A DNA stretch of 64,000 nucleotides, from positions 24,449 through 88,448 of IMG/VR virus record IMGVR_UViG_3300002514_008521; one strand, written 5' to 3'. Shown one piece after another: positions 1 through 64,000 of the stretch (positions are counted from its first letter, which is position 1; every line of letters begins with the position of its first letter). The DNA is from a virus (lineage: Duplodnaviria > Caudoviricetes). Made by a program: the position numbers and the translations under genes. The notes under the pieces were generated by a model. It was given only the letters and a program-made list of their open reading frames with translations. It made no database searches and was not told where the DNA came from.

Positions 1-499
1 TCTTTTTGTCTACAAACTCATCAACATCGTAATATACATTACCATTAAAATTTGATAACGGATTATAGTCAGTTGATGATGGTACGTGATAAGCCAAGAT
101 TTTTTGTGAATGTTCGACTTGAGGACGAAATACAGTAACTGTGGCCCTATAAACCAGAGAGTGATCAATATTTAAGCATCCAGGGTGGTGTGTAAAAATT
201 AAATCCGGGCTAAAATCAACGGCAGACTCGATGAATCGACAAATGTCTAACATACTAACTGTGTCCATTTCATTATCCGGAAATTGTCCTGACCTGTAAT
301 CATGTATTCCAAGGATCTTAGAGACTTCTTCTAAGCGGGTATTTCTATTTCCTTCATCATTTCTTGCACCAACCCCATCAGTAAATGTAATAAGTCTAAC
401 CTTGGCTCCAGCACTAGATAGTTTCGCGATTGTGGCACCAGCGCCCAGGGTTTCATCATCCGGATGTGCTGCTAGTACTAAAATATTCTTATTCATCAT
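1..499 (-). CDS. PIG-L/LmbE-family N-acetyl-sugar deacetylase (runs off left edge; absent from ORF track)
   Basis: Manual translation from ATG at 499: MMNKNILVLAAHPDDETLGAGATIAKL...LIFTHHPGCLNIDHSLVYRA; HPDD and DH motifs; frame open to base 1. Confidence 0.9.
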   Translation of the reverse strand, partial: MMNKNILVLAAHPDDETLGAGATIAKLSSAGAKVRLITFTDGVGARNDEGNRNTRLEEVSKILGIHDYRSGQFPDNEMDTVSMLDICRFIESAVDFSPDLIFTHHPGCLNIDHSLVYRATVTVFRPQVEHSQKILAYHVPSSTDYNPLSNFNGNVYYDVDEFVDKK

Positions 500-1163
500 T
501 TTTGCTAATCCTTACATCACACAATACTTCATTTTCATTACTCATCTGTGCCCTCGAAAAACTAAGCGTATACTTTCCCATATCAACGTGTGCGGATGGA
601 TATCCTTCAGCATCTAACATTTGAATAAATTGATACACCCTGTGTATATTGTCACAGTCCAGAGGGAGCAAATTGTCTTTTCGACGCCTGTAGGGTTGGG
701 ATGATAATACGTTCTGTGGACTTGGTTGTAGTTTTTTAAAAACACAATCCTCAATCAGGGAAGAACTTATACTAGCAATTGACATCCAGATATCAAAAAG
801 ACTACCCTGTAGGGACATATGTCCTGAACAGTAAATCGGGCCTGCGTCGACTTCGTCGGTCATCTCTAGTAGGTTAACCCGCGTCTGGACCACACCTTCC
901 ATAATTTGATTTTGTAAGGGGGATCCCCCACGCCCTTTAGGTAAGTTTGCCGTATGAATAACTACACACTTACATTTTTCATGAATGCTGCGAGGAACAA
1001 TCGTTGACCAGTGAAAAAAGAAAATGTATGATACATCATCCAAATCTAAAGCTGATAATTCACAGTCATCTTTGACCCATGACCACTCATTAGATTGTCT
1101 TAACCTATCAAATAGAAAGCTCGACCACGCGTTGTTCTTGGATGCTAATATTAGCTTTTTCAA
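489..1163 (-). CDS. Formyltransferase-like protein (Fmt/sugar N-formyltransferase fold)
   Basis: HTANLPKGRGGSPLQNQI and VDAGPIY motifs; start moved to TTG at 1163, which overlaps the upstream TGA (TTGA). Confidence 0.75.
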   Translation of the reverse strand: MKKLILASKNNAWSSFLFDRLRQSNEWSWVKDDCELSALDLDDVSYIFFFHWSTIVPRSIHEKCKCVVIHTANLPKGRGGSPLQNQIMEGVVQTRVNLLEMTDEVDAGPIYCSGHMSLQGSLFDIWMSIASISSSLIEDCVFKKLQPSPQNVLSSQPYRRRKDNLLPLDCDNIHRVYQFIQMLDAEGYPSAHVDMGKYTLSFSRAQMSNENEVLCDVRISKNDE

Positions 1164-2173
1164 GTATCTAAATCCTCCCAAAGAATAACAACGTCTTCCG
1201 GAATATCCTTGTTCACCCTAAGACCGACAACATCAAAATATTCCTTTGAAGGAACAGAACCTGATAATGACGGGCGTTTTGTTGTAATATTATCTAGTGA
1301 TAAAATATCACCCTTGCGCATTCCCTTTTTAGTAACAACCGATCTCATACATTTTGTAAATGCCATCTCACTCTTTGAGACTGATGATGACTTATACAAC
1401 AGCGTTGATTCTATTACTCGAATATTTTTAATCATATTGATTAATTCATGTGGTTCAATTGCAAAGCCGTGATCGGGTCCGGGAAGAGCTCTATCAAGCG
1501 TAAAGTGCTTCTCTATTGTCGTTGCGCCCAATGCAACAGCAACTGGAGGTACCAATATTCCCTCCGTATGATCCGATAATCCAACGCTAATCGGGCACTT
1601 ATATTTCATGTTTTTTATTTTTTTAATCTGCCCCAGACATATATCATTATGAGGTGTGGGATAAGCATTATTACCATGCAAAAAAGTTATGTCAGGAGAA
1701 GGATTTTTTTCTAAAACCCATCCGATAATATGACCGACAGTGACTAAGTCGACTCCAATGCCGGCAGTAATAATAAGTGGAAGGCCGGTTGAGGCTGCAT
1801 GTTTAACGATCCTGGGGTCTGATGCTTCAAAGCCGGCTATCTTCAGGCGCTGTACACCTATATCATAAAGATCATCGATAGCCCACTCATCAAAAGGTGT
1901 CGAAATAAATTCAATTCCCTGATCGTCACAATACAACTTAAGATCCTTTTGCCAGTGACGGGGTAGCTCGATATCCTTAATAAGCTTGTTAATGTCTTTA
2001 TAACCTGCAAAGTCAGGTGTATTTTTGACGTATAAGGTCTCTGACGTGTATGTTTGAAATTTTACGGCATTCGCATTTGCTAACGCAGCTGCATTTATTA
2101 GTTTCTTCGCCATGGAAAAATCACGATTATGATTGGCTCCGGCCTCGGCGATCACATAGGTCTCTTTCTTCAT
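1160..2173 (-). CDS. neuB: Nonulosonic acid synthase (NeuB/PseI/SpsE family) with C-terminal SAF domain
   Basis: IAEAGANHNRD, AVKFQ, FISTPFD, GLSDHT, IEKHFTLDRALPGPDH motifs. Confidence 0.95.
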   Translation of the reverse strand: MKKETYVIAEAGANHNRDFSMAKKLINAAALANANAVKFQTYTSETLYVKNTPDFAGYKDINKLIKDIELPRHWQKDLKLYCDDQGIEFISTPFDEWAIDDLYDIGVQRLKIAGFEASDPRIVKHAASTGLPLIITAGIGVDLVTVGHIIGWVLEKNPSPDITFLHGNNAYPTPHNDICLGQIKKIKNMKYKCPISVGLSDHTEGILVPPVAVALGATTIEKHFTLDRALPGPDHGFAIEPHELINMIKNIRVIESTLLYKSSSVSKSEMAFTKCMRSVVTKKGMRKGDILSLDNITTKRPSLSGSVPSKEYFDVVGLRVNKDIPEDVVILWEDLDT

Positions 2174-2214
2174 AGCATACCTCTAAACTAGTATAAACAA
2201 CATCGTCTAAAAGT

Positions 2215-2748
2215 TCAAGTATGAAGTCCTAATTTTATCATATCGTATAAGGTATCTTCATCGCTATATGAAATCGCATCGACAATAACTCCCTCTCTAG
2301 AAAACCCACATTTTAAGAAAGATCTTTCTGAGCCCTTGTTCCTGATATCACATCCGGCGGTGAATATTTTTGTGTCATAATGTGTACTAACATATTTTAC
2401 TAGTACAGAAATAGCATCAGTTGCGATACCTTTGCCCCAATAACTTTTTTCCCCTATTATTATTGAAATATCACCCTCATATAGCGTAGCATCTTTAAAT
2501 TGCATACTAATTACACCCAGTAATTCTTTAGAAGGTGCACAAATTGCTAATTGTAGCTTGAGGGGATCTTTGTTATTTTCGTATAAAAAGCTTAACTGCT
2601 TATTTTCGTTAGTCTTTGCCGTTCTATGTACAGAATATTCTAGGATTGTGGGGTCTGAAAACCATTTAGTCCACCTAGGGACGTCACCCTCGGTCATAGG
2701 GCGGAGGAAACAAATATTTCCATCTATTTTTTTACAAGATGGTACCAT
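2215..2748 (-). CDS. GNAT N-acetyltransferase (RimJ/RimL type, PseH-like)
   Basis: IIIGEKSYWGKGIATDA acetyl-CoA motif, N..S...F.KCGF..EG; lies between pseB-like and neuB. Confidence 0.85.
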   Translation of the reverse strand: MVPSCKKIDGNICFLRPMTEGDVPRWTKWFSDPTILEYSVHRTAKTNENKQLSFLYENNKDPLKLQLAICAPSKELLGVISMQFKDATLYEGDISIIIGEKSYWGKGIATDAISVLVKYVSTHYDTKIFTAGCDIRNKGSERSFLKCGFSREGVIVDAISYSDEDTLYDMIKLGLHT

Positions 2749-3757
2749 TCAGTTCTTTTACCACCGTTGTGTTAATCTTGTCTAAGAACTCATCTTTGGT
2801 TAAGCGGCCGCTCGAAAAGCTTGTATACTCTGTCATACTTACAGGCTTTTTATCCTTAAAAATACTGGAGTGATGAATCTCTGAGGATATTCCATAACAA
2901 TACCCTAAATCATATGTCTTACACATGTCGTTCATGGATATCATCGTCTCATGTTGTTTTTCCCCCGATCTGGCGCCAATTAACTTGGGCTCAATATCAG
3001 GGCGAATAAATTCGAAAACATCACCCATCTCTAAGGACTTCATTTTAGGAATAAAAATTTCATTAGACACGCCATGTTGAGCAGCATATCGGGTGAGCTC
3101 AATTGCCTCTTCAATTGTTATCCAAAATCTGGTCATCGTAGGATCAGTGATAAAGAACTTGTTGTTACTTGTGTCGCTTAAGTTCTCAATAATTGAACCT
3201 CTGGATCCAATAACATTTCCATATCTAACTATATGATAGCTAGTAGTATCGTGGTAATAGACCCTTGAACCTAAGAACACCTTCTCTAGACACAACTTAG
3301 TAGCGCCATATAGGTTTATTGGATCGGCTGCCTTGTCTGTGCTAAGTGCTACAACTTTTTTTACACCATTATTGGCAGCTGCCTTTGCTACATTGAGTGC
3401 ACCGACAATATTAACATTCACGGCTTGCTCGGGGTTATATTCACACACCGGCACATGTTTTAAAGCAGCAGCATGCAGAACTAGATCTACGCCTTTCATT
3501 GCAAGACATAATCTGTCGAAGTTTTGTATATCCCCAACAAAAAAACGAATCTCGCATGTATCTAACTTAACACTAAAATCTTTTGCATCCACAACCCTTT
3601 CGGAGTATTTGGTCTTTAGATATCGTGAAAGTCGTACTTGCTTAAATTCGTCGCGACTGAACACTATTATTCTCTTGTGCCATTTGTGTTCGATAGCATT
3701 AAGAATATATGAGGTACCGAAGGTTCCTGTACCCCCAGTTATTAGTACATTATCCAT
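2732..3757 (-). CDS. pseB: UDP-GlcNAc 4,6-dehydratase (inverting), PseB/FlaA1 family
   Basis: ITGGTGTFG, FSRDEFKQ, HAAALKHVP, STDKAADPINLYGATK, RYGNVIGSRGS, TDPTMTRFW; start set at ATG 3757 behind a GGAG RBS. Confidence 0.92.
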   Translation of the reverse strand: MDNVLITGGTGTFGTSYILNAIEHKWHKRIIVFSRDEFKQVRLSRYLKTKYSERVVDAKDFSVKLDTCEIRFFVGDIQNFDRLCLAMKGVDLVLHAAALKHVPVCEYNPEQAVNVNIVGALNVAKAAANNGVKKVVALSTDKAADPINLYGATKLCLEKVFLGSRVYYHDTTSYHIVRYGNVIGSRGSIIENLSDTSNNKFFITDPTMTRFWITIEEAIELTRYAAQHGVSNEIFIPKMKSLEMGDVFEFIRPDIEPKLIGARSGEKQHETMISMNDMCKTYDLGYCYGISSEIHHSSIFKDKKPVSMTEYTSFSSGRLTKDEFLDKINTTVVKELNGTIL

Positions 3758-4853
3758 TGTTTTCTCCAAAATTCGACAATAAAAACTCATCAATGGGAAA
3801 GTTGAATTGTTGAACGTGAGATGAATTTTTCATAAAAGTATTTAATGGTTCAATTATAGAATCCAAAGTATCATTTGTATTAATTATACACGTATTTTGT
3901 TCCTGGGATAGTCTATAATTTTTTAATGTACCTCCCACGATATTTTCATACAGACTATCGTCGACTTTTCTATATGGATCTTTCCAGAATGAAATAAATC
4001 TTGCACCCAGCTCTTCTGCCTCAACTGATGCAGACGTTGCCATACCAACGGAAAACTCGGATACTGCTAAGAGGCTTAGGCCTGGGTGCCATAAAGTTGT
4101 TGGGACACCACTAGAAAAGAAATCATGATTTATAGATGCAGCAAAAGCATTACCATACTTCATTTTATTTTTTAGTATTATCACTAAATCGTTTGCCTTA
4201 CAGTATGAAACAATATGATCATAGATTTTGGACACCCTATCATTTAATTTACTGTCTCTTGCCATACCCGCAGATGCATCATTATCAAAATAAACGTTTG
4301 AAAATACTGTGACGTATTTCTTTTTTGGATCAAGCGATAGCTGTTGACATATTCTATCTCTAGTCTCGCCGTGCAGAAAGAAATACTTTGGGCATGGGGA
4401 TGATGCCTCATGATTTAGATGATTGTATACTGGCACAATACTTTTTTCCACGTATAACTTTCTGTAACCAGGCTGTACCGTTTTCTTCCATGGTTTATCA
4501 TGGGTTCGATTTAAACTCTCACCAACCCAACTTACCACGATAAACTTATCAATATGTTTAGTGGGTGCAAAAAATGGTAAAAAATCTTTTGTTATAAACC
4601 ACCTGCATCCATCGATTAATGTGTCAAACTCATTGTCCTTAAAGGAGTTATAAGAAATAAGGTGTGCCGGATTAATCCCTGTATTTTTTAATAGCCTAAT
4701 TGACTCAGTGGGTGATGTTATTTTACCACTAGGCTTGTATACAACGACCAGATCTCTTCCGTATGTAACTGAGGCTATAAGAAAATAATTGAATATCCAT
4801 ATATCTTGTGCATCCGCCAAAAATAAAATATCATAAGTCTTATTTTTTATCAT
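3750..4853 (-). CDS. Hypothetical protein, possible GT-B-fold glycosyl/nonulosonate transferase
   Basis: C-terminal 'SEFSVGMATSASVEAEELG' resembles a GT-B nucleotide-binding helix; context only. Confidence 0.35.
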   Translation of the reverse strand: MIKNKTYDILFLADAQDIWIFNYFLIASVTYGRDLVVVYKPSGKITSPTESIRLLKNTGINPAHLISYNSFKDNEFDTLIDGCRWFITKDFLPFFAPTKHIDKFIVVSWVGESLNRTHDKPWKKTVQPGYRKLYVEKSIVPVYNHLNHEASSPCPKYFFLHGETRDRICQQLSLDPKKKYVTVFSNVYFDNDASAGMARDSKLNDRVSKIYDHIVSYCKANDLVIILKNKMKYGNAFAASINHDFFSSGVPTTLWHPGLSLLAVSEFSVGMATSASVEAEELGARFISFWKDPYRKVDDSLYENIVGGTLKNYRLSQEQNTCIINTNDTLDSIIEPLNTFMKNSSHVQQFNFPIDEFLLSNFGENNG

Positions 4854-4965
4854 TTTGCTTATTTCCGTAAGTCATTTGCAATATTAACAATATCCACTAA
4901 AGAGTTTAAGTCTATTCAAATTTTAAAAAGTACACAAGTATTGATTACTTGGTTATAATTAAGGA

Positions 4966-6015
4966 ATGATTACTAAAGAAAACATTGAAGACTTAATCAA
5001 AGAATTGCATGGTAAGGAATATTGCGGTTATGAAAACTTTAAATCCCGCCTAGCAAACACGATTGATAAAGACAAAAAAAATGAAATACTGAATTCTTTT
5101 ATTGAGGGCTACGACTTACTATCTCATGCTCTACACACATTTGACATGTTAAGAAATCATGAAATATCTAAGTGTAACAAGCATAAGTTAATATTGAATG
5201 AATTGTGTACCAATGGTATCTATAAATGGGAAAATTTATTTGTAGAAAATGACATGATAAAAATAACACAATTTATCTCTGCGATTGAAGAAGCGTTGGG
5301 TAGTGATATCACAGGAGGAGGTAAGGTACAATTATACCAAAATAATACACCTACAGGAATCCAAACATTAGCTAAAAATGATCATAGCATGCCACATCAC
5401 GGAGAGCTTAGGTGTCAATCTAAGAGCCTGGGTGGTCACCCTCCTGGTGTTGAAATATTGGCAGGAAATGAGAAACTTCTAAACACAGCAAAAGAATATA
5501 TGGTGAACCCAGACACGACATTTTATCGTTCTACAATTTCATGGCTAAACCCTGCTGAGAATACACACATTGGATGGCACATTGATAGTGTTTATGATGT
5601 ACTAAAGGTCATGATATTTTTAACTGATGTTGGGCTAGAAAATGGGCCCATGTACTTTCTCAAAAAAACAAATACATCTACCTACAATACAGTTAATAAA
5701 TTTAGACACAATGTATTTTTATGGAAGCCATCAAAAGAAAAAGCACCAAGAATGTCTGATTCATATCATGAACTAGTTCATGATCCCGATCCAACGGCGT
5801 TGGAGAAAGAAGCAATAATAAGCGTCGGTGGTGATATGTTCGAAAGAGTAGTTGCTACCGGGAAAAGAGGCGATGCTATTCTCTTTGAAACTTCAGCAGT
5901 CCATAGTGGCAATAGGGCCCTAGAGACAAGAAAGACAGTAATATTATCGACACCAAATGAAATATCAACGCCTAAAAATATATTTTTGTCTTATATCGGA
6001 TACCCACGAAAATAA
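4966..6015 (+). CDS. Fe(II)/2-oxoglutarate dioxygenase, PhyH-like
   Basis: WHID (HxD), GDAILFETSAVHSGNR (distal His, Arg), ENGPM motif. Confidence 0.8.
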   Translation: MITKENIEDLIKELHGKEYCGYENFKSRLANTIDKDKKNEILNSFIEGYDLLSHALHTFDMLRNHEISKCNKHKLILNELCTNGIYKWENLFVENDMIKITQFISAIEEALGSDITGGGKVQLYQNNTPTGIQTLAKNDHSMPHHGELRCQSKSLGGHPPGVEILAGNEKLLNTAKEYMVNPDTTFYRSTISWLNPAENTHIGWHIDSVYDVLKVMIFLTDVGLENGPMYFLKKTNTSTYNTVNKFRHNVFLWKPSKEKAPRMSDSYHELVHDPDPTALEKEAIISVGGDMFERVVATGKRGDAILFETSAVHSGNRALETRKTVILSTPNEISTPKNIFLSYIGYPRK

Positions 6016-6022
6016 TTGACAA

Positions 6023-6424
6023 TTACCAACTGATTTCCCAATCCTTAAACTCAGCTGCCAAACAGTCAACCTTATAATCTTTTCGGCCGCCGGCAATTTC
6101 CTGAACTTTATTTTTGGCGGTGTTACGAATACCATTTAGACCATGGGTTAGCTCTAGGTTATTGCCATCTTTAATACCTTTTCGGTAGTTCGACTCGTTG
6201 TGCCAAATGTGTAAATTCATTTGTGACAATACAACAATCGCTCTTATTACCTCAGCGGTAACAGGTTGATTACTTTCATCTAGGTGCTGCTGAATATCAT
6301 GGACTATATCAGATATTTCTTTTGCATATTCACTCTTGTGCTCAGTTATAAAAACTTCTTTTAGTTGAACTATGCTTAGTCTATCTATAAGCTCAGACAG
6401 TGTAGGTAAATACTTTCTATTCAT
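6023..6424 (-). CDS. Conserved hypothetical protein (helical; TLSELIDRLSIVQLKE)
   Basis: Start moved to ATG 6424, just after the upstream stop at 6429; coding-like composition. Confidence 0.6.
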   Translation of the reverse strand: MNRKYLPTLSELIDRLSIVQLKEVFITEHKSEYAKEISDIVHDIQQHLDESNQPVTAEVIRAIVVLSQMNLHIWHNESNYRKGIKDGNNLELTHGLNGIRNTAKNKVQEIAGGRKDYKVDCLAAEFKDWEISW

Positions 6425-6428
6425 AATT

Positions 6429-7619
6429 TTAAATCTCGTTGATTGTATTGCATAATGTAATAATTTGCTCTTCTGTAACCTCTGTATGATTCCCCAAATA
6501 AAGACCATACGTGTGAATATGATCTAGGTTACTGAGAGTGTGGGTCGTATATTTTCCGGAATATTTTTCAAAATACGGTTGCCTAATCTGGTTTCCGCCA
6601 CCGGCGGTGCCAACCCTAAACTCTATATCATTTTGACTCAAACATGTTTTTACATGTTCAAATAATACAGGATCCGAATCATTTAAAATCAGCGGCAATG
6701 AAAAATTACTAGAACCTTCTTTTCTAAACTTTGTCTGATATTTTTCTTGTGATAGGTTGTCCAACCAGGTATCTAGATTATTTTGTCGTATAGTGATATT
6801 CTGATCCAGACGCTTAAGCTGATTTCTTCCTATAACTGCATTTATTTCAGTTGAGCGCATGTTATAACCGGGCATCGCAAATGTAAATAGAGGGTTCAAA
6901 TGAGGGTATTTTTCTTGGTATTTTTGCCTAGTCTGTGGTGAGGCCTCTCTCGTCATGCCATGTGATCTCAACATTCGGACCACATCATGAATCTCATCAT
7001 TATTTGTGCAAACAGTACCACCCTCTATGGTTGTCATATGATGCCCAAAATAGAAAGAGAAATTAGACATATCACCGAACGTACCTACCTTTTTCCCATT
7101 GAATGTTGCCCCATGGGACTCGCAACAATCTTCTATTAGAATTAAATTATTGTCCTTTATTATCTGTAGCATCTTATCGGTCAAGGCATTAAAGCCTAGA
7201 ATATGTGTGACTAAAACTGCCTTTGTGTCTTTTGTGATTGCATTTTCAAATGCATCAGTATCTATGGACATAGTCTGGCGATTTACATCAACAAACACAG
7301 GATGAAAGTCATGGACAAGCAACGGGACAATATCTGAGACCCACCCAAAAGGGCTAGTGATTATTTCCCCGGTCCCTATCATTTCCTTTAATGCGGAAAC
7401 CATGATCCAGTTTGCGGAGGCTCCGGAATTAACATACGTTGTATTTTTAACGCCCAACCAGTCGGACCACTCTTTTTCAAAGGCTGCAACATTTTTGCTT
7501 TGTGTAAATCTAACATCAGGTGTTGTTATAAACTCTACCAGCTTATCTTTATCGTCTTGTACAATATTATCATTAATTAGCTGCCAGGCGAATTTATTTT
7601 TTTCCATAATATTCACCAT
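6429..7619 (-). CDS. PLP-dependent DegT/DnrJ-family enzyme of the 3-dehydratase type (ColD/RfbH-like)
   Basis: YVNSGASAN, LIEDCCESHGA, FSFYFGHHMTTIEGG with His at the usual catalytic Lys position. Confidence 0.85.
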   Translation of the reverse strand: MVNIMEKNKFAWQLINDNIVQDDKDKLVEFITTPDVRFTQSKNVAAFEKEWSDWLGVKNTTYVNSGASANWIMVSALKEMIGTGEIITSPFGWVSDIVPLLVHDFHPVFVDVNRQTMSIDTDAFENAITKDTKAVLVTHILGFNALTDKMLQIIKDNNLILIEDCCESHGATFNGKKVGTFGDMSNFSFYFGHHMTTIEGGTVCTNNDEIHDVVRMLRSHGMTREASPQTRQKYQEKYPHLNPLFTFAMPGYNMRSTEINAVIGRNQLKRLDQNITIRQNNLDTWLDNLSQEKYQTKFRKEGSSNFSLPLILNDSDPVLFEHVKTCLSQNDIEFRVGTAGGGNQIRQPYFEKYSGKYTTHTLSNLDHIHTYGLYLGNHTEVTEEQIITLCNTINEI

Positions 7620-8130
7620 GTTCTATTAAAAGTGTAGATCTTCCATCCGTTCTTTCATATGCTTTTTTGAATGCTGGAAAGATGTCCTCCGGCTCCATTA
7701 GCTCTATTAATTCAACATCAGTCAACATTTTTCTAAATGCATCGGCATGATTTTGTGTATGTTGAGGCCCGGCGTCGATGGGATCTCGTGAACCAACTGA
7801 GACTCTTATTATCACCTTCGGCGTCATATCACCTGTGGACATATCTCGAATTTTGTCTAAATGATTTACAAGCTGATTGGCCGCCAAAATAAAAAAATCA
7901 AAACGTGGATATAGCGTTACGGTGACGAATCCCTCTAGGGCCATCCCCGTAGATAATCCAAGTTGGGTTTCTTCAAAAACTGGCATCTCTATTCTTTTAT
8001 CAAGAGGAACTTTTTCTAGTGTACTGGAGATTGCGTGACCGGAGACCCTGCATGCTTGACCCAAGAAGACCACATCATCCTTTTCCCCTAACCACTCCAT
8101 TGCATTTATTAACTCTGTCTTATATTTCAT
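7594..8130 (-). CDS. TPP-dependent enzyme, E1-beta/transketolase pyrimidine-binding domain only
   Basis: IEMPVFEETQLGLSTGMALEG, NQLVNHLDK, AGPQHTQ; lacks the C-terminal domain. Confidence 0.85.
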   Translation of the reverse strand: MKYKTELINAMEWLGEKDDVVFLGQACRVSGHAISSTLEKVPLDKRIEMPVFEETQLGLSTGMALEGFVTVTLYPRFDFFILAANQLVNHLDKIRDMSTGDMTPKVIIRVSVGSRDPIDAGPQHTQNHADAFRKMLTDVELIELMEPEDIFPAFKKAYERTDGRSTLLIEHGEYYGKK

Positions 8131-8757
8131 TTAAAAATTCACCCATTTGCCGGTTCCGTGATGAGGATATCCTAACTTATATTTGTAGTAAATAACGTCA
8201 TCAGGAATTGCCTGTTTCTTACCCCATGCCATCTCTGTGTTTGTATGAACGCTTATATCATTATCTTCAATTACCCACTGAATTGGTAAATCAAAGTTTT
8301 TAGCGTACTTGTAACATTCATGAAAAACACCGGTCTCCGATGTCATGTCTCCTACAAAGCACCACACCATTTTTTCCGATTTTTTTCTTTGTAGCGCCAT
8401 GGCGGTCCCGACGGCTAGTGGGATTACACCACCTACAATTGATGAGGCGTAAAAATTAGGGTTTATATTATTTGTTCCCATACTCTTACCGGACATGATG
8501 GAGTTTAAAAGCTTTGTTTCATCAACGCCGTGTAACAATGCATGATAATGATTTCTCCATGGAACAAAAACCCAGTCATCTTTATCAATGTACTGAAATA
8601 TTTCAATCAATTCATCTTCATTATTTTTTGATAAATGTATGGGCCCGCGAATATTTCCCGCCTCATACTCTGTCTTTATTTTTTCCTCGAACTGAATTAA
8701 AAAATCGGGACTAGTATTAATTTTCCTCTTCTTTTTTAAATGACTAGGTATTTTCAT
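8131..8757 (-). CDS. TPP-dependent enzyme, E1-alpha-like (short)
   Basis: GPIHLS, WRNHYHALLHG, SIVGG, GDMTSETGVFHE...EDN TPP-binding motif. Confidence 0.85.
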   Translation of the reverse strand: MKIPSHLKKKRKINTSPDFLIQFEEKIKTEYEAGNIRGPIHLSKNNEDELIEIFQYIDKDDWVFVPWRNHYHALLHGVDETKLLNSIMSGKSMGTNNINPNFYASSIVGGVIPLAVGTAMALQRKKSEKMVWCFVGDMTSETGVFHECYKYAKNFDLPIQWVIEDNDISVHTNTEMAWGKKQAIPDDVIYYKYKLGYPHHGTGKWVNF

Positions 8758-9252
8758 TTATGCATCTCTCTTTTGTAATATTGGATCGGATATCGGCCAA
8801 TGAATGTTGATATTCGGATCATTCCATTTAATTGTAAACTGATCTTCTACATCTGGATAATTTCCTGAGTATGCCCACTTGTAGTGGAATACAGAACTTT
8901 CACTAAGAACTAAAAATCCATTGCCTACACCCGGAGGTAGTAAAACCTGTTTTCTTCTTTTGTCATCCAAGACCATGGTTTCATGTTGTCCATATGTGGA
9001 GGAGTTTTCCCTATTATCGACTATCACAAAATATAGTTCCCCCAAAAGACATGTTATTAATTTATGTGACTTAAAGTCGCCATGAATACCACGTAGAACA
9101 CCTTTTCTTGATGTTGAGACCTTATCATGATTAAACTTAATTTGAGGTTGAAACTCTTCATCTTTCCATAGAGTCCATAAGTCTCCCCTGAAATCTGTAT
9201 AGACATCAGGTTCATAAATAACAACACCATGTATTTTAGATTTTGGCATCAA
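8758..9252 (-). CDS. rmlC: dTDP-4-dehydrorhamnose 3,5-epimerase family
   Basis: DFRGDL, SRKGVLRGIHG, VDNRENSSTYGQ, IKWNDPNINIHWP. Confidence 0.9.
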   Translation of the reverse strand: MMPKSKIHGVVIYEPDVYTDFRGDLWTLWKDEEFQPQIKFNHDKVSTSRKGVLRGIHGDFKSHKLITCLLGELYFVIVDNRENSSTYGQHETMVLDDKRRKQVLLPPGVGNGFLVLSESSVFHYKWAYSGNYPDVEDQFTIKWNDPNINIHWPISDPILQKRDA

Positions 9253-10763
9253 TCACCCAAAAGCTTCCGTTTCAATCTATGTTTTGTCATCTTTTCAATC
9301 TCTGCCCTGGTCTTTTTACCAAATTTATTTTCTATAAATGCTAGATAGTTAGGATCTTCATAATAATCATGAAATGCTTGATCTCTAAACCTAATAACAT
9401 CGGCTGCGGTTATTTTCTTTGTGTCTAGTGGTCTCATATCATAAGAGTGTTGTGAATAGCCAGAGTATGTCTGGGGTAATGACCAGCCATTTTTTATAGC
9501 ATCCAAGTAAAGTCGTGATCCAGGATATGCCATAGTGCAGTAAAAATTAACAAATTCGCAATTTAGATCCTTAGCTAACTCGTATGTCTCTTTCATAGAT
9601 GCTATATCATCTTCTGGTAGGCCAAAGATAAAGTTTCCAATGACATTAATGTTTGCGTCTTGTATCTTTTTGACAAGATCTTTTATCTTTACCTCCGTGA
9701 ATTTTCCCTTTACAACATCTTTTCGTACAACGGTGTTTCCTGACTCGATTCCTAGTGCTAACCAGTTTACACCGGCCTCTTTTAAGATGTCCAGGTATTC
9801 TTCTTTGACGGTATCTATCCTGGCGTATGCCCATATATTGAAATTATATTTTCTATCTATTATTTTCTTACAAAGCTCTAAGAAGTGTGATTTGTTCATT
9901 ACAAACATCTCATCTGCAATCTTTATATTTTTTATTCCCATGTCATGGAGCTTATCGAATTCTTTTATAATAAATTCAGGATCCCAAAATCTAAACTTAT
10001 TTCTACCATAGTTCCAGTTTTCTACATTATTATTACCAAAAGGTGCATTAATGCAGCAAAAGCTGCACTTAAATGGACAACCTAAACTAGTATAAAGGGA
10101 TGCAAAATTTTGTCTGTCATTATTATTCGACATTGCATGCCAATTGGACGTTCGGTATTTGTCCATGGGTAATAGATCCCATGCCATGCCGGGCAGCTCC
10201 GTTGCCAAGTCTTTCTGATTTATGATAGGTGCCGGGTGTGTACACTTAACAACACCATTATCATGATACCATAGTCCTGGTACCTTGCTAAGCTCATCAG
10301 GATCATTCAAGTCATGACATTCCAGTAGTCCACAAATTGTCTTTGGACCTTCTCCTTGGCACACAAAATCTGTGTCTTCTTCCTGAAGGGTTTTTCTAGA
10401 TAAAGCTGATGGGTGTAGGCCGAGTAGTAATGTTTTGGTCTCATTATCAATTTGTCTTAAAAGGCCTAGGGTCTCCCTTACGCCGGCCATATTTTGTGTT
10501 GAAGCAGAAGGTTGTTGACCATAAACCACAAAGACATTTAATTTAGCCTTCCGACTTGATATCTCTAGTGCACTTTGTTGGTATGTTAATCTTTCTGCCT
10601 CACAGTCTAATATTTGTGTACTATACCCTCGATTCCTGGTATGGTTGGCTAAAAGAGCTGCCCAAATAGGGGGCTCAATTGCAGACAAATCTTTACTGAG
10701 TTCCTGATAGATTTTTCCCGAAGCGTTGGGATGAATAAAAAGTACGTCTAACATATTAATCAC
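9249..10763 (-). CDS. Cobalamin-binding radical SAM protein (class B methyltransferase-like)
   Basis: N-terminal B12-binding-like domain, TSLGCPFKCSFC (CxxxCxxC), LGIESG, FIFGLP, YPGS. Confidence 0.9.
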   Translation of the reverse strand: MINMLDVLFIHPNASGKIYQELSKDLSAIEPPIWAALLANHTRNRGYSTQILDCEAERLTYQQSALEISSRKAKLNVFVVYGQQPSASTQNMAGVRETLGLLRQIDNETKTLLLGLHPSALSRKTLQEEDTDFVCQGEGPKTICGLLECHDLNDPDELSKVPGLWYHDNGVVKCTHPAPIINQKDLATELPGMAWDLLPMDKYRTSNWHAMSNNNDRQNFASLYTSLGCPFKCSFCCINAPFGNNNVENWNYGRNKFRFWDPEFIIKEFDKLHDMGIKNIKIADEMFVMNKSHFLELCKKIIDRKYNFNIWAYARIDTVKEEYLDILKEAGVNWLALGIESGNTVVRKDVVKGKFTEVKIKDLVKKIQDANINVIGNFIFGLPEDDIASMKETYELAKDLNCEFVNFYCTMAYPGSRLYLDAIKNGWSLPQTYSGYSQHSYDMRPLDTKKITAADVIRFRDQAFHDYYEDPNYLAFIENKFGKKTRAEIEKMTKHRLKRKLLGD

Positions 10764-10764
10764 A

Positions 10765-11781
10765 TTACCTGGTTAAAAACGCGCCGTGCTTTTTAACCCT
10801 CTCCCTCCAATAGCTCAATAAGTCATCCATTGTTTTCTCGAATGCTATTTGCGGTTCCCAACCTGTATGGTTTGAAAACTTTGTGGTATCCGGTACTTGT
10901 AAGTTTGCATCAATAGGACGCATTCTTTCTGGATCCTGGATAATTTCAATATTTTTTACGCTTGATTTTGACACCAAGTACTCAAGCATTTCGCCTATCG
11001 TACATGTATGTGTTCCACCGATATTATAATATTCGCCTGCAGTAGGATTAATCGTCACCAGCATATGGTATGCCCTGACAGCATCTCTTACATCTGCCCA
11101 TGTTCTTAGTGAATTTAAGTTGCCTACTTTTATTTGGGGATTTATAAACTTATTTTCTATCATGGCTATCTGCTTTGCAAAAGTTGACTCTGCAAATACA
11201 TCACCTCTTCTTGGGCCGGTGTGCGTAAACATTCTAGTTGTCATTACACACATATCATATGCTTCAGCATAATATCGACCAAGCAAGTCAGTCCCAACCT
11301 TTGATATTGCATAAGGGGATGCGGGGTGAAAGGGCGCATCTTCATTTATAGGTAAGAACTCCTGTGGTACTTTCCCAAATACTTCTGATGATGCGCAGAC
11401 ATGCACCACAGGCCGAGTGTCACTTAATCTTGCTGCTTCTAATAACTTTGCGGTGCCCAATATATTGGTATTAAGTGTATCTATCGGTGCTACGAAACTA
11501 GTCTGTGGGTATGATTGCGCGGCTAGATGAAAAATAAAATCAGGGGGATGTTCCTTAATACATTTTTCTATAGATGACTGGTCATTGAGATCACCAAAAA
11601 AAAGACAAATCCTATCCTTATTATTGATCCTAGAAAATAAATGACCTATGTTATCTAAGGAATCATTCCACCTAAGAAACCCCACAATATTCCAGTCAGT
11701 ATTTTGTAATAAAAAGTCACTTAAATGTGAGCCCACCATTCCTGCAATGCCTGTGATAAGCGCTGTTTTATTTTTTTTCAT
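10765..11781 (-). CDS. NAD-dependent epimerase/dehydratase (Gmd/Rmd-like SDR)
   Basis: ITGIAGMVGSHL, FHLAAQSYP, SSEVFG, SPYAISK (YxxxK), GNLNSLRTWADVRD. Confidence 0.9.
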   Translation of the reverse strand: MKKNKTALITGIAGMVGSHLSDFLLQNTDWNIVGFLRWNDSLDNIGHLFSRINNKDRICLFFGDLNDQSSIEKCIKEHPPDFIFHLAAQSYPQTSFVAPIDTLNTNILGTAKLLEAARLSDTRPVVHVCASSEVFGKVPQEFLPINEDAPFHPASPYAISKVGTDLLGRYYAEAYDMCVMTTRMFTHTGPRRGDVFAESTFAKQIAMIENKFINPQIKVGNLNSLRTWADVRDAVRAYHMLVTINPTAGEYYNIGGTHTCTIGEMLEYLVSKSSVKNIEIIQDPERMRPIDANLQVPDTTKFSNHTGWEPQIAFEKTMDDLLSYWRERVKKHGAFLTR

Positions 11782-12668
11782 TGTGGCACATTTATCCTAT
11801 CAAACATGTCATCAGTTCCTAACGGGCGATGACGCAGATGTGTATATCTTGAATGTATTTCGTCCAGATCACAAACTGTAAAAAGAATATAATCAGGATC
11901 AGACAAAGTGTTTTTATTTATTTGTTCAATATACTCGGCACGACTATCATTATGAAACCATATGGACGGTGGAATTGCCTTGTATAGTCTCTTGAGACCT
12001 AGATCTTTTGACTTGTTGATGAAATTATTTATTGTTGCATGAGGATCGTCTTCATCTCCTAACACAAATTTGCCAAGTTGTTCATAAATACTACGATGGC
12101 ACAAGTATGTCGGATCCCATTTTGTATTATGTACTGGAAAGTATAAAATGTTTTCTATTTCTTGGTATTGAGAATAACTGTTGTTGTCTTTAAAGTACTT
12201 GTAGTTTTGCATGGCAGTAAAGTTTATCATGTTTGATTCTTTACCTACGGTATCCAATAAAGTAATGTAGTCTTGGATTACATTTCCTTTGCACACGAAC
12301 TGATTGTCCTCAGCTAAGAACACAAAATATTCACCTGCTGCTTTTTTGCTAGCGGCTTCCAAAGATGACATGTAGCATACATACCATGGTACATCATCAG
12401 AAAAATCAAGAAATAAGCATGTCTTATCTATATTGGTTTTTGAGCTTTTTATAATTGATGTTGTCGTTCCATCAAAGTTTACAAAGTTTTTGCCAAAATC
12501 AATTCTTGAAAACCAGTCCCTTACGTCTTTGTTACCGGCAGACTCTACTAGAATTAACTCTACATCGGGATATTCATTACATACTAAAAAAGATTTGATT
12601 AAATTTTGAAGAAGTGGAATAAATTCTACCTTTCCGTTATGAAATGCTATAGAAACCTTACATGTCAT
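11778..12668 (-). CDS. Hypothetical protein, possible GT-A-fold glycosyltransferase
   Basis: ELILVESAG and YFVFLAEDNQF resemble GT2 strands and the DxD region; context. Confidence 0.45.
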   Translation of the reverse strand: MTCKVSIAFHNGKVEFIPLLQNLIKSFLVCNEYPDVELILVESAGNKDVRDWFSRIDFGKNFVNFDGTTTSIIKSSKTNIDKTCLFLDFSDDVPWYVCYMSSLEAASKKAAGEYFVFLAEDNQFVCKGNVIQDYITLLDTVGKESNMINFTAMQNYKYFKDNNSYSQYQEIENILYFPVHNTKWDPTYLCHRSIYEQLGKFVLGDEDDPHATINNFINKSKDLGLKRLYKAIPPSIWFHNDSRAEYIEQINKNTLSDPDYILFTVCDLDEIHSRYTHLRHRPLGTDDMFDRINVPQ

Positions 12669-13458
12669 TTTTGTATTTTTTTACCTCATCATAATTAACA
12701 ACTGCAACACCAAACTTATTAACTACAATTGCCGCGCAATAGTTTGCAAAGGGTATTGATTTTTCGATGCTTTTTGTGTCTAAGTACATTTTAACCAATG
12801 CAGCTAAAAATGTATCACCTGCACCGCATACATCCCTATTTTCAGCTCTCTCATCTGCTTGGACTTCATGGGGTGAAAAAATAGTTCCATTGTATGATGC
12901 CCCACACTTTCCTAATGTTGTTATTAACTGAAAATTTTGGGGGAAATCAACCACTTTTTTATTTTCAAATGTATTGATTTTGATTATGCAACTTTCAAAA
13001 CATTGTAGATCTTCTTTTTTAGAATCAACGAAGACAGGCTTTTGATGCTCTACAAATCTCTTACATAACACAGATGCATCTGCGTTCTTGATAAAGCCTT
13101 TATCATAATCAGATATTACACATGCATCGTATTCTTTAATATCAATCTTATTGATCTCCTCAATAGACATATGTTTAATTTCATGAGGTTCGTTATCTAG
13201 TCTTAGTAAGTGATGCATATGTTGAGATGACACTATACGCGTTTTTGTTATTTCTTCTTGGTGCGTAATTATATCAACATTTAATCCTAGTGATGTCATA
13301 TTTTTAAGGACATTACTAGCCATACCCGGTCGAGATTCTCGATAATCCTCAACAAAAATTGGTACAGGCGCTTCTGGACTTAGCCTTGAGCACTCGCCAA
13401 AAACATACACATCAGTACAACTATCACCTACTAATAAGATTTTATGTTTTTTATCCAT
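12658..13458 (-). CDS. hldE: Heptose-7-phosphate kinase (HldE/RfaE kinase domain, PfkB family)
   Basis: GDSCTDVY, RLSPEAPVP, PGMASNV, ISDYDKG, DVCGAGDTFLAA. Confidence 0.9.
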   Translation of the reverse strand: MDKKHKILLVGDSCTDVYVFGECSRLSPEAPVPIFVEDYRESRPGMASNVLKNMTSLGLNVDIITHQEEITKTRIVSSQHMHHLLRLDNEPHEIKHMSIEEINKIDIKEYDACVISDYDKGFIKNADASVLCKRFVEHQKPVFVDSKKEDLQCFESCIIKINTFENKKVVDFPQNFQLITTLGKCGASYNGTIFSPHEVQADERAENRDVCGAGDTFLAALVKMYLDTKSIEKSIPFANYCAAIVVNKFGVAVVNYDEVKKYKNDM

Positions 13459-13475
13459 CAGTCGCCTATCATATG

Positions 13476-14354
13476 TTATGATTTTTTAAAAGTATCCATA
13501 AAATCTATCTTGAAACCCGGCGTCTTTAGCATCATTCCCCCAGGTACGTATGAATCGTCTACTGTCTTCCATGACATTTTCATAGAATTATTTTCTAACA
13601 CTATTTTTACCCACCTACCTTCACAAATATTATGATCTAAAAATAACCCTTCTAAATTAAAGATATTATGTTGGTGAGTAGTCATTGTGACTGGTTCTAG
13701 ATCCTTCTCATAGGTTTTATTCCCAGTATGATAATTGCTATATACGCTAAATAAAGCACCCTCGTTAGCTAATTCATTAACTGCAGCGCCTAACATGCCT
13801 TCAAAAGATATTCCAGCGCGCAAATAAGTATCTTTATTGAAGTCAAGCTTTTTATGTAGTGCCATTGCAGCAGATGATGAAATATATAACGGACCAGGTG
13901 CTACATATCCGGATGGCAACTTTCCACTAAAGGTGGGAATATATCTTACGCACGCTCCAGCATCAGGTATATTGAAGTAGGGTTGCAGGAATTTTTTACT
14001 ATCAACTGGATATATGTCACACTCAGTGTATATAAAGTTGTCTATCTCATCATTATTTGACATGATAGACATAATAGAACTAATTGCCTCTAGAGGTTGC
14101 TTTCTTTTTGCTTCCTGCTTGTGTCCGTTACTGACATTAATACCTTCCTTACAATTTTCATCACAGATAGGATAGAAAAAGTCGATTAGTGTATGATCAA
14201 TCTGATCGTGATACTCTTTTAAAGTATCAGTGCTTAAATTACAGAATACATGAGTAATAAAATTTTGATCAAAGTTATTCTTGAGTATATCAAGGTATAA
14301 ATTCAAACACTCAAAACGATAACTAACTAAAATGGCAACATGTATTTTATTCAT
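13476..14354 (-). CDS. Hypothetical protein, possible GT-A-fold
   Basis: Start moved to ATG 14354 (MNKIHVAIL), overlapping the upstream stop; FIYTECDIYP. Confidence 0.4.
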   Translation of the reverse strand: MNKIHVAILVSYRFECLNLYLDILKNNFDQNFITHVFCNLSTDTLKEYHDQIDHTLIDFFYPICDENCKEGINVSNGHKQEAKRKQPLEAISSIMSIMSNNDEIDNFIYTECDIYPVDSKKFLQPYFNIPDAGACVRYIPTFSGKLPSGYVAPGPLYISSSAAMALHKKLDFNKDTYLRAGISFEGMLGAAVNELANEGALFSVYSNYHTGNKTYEKDLEPVTMTTHQHNIFNLEGLFLDHNICEGRWVKIVLENNSMKMSWKTVDDSYVPGGMMLKTPGFKIDFMDTFKKS

Positions 14355-15021
14355 TACAAATAAACTCCACTTTTTTAAAAAGAAGCCTTCCATGTGTATC
14401 TTCAATAAACGCGTTTGGGTAAGGTTCTTCGCGGCACCTAATAAAGTCATATAACTCTACAGTGGTCATGGAAGATATCTTATCCCCTGTAAGGCTACTA
14501 TCTGATGGTTTTAGTCTTTTTCTTAAAATTCTATCACCGGTTTGCTTGAAGAACTTTAAGTCCGGATAATCTTTCATTAATTTTTTCATTATCTCTATAC
14601 TTGAAAGTGTTAAGCTATTAAATATTTCATTGATTCCACCTGATAGGTTCAAATCTTCCTTATACAGGAAATCACCTTCGTCTATTTTTTCGTCTAACTT
14701 AAATAGAGTCATTTTTGTTGAAGTTACACCATCTAAAATCTGATTTTGAATAGGAGATCCACCTGAATAGCTTGGAAGGTCAGAGGGATGTAAGCCCACA
14801 AATAGGTTGCTTGAAAGATCACCTCTTTTTATAATCCAGCTCCACCCGGCCAGAATTATGATTCCTACATTTTTTATCTGAAGTAGATCATCAAGCTGTG
14901 CAGGGGTTTTTGCAAGATGCCATGTATAGGTGTCATACTCTGTCTCTAAGAACTCGAATATCTTTAATGCCCACCCCCGGTATCCTGCGAATATTATGGA
15001 GTTACTATTATTCATTTCCAA
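14347..15021 (-). CDS. Formyltransferase-like protein (paralog of 489..1163)
   Basis: GLHPSDLPSYSGGSPIQNQI, IDEGD, YDFIRCREEPYPNAF. Confidence 0.8.
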   Translation of the reverse strand: MEMNNSNSIIFAGYRGWALKIFEFLETEYDTYTWHLAKTPAQLDDLLQIKNVGIIILAGWSWIIKRGDLSSNLFVGLHPSDLPSYSGGSPIQNQILDGVTSTKMTLFKLDEKIDEGDFLYKEDLNLSGGINEIFNSLTLSSIEIMKKLMKDYPDLKFFKQTGDRILRKRLKPSDSSLTGDKISSMTTVELYDFIRCREEPYPNAFIEDTHGRLLFKKVEFICNE

Positions 15022-15695
15022 TCCTCAAATGGATTATTTTCATACCACCAGTGATTGTGAGTTAACATGTATATAGACTTATGGGTCAGTATAACATCTT
15101 CAGGCCTGTCTTTTCTCCAGCATAGATGTGGGTTGAACCCTTCATTAACATATACACAATTTTTTAAAATCGATTCATTATACGCCTGGTACTTAAAGCC
15201 CATCTCCTGTATTTCTTTCCAATTATTCTCTATAAGAGGAAGAGAGTTATACGCATAGTTAAGATCACGATGAGGGGCAACACCTTTAATATCAAAAAAA
15301 CTACTTAAAATATCATACTCTAGTTTGAGTACTTTCATTGCATCTAGATCATTTATTTCTGAATATTCGACACAACTTGTGTGTAATCCTATTTCGAAAT
15401 TATTATTTTTTGCAAAGCTCATAAGCTCCATCATTGGATAGGACAAGACGTTATATTCATTTGCGGTGACCCTAATAAAAATACTTGATCTAATATCACG
15501 CGAAAGCTCCGCCATTAGCATTTTTTTCATGGTCTGAGGTTTTATGTCCAAATCATGACGCATGATAAAATATTTCTCTTTGGGACATCCTAAATCTATA
15601 AACTCGTTTAAAGTAACGAACTTGTATCCGTTTTCATGAGCTAGATCAATAATATCTAGATAATAATTTATAGAGAAAGGGTTGTTGCTTTTCAT
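15012..15695 (-). CDS. Polysaccharide deacetylase-like (NodB/CE4 fold)
   Basis: MRHDLD, EIGLH, APHR, LTHNHWW motifs. Confidence 0.65.
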   Translation of the reverse strand: MKSNNPFSINYYLDIIDLAHENGYKFVTLNEFIDLGCPKEKYFIMRHDLDIKPQTMKKMLMAELSRDIRSSIFIRVTANEYNVLSYPMMELMSFAKNNNFEIGLHTSCVEYSEINDLDAMKVLKLEYDILSSFFDIKGVAPHRDLNYAYNSLPLIENNWKEIQEMGFKYQAYNESILKNCVYVNEGFNPHLCWRKDRPEDVILTHKSIYMLTHNHWWYENNPFEDWK

Positions 15696-15696
15696 A

Positions 15697-16446
15697 TTAG
15701 TTGCGCCTCAATATTCCGTCATCATACTCATCCATCTTCACATATACTTTCTTACCATCTATCATTAGATAGGGGGCCGGTGCATTATTAAACATCATAG
15801 ATTTTATGTACCTGCCAAGAAGTACGGTATCACCTAACATATGCGTGGGAATTTCATGATCTAGATCATTTTTTTTGAAGTAAACAAAATCTGGATCGTG
15901 GGTTAACCCATTGGATTTAATATTTCTTGTGATAATATTACGAAAATTTTTCTTAATTAAATTAAGACCGACATGGTTTGACTTATAGAATAACGACTCT
16001 GACGTGTCGTCGGAATCTATTTTACATGATGCCGTATCAATAATTTTGCCTTCATCAAGTTTTTCATCTATAAAATGAAGTGTTGAACCGTGATATTCTT
16101 CACCAGCTCTTATTGCGTGTGTGGACATATGTCGGCCGCGGTATTTTAGTCGAAAAGAATGATGTACATTGACTATTCCCATCGTAACTGCCTCTATTTG
16201 TTCTCTAGAAATTAATTTCCAGTAGCCTAGAGAAAAAATAATATCAGAACTATCTACAACACTTTGAAGGCTATCGGAAGTAGCTAATGTGCTATTTTTA
16301 AAGTTATTATCCCACCATTCATTATCATTAGTATGAAAAAATGAAATATCAAAGTAATTTTTTTTTGATTCTTCTATTATGTAGTCTATGTAGGGAATAA
16401 AGTAGTCTTTTGCATTGACTAGTATTCCACATCTGGGAAATTTCAT
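15697..16446 (-). CDS. Sugar N-formyltransferase (Fmt/WbkC-like)
   Basis: SLGYWKLI, VNVHHSFRLKYRG, GSTLHFIDEKLDEGKII. Confidence 0.85.
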   Translation of the reverse strand: MKFPRCGILVNAKDYFIPYIDYIIEESKKNYFDISFFHTNDNEWWDNNFKNSTLATSDSLQSVVDSSDIIFSLGYWKLISREQIEAVTMGIVNVHHSFRLKYRGRHMSTHAIRAGEEYHGSTLHFIDEKLDEGKIIDTASCKIDSDDTSESLFYKSNHVGLNLIKKNFRNIITRNIKSNGLTHDPDFVYFKKNDLDHEIPTHMLGDTVLLGRYIKSMMFNNAPAPYLMIDGKKVYVKMDEYDDGILRRN

Positions 16447-16449
16447 TTA

Positions 16450-17586
16450 TTAGTATTCCTTGCATAGACGTGTTACATGCCCAGCTATCTCCATGATATT
16501 TTCACTATCTAGCCACCAGCCGCAAGGTAAAGATAACTGTGTTTTTGAAAATCTCTCCGTATTTGGAAGTTCAGATAAACTGTCCTTAAAACATGTATAT
16601 GGATGATTGGGTACATGTACAAGGCCGGCGTTGATTCCTAGATCATTTAAAGACTTTGCCAAGCTGTCTCTATCTATTTTAGAATCTAATACAATCGTAT
16701 ACACCCAACTAGAGGATAAAGAATGAGGCTCAACATTAATTGGACAAATTGATGATACAGTGGAAAATAATCTTGAATATAACTCCGCATTCTCTATATG
16801 CTTTGATACCAATTCTTCATAAGATCCTAAATTGCTTAGACCAATTGCAGCTGAAATGTTATTCATATGAAACTTATGTCCTGCTTCAATGATATCAACT
16901 TCCCAACGTTGCCCTTTCCACTCACCCTTGAGATCTTTTGCCTTATTGCGGTCTATCCCAAACCATTTCATTGCACGGGCCCTGACAAAGTCATCCTTAT
17001 TTTTGCACACTAGGGCGCCACCATCACCGCATGTTATATGCTTGATCGCCTGAAAACTGTAACAGGTGAAGTCGGCGTGGTGACATACGTGATCTCCCTT
17101 GTACTTTGATCCAAAGCCATGGGCACTATCTTGGATAAGTTTTGCATTATTTTTATCACATATAGCCTGCAATTCATCTAGCATACATGGATTTCCTGCC
17201 CAATTTACACATATTACCGCTTTTGTCTTTTCGGTTATTACATCCTTCACACTTTCAGGATCAATATTTCCTGTTGCAGGATCTATATCGGCCCATATTA
17301 CATTCGCACCAATAAAAGATATTGGCGTATTTGTCGCGACACATGTCATTGATGTAGTTACAACATCATCACCTGGACCAACACCAGCTAGCCTTAGGGC
17401 CATTGATATCGCACTAGTGCATGAATTTGTAGGTAATACCATGGTATGCGAAAGAATGTCACACAACCTATCCCTGAATTCACTTACAACGGTTCCTTCA
17501 TTAAGATAACCTGAATTAAATACATCACGAAGACGGGACAAAACATCCTCAGTATCTATTTTAACTTTAAATAAGGGGTACTTCAT
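16450..17586 (-). CDS. PLP-dependent sugar aminotransferase, DegT/DnrJ family (PseC/PerA-like)
   Basis: NSCTSAI, DSAHGFG, SFQAIKHITCGDGG with catalytic Lys. Confidence 0.92.
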   Translation of the reverse strand: MKYPLFKVKIDTEDVLSRLRDVFNSGYLNEGTVVSEFRDRLCDILSHTMVLPTNSCTSAISMALRLAGVGPGDDVVTTSMTCVATNTPISFIGANVIWADIDPATGNIDPESVKDVITEKTKAVICVNWAGNPCMLDELQAICDKNNAKLIQDSAHGFGSKYKGDHVCHHADFTCYSFQAIKHITCGDGGALVCKNKDDFVRARAMKWFGIDRNKAKDLKGEWKGQRWEVDIIEAGHKFHMNNISAAIGLSNLGSYEELVSKHIENAELYSRLFSTVSSICPINVEPHSLSSSWVYTIVLDSKIDRDSLAKSLNDLGINAGLVHVPNHPYTCFKDSLSELPNTERFSKTQLSLPCGWWLDSENIMEIAGHVTRLCKEY

Positions 17587-17591
17587 TATTA

Positions 17592-18431
17592 CTAATCTAT
17601 TCCTAACGTGTCGTTATATGCTCTTTTTCCTGGTATAAATTTCCAGCCCTGCCTTATAACCTGATGTGTTTCTAGCATATTATCGGGAATATTACACCCT
17701 ACAATATTTTCTTTGGATGGTAGCTGGTATCTTCTTACTGTTGATCCTCTTTTAAATTTTAAGATGTAGTTAAAGAATTCAGGATTACTTCCAACACCCT
17801 CGGAGCATCCTATACCTATGCTGTCGGCACCCCATAAATTTAAAATATTATACAACACAATTGTACATCCGGAGTCGCCACACTGGTCTTGATCATGGCC
17901 AGGAATTGTAACAAACGGATTCTTCTTAAATAACTTATCACTTACCTTACAACAAAAACACATAGAGTCAAAACTCTTATAGTACCCTAGCCTATTATTA
18001 GAAGAGTCGACATGAGCAGGATTAGGTAGTTCATGGTATGCACCACCGAAGCTTACAAGATCAAAATTTTTATTATTTTCCGCATACTCTATCATGTATG
18101 CCGGCCAATCTGGTTCAGCAGACAAAATATCATCATGACAAAAAATTATATAGTCATACTCATCGCGCAGTTTTTCTTTTTGTAGATAATCAACAAAGAA
18201 ATTATAACAACCCCAATCACAACCATTATTATCACGATAGTGAATATTACCCTTAAAGGCACTTTTTACAGCCTCAGGAACATTACTTTCCGGTTGCCAC
18301 GAAACAATATGAGGAACAAAGTTCTTATTTTGTGAGCAAAATGTATATAACCACTCATAAAATTTTGAACCCCCGGTCCAGTTAAAATAGTACCCACCGG
18401 TAGTTACAATTGCGACTTTCTTTTCTGTCAT
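17592..18431 (-). CDS. Putative glycosyltransferase (RgpF/GT-A-like)
   Basis: RDNNGCDWGCY and YIIFCHDD motifs. Confidence 0.5.
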   Translation of the reverse strand: MTEKKVAIVTTGGYYFNWTGGSKFYEWLYTFCSQNKNFVPHIVSWQPESNVPEAVKSAFKGNIHYRDNNGCDWGCYNFFVDYLQKEKLRDEYDYIIFCHDDILSAEPDWPAYMIEYAENNKNFDLVSFGGAYHELPNPAHVDSSNNRLGYYKSFDSMCFCCKVSDKLFKKNPFVTIPGHDQDQCGDSGCTIVLYNILNLWGADSIGIGCSEGVGSNPEFFNYILKFKRGSTVRRYQLPSKENIVGCNIPDNMLETHQVIRQGWKFIPGKRAYNDTLGID

Positions 18432-18476
18432 TATACCATCTCACACATATTATTCAAATATATGTAGAAACAGTAC

Positions 18477-19376
18477 TTAGTATATAATTTTGGTGATGTA
18501 TTGTTCTATGCAATGCTCCCATGTATGCGGAGCAAAAGAGTTTTTTATAAACTTGTGCCTATCCAATAGTCTAAACAGATCATCATTACTATCAAACGTA
18601 TGATCACTTCCTACAAATTCAACTGCGCCGCCACCGGATGAATGAACGTATGTCGGAATCTCGCATGCGAGACTTTCTAATATATGATTTGGGCCAGGAT
18701 CAAACTTTGTGCCACTAATGTACACGTCATATCTTGATAGTTCGTTCCCTAATTTAGCTCCAGATAGAGGGGGAATGACTTTTGTATTCTTAAATGTCCC
18801 ATTTTCTCTACCGATGTAGGTAAAAGTATAACGACTATCGGTTGATACAAACTCATCTAACCAATTGTACACATCAAATCCCTTGAGCCAATTATTTGAC
18901 CAGTGATGAGTGACTAGATTAATTTTGCCGTTACAAATCTTTTTTTTATCTTCAACATGAAAAAAGTGATCTTTATCAACTCCATTGTACACCACATCAG
19001 TGATGTCACAATGCCACCCTTTTTTACAGTGATAGTCTTTCATCCAATTAGACACAAATACTGTTAAGTCTGTATATTTGCTACACTCACTTAATAATGC
19101 ATCTATATCGCTAGTGTTCTTTCTTGCATCACACTCGTTAACTCTATGGATGATTTTTGTTGATGGATTTGAGTTTTTATATGCGATTATTTCGTTTATT
19201 GATATTCCTAAATCGGAGTACCTGGGATCTTGCATAAAGATAATATCAATATCATTACACAACTGATGTGTAACTTCATGACCATCTCTAACCAGGCCTT
19301 CACATAAGGCCTTAACGAATAAATTCCCTCCACCCCATGGACCATCAACTGGCTTTCTGTTTATGAGAATTTTCAT
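18477..19376 (-). CDS. GT4-family glycosyltransferase
   Basis: GPWGGG, VVYNGVD, KGFD, DPGPNHILESLACEIP. Confidence 0.85.
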   Translation of the reverse strand: MKILINRKPVDGPWGGGNLFVKALCEGLVRDGHEVTHQLCNDIDIIFMQDPRYSDLGISINEIIAYKNSNPSTKIIHRVNECDARKNTSDIDALLSECSKYTDLTVFVSNWMKDYHCKKGWHCDITDVVYNGVDKDHFFHVEDKKKICNGKINLVTHHWSNNWLKGFDVYNWLDEFVSTDSRYTFTYIGRENGTFKNTKVIPPLSGAKLGNELSRYDVYISGTKFDPGPNHILESLACEIPTYVHSSGGGAVEFVGSDHTFDSNDDLFRLLDRHKFIKNSFAPHTWEHCIEQYITKIIY

Positions 19377-21094
19377 CTATTTTTCTTTACAAGAATCTTG
19401 TGTTCCGGAAAATATAGGTAGTCAATATCAGTTCCAAGAAAACAGTTAATTGCGTGTACAGGCGTTTCACATATAGGTTCCCTATCATTAAAAGATGTAT
19501 TTAAAACTATTGGAATGCCTGTCTGTTTTTTGAATTCAGATATAATGTCATAATAAACTGGGTTCTGCTCTTTATTTACCGTTTGTATCCTGGCAGAGCC
19601 ATCTATATGTTCCACAGCTGGTACTAAACCTAGAATATCATTTTTAAAATGAAATACAAATCCCATGTAAGGAGATGGGTGGAAATTATCAAACCATTCA
19701 TCACCATGTTCTTCAAGTATTGAGGGTGCAAAAGGGCGATACCACTGTCTGTGCTTTACCTTTTTATTAATTAAATCTTTCATGTCATCATGACGAGGGT
19801 CTGCAAGTATACTTCTGTTCCCTAATGCTCTACGGCCGGACTCACTCCTTCCATGGAAGATGCTAACAATCTTTTTTTCAGTAAGAAGCTTAACACATTC
19901 CTTTATTTCAACATCATTAGTGACCTCTAGCTTGCTGGCTTCACTATTAATCGCTGCCTCTATATCTTTTACTGAATATTCTTCCCCAAGGTAAGGGGAA
20001 ACAAAATCATACGTTCTTTTATTTTTTAAAATATGATGCCAGTGATATTGGCATGCACCTATTGATAATCCACCATCATAAGGAACGGGGGGAATGAATA
20101 CATTTTCAATTTCTGGAAATTTTCTTTTTATCTTTCCTGTCATGACTGAATTTAAGGCAACACCCCCGGAAAAGCACAGGTTTTTAGCATTCATATTATG
20201 TTTTTTTGCAAGATCTATGACACCTTCAACAAGTGAAAATACCCATTCTTCAGTGCACTTTTGTAATGCAGCTGCAATATTAAATTTCTCTTTTTCATCT
20301 TTTGACGCGTCAGTCCAGGGACCTAGATAGTCATGACGTACATCATCCTCAGGTGCAACATACACATGTTTTTTTGTACCGGGAGGGGTCTCTGTTGCCG
20401 CTTGATAATGTCTAACATCCGAAAAGATTAAGCGCATGGCATCGTAATATTTTTGTGGATCCCCTAAAGCAGCCATGGCCATGACTGATCCTGCCTGGTG
20501 CCCCCGCGGATACCCTGCTGATAGGCCGAAAACATACCTTGTAAGCTTGCCCCATATTGCCCCTGCACTCATTCTTGAGGAAGGTAAGGGTTCACAGATC
20601 TTAATCATCTCTAAATCTTTACCGTAGTAGAATCCGGCTGAAATACTTTGAAGGCCATGGCCTGGGTGGACTTTACTATCACATGTATATGGTTCACCAG
20701 GACCTATAGGATAGTGAGTCTCTAGGCCATTTCCATCCAGAGTTATGACCAGTGATTCCTCATGAGGAGATGAGTAGAATGCATGGGCTGCATGACATAG
20801 ATGGTGGGGGTAAACACTAATTTTATTTTTTTTAACTTTTGTGAACGTATCAAATCCATCATGACTATTGAATGCTAAATTAGTTACCGGGGTAGGGGTA
20901 ACCCAATGCTCAATATCATCTAGTGACTGGCCAGTTTTTGTGAGGTATATATCCTCAAGATATTTTAGGCTATCGCCACCTGACTCTTTTAGTCGTGTGT
21001 ATCTTTCAATTTCGATATGCTCAACTACCTTGCCATTATCTAGAACACAGTAGCCACCATCATGATAATTGTATAACCCTACCACTTTTGACAT
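19373..21094 (-). CDS. Carbamoyltransferase (NodU/CmcH family)
   Basis: YHDGG, HHLCHAAHAFY, DGNG, SGGVALN, DGGLSIG, GRRALGNRSILADPR, RQWYRPFAPS, VLNTSFN. Confidence 0.95.
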   Translation of the reverse strand: MSKVVGLYNYHDGGYCVLDNGKVVEHIEIERYTRLKESGGDSLKYLEDIYLTKTGQSLDDIEHWVTPTPVTNLAFNSHDGFDTFTKVKKNKISVYPHHLCHAAHAFYSSPHEESLVITLDGNGLETHYPIGPGEPYTCDSKVHPGHGLQSISAGFYYGKDLEMIKICEPLPSSRMSAGAIWGKLTRYVFGLSAGYPRGHQAGSVMAMAALGDPQKYYDAMRLIFSDVRHYQAATETPPGTKKHVYVAPEDDVRHDYLGPWTDASKDEKEKFNIAAALQKCTEEWVFSLVEGVIDLAKKHNMNAKNLCFSGGVALNSVMTGKIKRKFPEIENVFIPPVPYDGGLSIGACQYHWHHILKNKRTYDFVSPYLGEEYSVKDIEAAINSEASKLEVTNDVEIKECVKLLTEKKIVSIFHGRSESGRRALGNRSILADPRHDDMKDLINKKVKHRQWYRPFAPSILEEHGDEWFDNFHPSPYMGFVFHFKNDILGLVPAVEHIDGSARIQTVNKEQNPVYYDIISEFKKQTGIPIVLNTSFNDREPICETPVHAINCFLGTDIDYLYFPEHKILVKKNR

Positions 21095-21102
21095 ATTTCA
21101 CC

Positions 21103-21903
21103 TCACCTGGTTAATAAAACCTGACCATAATCTATCTGATCATCTGTATATCTTCTATCATCAAGAAATATTCGTCTATCCATTATAATAAGTTCTTTAC
21201 TGTCATCTTCTATTTGATCAATCAAATTACTGCATTGTATACCGGCACCGGAATCTTTTGATGGCAAGTGATAATCATCAAATAATAATAATTTTTGATA
21301 TCGATCCTTGGTTAATTCCCAATCTTTTTTTACGGCATCATATGTGTGATCACCATCGATGTAAATAAAGTCATACTCATCTTTTACCTCTTTTGATTGT
21401 AGGAATGCATGACTGGTTTCTTCTACCATGGTTATCCTAGACATAAATTCCTTGGGAAATACCTGCGATATCATTTCAATATGTCTTTTATTAAAATTTG
21501 GATCAACCGTCGTTATTTCACCATAACCATTCTCATTCATGGCCATGGCTGCACACATTGTTCCATACCCTCGGCCGAAACCTATCTCTAAAAAAGATCT
21601 TATGTTATATTTTTTGATAAGTGCATATATTAATATTCCTCGCTCATAATTTGGTCGGAAAAAACATCCTACATTTTTGTATAACTCTGATGAGGGATCT
21701 CTGGTTTTTTTTGCTGTATACTCACCAATTTGATCAAACATTCCTAAACTAAAATCATCCAAAGAAAAGCCCATACTTTTTAGCTTATCCATGATCATAA
21801 TTTTTGGTATATCACCGGTAGCATCAGGAATATTTTCTGGCTGTGATTTTGACTGGGGTCCGGACATAAAATCACCCCAATTTAGTTTATTAAAATCACT
21901 CAT
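21103..21903 (-). CDS. Class I SAM-dependent methyltransferase (Methyltransf_24-like)
   Basis: LEIGFGRGYGT, FIYIDGDHTYDAVKKD, LLFDDY. Confidence 0.85.
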   Translation of the reverse strand: MSDFNKLNWGDFMSGPQSKSQPENIPDATGDIPKIMIMDKLKSMGFSLDDFSLGMFDQIGEYTAKKTRDPSSELYKNVGCFFRPNYERGILIYALIKKYNIRSFLEIGFGRGYGTMCAAMAMNENGYGEITTVDPNFNKRHIEMISQVFPKEFMSRITMVEETSHAFLQSKEVKDEYDFIYIDGDHTYDAVKKDWELTKDRYQKLLLFDDYHLPSKDSGAGIQCSNLIDQIEDDSKELIIMDRRIFLDDRRYTDDQIDYGQVLLTR

Positions 21904-22250
21904 AGTTCCTCTATTCTTTTGGCTTTGTCATCTACGATTAAATCGAAATGAGGTTTTGGATTCGGACTAGTACCTGTTACAAGATCATGATATTTACATC
22001 CCCATGCCTTTAACTGCTTGCTAGTATGATCAGAATAATCCTTACCTGAGATTGATCCACGTGCGGTCCAGTAAACAACTTTCCAACCTTCATCATATAA
22101 TTTATTGATTTTTGCAATATTATCAAAATTAGGCTCCGACAAATCGTACCTGCGGACATCTGAATAAAAACAGATCGTTTCGTCGATGTCAATTAAGGCG
22201 ACGCGTTGTGTACCCTTGTCTGAAAATCTATTTGATTCATGAAACTTCAT
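21900..22250 (-). CDS. Small HAD-superfamily phosphatase
   Basis: IDIDETIC (DxD), WTARG, KP..DLIVDDKA. Confidence 0.85.
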   Translation of the reverse strand: MKFHESNRFSDKGTQRVALIDIDETICFYSDVRRYDLSEPNFDNIAKINKLYDEGWKVVYWTARGSISGKDYSDHTSKQLKAWGCKYHDLVTGTSPNPKPHFDLIVDDKAKRIEEL

Positions 22251-22622
22251 TTAATCCCCCTTTGTTATTCTATGGCTGTCACTGTCAAAATGTTGCGTTG
22301 AGAACTCAAATAACTCAGAGTCTTCTAGGGCAACCATCTGATGGCGTAGGCCGGTATAGACATGAAAATTTTCTCCCGGAAGGAGTATTTTCTGTTTTGC
22401 ACTTGATATATCATCACTATCTGAGTAGTATACCATTAATTTTCCTGACTGTAGATAGAATACTTCATCTTTTATTTTATGATAATGCCATGAACATCTT
22501 TTGCCGCTTTTAAAAAATAGTAGCTTTCCACAGTACTTTTCATTATTGACTATCCATCTTTCATATCCCCACCCTTTGGGAACATGTTTCATTTCACACG
22601 CAGTCTTATCTTCTGTCTTCAT
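22251..22622 (-). CDS. Cupin-fold sugar isomerase/epimerase-like protein
   Basis: VPKGWG, SWHYHKIKDEVFYL, RHQM metal-binding cupin motifs. Confidence 0.8.
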   Translation of the reverse strand: MKTEDKTACEMKHVPKGWGYERWIVNNEKYCGKLLFFKSGKRCSWHYHKIKDEVFYLQSGKLMVYYSDSDDISSAKQKILLPGENFHVYTGLRHQMVALEDSELFEFSTQHFDSDSHRITKGD

Positions 22623-23013
22623 GTTTTTTTGCCATATTATTCACTATATTGGTGGTTGAATAATTCTTGACCGTATCAAAAATTATAACTTTGCATATAT
22701 CGCTTCCTACAACGGAATCAACCTTATAATCCCCTCCCTTTACAAGGATATCAGGTTTTATTTTTTTGATTAGGTTGTAAGGCGTGTCTTCATCAAAGAT
22801 AATAACGTCATTAACCCATTTTAGTGATAGCAAAGCATACTTTCTATCATTTTGATTATTAATGGGTCGGGTAGGCCCTTTAAGACGAGCAACGCTGGCA
22901 TCACTATTTATTCCAACAATCACATGATTACCCAAACTATGACAAAACTCGAGTAGCTCAAGGTGACCTCGATGAAGAATGTCAAAGCATCCATTTGTGA
23001 ATATAGTTTTCAT
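22606..23013 (-). CDS. Heptose-1-phosphate adenylyltransferase (HldE/RfaE2 domain)
   Basis: TNGCFDILHRGH, GINSDASVARLKGPTRP, KGGDY, YSTT. Confidence 0.92.
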   Translation of the reverse strand: MKTIFTNGCFDILHRGHLELLEFCHSLGNHVIVGINSDASVARLKGPTRPINNQNDRKYALLSLKWVNDVIIFDEDTPYNLIKKIKPDILVKGGDYKVDSVVGSDICKVIIFDTVKNYSTTNIVNNMAKKHEDRR

Positions 23014-23024
23014 TAATCCCTAAG

Positions 23025-23996
23025 TTATTTAGTAGATTTTAGTAGTGCTATATCGGATGTGACCATCTTTTTTACTAACTCATCAAAACTAGTTCGTGGT
23101 GACCATCCTAGTTCATTTTTTGCCTTTGTATAGTCGCCTCTTAAGACATCCACTTCAGCAGGACGCATATACCTAGGGTCTTGTTTTACATGTGCTTCCC
23201 AATCGTCAATTCCCACGAAGTTAAATGCCGCACTTAAGAAGTCTCTTATTGAATGAGCTTGATTAGTTGCGATTACGTAGTCGGAGGGAGCATCTTGTTG
23301 CATCATAAGCCACACAGCCTCCATATAATCTGGTGCGTATCCCCAGTCTCTCCTTGCATCTAAATTCCCTAATGAAATATGATCGGCTAAACCTAGATGT
23401 ATTCTGGCCACACCATCTGAAATTTTTCTAGTAACAAACTCTAGGCCTCTTCTTTCGGCCTCATGGTTAAATAAGATTCCGGAAATATTAAACATATCAT
23501 ATGACTCACGATAGTTCTTTGTGATCCAGTGGCCATACAGTTTGGCAACCCCATAAGGGCTTCTAGGATAAAATGGTGTATTTTCATTAGCTGGATTTTC
23601 AACCATCCTTCCGAACATTTCAGAACTACTGGCCTGATAGAATTTTATAGATTTTTTGTATTCTCTAATTGCCTCCAAAACCCTAAGAACACCCAGACCG
23701 GTTACGTCAGATGTATGTTCAGGTGTGTTCCAACTTTCACCCACAAAGCTTTGAGATGCAAAGTTATAAATTTCATGAGGATCACACTCTTGAAGTATTC
23801 TTAGCAAAGAATTTTGATCAGTTAGATCACCCGTTAAAAATGTTATTTTTCCCTCGAGGTGACTAGTATTCGTACGATTTTTTACAGAAGACCTTCTTTC
23901 CATGCCGAATACCTCATAGCCTTTCGCTAGAAGTAAGTCGGACATGTAGCTTCCGTCCATTCCATTAACACCGGTTATTAATGCTCTTTTTGTCAT
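23025..23996 (-). CDS. gmd: GDP-mannose 4,6-dehydratase
   Basis: ITGVNGMDGSY, YQASSSEMFG, FYPRSPYGVAK, GILFNHE, GNLDARRDWG, RPAEVD. Confidence 0.95.
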   Translation of the reverse strand: MTKRALITGVNGMDGSYMSDLLLAKGYEVFGMERRSSVKNRTNTSHLEGKITFLTGDLTDQNSLLRILQECDPHEIYNFASQSFVGESWNTPEHTSDVTGLGVLRVLEAIREYKKSIKFYQASSSEMFGRMVENPANENTPFYPRSPYGVAKLYGHWITKNYRESYDMFNISGILFNHEAERRGLEFVTRKISDGVARIHLGLADHISLGNLDARRDWGYAPDYMEAVWLMMQQDAPSDYVIATNQAHSIRDFLSAAFNFVGIDDWEAHVKQDPRYMRPAEVDVLRGDYTKAKNELGWSPRTSFDELVKKMVTSDIALLKSTK

Positions 23997-24907
23997 GATA
24001 AAACCTCTTTGAGCATTTTAATATACTCATCTTTATGCTTCTTTATATTATACCTTTGAACATTATTAAAGTTTAGTTCGATATCTTCATTCGTAGGGTA
24101 ATATATTTCATGCGGAATATTAATTATGCAATTTTGATGAAGTATTTTGCTAGCGACCCCTACATCAGTAGAAACAATAGGCACTTTCATAGCTGCAGCT
24201 TCATAAATTGCCTGGGGACCACCTTCATACCTAGAAGATACTATATAGAGATCACAACATGCATACATTTTTCGTACTACATCTATCGGTGCTAGCTCTA
24301 CGCCAGTAAACGGAATATTACATTCAGATAGTCGATCACAGATATATTCCCTTCTCCATCCCCCCAATAACACCAAAATATCTTCTCTATTCATCTTTTT
24401 TACATATTCAACAAATAAATCTGGACCTTTTTCAAGTTTTGGTTTCCTGGTACCACCCTCAGTATCGCGTTGAAATGAACCAATGATAAATTTATCTTCA
24501 GGTAGGCCGAATTGTTTTCTGCACTCTGATTTGTCCTCTATAAACCATGTACTTGAATCATACCAATACGGGATTACATAGATCGGTTTCTCAGTAAGTT
24601 TTTTTATAAATCCAGCGGTTGTATCATTAGGGACATGATATGCATCGACATATTGATCCCTTAGCTTAAAGGCATTTATTTTTTTTTCGTCAAACTTATC
24701 TGGAACTATATGATGCTCAGTAACTACAACTTTTTTTTCCGAAAGTATTTTAGTAGGTACCTGGTTCCAGCACCAGCCGGCCAGTAGCCACAAGATATCA
24801 CAAAAATTAATATCATCTGTTGTCATATGTGAAACATTTTTCTTCCATTCCTGAAGCTGTCTGTCACAAATCCAATTTTCCCGAGGGGCTAGAACAAAAA
24901 TTTTCAT
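23993..24907 (-). CDS. GT4-family glycosyltransferase
   Basis: EKGPD, SRYEGGPQAIYEAAAMKVPIVSTDVG. Confidence 0.88.
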   Translation of the reverse strand: MKIFVLAPRENWICDRQLQEWKKNVSHMTTDDINFCDILWLLAGWCWNQVPTKILSEKKVVVTEHHIVPDKFDEKKINAFKLRDQYVDAYHVPNDTTAGFIKKLTEKPIYVIPYWYDSSTWFIEDKSECRKQFGLPEDKFIIGSFQRDTEGGTRKPKLEKGPDLFVEYVKKMNREDILVLLGGWRREYICDRLSECNIPFTGVELAPIDVVRKMYACCDLYIVSSRYEGGPQAIYEAAAMKVPIVSTDVGVASKILHQNCIINIPHEIYYPTNEDIELNFNNVQRYNIKKHKDEYIKMLKEVLS

Positions 24908-24908
24908 T

Positions 24909-25820
24909 TTAAGAATCTTCTCTTATTTCCTGCAAGATTTCAATATACTTTAAAGCAGTATCTTTAACATCTATTGGGGAACTTGATGTATTAGAAATAG
25001 TATTATTAAAATTCATGGGTGGAGGTTCATATAACTTTATTGGCTCAAATCCCCACTCTTCCTCAACAATTACTGTCGCATTCTTTCCAGCAATTTCTTT
25101 TGTTCCACCAGTACTAGAACACACTACATGACATCCGGATGCCCTGGCATCAACAACAACATTCGGACAATGGTCTAAGTATGCTAAGTGTAGAAACGTC
25201 TCAGAACGCTTATAAAGTGCTATCAATGTATTCCAGTCTAGTGGCCCTGAATAAAATATTCTCGGATCATTAACTTGGTAATCCGGATTGGGTCCAGCGA
25301 TTATAAGGCATCGATCATTCGGAGCGTGATCTAGAAAATATTTCACGTTTTCCTCTAATCTTTTGTGAGGGCGCCAGGACGATGCACAGGACCACACACC
25401 GGTAAAATTATTTAACACACCACTATCTAATGGTGATATATCATCAATCCAATCTAATTTTGTACCATTATGTACAACATGTGCATTTGTATGAGTACCA
25501 AAGTACTTTTCGACTAATTTCTGATTGAAATGCGATTGGTATATTACTGCATCTGCAGTTTTAAAACTAGATTGTATCGGTGAATTTAATTCTTTCCAGT
25601 CTTGTGAAATATTGAAATAAATTCCATCTAGACGCAAAGCAGTGGGAGCTATTTTAAAGTTAGACTGAATAAATGACAGTTGCACATCAATATTTTCAGA
25701 GTTAACATTTGTGAGCACAAAATTGTCATCATCTTCAGATATCTGGCTGGCTAGTTTTTTTGCAAAATTGTTAGGGCCGCTAGTACTAGTAAGGTTTACA
25801 TTATCAAAAAGAATATTCAT
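24909..25820 (-). CDS. GT4-family glycosyltransferase
   Basis: SGPNNF, VVHNG, KRL, DHCPNVVVDARASGC..SSTGGTKE. Confidence 0.85.
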   Translation of the reverse strand: MNILFDNVNLTSTSGPNNFAKKLASQISEDDDNFVLTNVNSENIDVQLSFIQSNFKIAPTALRLDGIYFNISQDWKELNSPIQSSFKTADAVIYQSHFNQKLVEKYFGTHTNAHVVHNGTKLDWIDDISPLDSGVLNNFTGVWSCASSWRPHKRLEENVKYFLDHAPNDRCLIIAGPNPDYQVNDPRIFYSGPLDWNTLIALYKRSETFLHLAYLDHCPNVVVDARASGCHVVCSSTGGTKEIAGKNATVIVEEEWGFEPIKLYEPPPMNFNNTISNTSSSPIDVKDTALKYIEILQEIREDS

Positions 25821-26551
25821 GTGAGATACCCTCTTTCACGGACCCACTCAGCTGATCTTTTTTGTTTTTTTGATCGATCACATGTGAATAATTCAGGATT
25901 TGATAGATTTATATTATAATGATAACAAACCATTGGTAAGAATAATCTGGGACGATTTTCTAACCCGGCTTTATGTAGCATTGGTAGAAATACTGCCTGA
26001 TCACAACCAATCATAATCCACTCATCATCATCATCTTTAAAGTTCTTAATGTTGATATTATTTATCGCATCTTTTCGAAATGTCTTAAGATGACTTGAGA
26101 CCCATGGATGCTTGTATATATCAATATCATCACCACTTAGGGGTCCTGATATATTTTGTGTTGTAAATGCCCATCTTTGCTTAGTCCATAGAACTGCAGG
26201 GTTTGAGTCATTATATACGTGATTGATTATTGCCAGGGTGTCTAAGTCGGTTAACCAATCCCCCCCATCTAGGCGACATATAATATCATTATCATTTATA
26301 GAATTAACTGCATCTAGTGTATTTCTGACTTCACCAAATTTTTCGTTTCTTGCTACTACTTGTAAGCGATCGCCCAGACCGAATGCTTTTGATATATCTT
26401 CAGCGCGTTGGGGTGTAGTATCTGTTGACATATCATCGTATATTACCATTCTCCAATTTGAGTATGATTGTGATATTACCGAAAGTATTGTTTGCTGGAT
26501 TTCTTCTTCGCAGTTATAGGCAGGGGTTACAAAAACAAATTGATTATTCAT
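25817..26551 (-). CDS. GT2-family glycosyltransferase
   Basis: VTPAYN, IYDDMSTD, RLDGGDWL. Confidence 0.88.
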   Translation of the reverse strand: MNNQFVFVTPAYNCEEEIQQTILSVISQSYSNWRMVIYDDMSTDTTPQRAEDISKAFGLGDRLQVVARNEKFGEVRNTLDAVNSINDNDIICRLDGGDWLTDLDTLAIINHVYNDSNPAVLWTKQRWAFTTQNISGPLSGDDIDIYKHPWVSSHLKTFRKDAINNINIKNFKDDDDEWIMIGCDQAVFLPMLHKAGLENRPRLFLPMVCYHYNINLSNPELFTCDRSKKQKRSAEWVRERGYLT

Positions 26552-28475
26552 GTTCCAGGCGCTCTTTTATAACCTGAGGATATTCTGAGTCCAGTACAAG
26601 ATAAGGGGTTGGCTTATTAAAGTCGACCGGATCATGAAATACCCAACCTCCCATTTCATCTTGCAATTTATTTGCTAGCGTCTCTATATCATTTTCCGTT
26701 ACTTCGGACCATGGTTTTTGAAAGAACATGTTATTTTCAGCAGTATCTTCCTGGGTTATATCAAATAAGCTTTGCCAGTGCTTGGACCAATAATCTCTAT
26801 AGGTACGAATCTTTCTAGATAAATCAAACCAAGAGAAATGATGCACACAAGGTAACATTTCTGCACAGCGTACAAACCATTCAGCATATTTCTCTAATGC
26901 TTGTTTGTCACCTCCAAGTGCACGAAGGCGATATTCATGTGCTTCATTATTATAAAAGTTTGCATGTGGAATTACATCACCGGTATCACTATGTATATAA
27001 TCACATCCATCGGTACCCAGTTTTGCAAAAAGAGTTCCATCATCATCATAGTTTCTCAAAGCCTTAGGTATCCCGTGTGTAATTCCTTCATTATTTCTAG
27101 AAAGTCTCCACTTCCATGGATTAACATCAACACGTACTTTTCCTTTTTTACCCCAATACTCGACGACCGGTAAACACAGAATATCAGTATTTCGTGGGAA
27201 TGATCTCATGAGGCTAAGTACTTTATCATAATCATTTTCATGAACCACTTCATCAGCATCCTGTTGCCAACAAAATTCCCTGGTACATAATGATCTTGCA
27301 TATGCTTTTTGTGCACCATCAAATACTGCGAATCTTTTATTTTCCCAGTCTCTTTTTTCTTGATGAATTACTAACCTAACTTCTTTATCACTCCACTCTT
27401 TCAACTCTTCCCATGTGCCGTCTGTTGAACCACCGTCAACAACAACCACTTCATCACAAAATCCAAGTAATGATTTAATGCACTCTTTCCATGGATAATC
27501 ATGGGTATTGCAGTCTAATGTTGTGGTATATCCACTTAGCTGGGGTATATAGTTCATGTTGTGCTTTATCCCTTTCCAGAATACATCACGTGCAGCATAC
27601 AAATATGATTCAGTCTCTAAATTATCCTCAGTGTCAAACCACTCTTCATCTTTATGTTGAACATCTTCGTTTAAATGAAGTTTACACCCTAATAACTTGG
27701 CCTCAATAACCATCCTAGGACATGTATCCCAACCCTGTGGCAAATACACAAACCCTTCAGCCTGTGCTAATTTCTCTAGAAGCATGCCATATTCCAGGCC
27801 CCAGACTACTTCGTACTCTTTACCGTTATCTTTACACCACTGCTCAGCTAATCCGGCACCTTTGACCCAACTAGTTGAACCTAAGACAACCCATCCTTTT
27901 CGGGTGTGATTTTTATATTTTTCTCTTAATAGTTTAAGTGTTATGAAGAATTGATCATCAAAGACTGAACTTAAAACATGGTTTTCGACCTGGGATAGTG
28001 CGGGAAACTTTTTAAAATATATCTGTTGTTGAGCTTCTGACATCCACCACAGAGATTTCGCACTCATCATGAAAGCTGCTATCATCTTTCCATAAAGATC
28101 ATTCTCACATGTGCAGGGAGTCTTTTCAGCTTCTTCATGACGCTGAGGTGAACGGTATTTACAATATTTATAGTCATACTCTAGGATTGAATAGTCTAAA
28201 TTTCCCATTATTGTCGGAATCAGGTTCTTATCTACACCTGCATAATTCCCAAATACCCAATAATTTTTATGACCCTTCTCGAGAAGCTCCATTGTTAACT
28301 GATGTGATCTAATTTTTTTAACAGTAAAGGGAGAAGAATCGATTAGTGCTTGTGTGGTTAATTCGGCACCACCGACATAATCTTCCTTGAATGCATCAGC
28401 AACAAAAATGATGTCTGTATCTGCTATAAGAATATTGTCTTTCTTTCCGTCTTCAAATAATTTTGTATTGAACAT
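26544..28475 (-). CDS. Two-domain glycosyltransferase (GT-B-like N-half + GT2 C-half)
   Basis: GGAELT and DTCPRMVIEAKLLGC (GT4-like); VVVDGGSTDGT and QQDADE (GT2). Confidence 0.85.
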   Translation of the reverse strand: MFNTKLFEDGKKDNILIADTDIIFVADAFKEDYVGGAELTTQALIDSSPFTVKKIRSHQLTMELLEKGHKNYWVFGNYAGVDKNLIPTIMGNLDYSILEYDYKYCKYRSPQRHEEAEKTPCTCENDLYGKMIAAFMMSAKSLWWMSEAQQQIYFKKFPALSQVENHVLSSVFDDQFFITLKLLREKYKNHTRKGWVVLGSTSWVKGAGLAEQWCKDNGKEYEVVWGLEYGMLLEKLAQAEGFVYLPQGWDTCPRMVIEAKLLGCKLHLNEDVQHKDEEWFDTEDNLETESYLYAARDVFWKGIKHNMNYIPQLSGYTTTLDCNTHDYPWKECIKSLLGFCDEVVVVDGGSTDGTWEELKEWSDKEVRLVIHQEKRDWENKRFAVFDGAQKAYARSLCTREFCWQQDADEVVHENDYDKVLSLMRSFPRNTDILCLPVVEYWGKKGKVRVDVNPWKWRLSRNNEGITHGIPKALRNYDDDGTLFAKLGTDGCDYIHSDTGDVIPHANFYNNEAHEYRLRALGGDKQALEKYAEWFVRCAEMLPCVHHFSWFDLSRKIRTYRDYWSKHWQSLFDITQEDTAENNMFFQKPWSEVTENDIETLANKLQDEMGGWVFHDPVDFNKPTPYLVLDSEYPQVIKERLEHE

Positions 28476-28682
28476 GTAAAATCATTGCTCCAATCAAATA
28501 CGCATAAAGAATCTTACATATGGTCTGAGGAATGTTTACATACAATTTTCATAGAAAAAATTAAACATTTCTAGAAAAGTATAGAATAATAAGTTCTGGG
28601 AACTGAATTCAGATAACTGCTAACTGATACTGATATCAGATTATCTTACTTTCTATATTCTATTCTACTATTTAATTAAATT

Positions 28683-28740
28683 CAGTATCAGTATCAGTAT
28701 CAGTATCAGTACCAGTATCAGTACCAGTATCAGTACCAGT
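28683..28740. repeat. Hexamer tandem repeat (CAGTAY)x9.7
   Basis: CAGTAT x4, then alternating CAGTAC/CAGTAT, read directly; a partial inverted copy AACTGATACTGATA lies at 28623-28636. Confidence 0.95.
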
Positions 28741-29570
28741 TATAAAGCAACCCAATTAATATGAATCTCAGTATCATTATTAATTTCAACACCGGTGTTA
28801 TTCATAACAGTCAAATAAAACCGCCGGCCCTCAGTTATACCATGTGCTGATATAAATATTCCTCGTGACTTACATGTTGCAATGATTACGTCTTCTTCAC
28901 GAACCTGTGAACTGCTTATTGTTGCCATGAATATTTGTGAACCTGGTGTTGCCGACGTTGTACCGTCTGTTGTAAGGTGTAGCGAACCCTTTCTGGTATT
29001 TTGTACAACGGTAGTCCCTGAAGCCATATCATGCTCCACTAGGCTCTTATCAATATAGACACTCCCGGAAGTTACAACATCTCCTCCAAATACGGCAACA
29101 CCGGTATTTTGTTTTCCATTAATGGTTCCGGAAACGTGAAAAAAGGTGTCCGGACCTGGATTCAATTGTCCACTAGAATCCGAAGTTTGAAACTGTACAT
29201 AATTGTGGTTACCAGCAACATATATAATTCCTGCAGAGTCCTTTGTATTAACTGTAAAATCTTGTAATGATCCGTCAGTCGACTCAGTTGGTGCCGCTCC
29301 GACCTCCACACCACCGCTGACAACCATATCTCCACCAAACACCGCGGTACCTTTGTTTTCGGAACCTTTAGAACCCATGGTACCTGATACCCAGAAAGCT
29401 ACATCTGTCCCGTCCGCTGGATCAAGGGACGCCGGTGACCCCCCTGATAAGATTAAAACCTGTTCATTATTTAGTTGTGCTATTCCTTTAAACAGTACTC
29501 GGTTTTGATTGTGACCGTTAATAATAGTGTCAACATCATGATTGTGATAGATGTACTCGTTAAGACCTAT
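28740..29570 (-). CDS. Virion fibre-like protein (true start upstream of first ATG at 29378, possibly ATA at 29570)
   Basis: Frame open from about 29594 to 28740; upstream part encodes GLNEYIYHNHDVDT and VLILSGG...DVAFWVSGT, which match modules in neighbouring fibre genes. Confidence 0.65.
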   Translation of the reverse strand: MGLNEYIYHNHDVDTIINGHNQNRVLFKGIAQLNNEQVLILSGGSPASLDPADGTDVAFWVSGTMGSKGSENKGTAVFGGDMVVSGGVEVGAAPTESTDGSLQDFTVNTKDSAGIIYVAGNHNYVQFQTSDSSGQLNPGPDTFFHVSGTINGKQNTGVAVFGGDVVTSGSVYIDKSLVEHDMASGTTVVQNTRKGSLHLTTDGTTSATPGSQIFMATISSSQVREEDVIIATCKSRGIFISAHGITEGRRFYLTVMNNTGVEINNDTEIHINWVAL

Positions 29571-29571
29571 A

Positions 29572-31746
29572 TTACGCAGAATGATAAGTGCAGCTTATCA
29601 ATTTGCTGTTTGAGTCCTCATTCTCCCAAGTAACCGCTTCTGTAGCTTTTGCTACTGTATAATTATAAAGTTGGGCGCTGCTTTGTTTTTTACCGTGCCC
29701 TCGTGTTCCTGAAGAACAAATATAATCACCGATTTCAATATCACCACCTTCGTTACAAACCAAGATGTGACCATCACCGATGGCAAAGATTTGGTGGCTG
29801 TTGCCAGATGGATCGTCTGGTGGTGGGGCATACCCGGAATACACACCAAATGCAGACTTGTCTTCGGCAGAAGTTGTTGGTCCCACAACATAAGCAACTT
29901 TCTTCGGCAGCGGAGAAGAAGTTGAAATAATCTTCACAATTGTTCCGTAATTATAAGAATCGTTACCTGCGGTGTAATCAGAAGACTGCACGGCGGCGTC
30001 GTGGACACCCGTGAACGCCCCATAAGTAACCGTGCCTCCTGAGAAAGTAATATATCCTTGATTAGACCCATCTCCATCTGCGATAACAACAGCATAATTT
30101 GTTCCGCTGTTGTCGTCGGTGCCGCATTGAATTTTAACTCCATAACGGGTGGTGGCGTTTCCGTCGTTGTGAAACAAACAAGCATAATCAGCATATTTAT
30201 TTCCACGCACCGCCAAAGCTTGTGTTGACAAGCCGGTCACCGCTCCATATGTAGCAGCGTGAACAGTCAAACCATAAGCATCTAGAGTCATTTGGTTCAT
30301 TTGGCTACCCGCTTGGTTTGTTGCCCACTCTAACTGAGAAGACTCTGCTCCATCAGTAGGGTTTATCCAAGCACACCCCATGCCGCCTGCCGAAATTTCT
30401 TCGCTATTAGTGTTTTCTAAGCCGAATCCAATAAAAGTTCCAAAACCCGCTGCTGGTGTTCCTGTCGAAAGGTGTGTAAATCGAGCACATTCTCTGGTTG
30501 CTACAGTTGTGTCGCCAGAACTTAGATATGCTCGTGTTGCTCCCGCAACATCTAAAAGGTATGTCGCAGAAGGTTCTGCTCCAATTCCGACACTACCGCC
30601 ATCTTTTATTATTAATCTAGATGCGGGAGAGTTCGCGTTGTCTGTTACAAAATGGAAGTCGCCGCTATTAGAGGTTCCATCATATACATACGCTATTCTT
30701 CCATCTGCGGTGGCGACTCTGAAATCTAAGTTTGCGTAAGCATTTGTTGTAGTGGAGGTGTTTTCAATAAGCAAGCCATCGCCCGAGGCACCGCCCGAGA
30801 AGCCATGTCCTGTTGTGATTGCTGTATTGTCATTGGCAAATTCTATTGTTAGTGTTTTGGTCGGTGTAGTTTGACCAATACCAACTTTGCCATTCGAGTC
30901 TACCGTGACCCTTTCGGTACCGGCTGTCGAGATTCTAACATCGTTGTCTTGGAAACGAATGTATGTATCAGCATCTCCATTGTGATAGATGTATTGATTG
31001 ACTGTAAGGTCGCCTTCGATCAAAGCGTCGCCTTCAACCGCAAATTTGTGAGAACCCGGTGCATAATTGGAACCAACAGAAAAATAGCCGTTTGTATCTA
31101 GCTGCGCTCTAATGGCTGAAGCATATCTAAAAGTCATGTTTGTGCCTGCCGACGTATTAATATCGGTTTGCCCGTTGCTTCGATGGGCAACGCAGTATTC
31201 CGTGGTGGTGGCTCTATCTTGGTGGGCAAAGGCGGCAAAGTCAGAACTTCCAACATAACCAACATGCGCACGACCGATTTGAGCAGATCCGTCTTGATCA
31301 TCCAACATGAGTAGTGCCGGTTCGTCGCCGCCGGTAATCTTCAATGTGCCGCTTACTTCGAGAGTTGCGCTTGGCGAGTCGGTGCCAATTCCAACGCGTC
31401 CGTTAGTATCATCATAGACTAGACTAGAAGCACCCCCAACCGAACCGCCATTATTATATTGGACTTGGCTATCCGATCCTGCAGGTGATGAACTACCACC
31501 CCCTAGAAGACTAGTAACAGTTCCTCCAGAATCTAAAAAATAAGGTACTGTGGTACCAGATCCATTGTCCTTTATAAACAATTTTCCTTGATTAGAACTC
31601 GGGTTACCCGGGTTACCGGTCATTTCTCTTAGCTGAATCCAGCCGTCTTCCGTGCCTTCTCCATCATAAGTTAGATCTAAAGACCCAGTAATTCCAATAA
31701 TGCTACTTTTTCCGTACGATCCGGATAAATCACCTGTTAGTGCCAT
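29572..31746 (-). CDS. Tail-fibre/spike-like virion protein with putative C-terminal chaperone-like domain
   Basis: G/S/T-rich; repeated (R/K)VGIG motifs; C-terminal GDGHILVCNEGGDIEIGDYICSS...NYTVAKAT. Confidence 0.75.
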   Translation of the reverse strand: MALTGDLSGSYGKSSIIGITGSLDLTYDGEGTEDGWIQLREMTGNPGNPSSNQGKLFIKDNGSGTTVPYFLDSGGTVTSLLGGGSSSPAGSDSQVQYNNGGSVGGASSLVYDDTNGRVGIGTDSPSATLEVSGTLKITGGDEPALLMLDDQDGSAQIGRAHVGYVGSSDFAAFAHQDRATTTEYCVAHRSNGQTDINTSAGTNMTFRYASAIRAQLDTNGYFSVGSNYAPGSHKFAVEGDALIEGDLTVNQYIYHNGDADTYIRFQDNDVRISTAGTERVTVDSNGKVGIGQTTPTKTLTIEFANDNTAITTGHGFSGGASGDGLLIENTSTTTNAYANLDFRVATADGRIAYVYDGTSNSGDFHFVTDNANSPASRLIIKDGGSVGIGAEPSATYLLDVAGATRAYLSSGDTTVATRECARFTHLSTGTPAAGFGTFIGFGLENTNSEEISAGGMGCAWINPTDGAESSQLEWATNQAGSQMNQMTLDAYGLTVHAATYGAVTGLSTQALAVRGNKYADYACLFHNDGNATTRYGVKIQCGTDDNSGTNYAVVIADGDGSNQGYITFSGGTVTYGAFTGVHDAAVQSSDYTAGNDSYNYGTIVKIISTSSPLPKKVAYVVGPTTSAEDKSAFGVYSGYAPPPDDPSGNSHQIFAIGDGHILVCNEGGDIEIGDYICSSGTRGHGKKQSSAQLYNYTVAKATEAVTWENEDSNSKLISCTYHSA

Positions 31747-31794
31747 TATAGATCTCCCCTAAAATATTAATAATTATCACATTAATTGCTTATA

Positions 31795-31827
31795 AACAAA
31801 AAAGGCGGGTGGCCGAAGCCACCCGCC
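31795..31827 (-). terminator. Rho-independent terminator
   Basis: GGCGGGTGGC-TTCG-GCCACCCGCC perfect 10-bp stem with UUCG loop, followed by TTTTTTGTTT on the minus strand. Confidence 0.92.
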
Positions 31828-31857
31828 AGTCCAAGACCAAATTAGTCTAGATAAAGA

Positions 31858-34068
31858 TTACTCCTCATCTATACCAAGATTAAATAATGGTGCGGGACCA
31901 CGCATACCATCATCACGACCTGTTGGGTCGATTTCTTCCATCATCAACCGGAACCATTTACCACTACGGTTATTTCTAATCGTAAGCATGTCAGGTTCCT
32001 CGACAAGGGTATAGTTTCCTCGCTCATTCGCGAGGTGAAGGTCACCCGTGTACACGTTTTTGAACCTCAACGCACTAGACCCTAAGTCATAGGAAATGTC
32101 AGCACTTGGCATAATATCACCTGTAATAGTAATATCTCTAGTGCCAGCATCTAGCAATAAGTTGCCACCATCACTGTGAATCTGTGTGGTCGTTGCCCCA
32201 CCATCAGCTCCAATAACGATTGTTCTAGTACCAGCTGTACCAATATTAATATTTTGGTCGACATCATCATTACCCACGCTAATTGTACCAGCGGATGAGT
32301 TCACTGTGACTGCACCTGCAGCATCCACATCCGTTGTTGAACCATTAAGAGCAACAGGCATGGAACCCATACCCAAAGTAACAGAACCTGATGCCATTAG
32401 TTTTGCGAAGCTCGCATCATAATGACATTCAAATGTACCGTCCATTGCAGTCGTTATCTGTCCAAATGAGATACTGGCAGAAACATGTACCTTATCAGAT
32501 ACTGCATTACCAAATGTTGAACTTCCGGAAACGTAGAAACCGTTTGTTACACCTAAGTGACCACCCGTAAACCAGTTACTTGCAGAAAGAATAGGAATAA
32601 TAGACGCATTCGGTTTAAGAACAACATCACCTTTACCAGTTGTCGGAGCTGCAGTAATACCGTGATTACCCTTAACACTTCCAACTGATGCATCGGAATC
32701 TAGATCAATACGAATTTGACCCAGAGCTAATGTTGCACTACCAAAACTACCGGTAGTAATTTCAACACCTTGTCCAGCAATGATTGTTGGTTTCTGATCC
32801 GGAGTTTGTGTCGGTAATCCAGTACGCAACGTACCAGAAATTGTCACATCACCCTGGAAAAGAGCACGTGCCTCATCCTCAGATCTTACACCATCAGTTG
32901 TAGCAGAACCCGATAGATAGAACTTTACGTCTTGCTTATTGGTCGCTGACTCAAGATTTCCATCGGAACCAAAACCAAATAATAATAACTGCTCGTTATT
33001 ACCATCAGCGTAAATCATTCCACGACGATTTTTACCATACATTTCAAACATGGTAGGACCGCCATCACCAGATTCATAATCATTGACACCCGGATATCCT
33101 ATTGATAGGTTACCTGATATCCATGTATCACCACCGAAAACAGCTGCAGCCTTGTGTCCATTACCCTGTTTAGAGCCAGATACAAAGAACCAACTATCAG
33201 TGCCGGCTGTGTCGGATGCACCGAACACTACATGATCTTCTGAACCATCAACAAACAATGCATGTGTATTATTATCGGTCTCAACGCGGAAGTCACTAGC
33301 CATTCCTGCCTCGTTGAAGATAACATGACCCATTGGCACTTTGATTGCAGTGCCAGTAGCTGAGCCTGGTGATGCCGTAAGTGTACCGGTAAACACGGCG
33401 TCCGAAATATTTCCTGATAGGTAAATATTACCACCGGTCTCGCCTCCAAGCTGGACATTACCGCTGGCGTACAAATCGGCATCGCTGGCGAAGTAGACAT
33501 CCTTGTCAAAGTCAACTGTCGCGTCGAATGTTGTCGTCGCATTGACCGTAAGTTCATCTACGTCATTGTTACCTATGGTTGTACTTCCGGAAACATATAC
33601 ATCATTCAGATAAGAATCAGATGCAACAATAAACTTGTCAGTGTTAGAGTCACCAAATGTAACGTTACCTGAAACATGCATGTCCGCCGTAAACCAGTTA
33701 CTTGCACTAAGAATTGGGATTAGCGAATCATCTATACCAAGAGCAACATCACCTGATGTTCCTCCACCCTCTAGACCGTATGAAGCCCGAACCGCCGTGA
33801 TATCACCTTCTGCAGAAAGGTTAACCGATGTGCCTCCCGGTTCCTTGAACCAAATATCAACAACACCTCCATTATTTCCGGAAACGAATAGAACACCCGT
33901 ATTCCCTCCGGGAACCGCTGGTCCCCCTGAAGTTGTTATCTGATCAAAAATCAGATATCCACCATCTTCACCACTACCACTACGAACATGTAATGAACCG
34001 GTTAGACCGATTGTACCATTTTGTCCTGTGGCATTGGAGGCGGATATATTACTAGTAATAATAGCCAT
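31858..34068 (-). CDS. Virion fibre-like structural protein
   Basis: Repeated VSGS / FGGD modules; C-terminal YDLGSSALRFKNVYTGDLHL...RNNRSGKWF domain typical of myophage structural proteins. Confidence 0.75.
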   Translation of the reverse strand: MAIITSNISASNATGQNGTIGLTGSLHVRSGSGEDGGYLIFDQITTSGGPAVPGGNTGVLFVSGNNGGVVDIWFKEPGGTSVNLSAEGDITAVRASYGLEGGGTSGDVALGIDDSLIPILSASNWFTADMHVSGNVTFGDSNTDKFIVASDSYLNDVYVSGSTTIGNNDVDELTVNATTTFDATVDFDKDVYFASDADLYASGNVQLGGETGGNIYLSGNISDAVFTGTLTASPGSATGTAIKVPMGHVIFNEAGMASDFRVETDNNTHALFVDGSEDHVVFGASDTAGTDSWFFVSGSKQGNGHKAAAVFGGDTWISGNLSIGYPGVNDYESGDGGPTMFEMYGKNRRGMIYADGNNEQLLLFGFGSDGNLESATNKQDVKFYLSGSATTDGVRSEDEARALFQGDVTISGTLRTGLPTQTPDQKPTIIAGQGVEITTGSFGSATLALGQIRIDLDSDASVGSVKGNHGITAAPTTGKGDVVLKPNASIIPILSASNWFTGGHLGVTNGFYVSGSSTFGNAVSDKVHVSASISFGQITTAMDGTFECHYDASFAKLMASGSVTLGMGSMPVALNGSTTDVDAAGAVTVNSSAGTISVGNDDVDQNINIGTAGTRTIVIGADGGATTTQIHSDGGNLLLDAGTRDITITGDIMPSADISYDLGSSALRFKNVYTGDLHLANERGNYTLVEEPDMLTIRNNRSGKWFRLMMEEIDPTGRDDGMRGPAPLFNLGIDEE

Positions 34069-34234
34069 TAAAACTCTCCTAATTAAACGAATTGAAATTG
34101 TTATAACATGACGACATGGCTGTCGCCACTATTAAATATCATTCTCGGAACTAAAAAAGGCAGTTTAAGCTGTTATTTTTTATAAAAAAAACTGTCTGTA
34201 TTAATAACCATATTTTAGGATTGATTGTAAGAAA

Positions 34235-35776
34235 TTATTCGTCGATTGGCTCTAAAACCATCTTATATTTTTTACCGGTAAGATTATTAATGACCGTTAG
34301 ATAGTCCGCTTCCTCAACAATTGTCCAGTGGCCACGTTCATTTCTCAAATGAAGGTCACCGGTGTATATATTTGCAAATCGATGGGTATCACTTCCTAAA
34401 TTAGAAGTTATATCTAACCCTGGTAGTATTGAACCGCTAATAACAACATCTCCTCCAAACACTGATACACCGGTATTTTCTTTCCCACCGATGGTTCCGG
34501 AGACGTGAAAAAATGTATCCTGGCCCGGGTTTAACTGGCCGGTAGAGTCTGAAGTTTGAAATTGTATGTAGTTGTAATTACCATTAACATAAACAATTCC
34601 TGCAGAGTCTTTTGTGTTAACCGTAAAGTCTTGTGTGGATCCGTCTTCAGATTCCGTCGGAGGTGCACCAACCTGCATGGCGCCACTTACAACCATATCA
34701 CCACCAAACAGTGATGTACCTTTTGTTGTTGTGGATCTAGATCCAACTGTTCCAGAGACAAAGAAATTAACATCAAGTGAATTAGACTCATTATTAGATG
34801 CAGCCGCACCACCTGATAGTACTAGTACACGATCGGCACATGTGTCGACAAACAATGCGTGAGTAAAATTATCAGACTGAACTCTAAAATCATTTTCTGC
34901 CCCACATTCTCCAGAAGAATTAACTACTAGTCCCTCTTGTATTTCTGCGCTTTGTGAAACTATAAGACTTCCAGATATCATTAATGAACCGGTAACTGTT
35001 TCATCAACTTCAATGACCATTTTCTCTGCATAAAATGTGCCACTTACTACTAAGTCGCCTGCAAATACCGAAATATTTCCATTACTGGTCCCTCTATTTC
35101 CTTTAGAGCCTGACACAAAGAAATGTGTATCCAGCCCAGGTGAAGAATTACCTACTACTAATGAACCTGTAACAGATAACCGAGGGGTTATACCTACGTT
35201 CCCGGAAAATTGTGATCCACTTATTGTTGCCGTAATACTATCATTAATTTCTAATGTTACATCTCCGGAATCACCACCTCCCAATAATCCATTCCCGGCA
35301 ATCACGCTAGATATATCACCGGGAAGATTTGATACTAAAACTTTTTTTGTTGAATTATCTGTTGAGTCCTGTATCACCACATAGTCTGATGACTCTGCCT
35401 TGCTTCCCAAGGCTGTTAATTCCGATACATCTAAATCTAGTGTTACATCTCCTGATGTACCTCCACCCGAAAGTCCAGTACCAGCAGTTACAGATGTAAT
35501 GTCACCTGTACTGGCTGATGTTAGTAATGGTGAGCCGTCAAAATGAAGTATACCATTCTTGTTATATAACTTATCAGTTACATCACCCTCAAATTCTCTA
35601 TTTGGAAAAACAATTCCTCGAGATGGATATTTTTCATCTTTGAGGCCGACCTGTAAGTCAGGACAACTTATTATTTTTTTTGCCTGATCATTTTGAGGGT
35701 TTCTGATTGTCAGAAATTGCTCTTTAAGTAATGCCGGCAAATTTTGTAGCTGGGGCTTATCTTTAGAGTTTGACAT
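34235..35776 (-). CDS. Virion fibre-like structural protein
   Basis: AGTGLSGGGTSGDVTL repeats, FGGDMVVSG modules, same C-terminal NIYTGDLHL...NNLTGKKY domain. Confidence 0.75.
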   Translation of the reverse strand: MSNSKDKPQLQNLPALLKEQFLTIRNPQNDQAKKIISCPDLQVGLKDEKYPSRGIVFPNREFEGDVTDKLYNKNGILHFDGSPLLTSASTGDITSVTAGTGLSGGGTSGDVTLDLDVSELTALGSKAESSDYVVIQDSTDNSTKKVLVSNLPGDISSVIAGNGLLGGGDSGDVTLEINDSITATISGSQFSGNVGITPRLSVTGSLVVGNSSPGLDTHFFVSGSKGNRGTSNGNISVFAGDLVVSGTFYAEKMVIEVDETVTGSLMISGSLIVSQSAEIQEGLVVNSSGECGAENDFRVQSDNFTHALFVDTCADRVLVLSGGAAASNNESNSLDVNFFVSGTVGSRSTTTKGTSLFGGDMVVSGAMQVGAPPTESEDGSTQDFTVNTKDSAGIVYVNGNYNYIQFQTSDSTGQLNPGQDTFFHVSGTIGGKENTGVSVFGGDVVISGSILPGLDITSNLGSDTHRFANIYTGDLHLRNERGHWTIVEEADYLTVINNLTGKKYKMVLEPIDE

Positions 35777-35865
35777 TTAATAAGAATCCTCAATTGACTG
35801 AGTACCGATATAATTACACGGCCATCTTAAAATAAGTAGTAGCTACGTTAGTTAAATAGAGGAAA

Positions 35866-37167
35866 CTATAAGATTTTGCTGGCCAGCGTAGCTATTTCCG
35901 ATCTTTGACCCTTTGCTAAATTAACATGTCCAGAAATTTCTGATTCTTTAAATTTTTCCAATACAATCGAAAGTCCATTCGATCGGGTGTCAATATAGGG
36001 AGTATCTACCTGGTCCGTGTCACCCAACAATATTATTTTTGAGCCTTTACCGGTGCGTGTTATTATTGTCTTTAACTCATGGATAGTTGTATTTTGAGCT
36101 TCATCAACAATTATATAAGAGTCGTTGAACGTCCTTCCACGAATGTAAGATAGGGGAGCAATTTCAATTTGTCCTTTGTCACGTAGACAATCAAAATATG
36201 TCATATCATTAAATGCATGCTTAACATTATCCATAATTGGTGCTATCCAGGGATCCATTTTCTCGTCAATGTCCCCAGGTAGATAGCCTAGATCACGACC
36301 AACAGGCTGGATGGATCTAGTAATGATTATTCTTTTATATTGATCATTGAATAATCCGGATAGGCCACACATAATTGTCAAAAATGTCTTTCCTGATCCT
36401 GCCAAACCTGTTATTGTAACTAATTGAATTTTTTCATCCGCCAATAAATGCATTGCGAAACTTTGTTCTTTATTTTTTGCATCAATTCCGACAGATTCAT
36501 TTAAAGATGTTGAAGGTATTCTTTTAACCTGTCCCTCTCTAAAAACTCCCAATGCCGATTTATTATTAATTTCACTTAATGCGACAACAAATTCATTGGG
36601 ATACAATTCACTGTCTTCGTCAACATCCATTGTCCCATTTTTATAAAATTTATCAATATCATCGTCTGAAACATAAAGTGTTGTTTGTCCCGTGAACTGT
36701 TTATCACTAACAACATTAATATGGTCCTTGTAATAATCTTCAGCCTCTATTTCAAGCGCATCACATTTGACGCGCAGGTTTATGTCTTTTGTTATTACTT
36801 TTACTAGGGCTTCTTTATTTTCTTTTTTAAGTAAAAGTGCACATCCAATAATTTTGTTATCACCACATGTCGCATCAAGATCATCGGGTATAAGTCCCAA
36901 ACTGTTCCTAGCTTCTACTCTTATCACCTGATCATTATTTTCTAGCTTGATACCTAAGTCTAGTCTTCCTTCGTTACGCAAACCATCCAAAAAACGATTG
37001 ACATAACGCGCTGACTCCCCCAGCAGTCCGGGTTTTTCCTTAAATCTATCAAGTTCATCTAAAACGACCAAAGGTATTACAACATCATTACCATAAAATG
37101 AATGAATGGCTTGCATATCGTAAAGTAAGACGCTGGTATCAAGTACCAGGGTTTTTCTATTACTCAT
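35866..37167 (-). CDS. phoH: PIN-domain PhoH-family ATPase (PhoH2/YlaK type)
   Basis: VLDTSVLL PIN start, TKDINLRVK, GLAGSGKT, RGRTF, VDEAQN, LLGDTDQVD. Confidence 0.95.
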   Translation of the reverse strand: MSNRKTLVLDTSVLLYDMQAIHSFYGNDVVIPLVVLDELDRFKEKPGLLGESARYVNRFLDGLRNEGRLDLGIKLENNDQVIRVEARNSLGLIPDDLDATCGDNKIIGCALLLKKENKEALVKVITKDINLRVKCDALEIEAEDYYKDHINVVSDKQFTGQTTLYVSDDDIDKFYKNGTMDVDEDSELYPNEFVVALSEINNKSALGVFREGQVKRIPSTSLNESVGIDAKNKEQSFAMHLLADEKIQLVTITGLAGSGKTFLTIMCGLSGLFNDQYKRIIITRSIQPVGRDLGYLPGDIDEKMDPWIAPIMDNVKHAFNDMTYFDCLRDKGQIEIAPLSYIRGRTFNDSYIIVDEAQNTTIHELKTIITRTGKGSKIILLGDTDQVDTPYIDTRSNGLSIVLEKFKESEISGHVNLAKGQRSEIATLASKIL

Positions 37168-37263
37168 TTATTTGACCTCTTGTGTTTCTATACATTCTGT
37201 GCTTAAATTGTATTCTTCTCTTTATAAATATCAGTATCATTGATTTAGGGACAAAAGAAATAT

Positions 37264-37545
37264 ATGGAATCGTCAAAAGAAAAGAAACGACCAATAAAAA
37301 GAACTACTTGTTTTCACGAACATGATAAATTAAATGTTACATGCGAAAAGTCATCATGTAAATATTGGGTTGATTCAAAAGACGATGCATGCCTTAATTG
37401 TGTGTTAATTTCCGCCTCTAGAGGAAAAAAGACACTTCAAGAAATAGGTGATATTTTTGGAATAACCCGCATGAGAATATGCCAGATAGAAAAGACGATC
37501 TTAAAAAAATTAGCAAAGAAACAAAATTTTATTGAGATATCTTAG
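37264..37545 (+). CDS. Stand-alone sigma-70 region-4 HTH protein with Cys/His-rich N-terminus
   Basis: KTLQEIGDIFGITRMRICQIEKTILKKL matches the sigma-4 consensus; CFHEH, CEKSSC, CLNC upstream. Confidence 0.85.
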   Translation: MESSKEKKRPIKRTTCFHEHDKLNVTCEKSSCKYWVDSKDDACLNCVLISASRGKKTLQEIGDIFGITRMRICQIEKTILKKLAKKQNFIEIS

Positions 37546-37559
37546 TCACCTGAATGGTA

Positions 37560-38639
37560 TTACATACCACCAAATAATGTAACGCCGATTAGTCCTGGTA
37601 CATTGTCATTTATATAAACACCTGAAAATAGTGTGTTTGTTCGCCCACCGACATAAGAAAATGCGGTCTCTAAGCGTTTACTAATCTCGGGATCACCTGC
37701 CATTACTGAGGTTACTAGTAATAGTAATACGCCAGTTTCCGGCTTATTTGTAGGTGCAGGACATGGTGAACCCCTTAAGCTGCCCTGGAAGATTGTAGAG
37801 CCTAGGTCAGGGTCACTCGGGTCCTTTACTATAGTACTTCCTAAGAATAGTCGTCCCGGCGTCCGGAGGCACCTCTCCAGGTCTTTCGTGTCAAATGTCT
37901 GTATCGGTGAACTTTGATCTGCTAATTTAAGCACCTGGTGGAATAGTTTTGCAAATGTAGAGTTTGCTGCTGGAAACATATTAAGCAGTCCAACCTTCCC
38001 TCTTAACAATTGCAATTGTTTTTCATTATCAATTACTAGGTAAGGTACGTCATTAAGATCTTTTAGGAGTGATTGATAATTGGTATTGATTGTAGGATTT
38101 AAAAGTTCCTGTCCCGTTGGTTTACTAACCATATAGACAACCTTGCCTGATGCCTCTGTAGAACTAAGGTACCTTTCCAAAGCGCCATGTAATTCTTTAC
38201 ACGCGCTACCGGTACCCCCGCCACCACCGGCAAGAACAAAAAGCCAATCCACTTGGCCCATCTTGGTTCGAACTGCGTCTTCAACTAATGCGCTATTATC
38301 ACCAAGGATTTTCTTTCCAAGATCAACATCTTTTCCAACGCCGTCTGCGCCAGGAAGTAATACAAAGTGTGATGCATCGAGGCCGGTAGGTTGATCTTTT
38401 GGTGTGGTATTAACCACCAGTGTTTTATTAAACCCTAGATCTAGGAATGCCTTTGCTAGCTTTCCACCACCACCACCAACGCCAATAAAGCCGCACTTTA
38501 TAGCACTAGCCGCCGTGTTCTCTGGAAGTAATCTTTCATCTGCTGCGGGTGCATCATCATCATAATTACCCAAAAATCCAAAATCATCCATAGGTGGATT
38601 AATATAGCTATCGTCTTTTGTTTCGTCAGAGCCGCTCAT
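37560..38639 (-). CDS. Tubulin/FtsZ-superfamily GTPase (TubZ/PhuZ/CetZ-like)
   Basis: IGVGGGGGK, VVNT, GVGKD, AGGGGGTGS signature, IDNE, FDTKD T7-like loop; start reset to ATG 38639 behind AGGAG. Confidence 0.9.
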   Translation of the reverse strand: MSGSDETKDDSYINPPMDDFGFLGNYDDDAPAADERLLPENTAASAIKCGFIGVGGGGGKLAKAFLDLGFNKTLVVNTTPKDQPTGLDASHFVLLPGADGVGKDVDLGKKILGDNSALVEDAVRTKMGQVDWLFVLAGGGGGTGSACKELHGALERYLSSTEASGKVVYMVSKPTGQELLNPTINTNYQSLLKDLNDVPYLVIDNEKQLQLLRGKVGLLNMFPAANSTFAKLFHQVLKLADQSSPIQTFDTKDLERCLRTPGRLFLGSTIVKDPSDPDLGSTIFQGSLRGSPCPAPTNKPETGVLLLLVTSVMAGDPEISKRLETAFSYVGGRTNTLFSGVYINDNVPGLIGVTLFGGM

Positions 38640-38776
38640 GTTGTTCTCCTTATCACATGTTTTTTCCATGCCATCATAAATATTACGCTCAACAGCATAT
38701 TGTTTGGTGTGGTCATGTTTTATCTTTATTGTCTTTAATGAAGAAGGCATATGCTTTCTTATAATACCGGTACTCG

Positions 38777-39140
38777 TGGTGGAGGTGCCGGGAATCGAAC
38801 CCGGGTCCAAAATAAATCTAAAAATTAGGTCATTCACAAGTTTGTCTGATTTATTCCCAAACCAGCAAAGTATCTCGAAATCTCCTCGTCCTTATCGAGA
38901 ATCAGGACCTCACCCACTTACGTAGGGAACCATTGGGGACCTTTTAAACTCCGTGAGGTCAACCACTTATCCGATCTTTACTAACAAGGTTATCGGAAAC
39001 CCCGCAATTACGCAGCTAAGGCGTAATCGTACTCAACATTATCGTTGGCAATTAAAGTTCGCAACACTGTCAATCCATGTGTCACAGTTGGATACTTGCA
39101 CCCTCAAATGTCCTTACCTTGTCGAGACCAGTTCACCCCC
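38777..39140 (-). ncRNA. ssrA: tmRNA, tag peptide (A)ANDNVEYDYALAA*
   Basis: 5' GGGGGTGAACTGGTCTCGAC; 3' GGTTCGATTCCCGGCACCTCCACCA; acceptor stem with G3.U pair; tag frame 39049-39008. Confidence 0.97.
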
Positions 39141-39142
39141 AT

Positions 39143-39334
39143 TTATGGTTTTTTTGATTTCTCTTGTTCAATTGTTGCCTTTACCAGTTCACCGGCTTCC
39201 TTCTTAAGAAGTCTTAACCCTTTCCGGGCGCGCACGCCGGCGGATGCATTTCCAGATGCATTTTTATTAACATCTAGATCCAGGCTATCAACTAGTACTT
39301 TAATTTCATTCCATTTTTCTAAAATATTCGACAT
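39143..39334 (-). CDS. Histone H1-like protein, Hc1/HctA-type
   Basis: GNASAGVRARKGLRLLKK resembles the Hc1 family core motif; GGGAG RBS. Confidence 0.75.
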   Translation of the reverse strand: MSNILEKWNEIKVLVDSLDLDVNKNASGNASAGVRARKGLRLLKKEAGELVKATIEQEKSKKP

Positions 39335-39588
39335 TATAATTCTCCCATGTCAGTAATTATACCATCTTCAGACTTTTCAGATAGTCTATCAATGTATGTT
39401 TTTATTTGTTCATTCATATTATCAATTATGGTCTGATCTTCTAATTCCATTATCAAAAAATAACAAATTTTCATAATTTGTTGATCATTCACACCAAAAC
39501 TCATAATCTCTAAAACTACTTCTCTTGCTCGTGTGGAGTCCCACGCGACCTGTTCTTGCTCAGTATTTCCGTATTGTTTAAGGTTCAT
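39334..39588 (-). CDS. Hypothetical protein
   Basis: Translationally coupled to both neighbours. Confidence 0.6.
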   Translation of the reverse strand: MNLKQYGNTEQEQVAWDSTRAREVVLEIMSFGVNDQQIMKICYFLIMELEDQTIIDNMNEQIKTYIDRLSEKSEDGIITDMGEL

Positions 39589-40054
39589 TTGTATTCATCA
39601 TGTTTGATGCTAGAAATTCTTCTAGCTTAAATTTTTGTGGGCCTACGAATACTAGTCTTTTTCCGGTTACTTCATCGTTTATAAAGTCTTTTGAAAGAAT
39701 AATATTCTCTCCCCATTTTTTATGTGTAATAATAAAGCTAGCTTGTTCCCACGTGGGTAAGTCTACATTGTATGTCTTTAGAACATCTACCAGATCACTG
39801 GATAGTGATAATGACATCTCTTCTTTTGTTGTAATTGAGTTTAAATCTTCCTTACCAGCAACAATCTCTGATTTACATATGTCAAAAATACGATGAACTA
39901 CACCACAGTTATTGCACTGAGCAAACTTTGGTATTACTGTATCGCTGTCATCAATAATAGAAAATACAATAAACTTATGATATAAGGCTGATTCTCTATA
40001 TTTAAATTGTGGCAGTATACAGTGGCATTCCACCATATGTTTCACACCTTTCAT
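39578..40054 (-). CDS. Hypothetical protein with putative Zn site (CHC...CNNC)
   Basis: ECHCILP and AQCNNCG motifs. Confidence 0.6.
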   Translation of the reverse strand: MKGVKHMVECHCILPQFKYRESALYHKFIVFSIIDDSDTVIPKFAQCNNCGVVHRIFDICKSEIVAGKEDLNSITTKEEMSLSLSSDLVDVLKTYNVDLPTWEQASFIITHKKWGENIILSKDFINDEVTGKRLVFVGPQKFKLEEFLASNMMNTNEP

Positions 40055-40061
40055 CGGATAT

Positions 40062-40265
40062 TTATCCTAGGCACTTAAGAACCGCGTCGACACCACGCTC
40101 AAATGTTTGGTGTGTAGTACCCTTTAATAAGGTAACTAACGACTTAAGCTGACCATCTGACAATTCATTTTCACGTGCAAAAGTCATGACTGCCTTTGTA
40201 AGATCATTAGATACAAGATCACGCAAATCATAAAGAGTTTTTCCTACGTCACTTTGAACACTCAT
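40062..40265 (-). CDS. Hypothetical protein
   Basis: AAGGAG RBS; operon position. Confidence 0.6.
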   Translation of the reverse strand: MSVQSDVGKTLYDLRDLVSNDLTKAVMTFARENELSDGQLKSLVTLLKGTTHQTFERGVDAVLKCLG

Positions 40266-40342
40266 ATTTTCTCCTTAGGTTTAAAAATATTTTAAAAATT
40301 ATATGTAGAGAATGAATAGTAAAATATTCTGCCTATATCAAG

Positions 40343-41707
40343 CTAGTCAATTGTAAGGTAGGCACCGGAATTTGCGATTGTAGAAGACAAAGAATACGCA
40401 TCGATCATTCCATTGATCAATGATGATGCTGGAGCAATTGTTATATTGTTTTTGCTTAATTTGCTTAATACACTTTTTATGAGGGGATCTAATTCATCTT
40501 TTTTGCATAATGTAGAAATATCGATGTATCCATTGTGCGCTACTTCGTTAATCATCTTAATACCCCCACCAATTCTTAGCGTTTTAAGCTTGAGACGATT
40601 TTTATCATAATCATTTAGTGATATACTGACACACCTACTACTGAGTGTAGTTATTCTGTCACTTAATAAATTAGTCTTTTCCGGATTAATCTCATTTTCG
40701 AGTTTTTTAACCAAGTACTTCATGTGTGCACGTACACCTACACTAGCACTAGGATTTCGTATAATCACATTATTACCCTCTATAGATAAACCGGAAATAT
40801 TGGGGCAATCTTCAAATTTGATTGTTGATATTAGCTGGCCTTTAAGTGATGAAACAACATCGGTATTACAACATACCGCAATATCTTTAAGCATATTTGA
40901 TCCCGCAAGGTCATATGGGACAATAATGGGGACAACATCCAGAGTTTCTTTCACAAAATTAACCAGTAGTGTATTTGCCACATCATCTGAATAGCCCCTG
41001 CAAAAGAAAACGACAGGTTTCCTCAATTCAGAAGCTGCAGCCAGAATCTTATCAATCTCGGAAACTTTTTCTACTAATCCATCGACTATAACTACAGTTA
41101 CGTTTTCTCTATCCCACTTTTTTACTTTGCCACTATTAATAAACAAAGGGTGGGCATTTATCTTAAATTTATTTCCACTTATAAGTTCTAGACATATTGC
41201 ATCTTTAGGCTTTTCATTGATATGCACCTGTGCATCCATGCCACCTAATAAGAGTGTTTCATTAATGATTAGGGATATGTCTGAATCTTGAATGTATGTT
41301 TTTATAAATTTTTCGATAATATCTTTATTGGCAAACCTGCTGTGTAATGACATCACCCTGGATATATCTGGTATATCAATAGCCCATGGGGTTTCTAGTG
41401 TCTTTAGTTTTATCATTTTTTTTAAAAATTCTACAAAAAACATGTAGACAAAAAAACCACCGTATGCGCACTTTTTGTCTGCTCTGAATACAGTTTCTAT
41501 TAATGCATTTCGTAACAGAAAATTGCACCCGGACTCTTTACTTTCTGATAGGATTCCTTGTATGTCCGTAAAGTATTGGGGCAAGAGTGTGCTATCATAA
41601 TCTAGGTAGATTGATCTTTGTAAGATATCTTCACACAACACATCCAAACTTTCAACATACTCAATTATAGTTGGATTGACATTGAAGTGCGTCTTATAGA
41701 AATTCAT
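40343..41707 (-). CDS. Divergent GroEL/Cpn60-like protein
   Basis: Apical-domain similarity (VVIVDGLVEKVSEIDKIL, RKPVVFFCRGYSDDVANTLLVN, NMLKDIAV); GDGTTT motif absent. Confidence 0.75.
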   Translation of the reverse strand: MNFYKTHFNVNPTIIEYVESLDVLCEDILQRSIYLDYDSTLLPQYFTDIQGILSESKESGCNFLLRNALIETVFRADKKCAYGGFFVYMFFVEFLKKMIKLKTLETPWAIDIPDISRVMSLHSRFANKDIIEKFIKTYIQDSDISLIINETLLLGGMDAQVHINEKPKDAICLELISGNKFKINAHPLFINSGKVKKWDRENVTVVIVDGLVEKVSEIDKILAAASELRKPVVFFCRGYSDDVANTLLVNFVKETLDVVPIIVPYDLAGSNMLKDIAVCCNTDVVSSLKGQLISTIKFEDCPNISGLSIEGNNVIIRNPSASVGVRAHMKYLVKKLENEINPEKTNLLSDRITTLSSRCVSISLNDYDKNRLKLKTLRIGGGIKMINEVAHNGYIDISTLCKKDELDPLIKSVLSKLSKNNITIAPASSLINGMIDAYSLSSTIANSGAYLTID

Positions 41708-41719
41708 AATGGATCCGTT

Positions 41720-41995
41720 TTAATGCTTGATCAGATCATCATCAGGTACTGTTACAGTCGATATTTGGGCTTGAAGTAATTGTCGGCGCAATGTTTCCCA
41801 TTGTTCAGACCTTTCTTTTTTTTGTTCCTCTTCTTGTGCTTTTTCCCATGCTGTGCGTACCATTGCTCCGACCAGCCCTAAAGATAAAAGCACCCAAGCC
41901 AATACTGTATTGGTGCTAAACATAAACAAAGCACCGGTAACCAGAAGTTCCGCCATCTGAAATTTAAATTTAATATTCACGATATACCTCACCAT
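41720..41995 (-). CDS. Small membrane protein
   Basis: Hydrophobic N-half (about 2 TM segments) and charged C-terminus. Confidence 0.55.
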   Translation of the reverse strand: MVRYIVNIKFKFQMAELLVTGALFMFSTNTVLAWVLLSLGLVGAMVRTAWEKAQEEEQKKERSEQWETLRRQLLQAQISTVTVPDDDLIKH

Positions 41996-42060
41996 CTATA
42001 TTCATATCATATAAAGATATAATAAAAAGATGATTAGTATAAGTCTATGAAAAACTAATG

Positions 42061-43989
42061 CTAGCTATCACGCCAAAGGTTATTACTAGCGAACGCAATA
42101 ACTTCTGCAGCAGAGTCAGGATTGTACCCATACTCATCAACCAGTGTTTGTACCATATCGCCATATTTCTTTTGTTGATCATCATCTCTAGTCTTAGACT
42201 TTGTTACAATCCTTGCCATATCTTTTACAGATGAGATCAAATAGCTTTCAATGGCCTCTTTAAGGGGTTCATAACTAGTGTAGTCAACTGTCTCACCCCT
42301 TCTCATTTTAGCAAACATGTAGGCTGTAACATCACTTCTAAATCCATCACGAGATGAACCGGTTATTCCTATTTGTTCTTCAATAGCTTTTAGAAAATAT
42401 TCGTCCGGTGCCTTCTCTTCTTTAGTGATTCTATCTTTCATTTTTTGTGATGTTGTATATGCTTCAGCATTATCTAGATAATTGTCAAATAAAGATTGCG
42501 CTTGTTCTTCGTATGCCGTTACAAATGCTTTTGCAATTTCGGTTTCTAGAATTTTTAGGTATTCTTCTCTAATTGTTTTTTGAATAAGTTCTAAACAATG
42601 ATTTCGAAAATCTTCATCGACCACTTGTTCTTTTACTTGCTTTGTTAACGATTCCATTATAGAAATTGGTGTTATCATACCGGCCTCGCTGTCCGAAAGG
42701 GCACAGTCAATTGACTTCATTATAAATCTCGTTGAAATACCGGACATGCCTTCTTGTCTTACTTCATCTCTTAGATCTCTAATATCAATCTTCTTGACTC
42801 TTCCCTTTTCAATCACATCTTCCCCATTATAGATCTTCATTTTAGTAAGAAGATCACATTTCTGTGATGATTTGAGCCGGCTCATTACTGAAAACATGGA
42901 TGCTATTTTAATAGTATGGGGAGCAATATGTGCCTTAAAGTCCGATCGTTTGAGTATTTTTTCATAAATTTTTACTTCTTGATCTAGCTCTAAAACATAG
43001 GGAATATTAATTTTTACTACGCGATCAAGAATTGCTTCGTTTGTATGTTCGCTTCTAAAACGATTCCACTCTGACTCATTACAATGTGCCAAAATAACAC
43101 CATCAAAATAAATCATATTATGCTTTCCAGGTGATGGAACGCGTTTTTCCTGTGTTGCAGTAATAACCGTATGTAGAAATTCAATTTCATTTTTGAACAT
43201 CTCGATCATTTCTACGATTCCTCTATTTCCTACGTTAAATGCACCATTAAGTGACAGCGCTCTAGGATCATCTTCAGGATATAAATCTAGTTTTGAAATA
43301 TCCTCCGATCCAATTAGTACTGAAACATCTTGGCTATTTGCGTCCATAGGGGGAACGGATGCGATTCCTCTTCTAGCGCGCTGAGAGAATGTTGACTCAA
43401 CAACCGGAAACTTTTCATATTCACCACTTAATTCATTCAAGAGATGATGCCGCGCAATAGGGCTAATATCACCTTCGATCTTTATATTAAGTAATGATTC
43501 AAATTTTTCTCGTAAAGCCCTGGGAATGAGGTGTAAGGGTTCACCCTTTTGAGGGTCACCTTTAAGATGGTAATATGATACACCATCAAGTGATCTCTTT
43601 ACATGCTCAGTAAGTGCAGATTTTCCTGCTCCAACCGGGCCCATCAATAATAAGATCTGGCGACTTTCTTCACCCTTAAGCGAGGCGGATCTTAGAAAAC
43701 GCATTATTTTTGAAATAACTTTTTCCATTCCAAAAAATTCTTCTTGAAAATAATCATAAATCTTTACATTTTCGCTGTCGAATATTTTATGCTTTCTGGG
43801 ATTTGTATCTTCCATTCTACTTATGCCACATTCTACAATGGCGTCATAAAGCCTTTTATGTGACAGTTTTGTAAGATCCGGATTCTTACTAACCAAATCC
43901 AAGTAGTCTAAAAATGTTCCTTCAAACTTAGGTTTCTTATTCTTATTTCTTTGTTTTTCTATTAATTTTAGAAAGTTATCTTTTGACAT
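42061..43989 (-). CDS. prkA: PrkA/YeaG-family AAA+ ATPase (annotated serine kinase)
   Basis: EEFFGME, LLMGPVGAGKS, NRGIVEMIEMFK, LAHCNESEW, AILDR. Confidence 0.95.
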   Translation of the reverse strand: MSKDNFLKLIEKQRNKNKKPKFEGTFLDYLDLVSKNPDLTKLSHKRLYDAIVECGISRMEDTNPRKHKIFDSENVKIYDYFQEEFFGMEKVISKIMRFLRSASLKGEESRQILLLMGPVGAGKSALTEHVKRSLDGVSYYHLKGDPQKGEPLHLIPRALREKFESLLNIKIEGDISPIARHHLLNELSGEYEKFPVVESTFSQRARRGIASVPPMDANSQDVSVLIGSEDISKLDLYPEDDPRALSLNGAFNVGNRGIVEMIEMFKNEIEFLHTVITATQEKRVPSPGKHNMIYFDGVILAHCNESEWNRFRSEHTNEAILDRVVKINIPYVLELDQEVKIYEKILKRSDFKAHIAPHTIKIASMFSVMSRLKSSQKCDLLTKMKIYNGEDVIEKGRVKKIDIRDLRDEVRQEGMSGISTRFIMKSIDCALSDSEAGMITPISIMESLTKQVKEQVVDEDFRNHCLELIQKTIREEYLKILETEIAKAFVTAYEEQAQSLFDNYLDNAEAYTTSQKMKDRITKEEKAPDEYFLKAIEEQIGITGSSRDGFRSDVTAYMFAKMRRGETVDYTSYEPLKEAIESYLISSVKDMARIVTKSKTRDDDQQKKYGDMVQTLVDEYGYNPDSAAEVIAFASNNLWRDS

Positions 43990-44011
43990 TAGTATGCTCC
44001 CTTAAACATAA

Positions 44012-45319
44012 TTAGATCTCCCATGGCTCATCTTCTATAATTGTATCAAGTTTTGCTATATCATCCCATAATTGGCTTACATGTATAACAACCTCATCGG
44101 CATGTGCTAGGTCCAGATCTCTTCCGTCATGATCATGTCTCAACTCTAATATATTTCCTTCGCGCACTTCGTTAATGTAGATTCTAGGGATGCCGTTTGA
44201 ACCAATGCTGTCCATAAGATCATTCTTCACTAGTTTCCACCCATCCTTATCTGCAATCTCTTCGATCGTATATGTGCCTTTTTTGTTAGCATAGGAAAAT
44301 AAGTTAAGCTCCTGGCAATCTTCTGCAGTTAAATATTGGCGAATGAAGGCTTCATCATGTAATGACTCTCTAGCAATGAAACATTCCTCCAGCCCAAATC
44401 GTTCCTCTATCTTATTAAACAAATAAAAACCCATATGGTAAGGATTAATTCGTCCGATGTGAGGGCGAATAACCTGATTGTGACTTTTTAAAAACGGGAT
44501 GTGGTATTTATCATCTAGCTTAAGCTCATGCATAAGCCTATAGTGCCAATAGGATGCCCATCCCTCATTCATAATTTTAGTTTGAATTTGAGGCAAAAAA
44601 TAATTTGCATGATCGCTAACAATTTCTAGGATATCTTTTTGCCAATCTTCCAGGCCACGAGAATGTTCTCCTAAAAATCCCAAGATATCATAGTCAGGTT
44701 CAATAGGGACTTTTTCAACATCTATATGATTATAGTCCCCATTGACGTCATTCTTGATAATTTCAACCCATTGTTTTTTCAGGGTCTTATGTGGTACCCT
44801 TTCCTTGTATGCCCTAGGAATTTGAAATTCGATAGCATGGGCTGCATCCAGAATGCTTTCTACTTTCTGTATTCCTATACTCGGATCTTCAATATATCCC
44901 TGTATTCGTTTCTTTGCATTTCGAAACCTAGCTGTTACAGTCTCTGCCCTCGTATGAGAAAACATGCGATTATTCTTGAAGAAGTCTGAGTGGCCCACAC
45001 AATGACACATTATTAATATCTGCAAATAGAGGGGGTTTTCTCTCATTAAATATGAGATAGAGGGATCGGAATTAATGATAAGTTCGTACGGAAGACCTTC
45101 AACACCGGCATTATACATCTGGTGTGTTCTTTCAAATGATTTCCCAAATGACCAGTGAGAATAATGGCTCGGCATGCCGTGATATGACATGTTACCTATC
45201 ATCTCAAAGTAGTCGCATGTCTCATACACAATAGGATACCAATCTAATCCATGCCCCTTTGCCAGTTGGCAGATTTTTTCATCCCATTCAGCTAATTCAT
45301 CTAGTGACCAATCATTCAT
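44012..45319 (-). CDS. spoVR: SpoVR/YcgB family protein
   Basis: GMPSHYSHWSFGK, YELIINSDP, HCVGHSDFFKNN, KIMNEGWASYWH, NPYHMG; start reset to ATG 45319. Confidence 0.95.
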   Translation of the reverse strand: MNDWSLDELAEWDEKICQLAKGHGLDWYPIVYETCDYFEMIGNMSYHGMPSHYSHWSFGKSFERTHQMYNAGVEGLPYELIINSDPSISYLMRENPLYLQILIMCHCVGHSDFFKNNRMFSHTRAETVTARFRNAKKRIQGYIEDPSIGIQKVESILDAAHAIEFQIPRAYKERVPHKTLKKQWVEIIKNDVNGDYNHIDVEKVPIEPDYDILGFLGEHSRGLEDWQKDILEIVSDHANYFLPQIQTKIMNEGWASYWHYRLMHELKLDDKYHIPFLKSHNQVIRPHIGRINPYHMGFYLFNKIEERFGLEECFIARESLHDEAFIRQYLTAEDCQELNLFSYANKKGTYTIEEIADKDGWKLVKNDLMDSIGSNGIPRIYINEVREGNILELRHDHDGRDLDLAHADEVVIHVSQLWDDIAKLDTIIEDEPWEI

Positions 45320-46487
45320 TAATTCGCGCTCCAAAGACTTTTCGAAAAGCCGACCAGATATCTGACTTCTTATTGATACTGACAATCTTAAATTGCTTAT
45401 CACATAAAGGTGAAAAACAATTAGACAATCTAGATTCATCGTCAGAGTATATTGGTCGTTCTCCAGTTGGCTCTATTTCACAATAGGCATATAGTTGTGT
45501 TTTTTCTTTTAGTAATCTAGCAATCTCCACGCACTGATCAGTGTCAGAAGGCCAGTTGTCACCGTCAGAACACTGAAAGCAGTAAATATTCCAAAAGTCT
45601 GGGTGGTAACGTTGTCCAATTATATCATTCGCGTGTTGTAGTGCTGTTGATACAATTGTTCCACCGCTATTTCCTCGGGTGAAAAATTGTTCTTCATTGA
45701 CCTCATATGAACTAGTATCATGTGCTAAAAATACAATATCAACATTCTCATATCTGTGATTTAAAAATTGATACAACAGAAAATAAAAGCTTCTGGCTAA
45801 AAATTTCTTATTCTTAGTCATAGAGCCTGATATGTCCATTATAAAAAAGATAACAGCGTTGCTAGATTCTTTTTTTGAGCGTTTCATATGCTTGTATCTC
45901 AAGTCTTCTTCATGAAATGTAAAGCGCTCTTCGTCCTCTTGCCTATTATCTACCCTCGCCGAAGCCTTTTTTCTCTTAATTCTATTGATGGCCGTCTTCT
46001 TTTTGTCCAGCCTAGGGCGAATCCCTTTTTTTCGTATGCCTTTTCTCTTTAAACTATCAGAGGTGATATTTTTTATTCTTTTCTTTTCAAGATCCGGAAG
46101 TTCTAGATCTGCAAAAAGATATTCCGCAAGTTCATTAAGAGTAATCTCTACCTCATAATACTCTTGTCCGGCATCATTCCCGGGTTCACCGGCATCAGGT
46201 TTAGATTGCTGGGGTGCTTGTCCTACGGACTGTCCTCTTTTGACATCTTTACCCTTTGCAGAGCCCACCTGTTTGTTAGACTCGTTATCCCCGTAGATAA
46301 AGCGATATTCTTTAATACCACGTACGGGTATCCGAATTGTCTTTTTACCGTCCTGCCCAATTATCGACTCATCAGCGACAATATCATATATTCCATCTTT
46401 GATGGCCCGTTCTATTTTTTGCTTGTGCCGACGCCGATCTGATGCTGATCTATCTGCGGATGTTTTATGTTCTTTAAACGTTGACAT
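45312..46487 (-). CDS. yeaH: YeaH/YhbH (UPF0229) VWA-like protein
   Basis: IPVRGIKEYRF, FFIMDISGSM (MIDAS-like), SGGTIVS, SDGDNW. Confidence 0.93.
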   Translation of the reverse strand: MSTFKEHKTSADRSASDRRRHKQKIERAIKDGIYDIVADESIIGQDGKKTIRIPVRGIKEYRFIYGDNESNKQVGSAKGKDVKRGQSVGQAPQQSKPDAGEPGNDAGQEYYEVEITLNELAEYLFADLELPDLEKKRIKNITSDSLKRKGIRKKGIRPRLDKKKTAINRIKRKKASARVDNRQEDEERFTFHEEDLRYKHMKRSKKESSNAVIFFIMDISGSMTKNKKFLARSFYFLLYQFLNHRYENVDIVFLAHDTSSYEVNEEQFFTRGNSGGTIVSTALQHANDIIGQRYHPDFWNIYCFQCSDGDNWPSDTDQCVEIARLLKEKTQLYAYCEIEPTGERPIYSDDESRLSNCFSPLCDKQFKIVSINKKSDIWSAFRKVFGARINE

Positions 46488-46519
46488 GGTAATAAATATG
46501 CATTCCTCTTACAATCATA

Positions 46520-47494
46520 TCAACTACCTTCCACAATGTTTTTAGCAATTATGAGCGCGCCCCTCATATAAGGCTTAATTCCTCGCTCCATTTCGTCCCA
46601 TGAGAGCCAGTGTGCTGACTCATGTTCATACTCACCGGTCTCAGGATTAGGCGCTATAAAAGGCTCTTGTGATGTCTCTGCCACATACAGTGTCAGGTGA
46701 TTTACTTTCAAAGATTTTAGGCCCCACCTAAAGTTTAATTCACTTATTCCTGATTCTTCATAAGTTTCTCTTATGGCTGCCTCTAGAGTATCCTCACCCG
46801 GATCAAGCTGCCCTTTGGGAAGATCAAAGGCGCCGTTAATCTTAAGACCTAATACATGATGTCGTCCTTCGATTTTTTTTAAAACTATAAAACCGGCTCC
46901 TGGGGGCTTATCTTCTTTATTATTTTTCATAATTTCAATCAATATATTTCGTACGTATTTTTTTATGAATGCTAAAGGATTTCGTGATTCCGTAGCTACC
47001 AGCGTATAAGAAAATCCAACATTATTTTTCTTAGTAATTGCAGATATTGCATCAATATTTTTGATATTATCTTCAAAGACATGAACATGTGTATAACCAT
47101 CTTTAAAGATCCTGTCTTGAACATATAATGCTTTATCAAGTGGATTGTTGGATCCTACGGCCATAACATTAATAGAAGGATCAATTCCATGATCAACTAA
47201 AAATTCTTTGACTGGTGTGCCGTTGCTTCTAGCTGTTAAGATAACTGTATTATTAATCCCACCGGCAGAAATTGCATCATTTAACTTTTTAAATGATGAC
47301 TTGATGGGTTGTCCATTGACGGGATATATTTCGAAGTCATCGAAATTATATTCATCACCATCATCAGGAACATATTTTGCGAATTCATCGCTAGTTAATT
47401 CACTAATGTCGCCATTAGCATGTGTGACCCTTACAACGGCGTCTGACTTTGCCAATGTATCATCAAAATCAAAAATATTTAACGTGATAGACAT
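46520..47494 (-). CDS. HAD-like domain fused to Nudix hydrolase
   Basis: IFDFDDTL, ILTAR, VFEDN (HAD); GQLDPGEDTLEAAIRETYEESG (Nudix box). Confidence 0.85.
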   Translation of the reverse strand: MSITLNIFDFDDTLAKSDAVVRVTHANGDISELTSDEFAKYVPDDGDEYNFDDFEIYPVNGQPIKSSFKKLNDAISAGGINNTVILTARSNGTPVKEFLVDHGIDPSINVMAVGSNNPLDKALYVQDRIFKDGYTHVHVFEDNIKNIDAISAITKKNNVGFSYTLVATESRNPLAFIKKYVRNILIEIMKNNKEDKPPGAGFIVLKKIEGRHHVLGLKINGAFDLPKGQLDPGEDTLEAAIRETYEESGISELNFRWGLKSLKVNHLTLYVAETSQEPFIAPNPETGEYEHESAHWLSWDEMERGIKPYMRGALIIAKNIVEGS

Positions 47495-47545
47495 GTTGTA
47501 TTTAAGTATGGACTGTCCCTACTAACAATTTCTGCAAATACAGGT

Positions 47546-49195
47546 TCAGGATATACAGTTCGAAAAATCTTCAGGGAAATATTTTTTATTTTTCCCATAG
47601 AATCTAGACCAATCTGAATCAAGGATATATGTTATCGCATTATCATCAATGCTTCTAACACTTCTTCCTGATGCCTGAACTATTGTTTTTGCAGTCTTAA
47701 GGGGATACCACCACCTCCACTTATTCATTTTTTTTCTGATTAGTTTATCCCCCAAATAGGGATATGGAATCTTGCAAATTATTTGAAACCTGCTACAGTC
47801 GCCTTTAAGATCAACACCTTCAGTCATTGATGGAGACAGTAGAACACTTGCATTTTTTGATTTTATGTGCTTTTTTAACACATCATCTCTATTTGAGCTA
47901 TCATGTGTTATTAATCGTTGTGATCGAATGTTTCTTTTTAAGTAATTTGCTATTTTGAATGTGTGGCAATGAATGATGCCTTTTTCATTGGGGTGATTTT
48001 TTAAAATTTCCCGCACAGCCTGTGCTAGTCGTGGAAGAGTATTTTCTATGTTATTAGACGACATGCTACCAACACCACATGCTATAATTGGTCGGTTTTC
48101 AATTGGGAAGGGAGATGGAATGGATATAAATTCACAATCTTCTTTTTTAATTCCCAACATTGTACAGTAGGATTCTATATTTAGAATTGTAGCTGACATG
48201 CAGACGATCTTTTTTCCCAACCTGAACAACATATTTTCTGCATATGCAGAAACGTCAATTGGTTTAAATTCTATCTTCTTGCCCGATCTTCCTTCCGCTG
48301 GTACCAGGTTTGCAACCCAGTTATCTTTTTGATATAGTTCTAAAAACCTATTTAGTTTACACGCGTGCTTGTCCAGCATATCAAACTGTTTTGCAATACC
48401 TACAAACTCTTGTAGCTTATCTTTTAACCCGCTATATTTTTCTAGGATCTTCTCTATATGCTTAATATGGGATGATAACTTAGGGTGATAAGTGCTGTTT
48501 ATCCATGTGAACGCCTCTGTTTGCGTCTTGAACTTTGGCATCGTTAGTTTAAGGACCTGTTTTGAAAACCTTTCCGTTACCACTACTTCGATAAACTTGC
48601 TAAGCTCTTCGGCAGCATTGTGTGCTTCATCAATTACCAAGATTTCCCGTGGCGTTATCTTGCCTGAATAGTTTGTCTCGGCCAAAAAATAAGGAAAGTT
48701 TGTAACGCTAGAATCAGCCTTTAAAAATCGTTCTTTTTCTTTTTTATAAATGCAGTTAAACGTACATGCCTTATAAAGTTTGGATTCTTTTTCTGTGCTT
48801 CTTAGCGCTCGCATACTCTCTGCGCATGTATTCTGTTTCAAGTACCCACATTGATAGTTGGTAGAAGATTTTATTGATTTCATCCCCATGCTTGAACCAA
48901 AATCTTTTACATATTGATCCTGCAATATTTTTTGTGTTGTTAAAAAATAAGCACCGGAGTCAAATTCTTTATCACTAAATTGTGATCTTAGATATCTAGA
49001 GACTGTCAAGCCAACTGCGCTTTTTCCTACACCGGTACCTGCTTCAATGACTACAAATCTTTTATTTGTTTTTTTTAATGTATTGATTGTAAAGTCAATA
49101 GCATCGATCTGTTCTTTGCGTGGTTTTGTGTGTGGAAAAAATGGTAACCAGTCTTTTTTTTGGAATTCGGTACTCATAAATCTCCTAAACTTCAT
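47546..49195 (-). CDS. DinG/YoaA/XPD-like Fe-S helicase
   Basis: EAGTGVGKS, four Cys (YQC, NTC, KAC, NC), IDEAH, MSAT, EGVDL, QASGRSVR. Confidence 0.92.
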   Translation of the reverse strand: MKFRRFMSTEFQKKDWLPFFPHTKPRKEQIDAIDFTINTLKKTNKRFVVIEAGTGVGKSAVGLTVSRYLRSQFSDKEFDSGAYFLTTQKILQDQYVKDFGSSMGMKSIKSSTNYQCGYLKQNTCAESMRALRSTEKESKLYKACTFNCIYKKEKERFLKADSSVTNFPYFLAETNYSGKITPREILVIDEAHNAAEELSKFIEVVVTERFSKQVLKLTMPKFKTQTEAFTWINSTYHPKLSSHIKHIEKILEKYSGLKDKLQEFVGIAKQFDMLDKHACKLNRFLELYQKDNWVANLVPAEGRSGKKIEFKPIDVSAYAENMLFRLGKKIVCMSATILNIESYCTMLGIKKEDCEFISIPSPFPIENRPIIACGVGSMSSNNIENTLPRLAQAVREILKNHPNEKGIIHCHTFKIANYLKRNIRSQRLITHDSSNRDDVLKKHIKSKNASVLLSPSMTEGVDLKGDCSRFQIICKIPYPYLGDKLIRKKMNKWRWWYPLKTAKTIVQASGRSVRSIDDNAITYILDSDWSRFYGKNKKYFPEDFSNCIS

Positions 49196-49266
49196 TCTAA
49201 ATGTATACTTAAATTTAAAGGATGTACATCGCTTTCATATGGAAAGCGTAAGATTTAAATTTTAAA

Positions 49267-50094
49267 ATGTCTATTGATCATATAAAAAATAGCAGAATCA
49301 CTTTAAGGACCCTTCTGTCTCTGACAATCCTCTCTTCTTCTTTATCTCTATCAATATTTTATTTTTTGCACACGCATACGAATGATGCTGTGCATCTAAA
49401 CGAGTCATCATTTGTTTTGATATTAACAACAAGCAAAATTGACTTAGACGCATGTACGCCTGAAAATAAGAAAATATGCACCGTTGTTCCCACTGAGGAG
49501 GATTCCCTAGAGACAACTGTAAAAGGATCCGGTTTTGTTGTAGCGCAAACCAGAACTCATACATACGTTGTGACTGCTGAACATGTATGCAATTTTAAGA
49601 TTAAAAAACCAAAATCTTTGGTGCCATATGTCTATAAAAATATGCTAGTTAACGAGATCAGCTTGATAGAATTCAACGGCACCCCCCACAAGGCAAAAAT
49701 AAAATACTTTGATGAAAAAAATGACATATGCCTTCTAGAGACTGAAGGCGTCTGGGGAAAGCCAACGCCTATCGCCACCAAGATGCCTAGGCATGGAGAG
49801 AAAGTTTATAATGTTGCCGCACCATTTGGGATATTTAATCCAGGGATGGCTTTAGTCTTTGATGGGTATTATAGTGGTACCAACATGTGGGGTGATGAGG
49901 TATTTACTCTTCCTGCGCGGCCAGGTAGTTCAGGTTCTGCAATATTTAATGAAGATGGTGAATTAGTTTCGATAATCCACTCAGCTAGCCTAATGATGGA
50001 AAATCTAGGTCTCGGATGTAAATTAGAGAACCTGCGAAATGCAATTCATCCCCACATACCCCGACCCCCACCACCGGCATACCGACCCTATTAA
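49267..50094 (+). CDS. Trypsin-like serine protease with N-terminal membrane anchor
   Basis: TAEHVC (His), NDICLL (Asp), PGSSGS (Ser); hydrophobic N-terminus. Confidence 0.9.
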   Translation: MSIDHIKNSRITLRTLLSLTILSSSLSLSIFYFLHTHTNDAVHLNESSFVLILTTSKIDLDACTPENKKICTVVPTEEDSLETTVKGSGFVVAQTRTHTYVVTAEHVCNFKIKKPKSLVPYVYKNMLVNEISLIEFNGTPHKAKIKYFDEKNDICLLETEGVWGKPTPIATKMPRHGEKVYNVAAPFGIFNPGMALVFDGYYSGTNMWGDEVFTLPARPGSSGSAIFNEDGELVSIIHSASLMMENLGLGCKLENLRNAIHPHIPRPPPPAYRPY

Positions 50095-50096
50095 CC

Positions 50097-50384
50097 TTAT
50101 CTTTTCTTTCGCTTCTTAGGCGCAAAAAGTTTAGATTTTGCAACACCAATTTTTTTTAGTTGTGATGCTGTTGGGTTTTCAATGATATCTTTGAAGTATG
50201 CCAACCGAAATTGTCCACAGACCTCACATGCGAATGTAAAACATGATTTTTCAAACTGTGCCTTTGGATGAATCATACGAATTTCACCAAAACTGAGCTT
50301 GCCATCAGGCACCCGGGTAACAACAACCTTTTGTCCTAGGCCGTATCCTTCATATTCAGTAATCTTATTTTCCTTGTCAAGCAT
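50097..50384 (-). CDS. Hypothetical protein (SH3/KOW-like start)
   Basis: AGGAG RBS; GLGQKVVV. Confidence 0.6.
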   Translation of the reverse strand: MLDKENKITEYEGYGLGQKVVVTRVPDGKLSFGEIRMIHPKAQFEKSCFTFACEVCGQFRLAYFKDIIENPTASQLKKIGVAKSKLFAPKKRKKR

Positions 50385-50443
50385 GTGGTCTCTCCTTTAT
50401 AGCTAAAATATAAGAGGAAAAGTATACATGTATTGATAGGCTT

Positions 50444-50839
50444 CTATTTAGCTGGTTTTGACACCGTGGACCACACTGAGCCATCGATATAGTCTTTATG
50501 CCACATGTCAGGTGTACCGGTATGGATCCCAGAATTCATCCTGGTCCGATTAGCTTCTTCTGCTTTTGATCTTGCAAATGATTGTGCATCTGCTTCGCTA
50601 GCGAACGTTCTTAAGGGTGTTGAGAGGCTATCATCAAACCCTACATCAACCTGGGCAGCCCATAGACCGCCGTCGGTCATAGGATATATATTAACGTATA
50701 TGTCCGGAAAGTCTTCCCATGAATAAGGATCATTGTCAAGCGTTTTATAGTTTCGTCCAATTTCCTCTAATAAGATTTCTCGAACACACTCTCTAAGACA
50801 TGCGACGCTACTTATCGTTTTATGATCTCTATTGTCCAC
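50444..50839 (-). CDS. Hypothetical protein with LRECVREILLEE leader motif
   Basis: ORF track; N-terminal motif shared with the 58-64 kb proteins. Confidence 0.6.
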   Translation of the reverse strand: MDNRDHKTISSVACLRECVREILLEEIGRNYKTLDNDPYSWEDFPDIYVNIYPMTDGGLWAAQVDVGFDDSLSTPLRTFASEADAQSFARSKAEEANRTRMNSGIHTGTPDMWHKDYIDGSVWSTVSKPAK

Positions 50840-51126
50840 TTATTAGTCTCTTCGTTGACTTGCCACACCATCTTTTGTGGCTTAGCATATAATTTATCGT
50901 CCCCCATAGGTTCAACCCATATGGGTGTGGTTATAAATATGTGTTTATCGATGTTTTTTTCTAAATGATGCTCACTATTTAGCTTATGTGTGATGCTATC
51001 ATATACATAAAACGCTTCATTTTTTTGTGGTTGCTGTATGGCATATACTGTTGATGTTTTTCCCGCAAAGCACCCAAAAATAAAAAATGATCCAATCAAA
51101 AATACTAATGTCAACTTATTCATCAT
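50812..51126 (-). CDS. Putative exported protein/lipoprotein
   Basis: MMNK + hydrophobic stretch ending FIFGC; start reset to 51126. Confidence 0.5.
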   Translation of the reverse strand: MMNKLTLVFLIGSFFIFGCFAGKTSTVYAIQQPQKNEAFYVYDSITHKLNSEHHLEKNIDKHIFITTPIWVEPMGDDKLYAKPQKMVWQVNEETNKWTIEIIKR

Positions 51127-51200
51127 GTAGACTGTCCCTCTATTACCATTGTTATTTATAGCATGGAAGATCAAAGTGCACATGAAATAGGCAATTGAGT

Positions 51201-51632
51201 CTATACAGGGGCATCATCCTCAGGCATACAACCATATCTTGCGTTGTATTCTTCCCTATAAAGCATAACAGCTTCTTTAAAAGGAGACTCACATAGGAGC
51301 TTATACCCTATCTGATCAGCTTCTCTCTCGATATCTTTGCATTCTTCTTTTTTATGATTGTGTTCTGCTATTATATGTCCGACTTCATGAGCCTCTATAA
51401 CTCTTAAATGCTCTGGCGTAAACCACTCTTGGTCTGCTTGTGCGCCGTCAATCACAATAATTTTTTTGTCATACATACAAAAAGCTACGCCGGTATCTTT
51501 AAAGAACTCGGCCATGGCAGGATAAGTTGGAGATCCCGGGTAAATTATTGCTATGGTAACTTCCGGATCAAAATATGAATGCACGACAATTTCATCATTT
51601 AAAGGATCAATACTGTCTATAGATTTTTTCAT
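51201..51632 (-). CDS. Zn-metallopeptidase-like protein (HExxH)
   Basis: AHEVGH and EREADQIG. Confidence 0.75.
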   Translation of the reverse strand: MKKSIDSIDPLNDEIVVHSYFDPEVTIAIIYPGSPTYPAMAEFFKDTGVAFCMYDKKIIVIDGAQADQEWFTPEHLRVIEAHEVGHIIAEHNHKKEECKDIEREADQIGYKLLCESPFKEAVMLYREEYNARYGCMPEDDAPV

Positions 51633-51640
51633 CGATATAA

Positions 51641-51925
51641 TTAAGGACTAACTTTCTTAAGATACTTTATATTTTTTCCCTTTATTCGCCACACCATGCC
51701 GTCCAACAGTACTTCATATTTTTGTGACCCATTATTTTTACGTACGTAAATCATATATGGTACATTTTTTTCTACAGTTCGACTATGCAAAAAATCTATA
51801 GAGCTTTTCCTTGAATTTTTTAAAAGTTCATAACCTTCCACAGGTTTAAGTAAATCACCAGGCTCTAGCTCACATATCAGCATGTCATTACCACTCTGTT
51901 TCGCTTTTAATATAGACACCATCAT
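51641..51925 (-). CDS. Hypothetical protein
   Basis: ORF track; start uncertain. Confidence 0.5.
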   Translation of the reverse strand: MMVSILKAKQSGNDMLICELEPGDLLKPVEGYELLKNSRKSSIDFLHSRTVEKNVPYMIYVRKNNGSQKYEVLLDGMVWRIKGKNIKYLKKVSP

Positions 51926-52073
51926 TTTCGTGATTATCTTTTTTGTTTATTTTTATATTCTCACTTAACGTGGTATGTAAGATTTCTGCAATCATTTTTC
52001 GGTGTGTCGGGTTTTCAAGACTAAATCCTTGAAAATTCTCTAATATATCCATTATTTTATTTTTTATATTCAT
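51888..52073 (-). CDS. Hypothetical protein
   Basis: GAGAG RBS-like; ORF track. Confidence 0.45.
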   Translation of the reverse strand: MNIKNKIMDILENFQGFSLENPTHRKMIAEILHTTLSENIKINKKDNHENDGVYIKSETEW

Positions 52074-52100
52074 ACTAGTACTCTCTCATTAAGCATGATA

Positions 52101-52310
52101 TTATTCTATGCTTTTAACTTCCATCGACGGTACCCAAGCCAACCCGGGGCCAGCTACATAAAGTTGCGCCTGTGTACTATCTTGTGGCCAAAGAACTTGT
52201 AACCATCCAGTGCCACATTCATCTTCCCATTCATCTACTACAACCCCTATACAGCTAGTAGCTCGGTGTTGAATTAATGAGCACATACCTGATATTTTCT
52301 TTGGTTTCAT
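52101..52310 (-). CDS. Small SH3-like hypothetical protein
   Basis: IGVVV...LQVLW pattern; ATGA overlap with upstream gene. Confidence 0.5.
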   Translation of the reverse strand: MKPKKISGMCSLIQHRATSCIGVVVDEWEDECGTGWLQVLWPQDSTQAQLYVAGPGLAWVPSMEVKSIE

Positions 52311-52924
52311 GTGTTGTTAGATTTTCTTTGTTTCGCTATAAGCCTGTGCCATTTCTTCAGCAGGCCATAATGTTTTGGCTTTTCATTGCACCTGCCGCCT
52401 CTCTTGGGAGCACGAATTGCTGTAACCCATGCCGCTATCCACCTTCTCTTTTCAGATCTAAACTTACACCGAATTTTCTTTAACTGTTTTTTAATATGAC
52501 GTATGTATGCGTCTGCAGCCTCCAGTGGCTTTCGGCGATCAACACCGTATCCCCACCTTTTTGATTCCCACCATGACCACATTTGAAACAAGCCTATTGC
52601 CTTTGGCTTCTTTTTCTTGCTAAACCTGTGATCACCCTCTGCATTGGGATTATATCCGGATTCCATGCATGCTGATGCCAACAACATTCCTCTCATACTG
52701 GGAGGTACACTATGTTTTTTTTCTATCTCGATGATACCCCAAATTAACTTGGGATCGCGATATCTTTCTTTTGCATTTTTACATCGCTTAAGAGCGATAT
52801 CGGCAATTTCTTTATAAGATATCGGTGAACTCTTGCTAATCACGCCGGCATATGCGTTTAAATTAGCCGACGTGAAAAATATCAAGGGGATCATAGATAA
52901 CAATATTGATGTTTTTAATTTCAT
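52307..52924 (-). CDS. Lytic transglycosylase (SLT-like) with signal peptide
   Basis: ASACMESGYNPNA (catalytic Glu) and AIGLFQM; hydrophobic N-terminus. Confidence 0.8.
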   Translation of the reverse strand: MKLKTSILLSMIPLIFFTSANLNAYAGVISKSSPISYKEIADIALKRCKNAKERYRDPKLIWGIIEIEKKHSVPPSMRGMLLASACMESGYNPNAEGDHRFSKKKKPKAIGLFQMWSWWESKRWGYGVDRRKPLEAADAYIRHIKKQLKKIRCKFRSEKRRWIAAWVTAIRAPKRGGRCNEKPKHYGLLKKWHRLIAKQRKSNNT

Positions 52925-52979
52925 AACAAATAAATGGTTGAATACAGCTTTAACTATACCTTCAGCTTTTAGTTTGTAA

Positions 52980-53492
52980 TTACTTTGTTAAATGGTTCCA
53001 GTATTTTTGTATTTCTTTGTTCTCTATACTACTGATTTGTCCTACAGTAGGCTTTGCAGGAATAGAGCACAAAAATAGACCGGCTTCTTGAGGTGTTTTA
53101 GATCCTTTCTTTTGATTGCACTTAGGGCATGCAACCACAACATTTTCCCATGTTGTCTTTCCTCCGCGACTTTTGGGAATAACATGTTCAATTTGATAAA
53201 ATTTCATACCGACGGTGATCTTACAATATTGGCACTTTCCTTTATCACGTAGCCACAATGTCTTTCGATTCAGCTTGATAAATTTTCTTCTATTTTTCCA
53301 CTTATTAGAAAAAACGCCTTCTTTGAATCTCACAACTGAGGGCATTTTTACCGGGCCACTAGTGGTACCTATTGTGCGTGTATCACAGTATTTAACGATT
53401 TCAACACGTCCCTTGAAGAAATCCCCAAGTGCCTTGCTCCAACCGATGAGATACATGGGCTCAAATCCCGTACTTAAAACCAATACGTCCAT
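52980..53492 (-). CDS. HNH endonuclease (McrA-like)
   Basis: RDKGKCQYC, IEHVIPKSRGGKTTWENVVVACPKCNQKKG (EH in place of DH). Confidence 0.92.
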   Translation of the reverse strand: MDVLVLSTGFEPMYLIGWSKALGDFFKGRVEIVKYCDTRTIGTTSGPVKMPSVVRFKEGVFSNKWKNRRKFIKLNRKTLWLRDKGKCQYCKITVGMKFYQIEHVIPKSRGGKTTWENVVVACPKCNQKKGSKTPQEAGLFLCSIPAKPTVGQISSIENKEIQKYWNHLTK

Positions 53493-53525
53493 CTTTTAAT
53501 AAATACACCTAGATAGTAAAAGTAT

Positions 53526-53990
53526 TTAACGCTTTTTTAAAATCCACTTAATTGCATCTTCCAGACCCTCTAGAGCCTCATCATCAGACATACGATGATT
53601 TGCACCACATGTTACCAATGTAGCACCACAATTGTTTTTGAGAATCATACTATCATTATATGGTACAACTTGATCATTATCACAGTGTAGAATCATTGTC
53701 GAGGCCGGCACATCAGGTGCAATACCAAACCTGCGCCATGCGGGGGCTATCAATATTAAGCTTGACGTAGGTACTGCAACCTCCATAGCAACGGCACCTC
53801 CCCTACTTGAGCCAACAATAATGTCTGGCTCTTCGTCAACCAATACTTTCTTTACTGACTCAACTGATTCTGCCCATGAATACTTTGGGAGGTGAGGATT
53901 AAGGACCTTAAATCCTTTTTTTTCTAGATATCTTACCTTGCTACCTCCAGGTAAAGATTCAAGGCCATGTAAAAATAAAATTTTCGACAT
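53526..53990 (-). CDS. Alpha/beta hydrolase (YqiA-like esterase)
   Basis: FLHGLES, VGSSRGG nucleophile elbow, DQVV, NHRM. Confidence 0.88.
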   Translation of the reverse strand: MSKILFLHGLESLPGGSKVRYLEKKGFKVLNPHLPKYSWAESVESVKKVLVDEEPDIIVGSSRGGAVAMEVAVPTSSLILIAPAWRRFGIAPDVPASTMILHCDNDQVVPYNDSMILKNNCGATLVTCGANHRMSDDEALEGLEDAIKWILKKR

Positions 53991-54081
53991 TTAAGGGTCC
54001 TTTTCTTGATTTTCTGTTAATCTATTAATAGCGTATACACCACATGCCAAAGACATGCATGAATAAAGCAGGGCTAAGATC

Positions 54082-54366
54082 TCATTCATTACCTGGCTCG
54101 TTATTTGCAATTCCCAGTATAGCATAGCCACATATGTCTCTCCATGGAGACTCTCCAAATGCATCTTTTTTATTCGCTAGGCGAAAAAGCTTGTCAATAA
54201 CACGTGTGATTGCTAATGCATCGCGATATTGTGAAGGGCGGATGCCTTCTGGGTATAATACCTCTAAGATCCTACATGCCTGTCCAAATGAATCCCCGTA
54301 TGCCTCATTTTTTTCTGCACACAGTATGCCTACTTCTTTTCCGATATTTTCGTATTTTGCTTTCAT
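54082..54366 (-). CDS. DUF1599/nucleotide-modification-associated domain protein
   Basis: EKNEAYGDSF, DKLFRL, WRDICGYAIL. Confidence 0.7.
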   Translation of the reverse strand: MKAKYENIGKEVGILCAEKNEAYGDSFGQACRILEVLYPEGIRPSQYRDALAITRVIDKLFRLANKKDAFGESPWRDICGYAILGIANNEPGNE

Positions 54367-54385
54367 AAAGTATCCTCACATTAGT

Positions 54386-54403
54386 TCTAGGACATGTCCT
54401 AGA
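54386..54403. promoter_or_regulatory. 18-bp perfect palindrome, candidate operator
   Basis: TCTAGGACATGTCCTAGA equals its own reverse complement; intergenic, 20 nt upstream of the 54366 start. Confidence 0.4.
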
Positions 54404-54506
54404 GCAACTTAAGTTATTTTGTGGGTTAACCCCCGTATAATTGTCTACAATAATTCTGGATGTACCCTATGGCCACTCCAGGGTGTTATAATAAACAAAG
54501 AGATAT

Positions 54507-54593
54507 TGGTGCCTCGGGAGGGACTCGAACCCTCAATCCCGTACGGGCGACAGATTTTAAGTCTGTTGCGTATACCAATTCCGCCACCGAGGC
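54507..54593 (-). tRNA. trnL: tRNA-Leu(TAA), CCA encoded
   Basis: GCCTCGGTGGCGGAATTGGTATACGCAACAGAC-TTAAAA-TCTGT, long variable arm, GGTTCGAGTCC, ends GAGGCACCA. Confidence 0.97.
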
Positions 54594-54601
54594 ATTGCAT
54601 C

Positions 54602-54874
54602 TTAACTATAATCAACTTCGCAGTAAATATCTTCTACGTTGTCTTCTCTAATCCAATTGACTGGATCAATACCGGGGACCAGATCACCGCTGCCATACCA
54701 GCTAGCCGATCTGGCTGGTGACATGGTTGTCCATGACCCAAATCCCTTTTCTTTAGCTGCGTGATCGCATCTTACCACCATGTCACCTACGACCTGAACC
54801 CAGTGTGTTTCATAGGTTACAATTTCTTCTGCAATAGTACCTAACCATCGTGTGATATTCTTTGTTCTAGGCAT
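54602..54874 (-). CDS. Hypothetical protein
   Basis: GGAGG RBS; 1-nt overlap with upstream stop. Confidence 0.55.
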   Translation of the reverse strand: MPRTKNITRWLGTIAEEIVTYETHWVQVVGDMVVRCDHAAKEKGFGSWTTMSPARSASWYGSGDLVPGIDPVNWIREDNVEDIYCEVDYS

Positions 54875-55305
54875 TAAATCACCTCCAGTAGTTCACGTTT
54901 AATATATGTCTCTTCACCAGTATGCGTACACAAAACCTTAGCCATTCCTGGAGTTGGATTACCCCAACCTAGTACTACCCTGCACCTGGCCCGAAGTACC
55001 TGATACGTACGGTCACGGTGGAGATTAATTGTTCTAGATCTCGGGGCTAGCCTAGATTCCCCCGCATCATCGAAAGCGATGTGAAAAGTATCCTTACCGG
55101 TAACCCGTGCATGCTCAATGTCCTTACGCTTTTGTTCTTGCCAGGCCTGTCGTTCTTCAGACGTCGTTGGTCGCGAACTTGGAATTTTACCATCCTTGTC
55201 ATTTCGATAGTTGGTCAAAGGATATCTCAACCCTCCCCCGTGTTCTTCTGTAAAACACTTGATGGGATCAAGCTTAACTAGACACCCTTTTTTAATTTTC
55301 TTCAC
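54874..55305 (-). CDS. Hypothetical protein (KOW-like start)
   Basis: GGAGG RBS, GTG start, upstream promoter motif. Confidence 0.6.
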   Translation of the reverse strand: MKKIKKGCLVKLDPIKCFTEEHGGGLRYPLTNYRNDKDGKIPSSRPTTSEERQAWQEQKRKDIEHARVTGKDTFHIAFDDAGESRLAPRSRTINLHRDRTYQVLRARCRVVLGWGNPTPGMAKVLCTHTGEETYIKRELLEVI

Positions 55306-55330
55306 CCGGCCTCCATCACCTTATATTTCC

Positions 55331-55359
55331 ATTATACCATCGTGATGATCCAATTACAC
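55331..55359 (-). promoter_or_regulatory. Sigma70-like early promoter GTGTAA-N17-TATAAT
   Basis: Read directly; extended -10 TGG; same architecture at 58406 and 62272. Confidence 0.65.
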
Positions 55360-55370
55360 GAATTTACTAG

Positions 55371-55661
55371 TTATTCATCAATTAACTTTAGACTTAAAGT
55401 ATCATACCAGTTATGCTGATTTGTATTAGTAAGGACCAAGGCCAGATCCTTACCGGTTTCTTTACAACGGTATATTTCTATAACAATTCCGGACATAAAT
55501 ACTTCTGCTGATTCTTCAATGTGAGAATTATGGCTGGGTGAAGGCATTGCGTCCAAAATCAGTTCGAGTATATTTTTTTGCTGATCGGGATCATTGTCTT
55601 CATAATACACGAGATCTCCTACGTAGATTTTTTTTCTTTTAAAAAAGCGGAGAAACTTCAT
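55371..55661 (-). CDS. Small KOW/SH3-like hypothetical protein
   Basis: IYVGDLVYY...SGIVIE pattern. Confidence 0.55.
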   Translation of the reverse strand: MKFLRFFKRKKIYVGDLVYYEDNDPDQQKNILELILDAMPSPSHNSHIEESAEVFMSGIVIEIYRCKETGKDLALVLTNTNQHNWYDTLSLKLIDE

Positions 55662-55775
55662 TTATTCTTGTGTCGATTAACTATAATTCGAATAACTGCA
55701 ATACTGCCGATAACCATCGATATCCATGGAAATAATGCAAGAAATAGCAGCAGCTCTTTACTCATTATCGAATCA

Positions 55776-55982
55776 TTATAAGTTTAACTCAAGTTGCCTA
55801 GGGCCAGTAGGGAAAGAAGATATTTGAAATAATGGTTCACCACCTTCCCATACGACATCGATATCTCCCGCCGCGTATCCCTCTATTAATGCCTGCATAG
55901 CCTCTACAGATTCGTAATCCCCATCGACATGCAGTTTTTTGAGATTATCATAAAGTTTAATTAAGTTAAAGTCTAAAATCAC
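55776..55982 (-). CDS. Hypothetical protein
   Basis: Coupled to upstream gene. Confidence 0.5.
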   Translation of the reverse strand: MILDFNLIKLYDNLKKLHVDGDYESVEAMQALIEGYAAGDIDVVWEGGEPLFQISSFPTGPRQLELNL

Positions 55983-56152
55983 TTTTTATCCTTTACCATC
56001 TCTTTAAAGTATTTTTCTAAGAATTCTTTGCATGCTTTGCATTTATAACCAGCACCGGTCATTTTTTTGAGATCACCCAAGTTATCGCAGCCCTGGCTAA
56101 TGATATCATGCATTTCTTTTTCATTAAGAGATACACAAATACACAAGATCAT
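55979..56152 (-). CDS. bfd: Bfd-like [2Fe-2S] ferredoxin
   Basis: MILCIC...GAGYKCKAC (CxC...CxxC); start reset to ATG 56152. Confidence 0.8.
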   Translation of the reverse strand: MILCICVSLNEKEMHDIISQGCDNLGDLKKMTGAGYKCKACKEFLEKYFKEMVKDKK

Positions 56153-56157
56153 CTTAC

Positions 56158-56379
56158 TTAGACCTTTCTGCACTCCGCCGGACTAATGACGTCATCCTTG
56201 GATTTAGTAGTGTGTGTAAATTTCTGTGGCATGCCCATACTATCATCATGGTATCCTTCTTTGTATCCATCCATGTAATCCCTGTCACTAGGCATCTGAA
56301 TGTCATTGCCTTCATAACCATCCATATATCCTGCATGGTACTTTGAGAATGGACTCTTTTCGAAAGGATCATTTTCCAT
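56158..56379 (-). CDS. Hypothetical protein with GY-x-x-GY repeats
   Basis: AGGAG RBS; YHAGYMDGYEG / YMDGYKEGYHD. Confidence 0.6.
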   Translation of the reverse strand: MENDPFEKSPFSKYHAGYMDGYEGNDIQMPSDRDYMDGYKEGYHDDSMGMPQKFTHTTKSKDDVISPAECRKV

Positions 56380-56561
56380 TTTAGCTCCTATTAAATAACA
56401 TAAATCATAGTATTGGAATTAATTTTATCTGTCATCTTGACATTGCATATTTTTAAGTATATTCAATGTCTGTAGATAACCCGTAACTGAAATTGTTTGA
56501 CCATTTTATCATCAAAAAAAATATATACCCTCATTGCGAAATGTATTTTAAGATCTGATCC

Positions 56562-56747
56562 TTATTGTTTTGTAGGGATTTTTTCGCATGACCACCATCC
56601 CTTCATGAATGTCTCTATTGCCCCATTGGTCATGACAATCCACCCTCTATCTGATCTATCCCATCCCATGTAGATCCCTGTATATACAGGGCCCTGTTTC
56701 CCCTTGTTTGTTATTGCATAAACATTAACAAGATCTCCCTCTTTCAT
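56562..56747 (-). CDS. Small KOW/SH3-like hypothetical protein
   Basis: MKEGDLVNV; ATGA coupling. Confidence 0.6.
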   Translation of the reverse strand: MKEGDLVNVYAITNKGKQGPVYTGIYMGWDRSDRGWIVMTNGAIETFMKGWWSCEKIPTKQ

Positions 56748-57040
56748 CGAATATCATTTCCTTCACGAATTATCCTGAACTCACTTCTGATATTGTGAAT
56801 ATTCATACCGGAGTAGCCGTGTTCTTCCTTGTAGTTAATTGGAGGTTTGCTAGACCACATGATCATGACGCGTTTTTGGTGCCCAAACGAATCCTTCTCA
56901 ATCTCTCTTACAATTCCGGCATGTGTAACATTCTCAACGTAGCATGAACACTTCTCATTGTATACGCTGCTGGGGCATGTAACTATTAATAGATCACCGA
57001 TCTGTGGACGTCGAGATTCATGCATTAGTTTTATCGCCAA
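56744..57040 (-). CDS. Small KOW/SH3-like hypothetical protein
   Basis: PQIGDLLIV...AGIVREI...IMW. Confidence 0.6.
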   Translation of the reverse strand: MAIKLMHESRRPQIGDLLIVTCPSSVYNEKCSCYVENVTHAGIVREIEKDSFGHQKRVMIMWSSKPPINYKEEHGYSGMNIHNIRSEFRIIREGNDIR

Positions 57041-57111
57041 TCTTCATGAATCAGTTTGCCTATTATAAAAAGACCAAGCCACGATAATAAAACGATGTAT
57101 GCTAACATCAT

Positions 57112-57366
57112 CTATCCCTTCACCCGGCTATATCGGATTGCTTCGGAAAGATTTTTACTATAGTCGCTATGCCACTCATCAACCTCAGGCCTGTCAGGTG
57201 TGCGACCATGAATTTTAAATGAACCGGTGATATCACCACCAGAAATACTAAAGCTGATGGGTGTTCCATTTTTGGTTACGTCAATCCATATTTCATATAG
57301 ACGATGCGTGACCTCAGGTAAATACCCATTCTTTAATAGTTTATTTCTTACCCTTTTAAGGTTCAT
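57112..57366 (-). CDS. Hypothetical protein
   Basis: ATGA coupling with upstream gene. Confidence 0.55.
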   Translation of the reverse strand: MNLKRVRNKLLKNGYLPEVTHRLYEIWIDVTKNGTPISFSISGGDITGSFKIHGRTPDRPEVDEWHSDYSKNLSEAIRYSRVKG

Positions 57367-57548
57367 TGGTTATGGATCGTGATCTTTTTAAGAAAAGAGG
57401 GGATGTGGTACCTACATTGTCTAATATTTTGCCACTTTACTAATACCGTACCATGAAAAGTTTTAAATGAGACAATTCGGCCATGGCCCAGGGCGCTGTC
57501 TTCTTTATGAGTTACTGTGTCACCGATTTTCATCATTTTCCCTTCCAT
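57363..57548 (-). CDS. Small KOW/SH3-like hypothetical protein
   Basis: MKIGDTVTHK...GRIVS...LVKW. Confidence 0.6.
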   Translation of the reverse strand: MEGKMMKIGDTVTHKEDSALGHGRIVSFKTFHGTVLVKWQNIRQCRYHIPSFLKKITIHNQ

Positions 57549-57657
57549 AGTAAGCCACTGTGGCCAGTATCATCCCGAGAATGATGCCGGCGGACATAAA
57601 AGGCCCAAAATTAACATGTGCCGATGTAGAAGTGATATCGTAATAAAAAATCCACAT
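57520..57657 (-). CDS. Small membrane protein
   Basis: Hydrophobic segment FMSAGIILGMILATVAYY; ATG just after the upstream stop. Confidence 0.4.
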   Translation of the reverse strand: MWIFYYDITSTSAHVNFGPFMSAGIILGMILATVAYYGRENDENR

Positions 57658-57659
57658 AA

Positions 57660-57893
57660 TTACCACTTCCATCCCAAGCATGAACAAACTTCTTGAAAAA
57701 ATGAATCCGGGTATCCTGGGTAGTTGACCGCACGACATGTGGTCTCACCGTTCTCTTCGAAGCCGAGATCCCCGCCGTCCCCGCCGTTAGCCATATCAGT
57801 ATACTGCCACCTGATTTCACGCAACATGCGTTGAGAATTAGGCACTTTTTCCATTTTCTTATAAAAGACGATTACATCAATTGCACTTTTCAT
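57660..57893 (-). CDS. Hypothetical protein
   Basis: GGAG RBS-like; ORF track. Confidence 0.55.
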   Translation of the reverse strand: MKSAIDVIVFYKKMEKVPNSQRMLREIRWQYTDMANGGDGGDLGFEENGETTCRAVNYPGYPDSFFQEVCSCLGWKW

Positions 57894-58068
57894 TTAAACA
57901 CTCCACACATACATGTGTACACACATCATGCTCCGCCTTCTTTAGGCATACATTACAGTATTTTACATAGTATTCATCATTGCCTCCACGGAGATCATTT
58001 CCGTAGCTATCATGATAATCTTTGTGATAACCATATTGGTTATAACGTGAACCCATAAATATCCTCAA
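57877..58068 (-). CDS. Small Zn-finger-like hypothetical protein
   Basis: TGAGGA RBS; CNVC...CTHVCVEC. Confidence 0.55.
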   Translation of the reverse strand: MRIFMGSRYNQYGYHKDYHDSYGNDLRGGNDEYYVKYCNVCLKKAEHDVCTHVCVECLNEKCN

Positions 58069-58071
58069 TTG

Positions 58072-58380
58072 TTAATGATAGTTTGCTTCATCGAAGCCAG
58101 GTGAAAGTACCATAAGCTGCACACAGGGATCATCAGGATCCTCAGTAGACTCAGATTCAAAGTACGACCATCCCACAAACTCTTTAGTACCTGCATCAGA
58201 ATCAGAATAGTATGTACAGCCGCCGCCCACATAAACAACAGATCGGCCGGCTCGGTCAACAACAGAAAGTTGCCGTTGTCCGGCGGCATCATAGCCGATA
58301 GACTCTAGAGGTACGAGAACAGTACCAGATCCAACGGTATTACCACATTGAACAAAATTATAGTCTAAAAAGTCAAGCAT
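58072..58380 (-). CDS. Hypothetical acidic protein
   Basis: AAGGAG RBS before ATG 58380; promoter upstream. Confidence 0.6.
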   Translation of the reverse strand: MLDFLDYNFVQCGNTVGSGTVLVPLESIGYDAAGQRQLSVVDRAGRSVVYVGGGCTYYSDSDAGTKEFVGWSYFESESTEDPDDPCVQLMVLSPGFDEANYH

Positions 58381-58405
58381 GTCTTCTCCTTCTTGGTACA
58401 TTAAT

Positions 58406-58434
58406 ATTATACACCAAGTAGAAGAAGTTTGCAC
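58406..58434 (-). promoter_or_regulatory. Sigma70-like early promoter GTGCAA-N17-TATAAT
   Basis: Read directly. Confidence 0.6.
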
Positions 58435-58466
58435 GAATTTGAATATATTTTTAAATTAATGGATGA

Positions 58467-58676
58467 TTAGGCGTGATATGCCTTAAGTGCATCTTCTGCA
58501 TCTTCTTTAGTATCATATGTCTGAGGCCAAAGTTTTCCGGTCTTGTTAGAGATAATTCTCCACTTTCCATCCCTGTCAGTGACGCATCCGGATTCCGGAC
58601 ACTTTCCCTTACCAGACTTATCTTCAGCTAATACATAACGAATGATACTTCTTAGTCTGCTTTCTGATATTTTCAT
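58467..58676 (-). CDS. Small protein with ISESRLRSII leader motif
   Basis: N-terminal motif; CPESGC; coupled to upstream gene. Confidence 0.7.
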   Translation of the reverse strand: MKISESRLRSIIRYVLAEDKSGKGKCPESGCVTDRDGKWRIISNKTGKLWPQTYDTKEDAEDALKAYHA

Positions 58677-59290
58677 TATCGCTTTCTTCGTAGAGTCTCA
58701 CGAATTTTGCGGGCTAGTTTTCTTTTAAGAGCGCGCCGTTGCTTAGATTCATGACGTACCTCAAAGCCGGCATCATCACGACGGTCTTTATAATCCTGGT
58801 CGTGTGCTGCCTCAGCACCATGCTCAGCTGCCAGGCGCTCATCTTCACGTGCATCATAGCCCTGGTCATCGTGGTGGTGGTGATGGTGATGCACATGGTG
58901 GGTAGCATCATCTCTATCTTCAAACCCAGCATCATCTCTGCGATCATGATAATCTTGTTCATGATCTGCTGCTGCACCATGAAGCGCAGCCAAGTGCTCA
59001 TCTTCACGAGCATCGTATCCCTGGTGTTCCTCTTTCATTACACGACGAACGATATTACGTAACTGTCGTTTCATCCGTCGACGCGACTCATCTTTTCTTT
59101 CTTTCTCTTTTTCCGCATGGAGCTCCTCTTCATGATCATCTTTAATGTCATCCTTAAGGTCTCTAATATGCTCGATATCATCTCCTATATTCTTTTTGAG
59201 ATGATCAAGTTCAGTATCAACCGTATCTTCGAATAACCGCTTTGTTTCTTGCAAAATTATTCTTCTTAATTGTCGCTTTGTAATTCTCAT
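58676..59290 (-). CDS. His/Asp-rich repeat protein with ITKRQLRRII leader (putative internal head protein)
   Basis: GGAGAG RBS; 53-aa-period internal duplication QGYDAREDE...RRDDAGFE; poly-His tract. Confidence 0.75.
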   Translation of the reverse strand: MRITKRQLRRIILQETKRLFEDTVDTELDHLKKNIGDDIEHIRDLKDDIKDDHEEELHAEKEKERKDESRRRMKRQLRNIVRRVMKEEHQGYDAREDEHLAALHGAAADHEQDYHDRRDDAGFEDRDDATHHVHHHHHHHDDQGYDAREDERLAAEHGAEAAHDQDYKDRRDDAGFEVRHESKQRRALKRKLARKIRETLRRKR

Positions 59291-59375
59291 GTTACACTCT
59301 CCAGGGATGTTGTGTTGTAGTTTTAAATATACACGTGGGGGACATTTATGACATAGGCTGGTGAATTTATGTAAA

Positions 59376-59585
59376 TTATATAGCTATGACATCCCATCCC
59401 GCACTACTATAGTTTCTTATCACACCCTCTGTAAAGATAGAGTAGGTCGTATATGCGGAATTGTTGATTATGAATTCTTTTTTATCTATAAGAATTCCGA
59501 CGCCTTTCACATACCGGTAGAATGGGTCACCGTTTGTTGGCGACATGATGGGATTTTCAAATTCTACTAAGTCACCGGTATGCAT
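59376..59585 (-). CDS. Small KOW/SH3-like hypothetical protein
   Basis: MHTGDLVEF...GVGILI; start reset to ATG 59585. Confidence 0.55.
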   Translation of the reverse strand: MHTGDLVEFENPIMSPTNGDPFYRYVKGVGILIDKKEFIINNSAYTTYSIFTEGVIRNYSSAGWDVIAI

Positions 59586-59594
59586 AATTTTCTC

Positions 59595-59625
59595 AAAAAA
59601 AAAGCGCCCCGCATTCCCGGGCGCC
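59595..59625 (-). terminator. Rho-independent terminator closing the large ncRNA
   Basis: GCGCCC...GGGCGC stem followed by T9 on the minus strand. Confidence 0.85.
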
Positions 59626-60275
59626 TTAATTCTCATGACCATCAAGCCTTTTGAGCCTGTCCCCTTCTCGGGTTAGATGTGAACACACCGGCAAGTAACA
59701 CCGTTCACGAGATTTCTCCCTGTTCTTGGCTCGTGAAAACCACGGAACAGCACGTTCTACTGTCACTAACATTCTGCGCTCAGTTGGGTAAGCTGTACAC
59801 TTCCCCCCGCATAAGCACGCCATGCTTCCAATCCTTGGGAGAATGTACACATAGCCCCTTTCGGGACGACGACCCTGTTGCCAGTTTCATCAGAGAGACT
59901 TCTGCCAATGACAGTTAAGTTCTAAGGGTGCTTAAGCCCTCTTCCCAAGACTTTCATCACCTTTCGGCGTCTTGGTTTGCCCTTATCCCGTTTCCACGAT
60001 GAACCTACAAGTCCGTGGATATTTTCAGTAGTATTTCCCTAGCGGAATAGGGACTCATACTTCCAATCACTGAACAACTTCGGAAATTCCACTCTCCTTA
60101 ACTTGTTCCCTCTCTTAGTTGGGCGGCATAACGTAAGAACGCTACTTTCCCAATCAAGGTTTTCTCTATCATTAGCTTTCGCCAATGTACAGGGGCCAGT
60201 AATTCCACCTGAATTTTATAACCCGAGAACATGGGTGTATCTTTCAATTCTTTCAAAGAGCCAGCCTTAAAGGCT
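59626..60275 (-). ncRNA. Large structured ncRNA of unknown class (core 59665-60229)
   Basis: No credible ORF; 11-bp closing helix 60219-60229/59665-59675; nested long-range helices; three GAAA-capped hairpins on the minus strand; terminator at the 3' end. Confidence 0.8.
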
Positions 60276-60315
60276 ATGTGTAAGTTATATTCAACGTTAT
60301 TCTAATGTTTAATTT

Positions 60316-60546
60316 TTAAACTTTGTCGGCTTCTTTTTTTGTTGACATATTAATTAATTTTCCGGCTTTTTCTATCAATTGGCCCCGGATTTTAAAAAGT
60401 TCACAGTCATATAAGACTAACGCTGATTTCATAAGCTTATCATATGATATTAATAATCCTATGTGTTTCTTGGGTGTTGTTGACCAATCATCAATGTCCA
60501 CAATGTCTTCCCACTTTGCAAATCTAACAATATCACCTGTTTTCAT
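60316..60546 (-). CDS. Small KOW/SH3-like hypothetical protein
   Basis: MKTGDIVRF...IGLLIS; ATGA coupling. Confidence 0.6.
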   Translation of the reverse strand: MKTGDIVRFAKWEDIVDIDDWSTTPKKHIGLLISYDKLMKSALVLYDCELFKIRGQLIEKAGKLINMSTKKEADKV

Positions 60547-60761
60547 GAAACAAGCTCAGTTGCATATGAAAATACTCTTTCATCAATAACTTTTATACTT
60601 TTACATCCATGATGCAGTATGAGATGATGACGCATGGGTATATCATCACCCATAATTTTGTATTCACACCCTAGGTATAGTGCAATCTGATCATTAAGAG
60701 CACAATTTTCTTCAATAAACCCAAACCTAATCAGATCACCTATGGAAGTATTATTTTTCAC
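60543..60761 (-). CDS. Small KOW/SH3-like hypothetical protein
   Basis: SIGDLIRF. Confidence 0.55.
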   Translation of the reverse strand: MKNNTSIGDLIRFGFIEENCALNDQIALYLGCEYKIMGDDIPMRHHLILHHGCKSIKVIDERVFSYATELVS

Positions 60762-60945
60762 ATGTACTTACAACTTCCCACTGATCTACGAGGCCGGACT
60801 TAATACGACCGTCCGCATGTAATAACTTAATAGCATTTCGTGCCCTATCAATAACCAGGGCATGTGTAGAAATATAGTCGGCCTTCCTATTATAAACCTT
60901 CCACCACATTTCATATTTCATTTTTACTAAATCGCCGATATTCAT
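60751..60945 (-). CDS. Small KOW/SH3-like hypothetical protein
   Basis: MNIGDLVKMK. Confidence 0.6.
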   Translation of the reverse strand: MNIGDLVKMKYEMWWKVYNRKADYISTHALVIDRARNAIKLLHADGRIKSGLVDQWEVVSTCEK

Positions 60946-61031
60946 TTTTTCTTTTTTTCAAAATATGTGGGAAGCAATACTATGATCCCAACCATGGTAC
61001 ATGCGGTGATAAATAACACTGTATCACTCAT
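60942..61031 (-). CDS. 29-aa single-TM peptide MSDTVLFITACTMVGIIVLLPTYFEKKKK (not in ORF track)
   Basis: ATGA overlaps at both ends; hydrophobic core with basic tail. Confidence 0.55.
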   Translation of the reverse strand: MSDTVLFITACTMVGIIVLLPTYFEKKKK

Positions 61032-61234
61032 GTTAACACCTTAATGTTTTCTTCCATTAGTAGACTAATTTCATCTTGCCATGTTGTTTCTATATCCCCA
61101 TTTTCCCATAAAATATCTACCTGGGGGGGTGAAACACCAGATCCCTTTTCATCGATATCTACCATGTCCACAATTATACCAACATACATTTTATCATTAT
61201 CGCTTGAAAAACTAACCACGTCGCCGATCTTCAC
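61028..61234 (-). CDS. Small KOW/SH3-like hypothetical protein
   Basis: GTG start MKIGDVVSF...VGIIVD...VDILWENG. Confidence 0.6.
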   Translation of the reverse strand: MKIGDVVSFSSDNDKMYVGIIVDMVDIDEKGSGVSPPQVDILWENGDIETTWQDEISLLMEENIKVLT

Positions 61235-61424
61235 TTGATATTCTCTTTTTATAAATTGTAACATTGTTTGTTAGCGCTGGATATTCATCATCATAAAAAA
61301 TAATGTTCCCTTTCATGTTACGTGTTGCAATTAACCAGGCCTGGGGAACCGTCTTTATATTTTCATAATCTTCGAACAAAAATGATTGCTCAAAATCGGG
61401 ATAGCATGGTGTTTTATCTTTCAT
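61212..61424 (-). CDS. Hypothetical protein
   Basis: GAAGGAG RBS; ATGA coupling. Confidence 0.5.
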   Translation of the reverse strand: MKDKTPCYPDFEQSFLFEDYENIKTVPQAWLIATRNMKGNIIFYDDEYPALTNNVTIYKKRISSEDRRRG

Positions 61425-61852
61425 TGGTTGTCTCCTTCGTCTGTATCTTCAATCTTTATCTTCTTTCCACACATAATTGCCTCAAAAATTTCTACTAATT
61501 CAAGCATCTTAGTACATGTATGCACACCTAGGCGCCCCAGTTCACTTAGCGCTCTTAATTGCATGTTTTCCATATCAATCTCTACCGGGCCTTCACCATA
61601 GTCTAATACTACATGAACAATCTGTGGCCCGGTCAATATACGCTTGGCTTCCTTGGGCGGAACACCGGCTGAAGACGTACTAATTTTTTCATGGTGTAAT
61701 AAGTCAACTGCCCACTTTGCCTCTTTAAGACTACCTCCGGTATGATCACGTAACGCTTTAATGGCTTTAATCTTATTATTATTCATAAGGCAATCGAGTA
61801 TTTTAGAATATGTCTTCAAGTCGACGTGTAAAAAATCTCTGCTATAATCCAT
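61421..61852 (-). CDS. Hypothetical protein with ribosomal L7/L12 C-terminal-like motif
   Basis: KIKAIKALRDHTGGSLKEAKWAVD resembles the L12 CTD motif KI.VIK.VR..TGLGLKEAK..V. Confidence 0.6.
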   Translation of the reverse strand: MDYSRDFLHVDLKTYSKILDCLMNNNKIKAIKALRDHTGGSLKEAKWAVDLLHHEKISTSSAGVPPKEAKRILTGPQIVHVVLDYGEGPVEIDMENMQLRALSELGRLGVHTCTKMLELVEIFEAIMCGKKIKIEDTDEGDNQ

Positions 61853-62054
61853 TTTGTTAAGTCCTAAGATAGTGTGTCAGAATAATTAAGATCATGATTA
61901 AAACAATTATCATGCGTTTGTATAAAAGCATAATGAGTCTTAAGGAAGGTACGCCACAATGCAAATATGTTATACATGCGAAAGATAATCATAACTGTTG
62001 TATAAAAATACTGAATCATACCGGGCCCCATGAGACAATAGATGGTGCGTCTTA

Positions 62055-62264
62055 CTATGAATCATAGGAAAGTACTTTCACCCTAGACGGAAAAAGAGTT
62101 AAATTGATATCTAACGATAGCTTGTGTGTTGTGGATTTTACAGTAACTATAGTGTGATCTTTTCTATTAATAGTAGCTTTCTTAATCCCTAATACTACGC
62201 CGCGATATTGCAATCCCATGTGATCGAATAATACTACGTCACCCTTTTGTATCAGCGTTTTCAA
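62055..62264 (-). CDS. Small KOW/SH3-like hypothetical protein
   Basis: IQKGDVVLF...RGVVLG. Confidence 0.55.
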   Translation of the reverse strand: MKTLIQKGDVVLFDHMGLQYRGVVLGIKKATINRKDHTIVTVKSTTHKLSLDINLTLFPSRVKVLSYDS

Positions 62265-62271
62265 TATTAGT

Positions 62272-62300
62272 ATTGTATCACGCTTGAAATTGATTTACAC
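62272..62300 (-). promoter_or_regulatory. Sigma70-like early promoter GTGTAA-N17-TACAAT
   Basis: Read directly; extended -10 TG. Confidence 0.6.
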
Positions 62301-62337
62301 AAGGGCTCATATTTTATTAGAAGAAATGTTATATTTT

Positions 62338-62622
62338 TTAAAAAAGTTCATCGTCGATCGATTTTCCGACCATGTATGACCTTAAAGATGTAAGTTTATC
62401 CAGCGTTACAGCAATCTTTCCGTCACCCCACTCTGGAACATAGTTCATGTCCTGAATAAGTTTACTAAGCTCTAAGGCCGTTGCTGCAATCGTTTGTAGT
62501 TGATTGATGGCCATCTTTACTTCTTCATCAGATCCCTGTTTTTCCAAGTCAACCTTAAGCGACTCAATTTCTTCTTTGATGATACGTCTTAACTCTCTTC
62601 TACTGATTGCCGGCACTTTCAT
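62338..62622 (-). CDS. Hypothetical protein with ISRRELRRIIKEE leader
   Basis: N-terminal motif; operon spacing. Confidence 0.7.
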   Translation of the reverse strand: MKVPAISRRELRRIIKEEIESLKVDLEKQGSDEEVKMAINQLQTIAATALELSKLIQDMNYVPEWGDGKIAVTLDKLTSLRSYMVGKSIDDELF

Positions 62623-62623
62623 C

Positions 62624-63328
62624 TTAGTATTCCCCTGCTATCCAGCCATAGAGATTACCGGGTATTTGTTCTCGAACTATAGTGTCAAGCCGGTATATAT
62701 AATCACTAAGCTGTTCAGGCGGAGTGGTCTGCATGGCCCCGAACGCTTTTTCCGACATATCATATATCGTTTGTAGCGACATAGCATCATCTTCATACAT
62801 GCTAGCCATGCTAGGATCCGTAGTTGAAGCAGCATGCTTCTGATTGCGGTCGATGGCTTTGAGAAGCTCGGGCATATCCTCTGCTGCTAAGTACATCTCG
62901 TCCTCGGCTTCACCCTCTGGCGTAAAGTTATCCCAGCCAGATGTTTGCTCCTTCAGCAACTTTGTTTTTTCTTCCCTGATAATTCTTTTTAACTGTCTTT
63001 TAGTTAGTTTTACTTCTCTGCTTTCCATAAAGCTTTGTTGGTATATTTCTTCATCACTCAATGTCCCACCGGTATCATGTTCTTTTTGTTGACGACGAAC
63101 CTCAAATCCAACTTCACGAGGATCAAGTCCCATTCCCATGGCAATTGACATCCAGTCTTTAGTTTCCAGTGCATTTTCAACTGTATAAGTTGCAAGTACT
63201 GATGATGAATTTCCCCCGGAAGGGGTACCCATATAGTCGCTAGCCCATTCCTTATAATCCATTATAGCTAGTGTGGGATCACTAGTCTCTTGAATAATCT
63301 TTCTTAATTGTCGTCTGGTAATTTTCAT
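62624..63328 (-). CDS. Hypothetical protein with two ITxxQLxxIIxE(E) motifs
   Basis: MKITRRQLRKIIQE at the N-terminus and LTKRQLKRIIREE internally. Confidence 0.75.
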   Translation of the reverse strand: MKITRRQLRKIIQETSDPTLAIMDYKEWASDYMGTPSGGNSSSVLATYTVENALETKDWMSIAMGMGLDPREVGFEVRRQQKEHDTGGTLSDEEIYQQSFMESREVKLTKRQLKRIIREEKTKLLKEQTSGWDNFTPEGEAEDEMYLAAEDMPELLKAIDRNQKHAASTTDPSMASMYEDDAMSLQTIYDMSEKAFGAMQTTPPEQLSDYIYRLDTIVREQIPGNLYGWIAGEY

Positions 63329-63329
63329 C

Positions 63330-63605
63330 TTACTTTCCTTGTTTATACGCTTTATCTGCCTGGGAACCGACAGGAGCCATAAGTTTCTTTAATTGGTTAG
63401 AGAAAGAAAAGAAAGGATGACCGAACTCCTCGTATGCTGGATCACGTTCAGAGTATTTCACAATTTCTTCTGCAATCATCTGCGCTTTTTGAAGGTGATC
63501 AAGCATCAAATACATCTCATCGATAGGATTATATTCATATGCTTCTTGTAGCTTAGCTTTCTCTTCTTTGATGATTCTTTTAAGCTGTTTCTTTGTAATA
63601 TTCAC
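63330..63605 (-). CDS. Hypothetical protein with ITKKQLKRIIKEE leader
   Basis: GTG at 63605 overlaps the upstream TGA (GTGA), placing the motif at the N-terminus. Confidence 0.7.
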   Translation of the reverse strand: MNITKKQLKRIIKEEKAKLQEAYEYNPIDEMYLMLDHLQKAQMIAEEIVKYSERDPAYEEFGHPFFSFSNQLKKLMAPVGSQADKAYKQGK

Positions 63606-64000
63606 TTTGTATCCTTTAGGCATTTGCCCAACACCTGTCGCCATGCATCAGGCATGTCTTCGAGGGAAGTACCCTCGTTTTTAATATCATCTTCATCACC
63701 CTGCAAATTAATCGTTTGCGCGGCCTCAAGTGCTTCAAGGATCATTTCACCCTCACCACCAAGATCACCATAACGAAGCACTCGGCCCAATCTATCCATG
63801 GCCATATCAATTGCATTGGGATTTTGTTCATAAACAGTTTCGGTAAAATCATCTCTTCCGGCGCCGCCGGCTCCAGTGATATAGGCACCGACCACAGCAT
63901 CAACCTGGGAGGCGACAGCATCACCCAAGCCTCTGTAAGCCCGGGCAAATTCGATCAAGGGTGAACCTGTATCAATGTCGTCCCATTGCTCTCTAAGAAG
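63602..64000 (-). CDS. Acidic hypothetical protein (5' end outside window)
   Basis: Frame open to the right edge: ...LLREQWDDIDTGSPLIEFARAY... Confidence 0.7.
   Translation of the reverse strand, partial: LLREQWDDIDTGSPLIEFARAYRGLGDAVASQVDAVVGAYITGAGGAGRDDFTETVYEQNPNAIDMAMDRLGRVLRYGDLGGEGEMILEALEAAQTINLQGDEDDIKNEGTSLEDMPDAWRQVLGKCLKDTK

Follow-up and report, generated by a model that had tools for sequence, protein, structure and literature searches.

The window analysed here (the whole 64,000-nt stretch of viral DNA) contains on its minus strand a stand-alone gene for a non-coding RNA of ~665 nt, and the positions of this gene and its parts are summarized in Table 1. In agreement with the preliminary description, which had noted an ORF-free and GC-richer gap, the stretch was found to hold only short ORFs, none of them conserved, and to have a G+C content of 0.45-0.53 versus 0.32-0.40 in the flanks; comparison of the homologues identified no conserved ORF that explains the region. 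The predicted minimum free energy of the window RNA was -246 kcal/mol (z = -5.4), a value equalled by 0 of 20 shuffles, and this z score and the 185-pair covarying model presented below bore out the proposal of a large, ornate non-coding RNA. The minus-strand orientation proposed from G.U pairs was also upheld, since it fits with the G.U pairs of covarying helices, with the terminator and boxA leader, and with the strand of the neighbouring tRNAs. In alignments of 12-24 homologues, the conserved block starts at G(U/C)UCUUU and stops at the U-tract, and nhmmer matches covered profile positions 2-651 in ~100 loci.

Contigs from viruses and from marine metagenomes contained more than 120 homologues, 54-87% identical. 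The carriers, uncultured marine phages, are represented by IMG/VR viral contigs, among them two complete genomes of 204 kb and 293 kb, each having a T4-type Gp23 and one copy of the RNA gene ~100 kb away from it. Large marine phages of the T4 type carry the family, with a single copy in each genome. Among cultured phages (50,697 GenBank phage records), blastn returned no match for the window RNA or for two divergent family members (L081 and L043) used as queries beside it. Relatives were sought through neighbouring proteins: the L7/L12-like one led to just two weak loci, both without the RNA, and the helicase to one truncated homologue (G005), whose conserved words were then used in pattern scans; the metagenomes were scanned with the P23 segment (59720..59750). 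Of 21 pattern matches among genome contigs, 18 were due to chance and the three true ones were phage contigs binned into MAGs. Also set aside were chance 17-mer matches (L020, L021 and L023), chance 18-mer matches in coding regions or a tRNA (L034, L035, L037, L040, L041, L042 and L044), and a BLAST match falling in coding sequence (G006).

When scanned with all 4227 models of Rfam 15 at gathering score, the window yielded only tmRNA and tRNA, both outside the RNA region. At E<=10, the 1.3-kb region gave terminator-like noise only, and 13 diverse relatives searched at E<=1 with permissive filters gave only the adjacent tRNAs. In particular, no match was obtained to the GOLLD, ROOL, OLE, raiA and HEARO models or to the bacterial and archaeal RNase P models (window E<=10; 13 members E<=1), and the group I/II intron, tmRNA, SRP RNA and 6S RNA models matched neither the RNA region nor the 13 members. 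Intron-style flanking exons were not seen, the flanks consisting of small, unrelated ORFs or of tRNAs, which vary from one locus to the next. With no Rfam 15 match to the RNA region or to the 13 relatives, we regard the RNA as an uncatalogued large-RNA family. The preliminary description had set RNase P, tmRNA, SRP and group II aside, had named GOLLD, ROOL, OLE, introns and RNase P as comparisons to make, and had left the choice between a known class and a new one; its exclusions were confirmed, none of the families named matched the window or the 13 relatives, and the new class was the option borne out. RNase P came into consideration through a GAAAGUC motif and the tRNA context, and this identity was rejected for want of a matching model and in view of the different pairing partners. 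The likeness of GAAAGUC plus pseudoknot to RNase P is superficial, since the partner strands sit in hairpin loops.

Our structural model comprises 40 helices (185 pairs in all) and seven contacts made by pseudoknots or loops. In 24 diverse members, 96.8% of the model pairs were paired, as compared with 80.0% in shuffles and 40-46% in slid controls; 0 of 500 shuffles reached the observed values, and 130 of the 185 pairs changed on both sides. As modelled, the fold is made of ~40 conserved helices that these seven contacts hold together.

The helices of the preliminary description were tested on the same number of diverse homologues (24), and most of that fold, its closing helices included, failed in the relatives. 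The inner helix ACUGUCA/UGACAGU (59915-59909 with 59765-59759) survived, with two-sided change in four of its seven pairs. The 11-bp closing helix (60229-60219 with 59675-59665) and the helices UGUACAUUCUCCC/GGGGGAAGUGUACA, UUCACGAG/CUCGUGAA and UUGGGAAAG/CUUACCCAA are present in the window but not kept in relatives; the four window-specific helices together were 63.7% paired versus 62.8% in shuffles, without excess covariation. The supposed outer helix AGCCUUU/AAAGGCU fared no better, its 5' arm being located upstream of the conserved block in a window-specific hairpin (60275-60263). Two of the three GAAA-capped hairpins, at ~60177 and ~59859, belong to conserved helices, and the third, at ~59962, lies in an insertion found in part of the family. 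The strong terminator was recovered as a hairpin followed by U9 at 59603-59595.

Table 1. Features of the RNA gene and its surroundings, in window coordinates
Feature	Position	Strand	Description
Candidate promoter (weak)	60284..60312	-	TTAAAC, 17-nt spacer, TATAAC; resembles TTGAAC-N17-TATAAT; read from the sequence
Local hairpin AGCCUUUAAGGCU	60263..60275	-	5' of boxA; present in the window, absent upstream of homologues
Conserved RNA gene	59595..60261	-	~665 nt, boxA-like leader through end of terminator U-tract
BoxA-like leader GCUCUUUGAAAG	60250..60261	-	Family pattern G[U/A/C]UCUUUNA[A/C]A
P2	60237-60233 with 60224-60220	-	5' hairpin within 60162..60237
PKA	60229-60225 with 60166-60162	-	Pseudoknot; P2 loop UUCUC with GAGAA; two-sided change in 5/5 pairs, 97.5% of cells paired
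P3, P4	between the PKA arms	-	Model helices 3-6; P4 has a GAAA loop at ~60177
P5/P6 domain	60109..60159	-	Model helices 7-10; 95.8-99.2% of cells paired
PKB	60138-60134 with 60117-60113	-	Pseudoknot; P6 loop UCUUA with UAAGA; 3 pairs with two-sided change
P7/P8 and P9/P10 hairpins	60021..60108	-	Model helices 11-16; two-sided change in 6/6 pairs of P10
PKC	60092-60087 with 60047-60042	-	GUGGAA with UUCCGC; contact between the P7/P8 and P9/P10 loops
P11	60019-60013 with 59999-59993	-	In the span 59916..60019
PKD	60007-60001 with 59922-59916	-	Pseudoknot; P11 loop UAGGUUC with GAACUUA
Insertion hairpin GCCGAAAGGU	59968-59959	-	Clade-specific, absent from most relatives
PKH	59952-59950 with 59696-59694	-	AGU with ACU in the P25 loop; two-sided change in 3/3 pairs
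PKE	59948-59944 with 59839-59835	-	UUGGG with P20 loop CCCAA; two-sided change in 4/5 pairs
P14 hairpin	59941-59924	-	Within the span 59916..60019
Central domain	59759..59915	-	Closed by P15 ACUGUCA/UGACAGU; model helices 23-33
P22 tip	59794..59799	-	Palindrome UGUACA; candidate symmetric intermolecular kissing loop
P23 hairpin	59720..59750	-	Invariant arms CUGUUC/GAACAG (6 pairs), 4 covarying tip pairs; invariant GGGAG after it
3' domain	59632..59711	-	Closed by P24 CUCGUGA/UCAUGAG; contains P25, P27 (CAUC/GAUG), P28 and P29
PKG	59616-59611 with 59686-59681	-	Pseudoknot; terminator loop GAAUGC with GUGUUC; 3 two-sided pairs, 95.7% of cells paired
Intrinsic terminator	59595..59624	-	Stem 59624-59619 with 59609-59604, then U9 59603-59595

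Beyond the positions listed in Table 1, several parts of the model were marked by compensatory exchange. The fifth pair of PKC alternates among U-A (14 members), A-U (8) and C-G (1), and model helices 17 and 18 of the P11/PKD span were 100% paired with five and four covarying pairs, respectively. The invariant segment AAAGUCUUGGGAAG makes two long-range contacts, PKH and PKE (span 59835..59952), the latter being replaced in divergent members by CAUGGU/ACCAUG, CUGGC/GCCAG or UUCGGU/ACCGAA instead of UUGGG/CCCAA. The central domain contains the invariant CUCUCUG, P17, an invariant CCC-GAAA-GGG hairpin (59865-59856) and P19 to P22, with two-sided change in all seven pairs of P19 and all eight of P17. 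In the 3' domain, helices 35, 36 and 38-40 of the model showed 94-100% of cells paired with two to four covarying pairs each, and P29 is the near-invariant ACAGGCUCAAAAGGCUUG. The terminator loop itself makes one of the seven contacts, which fastens the 3' end within the folded structure. Segments that are unpaired or never vary were CUCUCUG, CAGGGAG, GCUGUUCCG, AAGAACAGGGAG and CCCGAAAGGG; a possible 7-bp pairing of CUCUCUG (59897-59891) with CAGGGAG (59722-59716) is neither supported nor rejected by covariation, as both segments never vary. A helix P1 suggested by RNAalifold, UCUUU (60259-60255) with GGAGA (59719-59715), had only one pair with two-sided change and was omitted from the final model because the UCUUU segment is better explained as boxA. 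For loop contacts other than P22, pairing within a molecule and pairing between molecules look the same to covariation.

Among 56 members, conservation of the leader columns was 84-91% (88-94% when ungapped rows alone are counted), and these columns take part in no covarying helix. The boxA of rrn operons reads ugcucuuuaacaa, and the boxA-spacer sequence ugcucuuuaacaauuua (PMC2724277); the window matched rrn boxA at 9 of 12 positions, and most of the 42 members listed matched at 8-11 of 12 (range 6-11). A sequence close to GCUCUUUAACAA lies soon after the presumed transcription start, boxA beginning ~9-17 nt past the -10 hexamer in relatives with a clear sigma-70 promoter. Judged from its sequence, the leader closely resembles boxA, the antitermination signal of rRNA operons in bacteria. 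It is alike to an rrn operon leader in the first 12 conserved nt, in the sigma-70 promoter upstream in many relatives, and in the adjacent tRNAs, whereas the RNA behind the window leader matches no rRNA model. A match of at least 10/12 to the sigma-70 consensus was present in 25 of 76 unique upstream regions versus 2.6% of shuffles, as exemplified by TTGACA-N17-TATATT and, in many relatives, TTGAAC-N17-TATAAT. In the window itself, consensus scans of the minus strand called nothing convincing, and they did not call the candidate listed in Table 1. At the opposite end, a U-tract of at least four follows the terminator in 92 of 114 members.

In marine metatranscriptomes from three studies, 62-113 contigs per run corresponded to the RNA and were located only on 59608-60267, and one contig of 146 nt was identical to the window. 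These data are assembled contigs, in which DNA carry-over is possible and from which strand, abundance and absence are not readable; the summed contig depth, which is not an expression measure, was high. The contig-free flanks were not counted as evidence, because contigs say nothing about absence and these parts vary among the relatives.

A tRNA gene occurred within 1 kb at 23 of 48 loci, nearly always on the same strand, and in five loci (L114, L033, L098, L056 and L069) tRNAs lie 3-10 nt from the RNA ends. In the relatives, the RNA either has a sigma-70-type promoter or is positioned directly between same-strand tRNA genes. The conserved neighbours are tRNA genes, and no protein neighbour was conserved across the family loci; the flanking small ORFs, which had been taken for possible KOW/SH3-like partners, have no counterpart in Pfam or PHROG. 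The tRNA/tmRNA setting suggests a link with the translation-related module of the phage.

In size and structure (>500 nt, with many covarying helices and pseudoknots) and in setting (phage-encoded, in tRNA islands, with no dedicated protein partner), the window RNA is in good agreement with the ornate phage RNAs. ROOL is a phage or prophage RNA of ~600-660 nt, often near tRNA islands, with many pseudoknots and no known protein partner, and was revealed by cryo-EM to be an RNA-only nanocage held through kissing loops (PMC12286853). The window RNA resembles it in size, in its phage and tRNA-island setting, in its multiple pseudoknots and in having no conserved protein neighbour. The two differ in that ROOL belongs to rumen and Lactobacillales phages whereas the window RNA belongs to marine T4-type jumbo phages, and in the boxA-like leader, the terminator loop within the fold and the absence of an Rfam ROOL match; furthermore, the oligomers of ROOL were seen by cryo-EM, whereas oligomerisation of the window RNA is suggested by analogy. 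GOLLD, which is also large, encoded by phages or prophages and situated near tRNA islands, likewise forms a nanocage (PMC12286853), but its members are often >800 nt with another secondary structure, and the Rfam GOLLD model found no match here. OLE is a large ornate RNA like that of the window, but it is chromosomal in extremophilic Firmicutes, whereas the window RNA is phage-borne, without partner proteins or an Rfam OLE match; OLE has dedicated protein partners, its ribonucleoprotein complex being named in titles that PMC12286853 cites.

For OLE L9.3 and GOLLD L21a, cryo-EM has connected palindrome switching with symmetric kissing loops formed between molecules (PMC12286853). The palindrome of the OLE loop may read GGCC, GAUC or AGCU, and this loop makes a symmetric dimer bridge; in the covarying GOLLD loop the central dinucleotide changes from GC to CG and remains self-pairing (PMC12286853). 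The P22 loop of the window RNA shows the same kind of self-complementary switching as that of GOLLD: 55 of 56 dereplicated members have a palindrome of at least 4 nt there, among the variants UGUACA, CGUACG, GUAC, UAGCUA, AUAGCUAU, UUGCAA and UUGAUCAA, and the palindrome is kept across four tetranucleotide cores (GUAC, AGCU, GAUC and UGCA). Palindromes of at least 6 nt arise in 18% of shuffled loops too, and three members carry the imperfect UUGCUA. The dominant UGUACA could be conserved for some other reason.

By analogy with these systems, a ROOL/GOLLD-like self-assembling RNA is the explanation we favour. We consider it on balance probable that the locus encodes a stand-alone, uncatalogued phage RNA of ~665 nt, led by a boxA-like sequence, which would assemble in the style of ROOL, GOLLD and OLE. 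The host RNA polymerase would transcribe it in the manner of an rRNA or tRNA operon, the putative boxA, through NusB/NusE, would shield the long untranslated transcript from Rho, and tRNA processing would free the RNA where tRNAs abut. The folded RNA may then pair with its own copies via the palindromic P22 tip, other loop contacts possibly also working between molecules, and the outcome would be a dimer or a larger RNA-only assembly of the ROOL/GOLLD/OLE type. More specifically, and only as a tentative possibility, marine T4-type jumbo phages may have placed a boxA-led unit in their tRNA/tmRNA island which forms an RNA-only multimer via symmetric kissing loops and is evolutionarily separate from ROOL and GOLLD.

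A monomeric RNA, acting during infection as a ribozyme or as the core of an RNP on tRNAs, tmRNA or ribosomes, could account for the many invariant segments, which suggest a precise active or binding core, as well as for the embedding within tRNA operons; GAAAGUC followed by a pseudoknot helix may also loosely recall the P4 region of RNase P RNA. The palindromic loop would then touch a symmetric protein or have another role. We consider this rather unlikely, given that models of RNase P, introns and other ribozymes remained unmatched even at E<=10 and that no protein neighbour is conserved. The switching palindromes also fit poorly with a protein site, because such a site would keep its sequence.

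It is improbable, in our estimation, that the RNA serves as a decoy or sponge, made in abundance to titrate a host factor, be it the Nus factors via boxA, a ribosomal protein or an RNA-binding defence protein. The boxA-like leader is indeed kept in the mature conserved region, the summed contig depth was high, and sequestration of RpsU has been proposed for OLE (PMC12286853). However, 40 helices and seven pseudoknots far exceed the needs of a sponge, repeated binding motifs are absent, and contig depth does not measure expression.

Common ancestry with GOLLD or ROOL, of which the RNA would be a strongly diverged member rather than a separate family, is quite improbable: the size class (ROOL env-120 has 659 nt; PMC12286853), the occurrence in phages and tRNA islands, the presence of multiple pseudoknots and the symmetric-loop behaviour are shared, but no match emerged for the window at E<=10 or for 13 diverse members at E<=1 with permissive filters. 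Finally, the view that this RNA is not independent but serves a neighbour gene as a long structured leader, a 3' UTR or an attenuator, or is a chance fold of a spacer, draws on the ATG of the next ORF (59582), 13 nt beyond the U-tract, and on the window's own promoter being a weak candidate only, and is close to refuted by the massive covariation, by the retention of the RNA while neighbour genes vary by locus, and by the promoter or tRNA bounding it upstream and the terminator or tRNA downstream.

GOLLD and ROOL of phages and OLE of bacteria were only recently shown to build RNA-only assemblies, and an independent, abundant family would offer a third case in which to study their function. The present family, similar in size and tRNA-island setting, has another fold, marine T4-type carriers, an rRNA-like boxA leader and a palindrome-switching loop, and more than 100 marine phage contigs carry this unannotated 0.65-kb gene, which current RNA catalogues miss. 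If the RNA of the marine T4-type jumbo phages does form such multimers separately from ROOL and GOLLD, RNA nanocages or scaffolds would have arisen repeatedly in phages and would be linked with the way phages take over translation in the host, where they might, for instance, hold or process tRNAs or parts of ribosomes.

The flagged minus-strand stretch of the window contained short ORFs only, and its G+C content (0.45-0.53 versus 0.32-0.40 in the flanks) agreed with the GC-richer, ORF-free gap of the preliminary description. The minus-strand fold reached -246 kcal/mol (z = -5.4), which none of 20 shuffles equalled. At the 3' end, a G+C-rich hairpin (stem 59624-59619 with 59609-59604) is followed by nine U (59603-59595), and a U-tract after this hairpin was retained in 92 of 114 members, consistent with the strong terminator proposed earlier. 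A conserved ORF as the alternative explanation of the region was dismissed upon comparison of the members, among which none was conserved and the longest ORF varied in strand, frame and place.

In blastn searches of cultured phages, neither the window RNA nor two divergent members found a match. A helicase-based search for related contigs returned one truncated homologue (73% identity), the conserved words of which served as the source of scan patterns; two patterns retrieved 11 homologous loci from IMG/VR and a third four more, while a gapped pattern yielded at least 119 stretches on marine-dominated metagenome contigs, nearly all confirmed as the RNA by profile search. The total thus exceeds 120 copies. 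Within the set made up of the window and loci L020-L124, 70 copies are full-length, and 90% dereplication left 56 of these, with 54-86% identity to the window. Three further copies (L168, L176 and L178, from genome_contigs) were found in MAGs labelled Halobacteriovorax sp., Methylococcaceae TMED69 and Flavobacteriales. Because MAG contig PBIO01000025.1 and the RNA-carrying IMG/VR viral contig UViG_2788500220_000014 are both 101,404 bp, all three appear to be phage contigs placed in bacterial MAGs by binning, and hence provide no host evidence. Two carriers, 293 kb and 204 kb long, are complete and have terminal repeats; both specify a T4-type Gp23 capsid protein, and in each the RNA occurs once, about 100 kb away from the capsid gene.

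Another locus, L016 (G006:C1:22763-25793), was rejected as a homologue, its 28-nt BLAST match being due to chance. Its reading frame translates to IPGNTAVFIDNSGSM, with a visual resemblance to a von Willebrand A / Ro60-type motif, and a tRNA-like T-arm sequence lies shortly after the frame; this might represent a Ro/Y-RNA-like module in the genome of a distant relative.

The structural model was built from RNAalifold runs, first with 12 and later with 56 members, together with a search for covarying column pairs, and was checked on 24 members newly aligned with MAFFT, comprising 21 mutually <80% identical and three added divergent ones. The final model comprises 40 helices and 185 pairs; standard pairs occupied 96.8% of cells, as compared with 80.0% in shuffles (none of 500 reached the observed value) and 40-46% in slid controls with partners shifted by 1-3 columns. 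Two-sided change was observed in 130 of the 185 pairs (781 cells); the fold is supported helix by helix, bearing out the ornate minus-strand RNA and the expected covariation in homologues. Seven helices cross the nested fold, as summarized in the table below; since PKG uses its loop, the terminator hairpin itself belongs to the RNA structure. Of the individual helices proposed in the preliminary description, only ACUGUCA/UGACAGU, the terminator and two of the three GAAA hairpins, near 60177 and 59859, were retained. The third GAAA hairpin (near 59962) turned out to be a clade-specific insertion, and the 5' arm of the outer helix lies upstream of the conserved RNA, within a window-specific hairpin. 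The 11-bp closing helix, UGUACAUUCUCCC/GGGGGAAGUGUACA, UUCACGAG/CUCGUGAA and UUGGGAAAG/CUUACCCAA were 63.7% paired in relatives versus 62.8% in shuffles, with covariation no higher than expected.

Features of the RNA and of its surroundings in the window
Feature	Position	Strand	Remarks
tmRNA	38777-39140	-	89.4 bits, full-length match; 20 kb downstream of the RNA, same strand
Long-arm tRNA (tRNA-Leu by ARAGORN)	54510-54593	-	5 kb downstream of the RNA, same strand
204-aa ORF	58676-59290	-	highly acidic, repeat-containing; eight-histidine run HHVHHHHHHH; ITKRQLRRII-type N-terminal leader; no family match
PKA	60229-60225 with 60166-60162	-	5' hairpin loop and single strand
PKB	60138-60134 with 60117-60113	-	hairpin loop and single strand
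PKC	60092-60087 with 60047-60042	-	loop-loop contact
PKD	60007-60001 with 59922-59916	-	hairpin loop and single strand
PKE	59948-59944 with 59839-59835	-	single strand and P20 loop
PKH	59952-59950 with 59696-59694	-	single strand and P25 loop
PKG	59686-59681 with 59616-59611	-	single strand and terminator loop
Candidate promoter TTAAAC-N17-TATAAC	60312-60284	-	weakly recognisable
Four consecutive small ORFs (64-78 aa)	60316-61264	-	common G-D-(I/L)-V/I-x-F-like N-termini; earlier termed KOW/SH3-like
143-aa ORF	61421-61852	-	ribosomal protein L7/L12 C-terminal domain match just sub-threshold (E = 3e-5; 24.7 bits vs cut-off 25.9)

The first conserved nucleotides, GCUCUUUGAAAG in the window (60261-60250), follow the family pattern G[U/A/C]UCUUUNA[A/C]A; these leader columns are 84-91% conserved, yet unpaired, and in most of the 42 members listed, 8-11 of the 12 positions agree with the E. 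coli rrn boxA. The rrn boxA-spacer sequence is ugcucuuuaacaauuua (PMC2724277). A sigma-70-type promoter with at least 10/12 matches, such as TTGACA-N17-TATATT or TTGAAC-N17-TATAAT, was detected upstream of 25 of 76 unique relatives versus 2.6% of shuffles, and the distance from the end of the -10 hexamer to boxA was 17 nt in 11 of these 25 (range 9-29). The window sequence or close relatives are present in marine metagenomes and metatranscriptomes. Upon comparison of four RNA runs from four studies with window 59300-60600, the three metatranscriptomes among them (X18, X20 and X23) each contributed 62-113 contigs; every contig fell inside bins 59608-60267, and one of 146 nt was identical to the window. 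These contigs establish presence in RNA libraries, not strand, ends or level, and the empty flanks are not taken as evidence.

The source contig (88,448 bp, IMG/VR viral), whose last 64 kb form the window, was rated 24% complete by CheckV and therefore represents only part of a very large phage genome. Besides a tmRNA and one tRNA, the window contains PhoH and tail-fibre-like genes along with numerous small ORFs, and almost all of these lie on the minus strand. The 143-aa ORF is located 1.2 kb upstream of this RNA and had only two weak relatives in IMG/VR. The small ORFs adjoining the RNA matched no Pfam or PHROG family, the run of four was not conserved beside the RNA at other loci, and no flanking protein was conserved between loci, leaving the suggested KOW/SH3-like partners unsupported. 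The recurrent neighbours are instead same-strand tRNA genes, located within 1 kb at 23 of 48 loci having at least 1 kb on both sides, and at several loci only 3-10 nt separate the tRNAs from the RNA ends. On one metagenome contig (L114:130-796, plus strand), a gap of 7 nt separates the RNA from the upstream tRNA-Met and one of 5 nt from the downstream tRNA-Gly, so that tRNA processing, and not an own promoter and terminator, would define the ends. At another locus (L033), tRNA-Lys ends 8 nt before the RNA, and a tmRNA is found 2.3 kb upstream.

At the tip of hairpin P22, which reads UGUACA in the window (59799-59794, minus strand), 55 of 56 dereplicated members carry a palindrome. By clade the tip reads UGUACA, CGUACG, GUAC, UAGCUA, AUAGCUAU, UUGCAA or UUGAUCAA, so that the palindromic tetranucleotide core takes four forms, besides one variant that is imperfect. 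Adjacent loop nucleotides are unable to pair within one chain. From this inability of neighbouring nucleotides, Kretsch et al. argued for intermolecular bridging, and their cryo-EM structures revealed symmetric bridges between molecules at the palindrome-switching OLE loop (GGCC, GAUC, AGCU) and a similarly covarying GOLLD loop (PMC12286853). Mainly because the P22 palindrome switches as in these bridges, a self-assembling RNA is favoured, which we infer rather than assert since 18% of shuffled loops also held a 6-nt palindrome.

Rfam 15 identified no family in the flagged stretch at gathering score, and only terminator-like noise at E<=10 with permissive filters, in good agreement with the stated absence of RNase P, tmRNA, SRP and group II identity. 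The preliminary description had left the choice between GOLLD, ROOL or OLE membership and a new class; no Rfam covariance model of the three matched, and an uncatalogued family is what stood. Judged by these models, the RNA lies outside ROOL, GOLLD and every catalogued family. Like ROOL and GOLLD, it is phage-borne, of their size class, set in tRNA islands and dense in pseudoknots; it also has no protein partner and shows the symmetric-loop signature. A large IMG/VR structured-RNA survey, whose motifs average 67 nt, does not describe such an RNA (PMC10690425), and full-text literature searches found no paper on it. The stretch is a genuine RNA gene, and its family is widespread, missing from Rfam and with no description found in these searches; the best current reading is that of a boxA-led RNA from a tRNA island, which would self-associate in the manner of ROOL, GOLLD and OLE.
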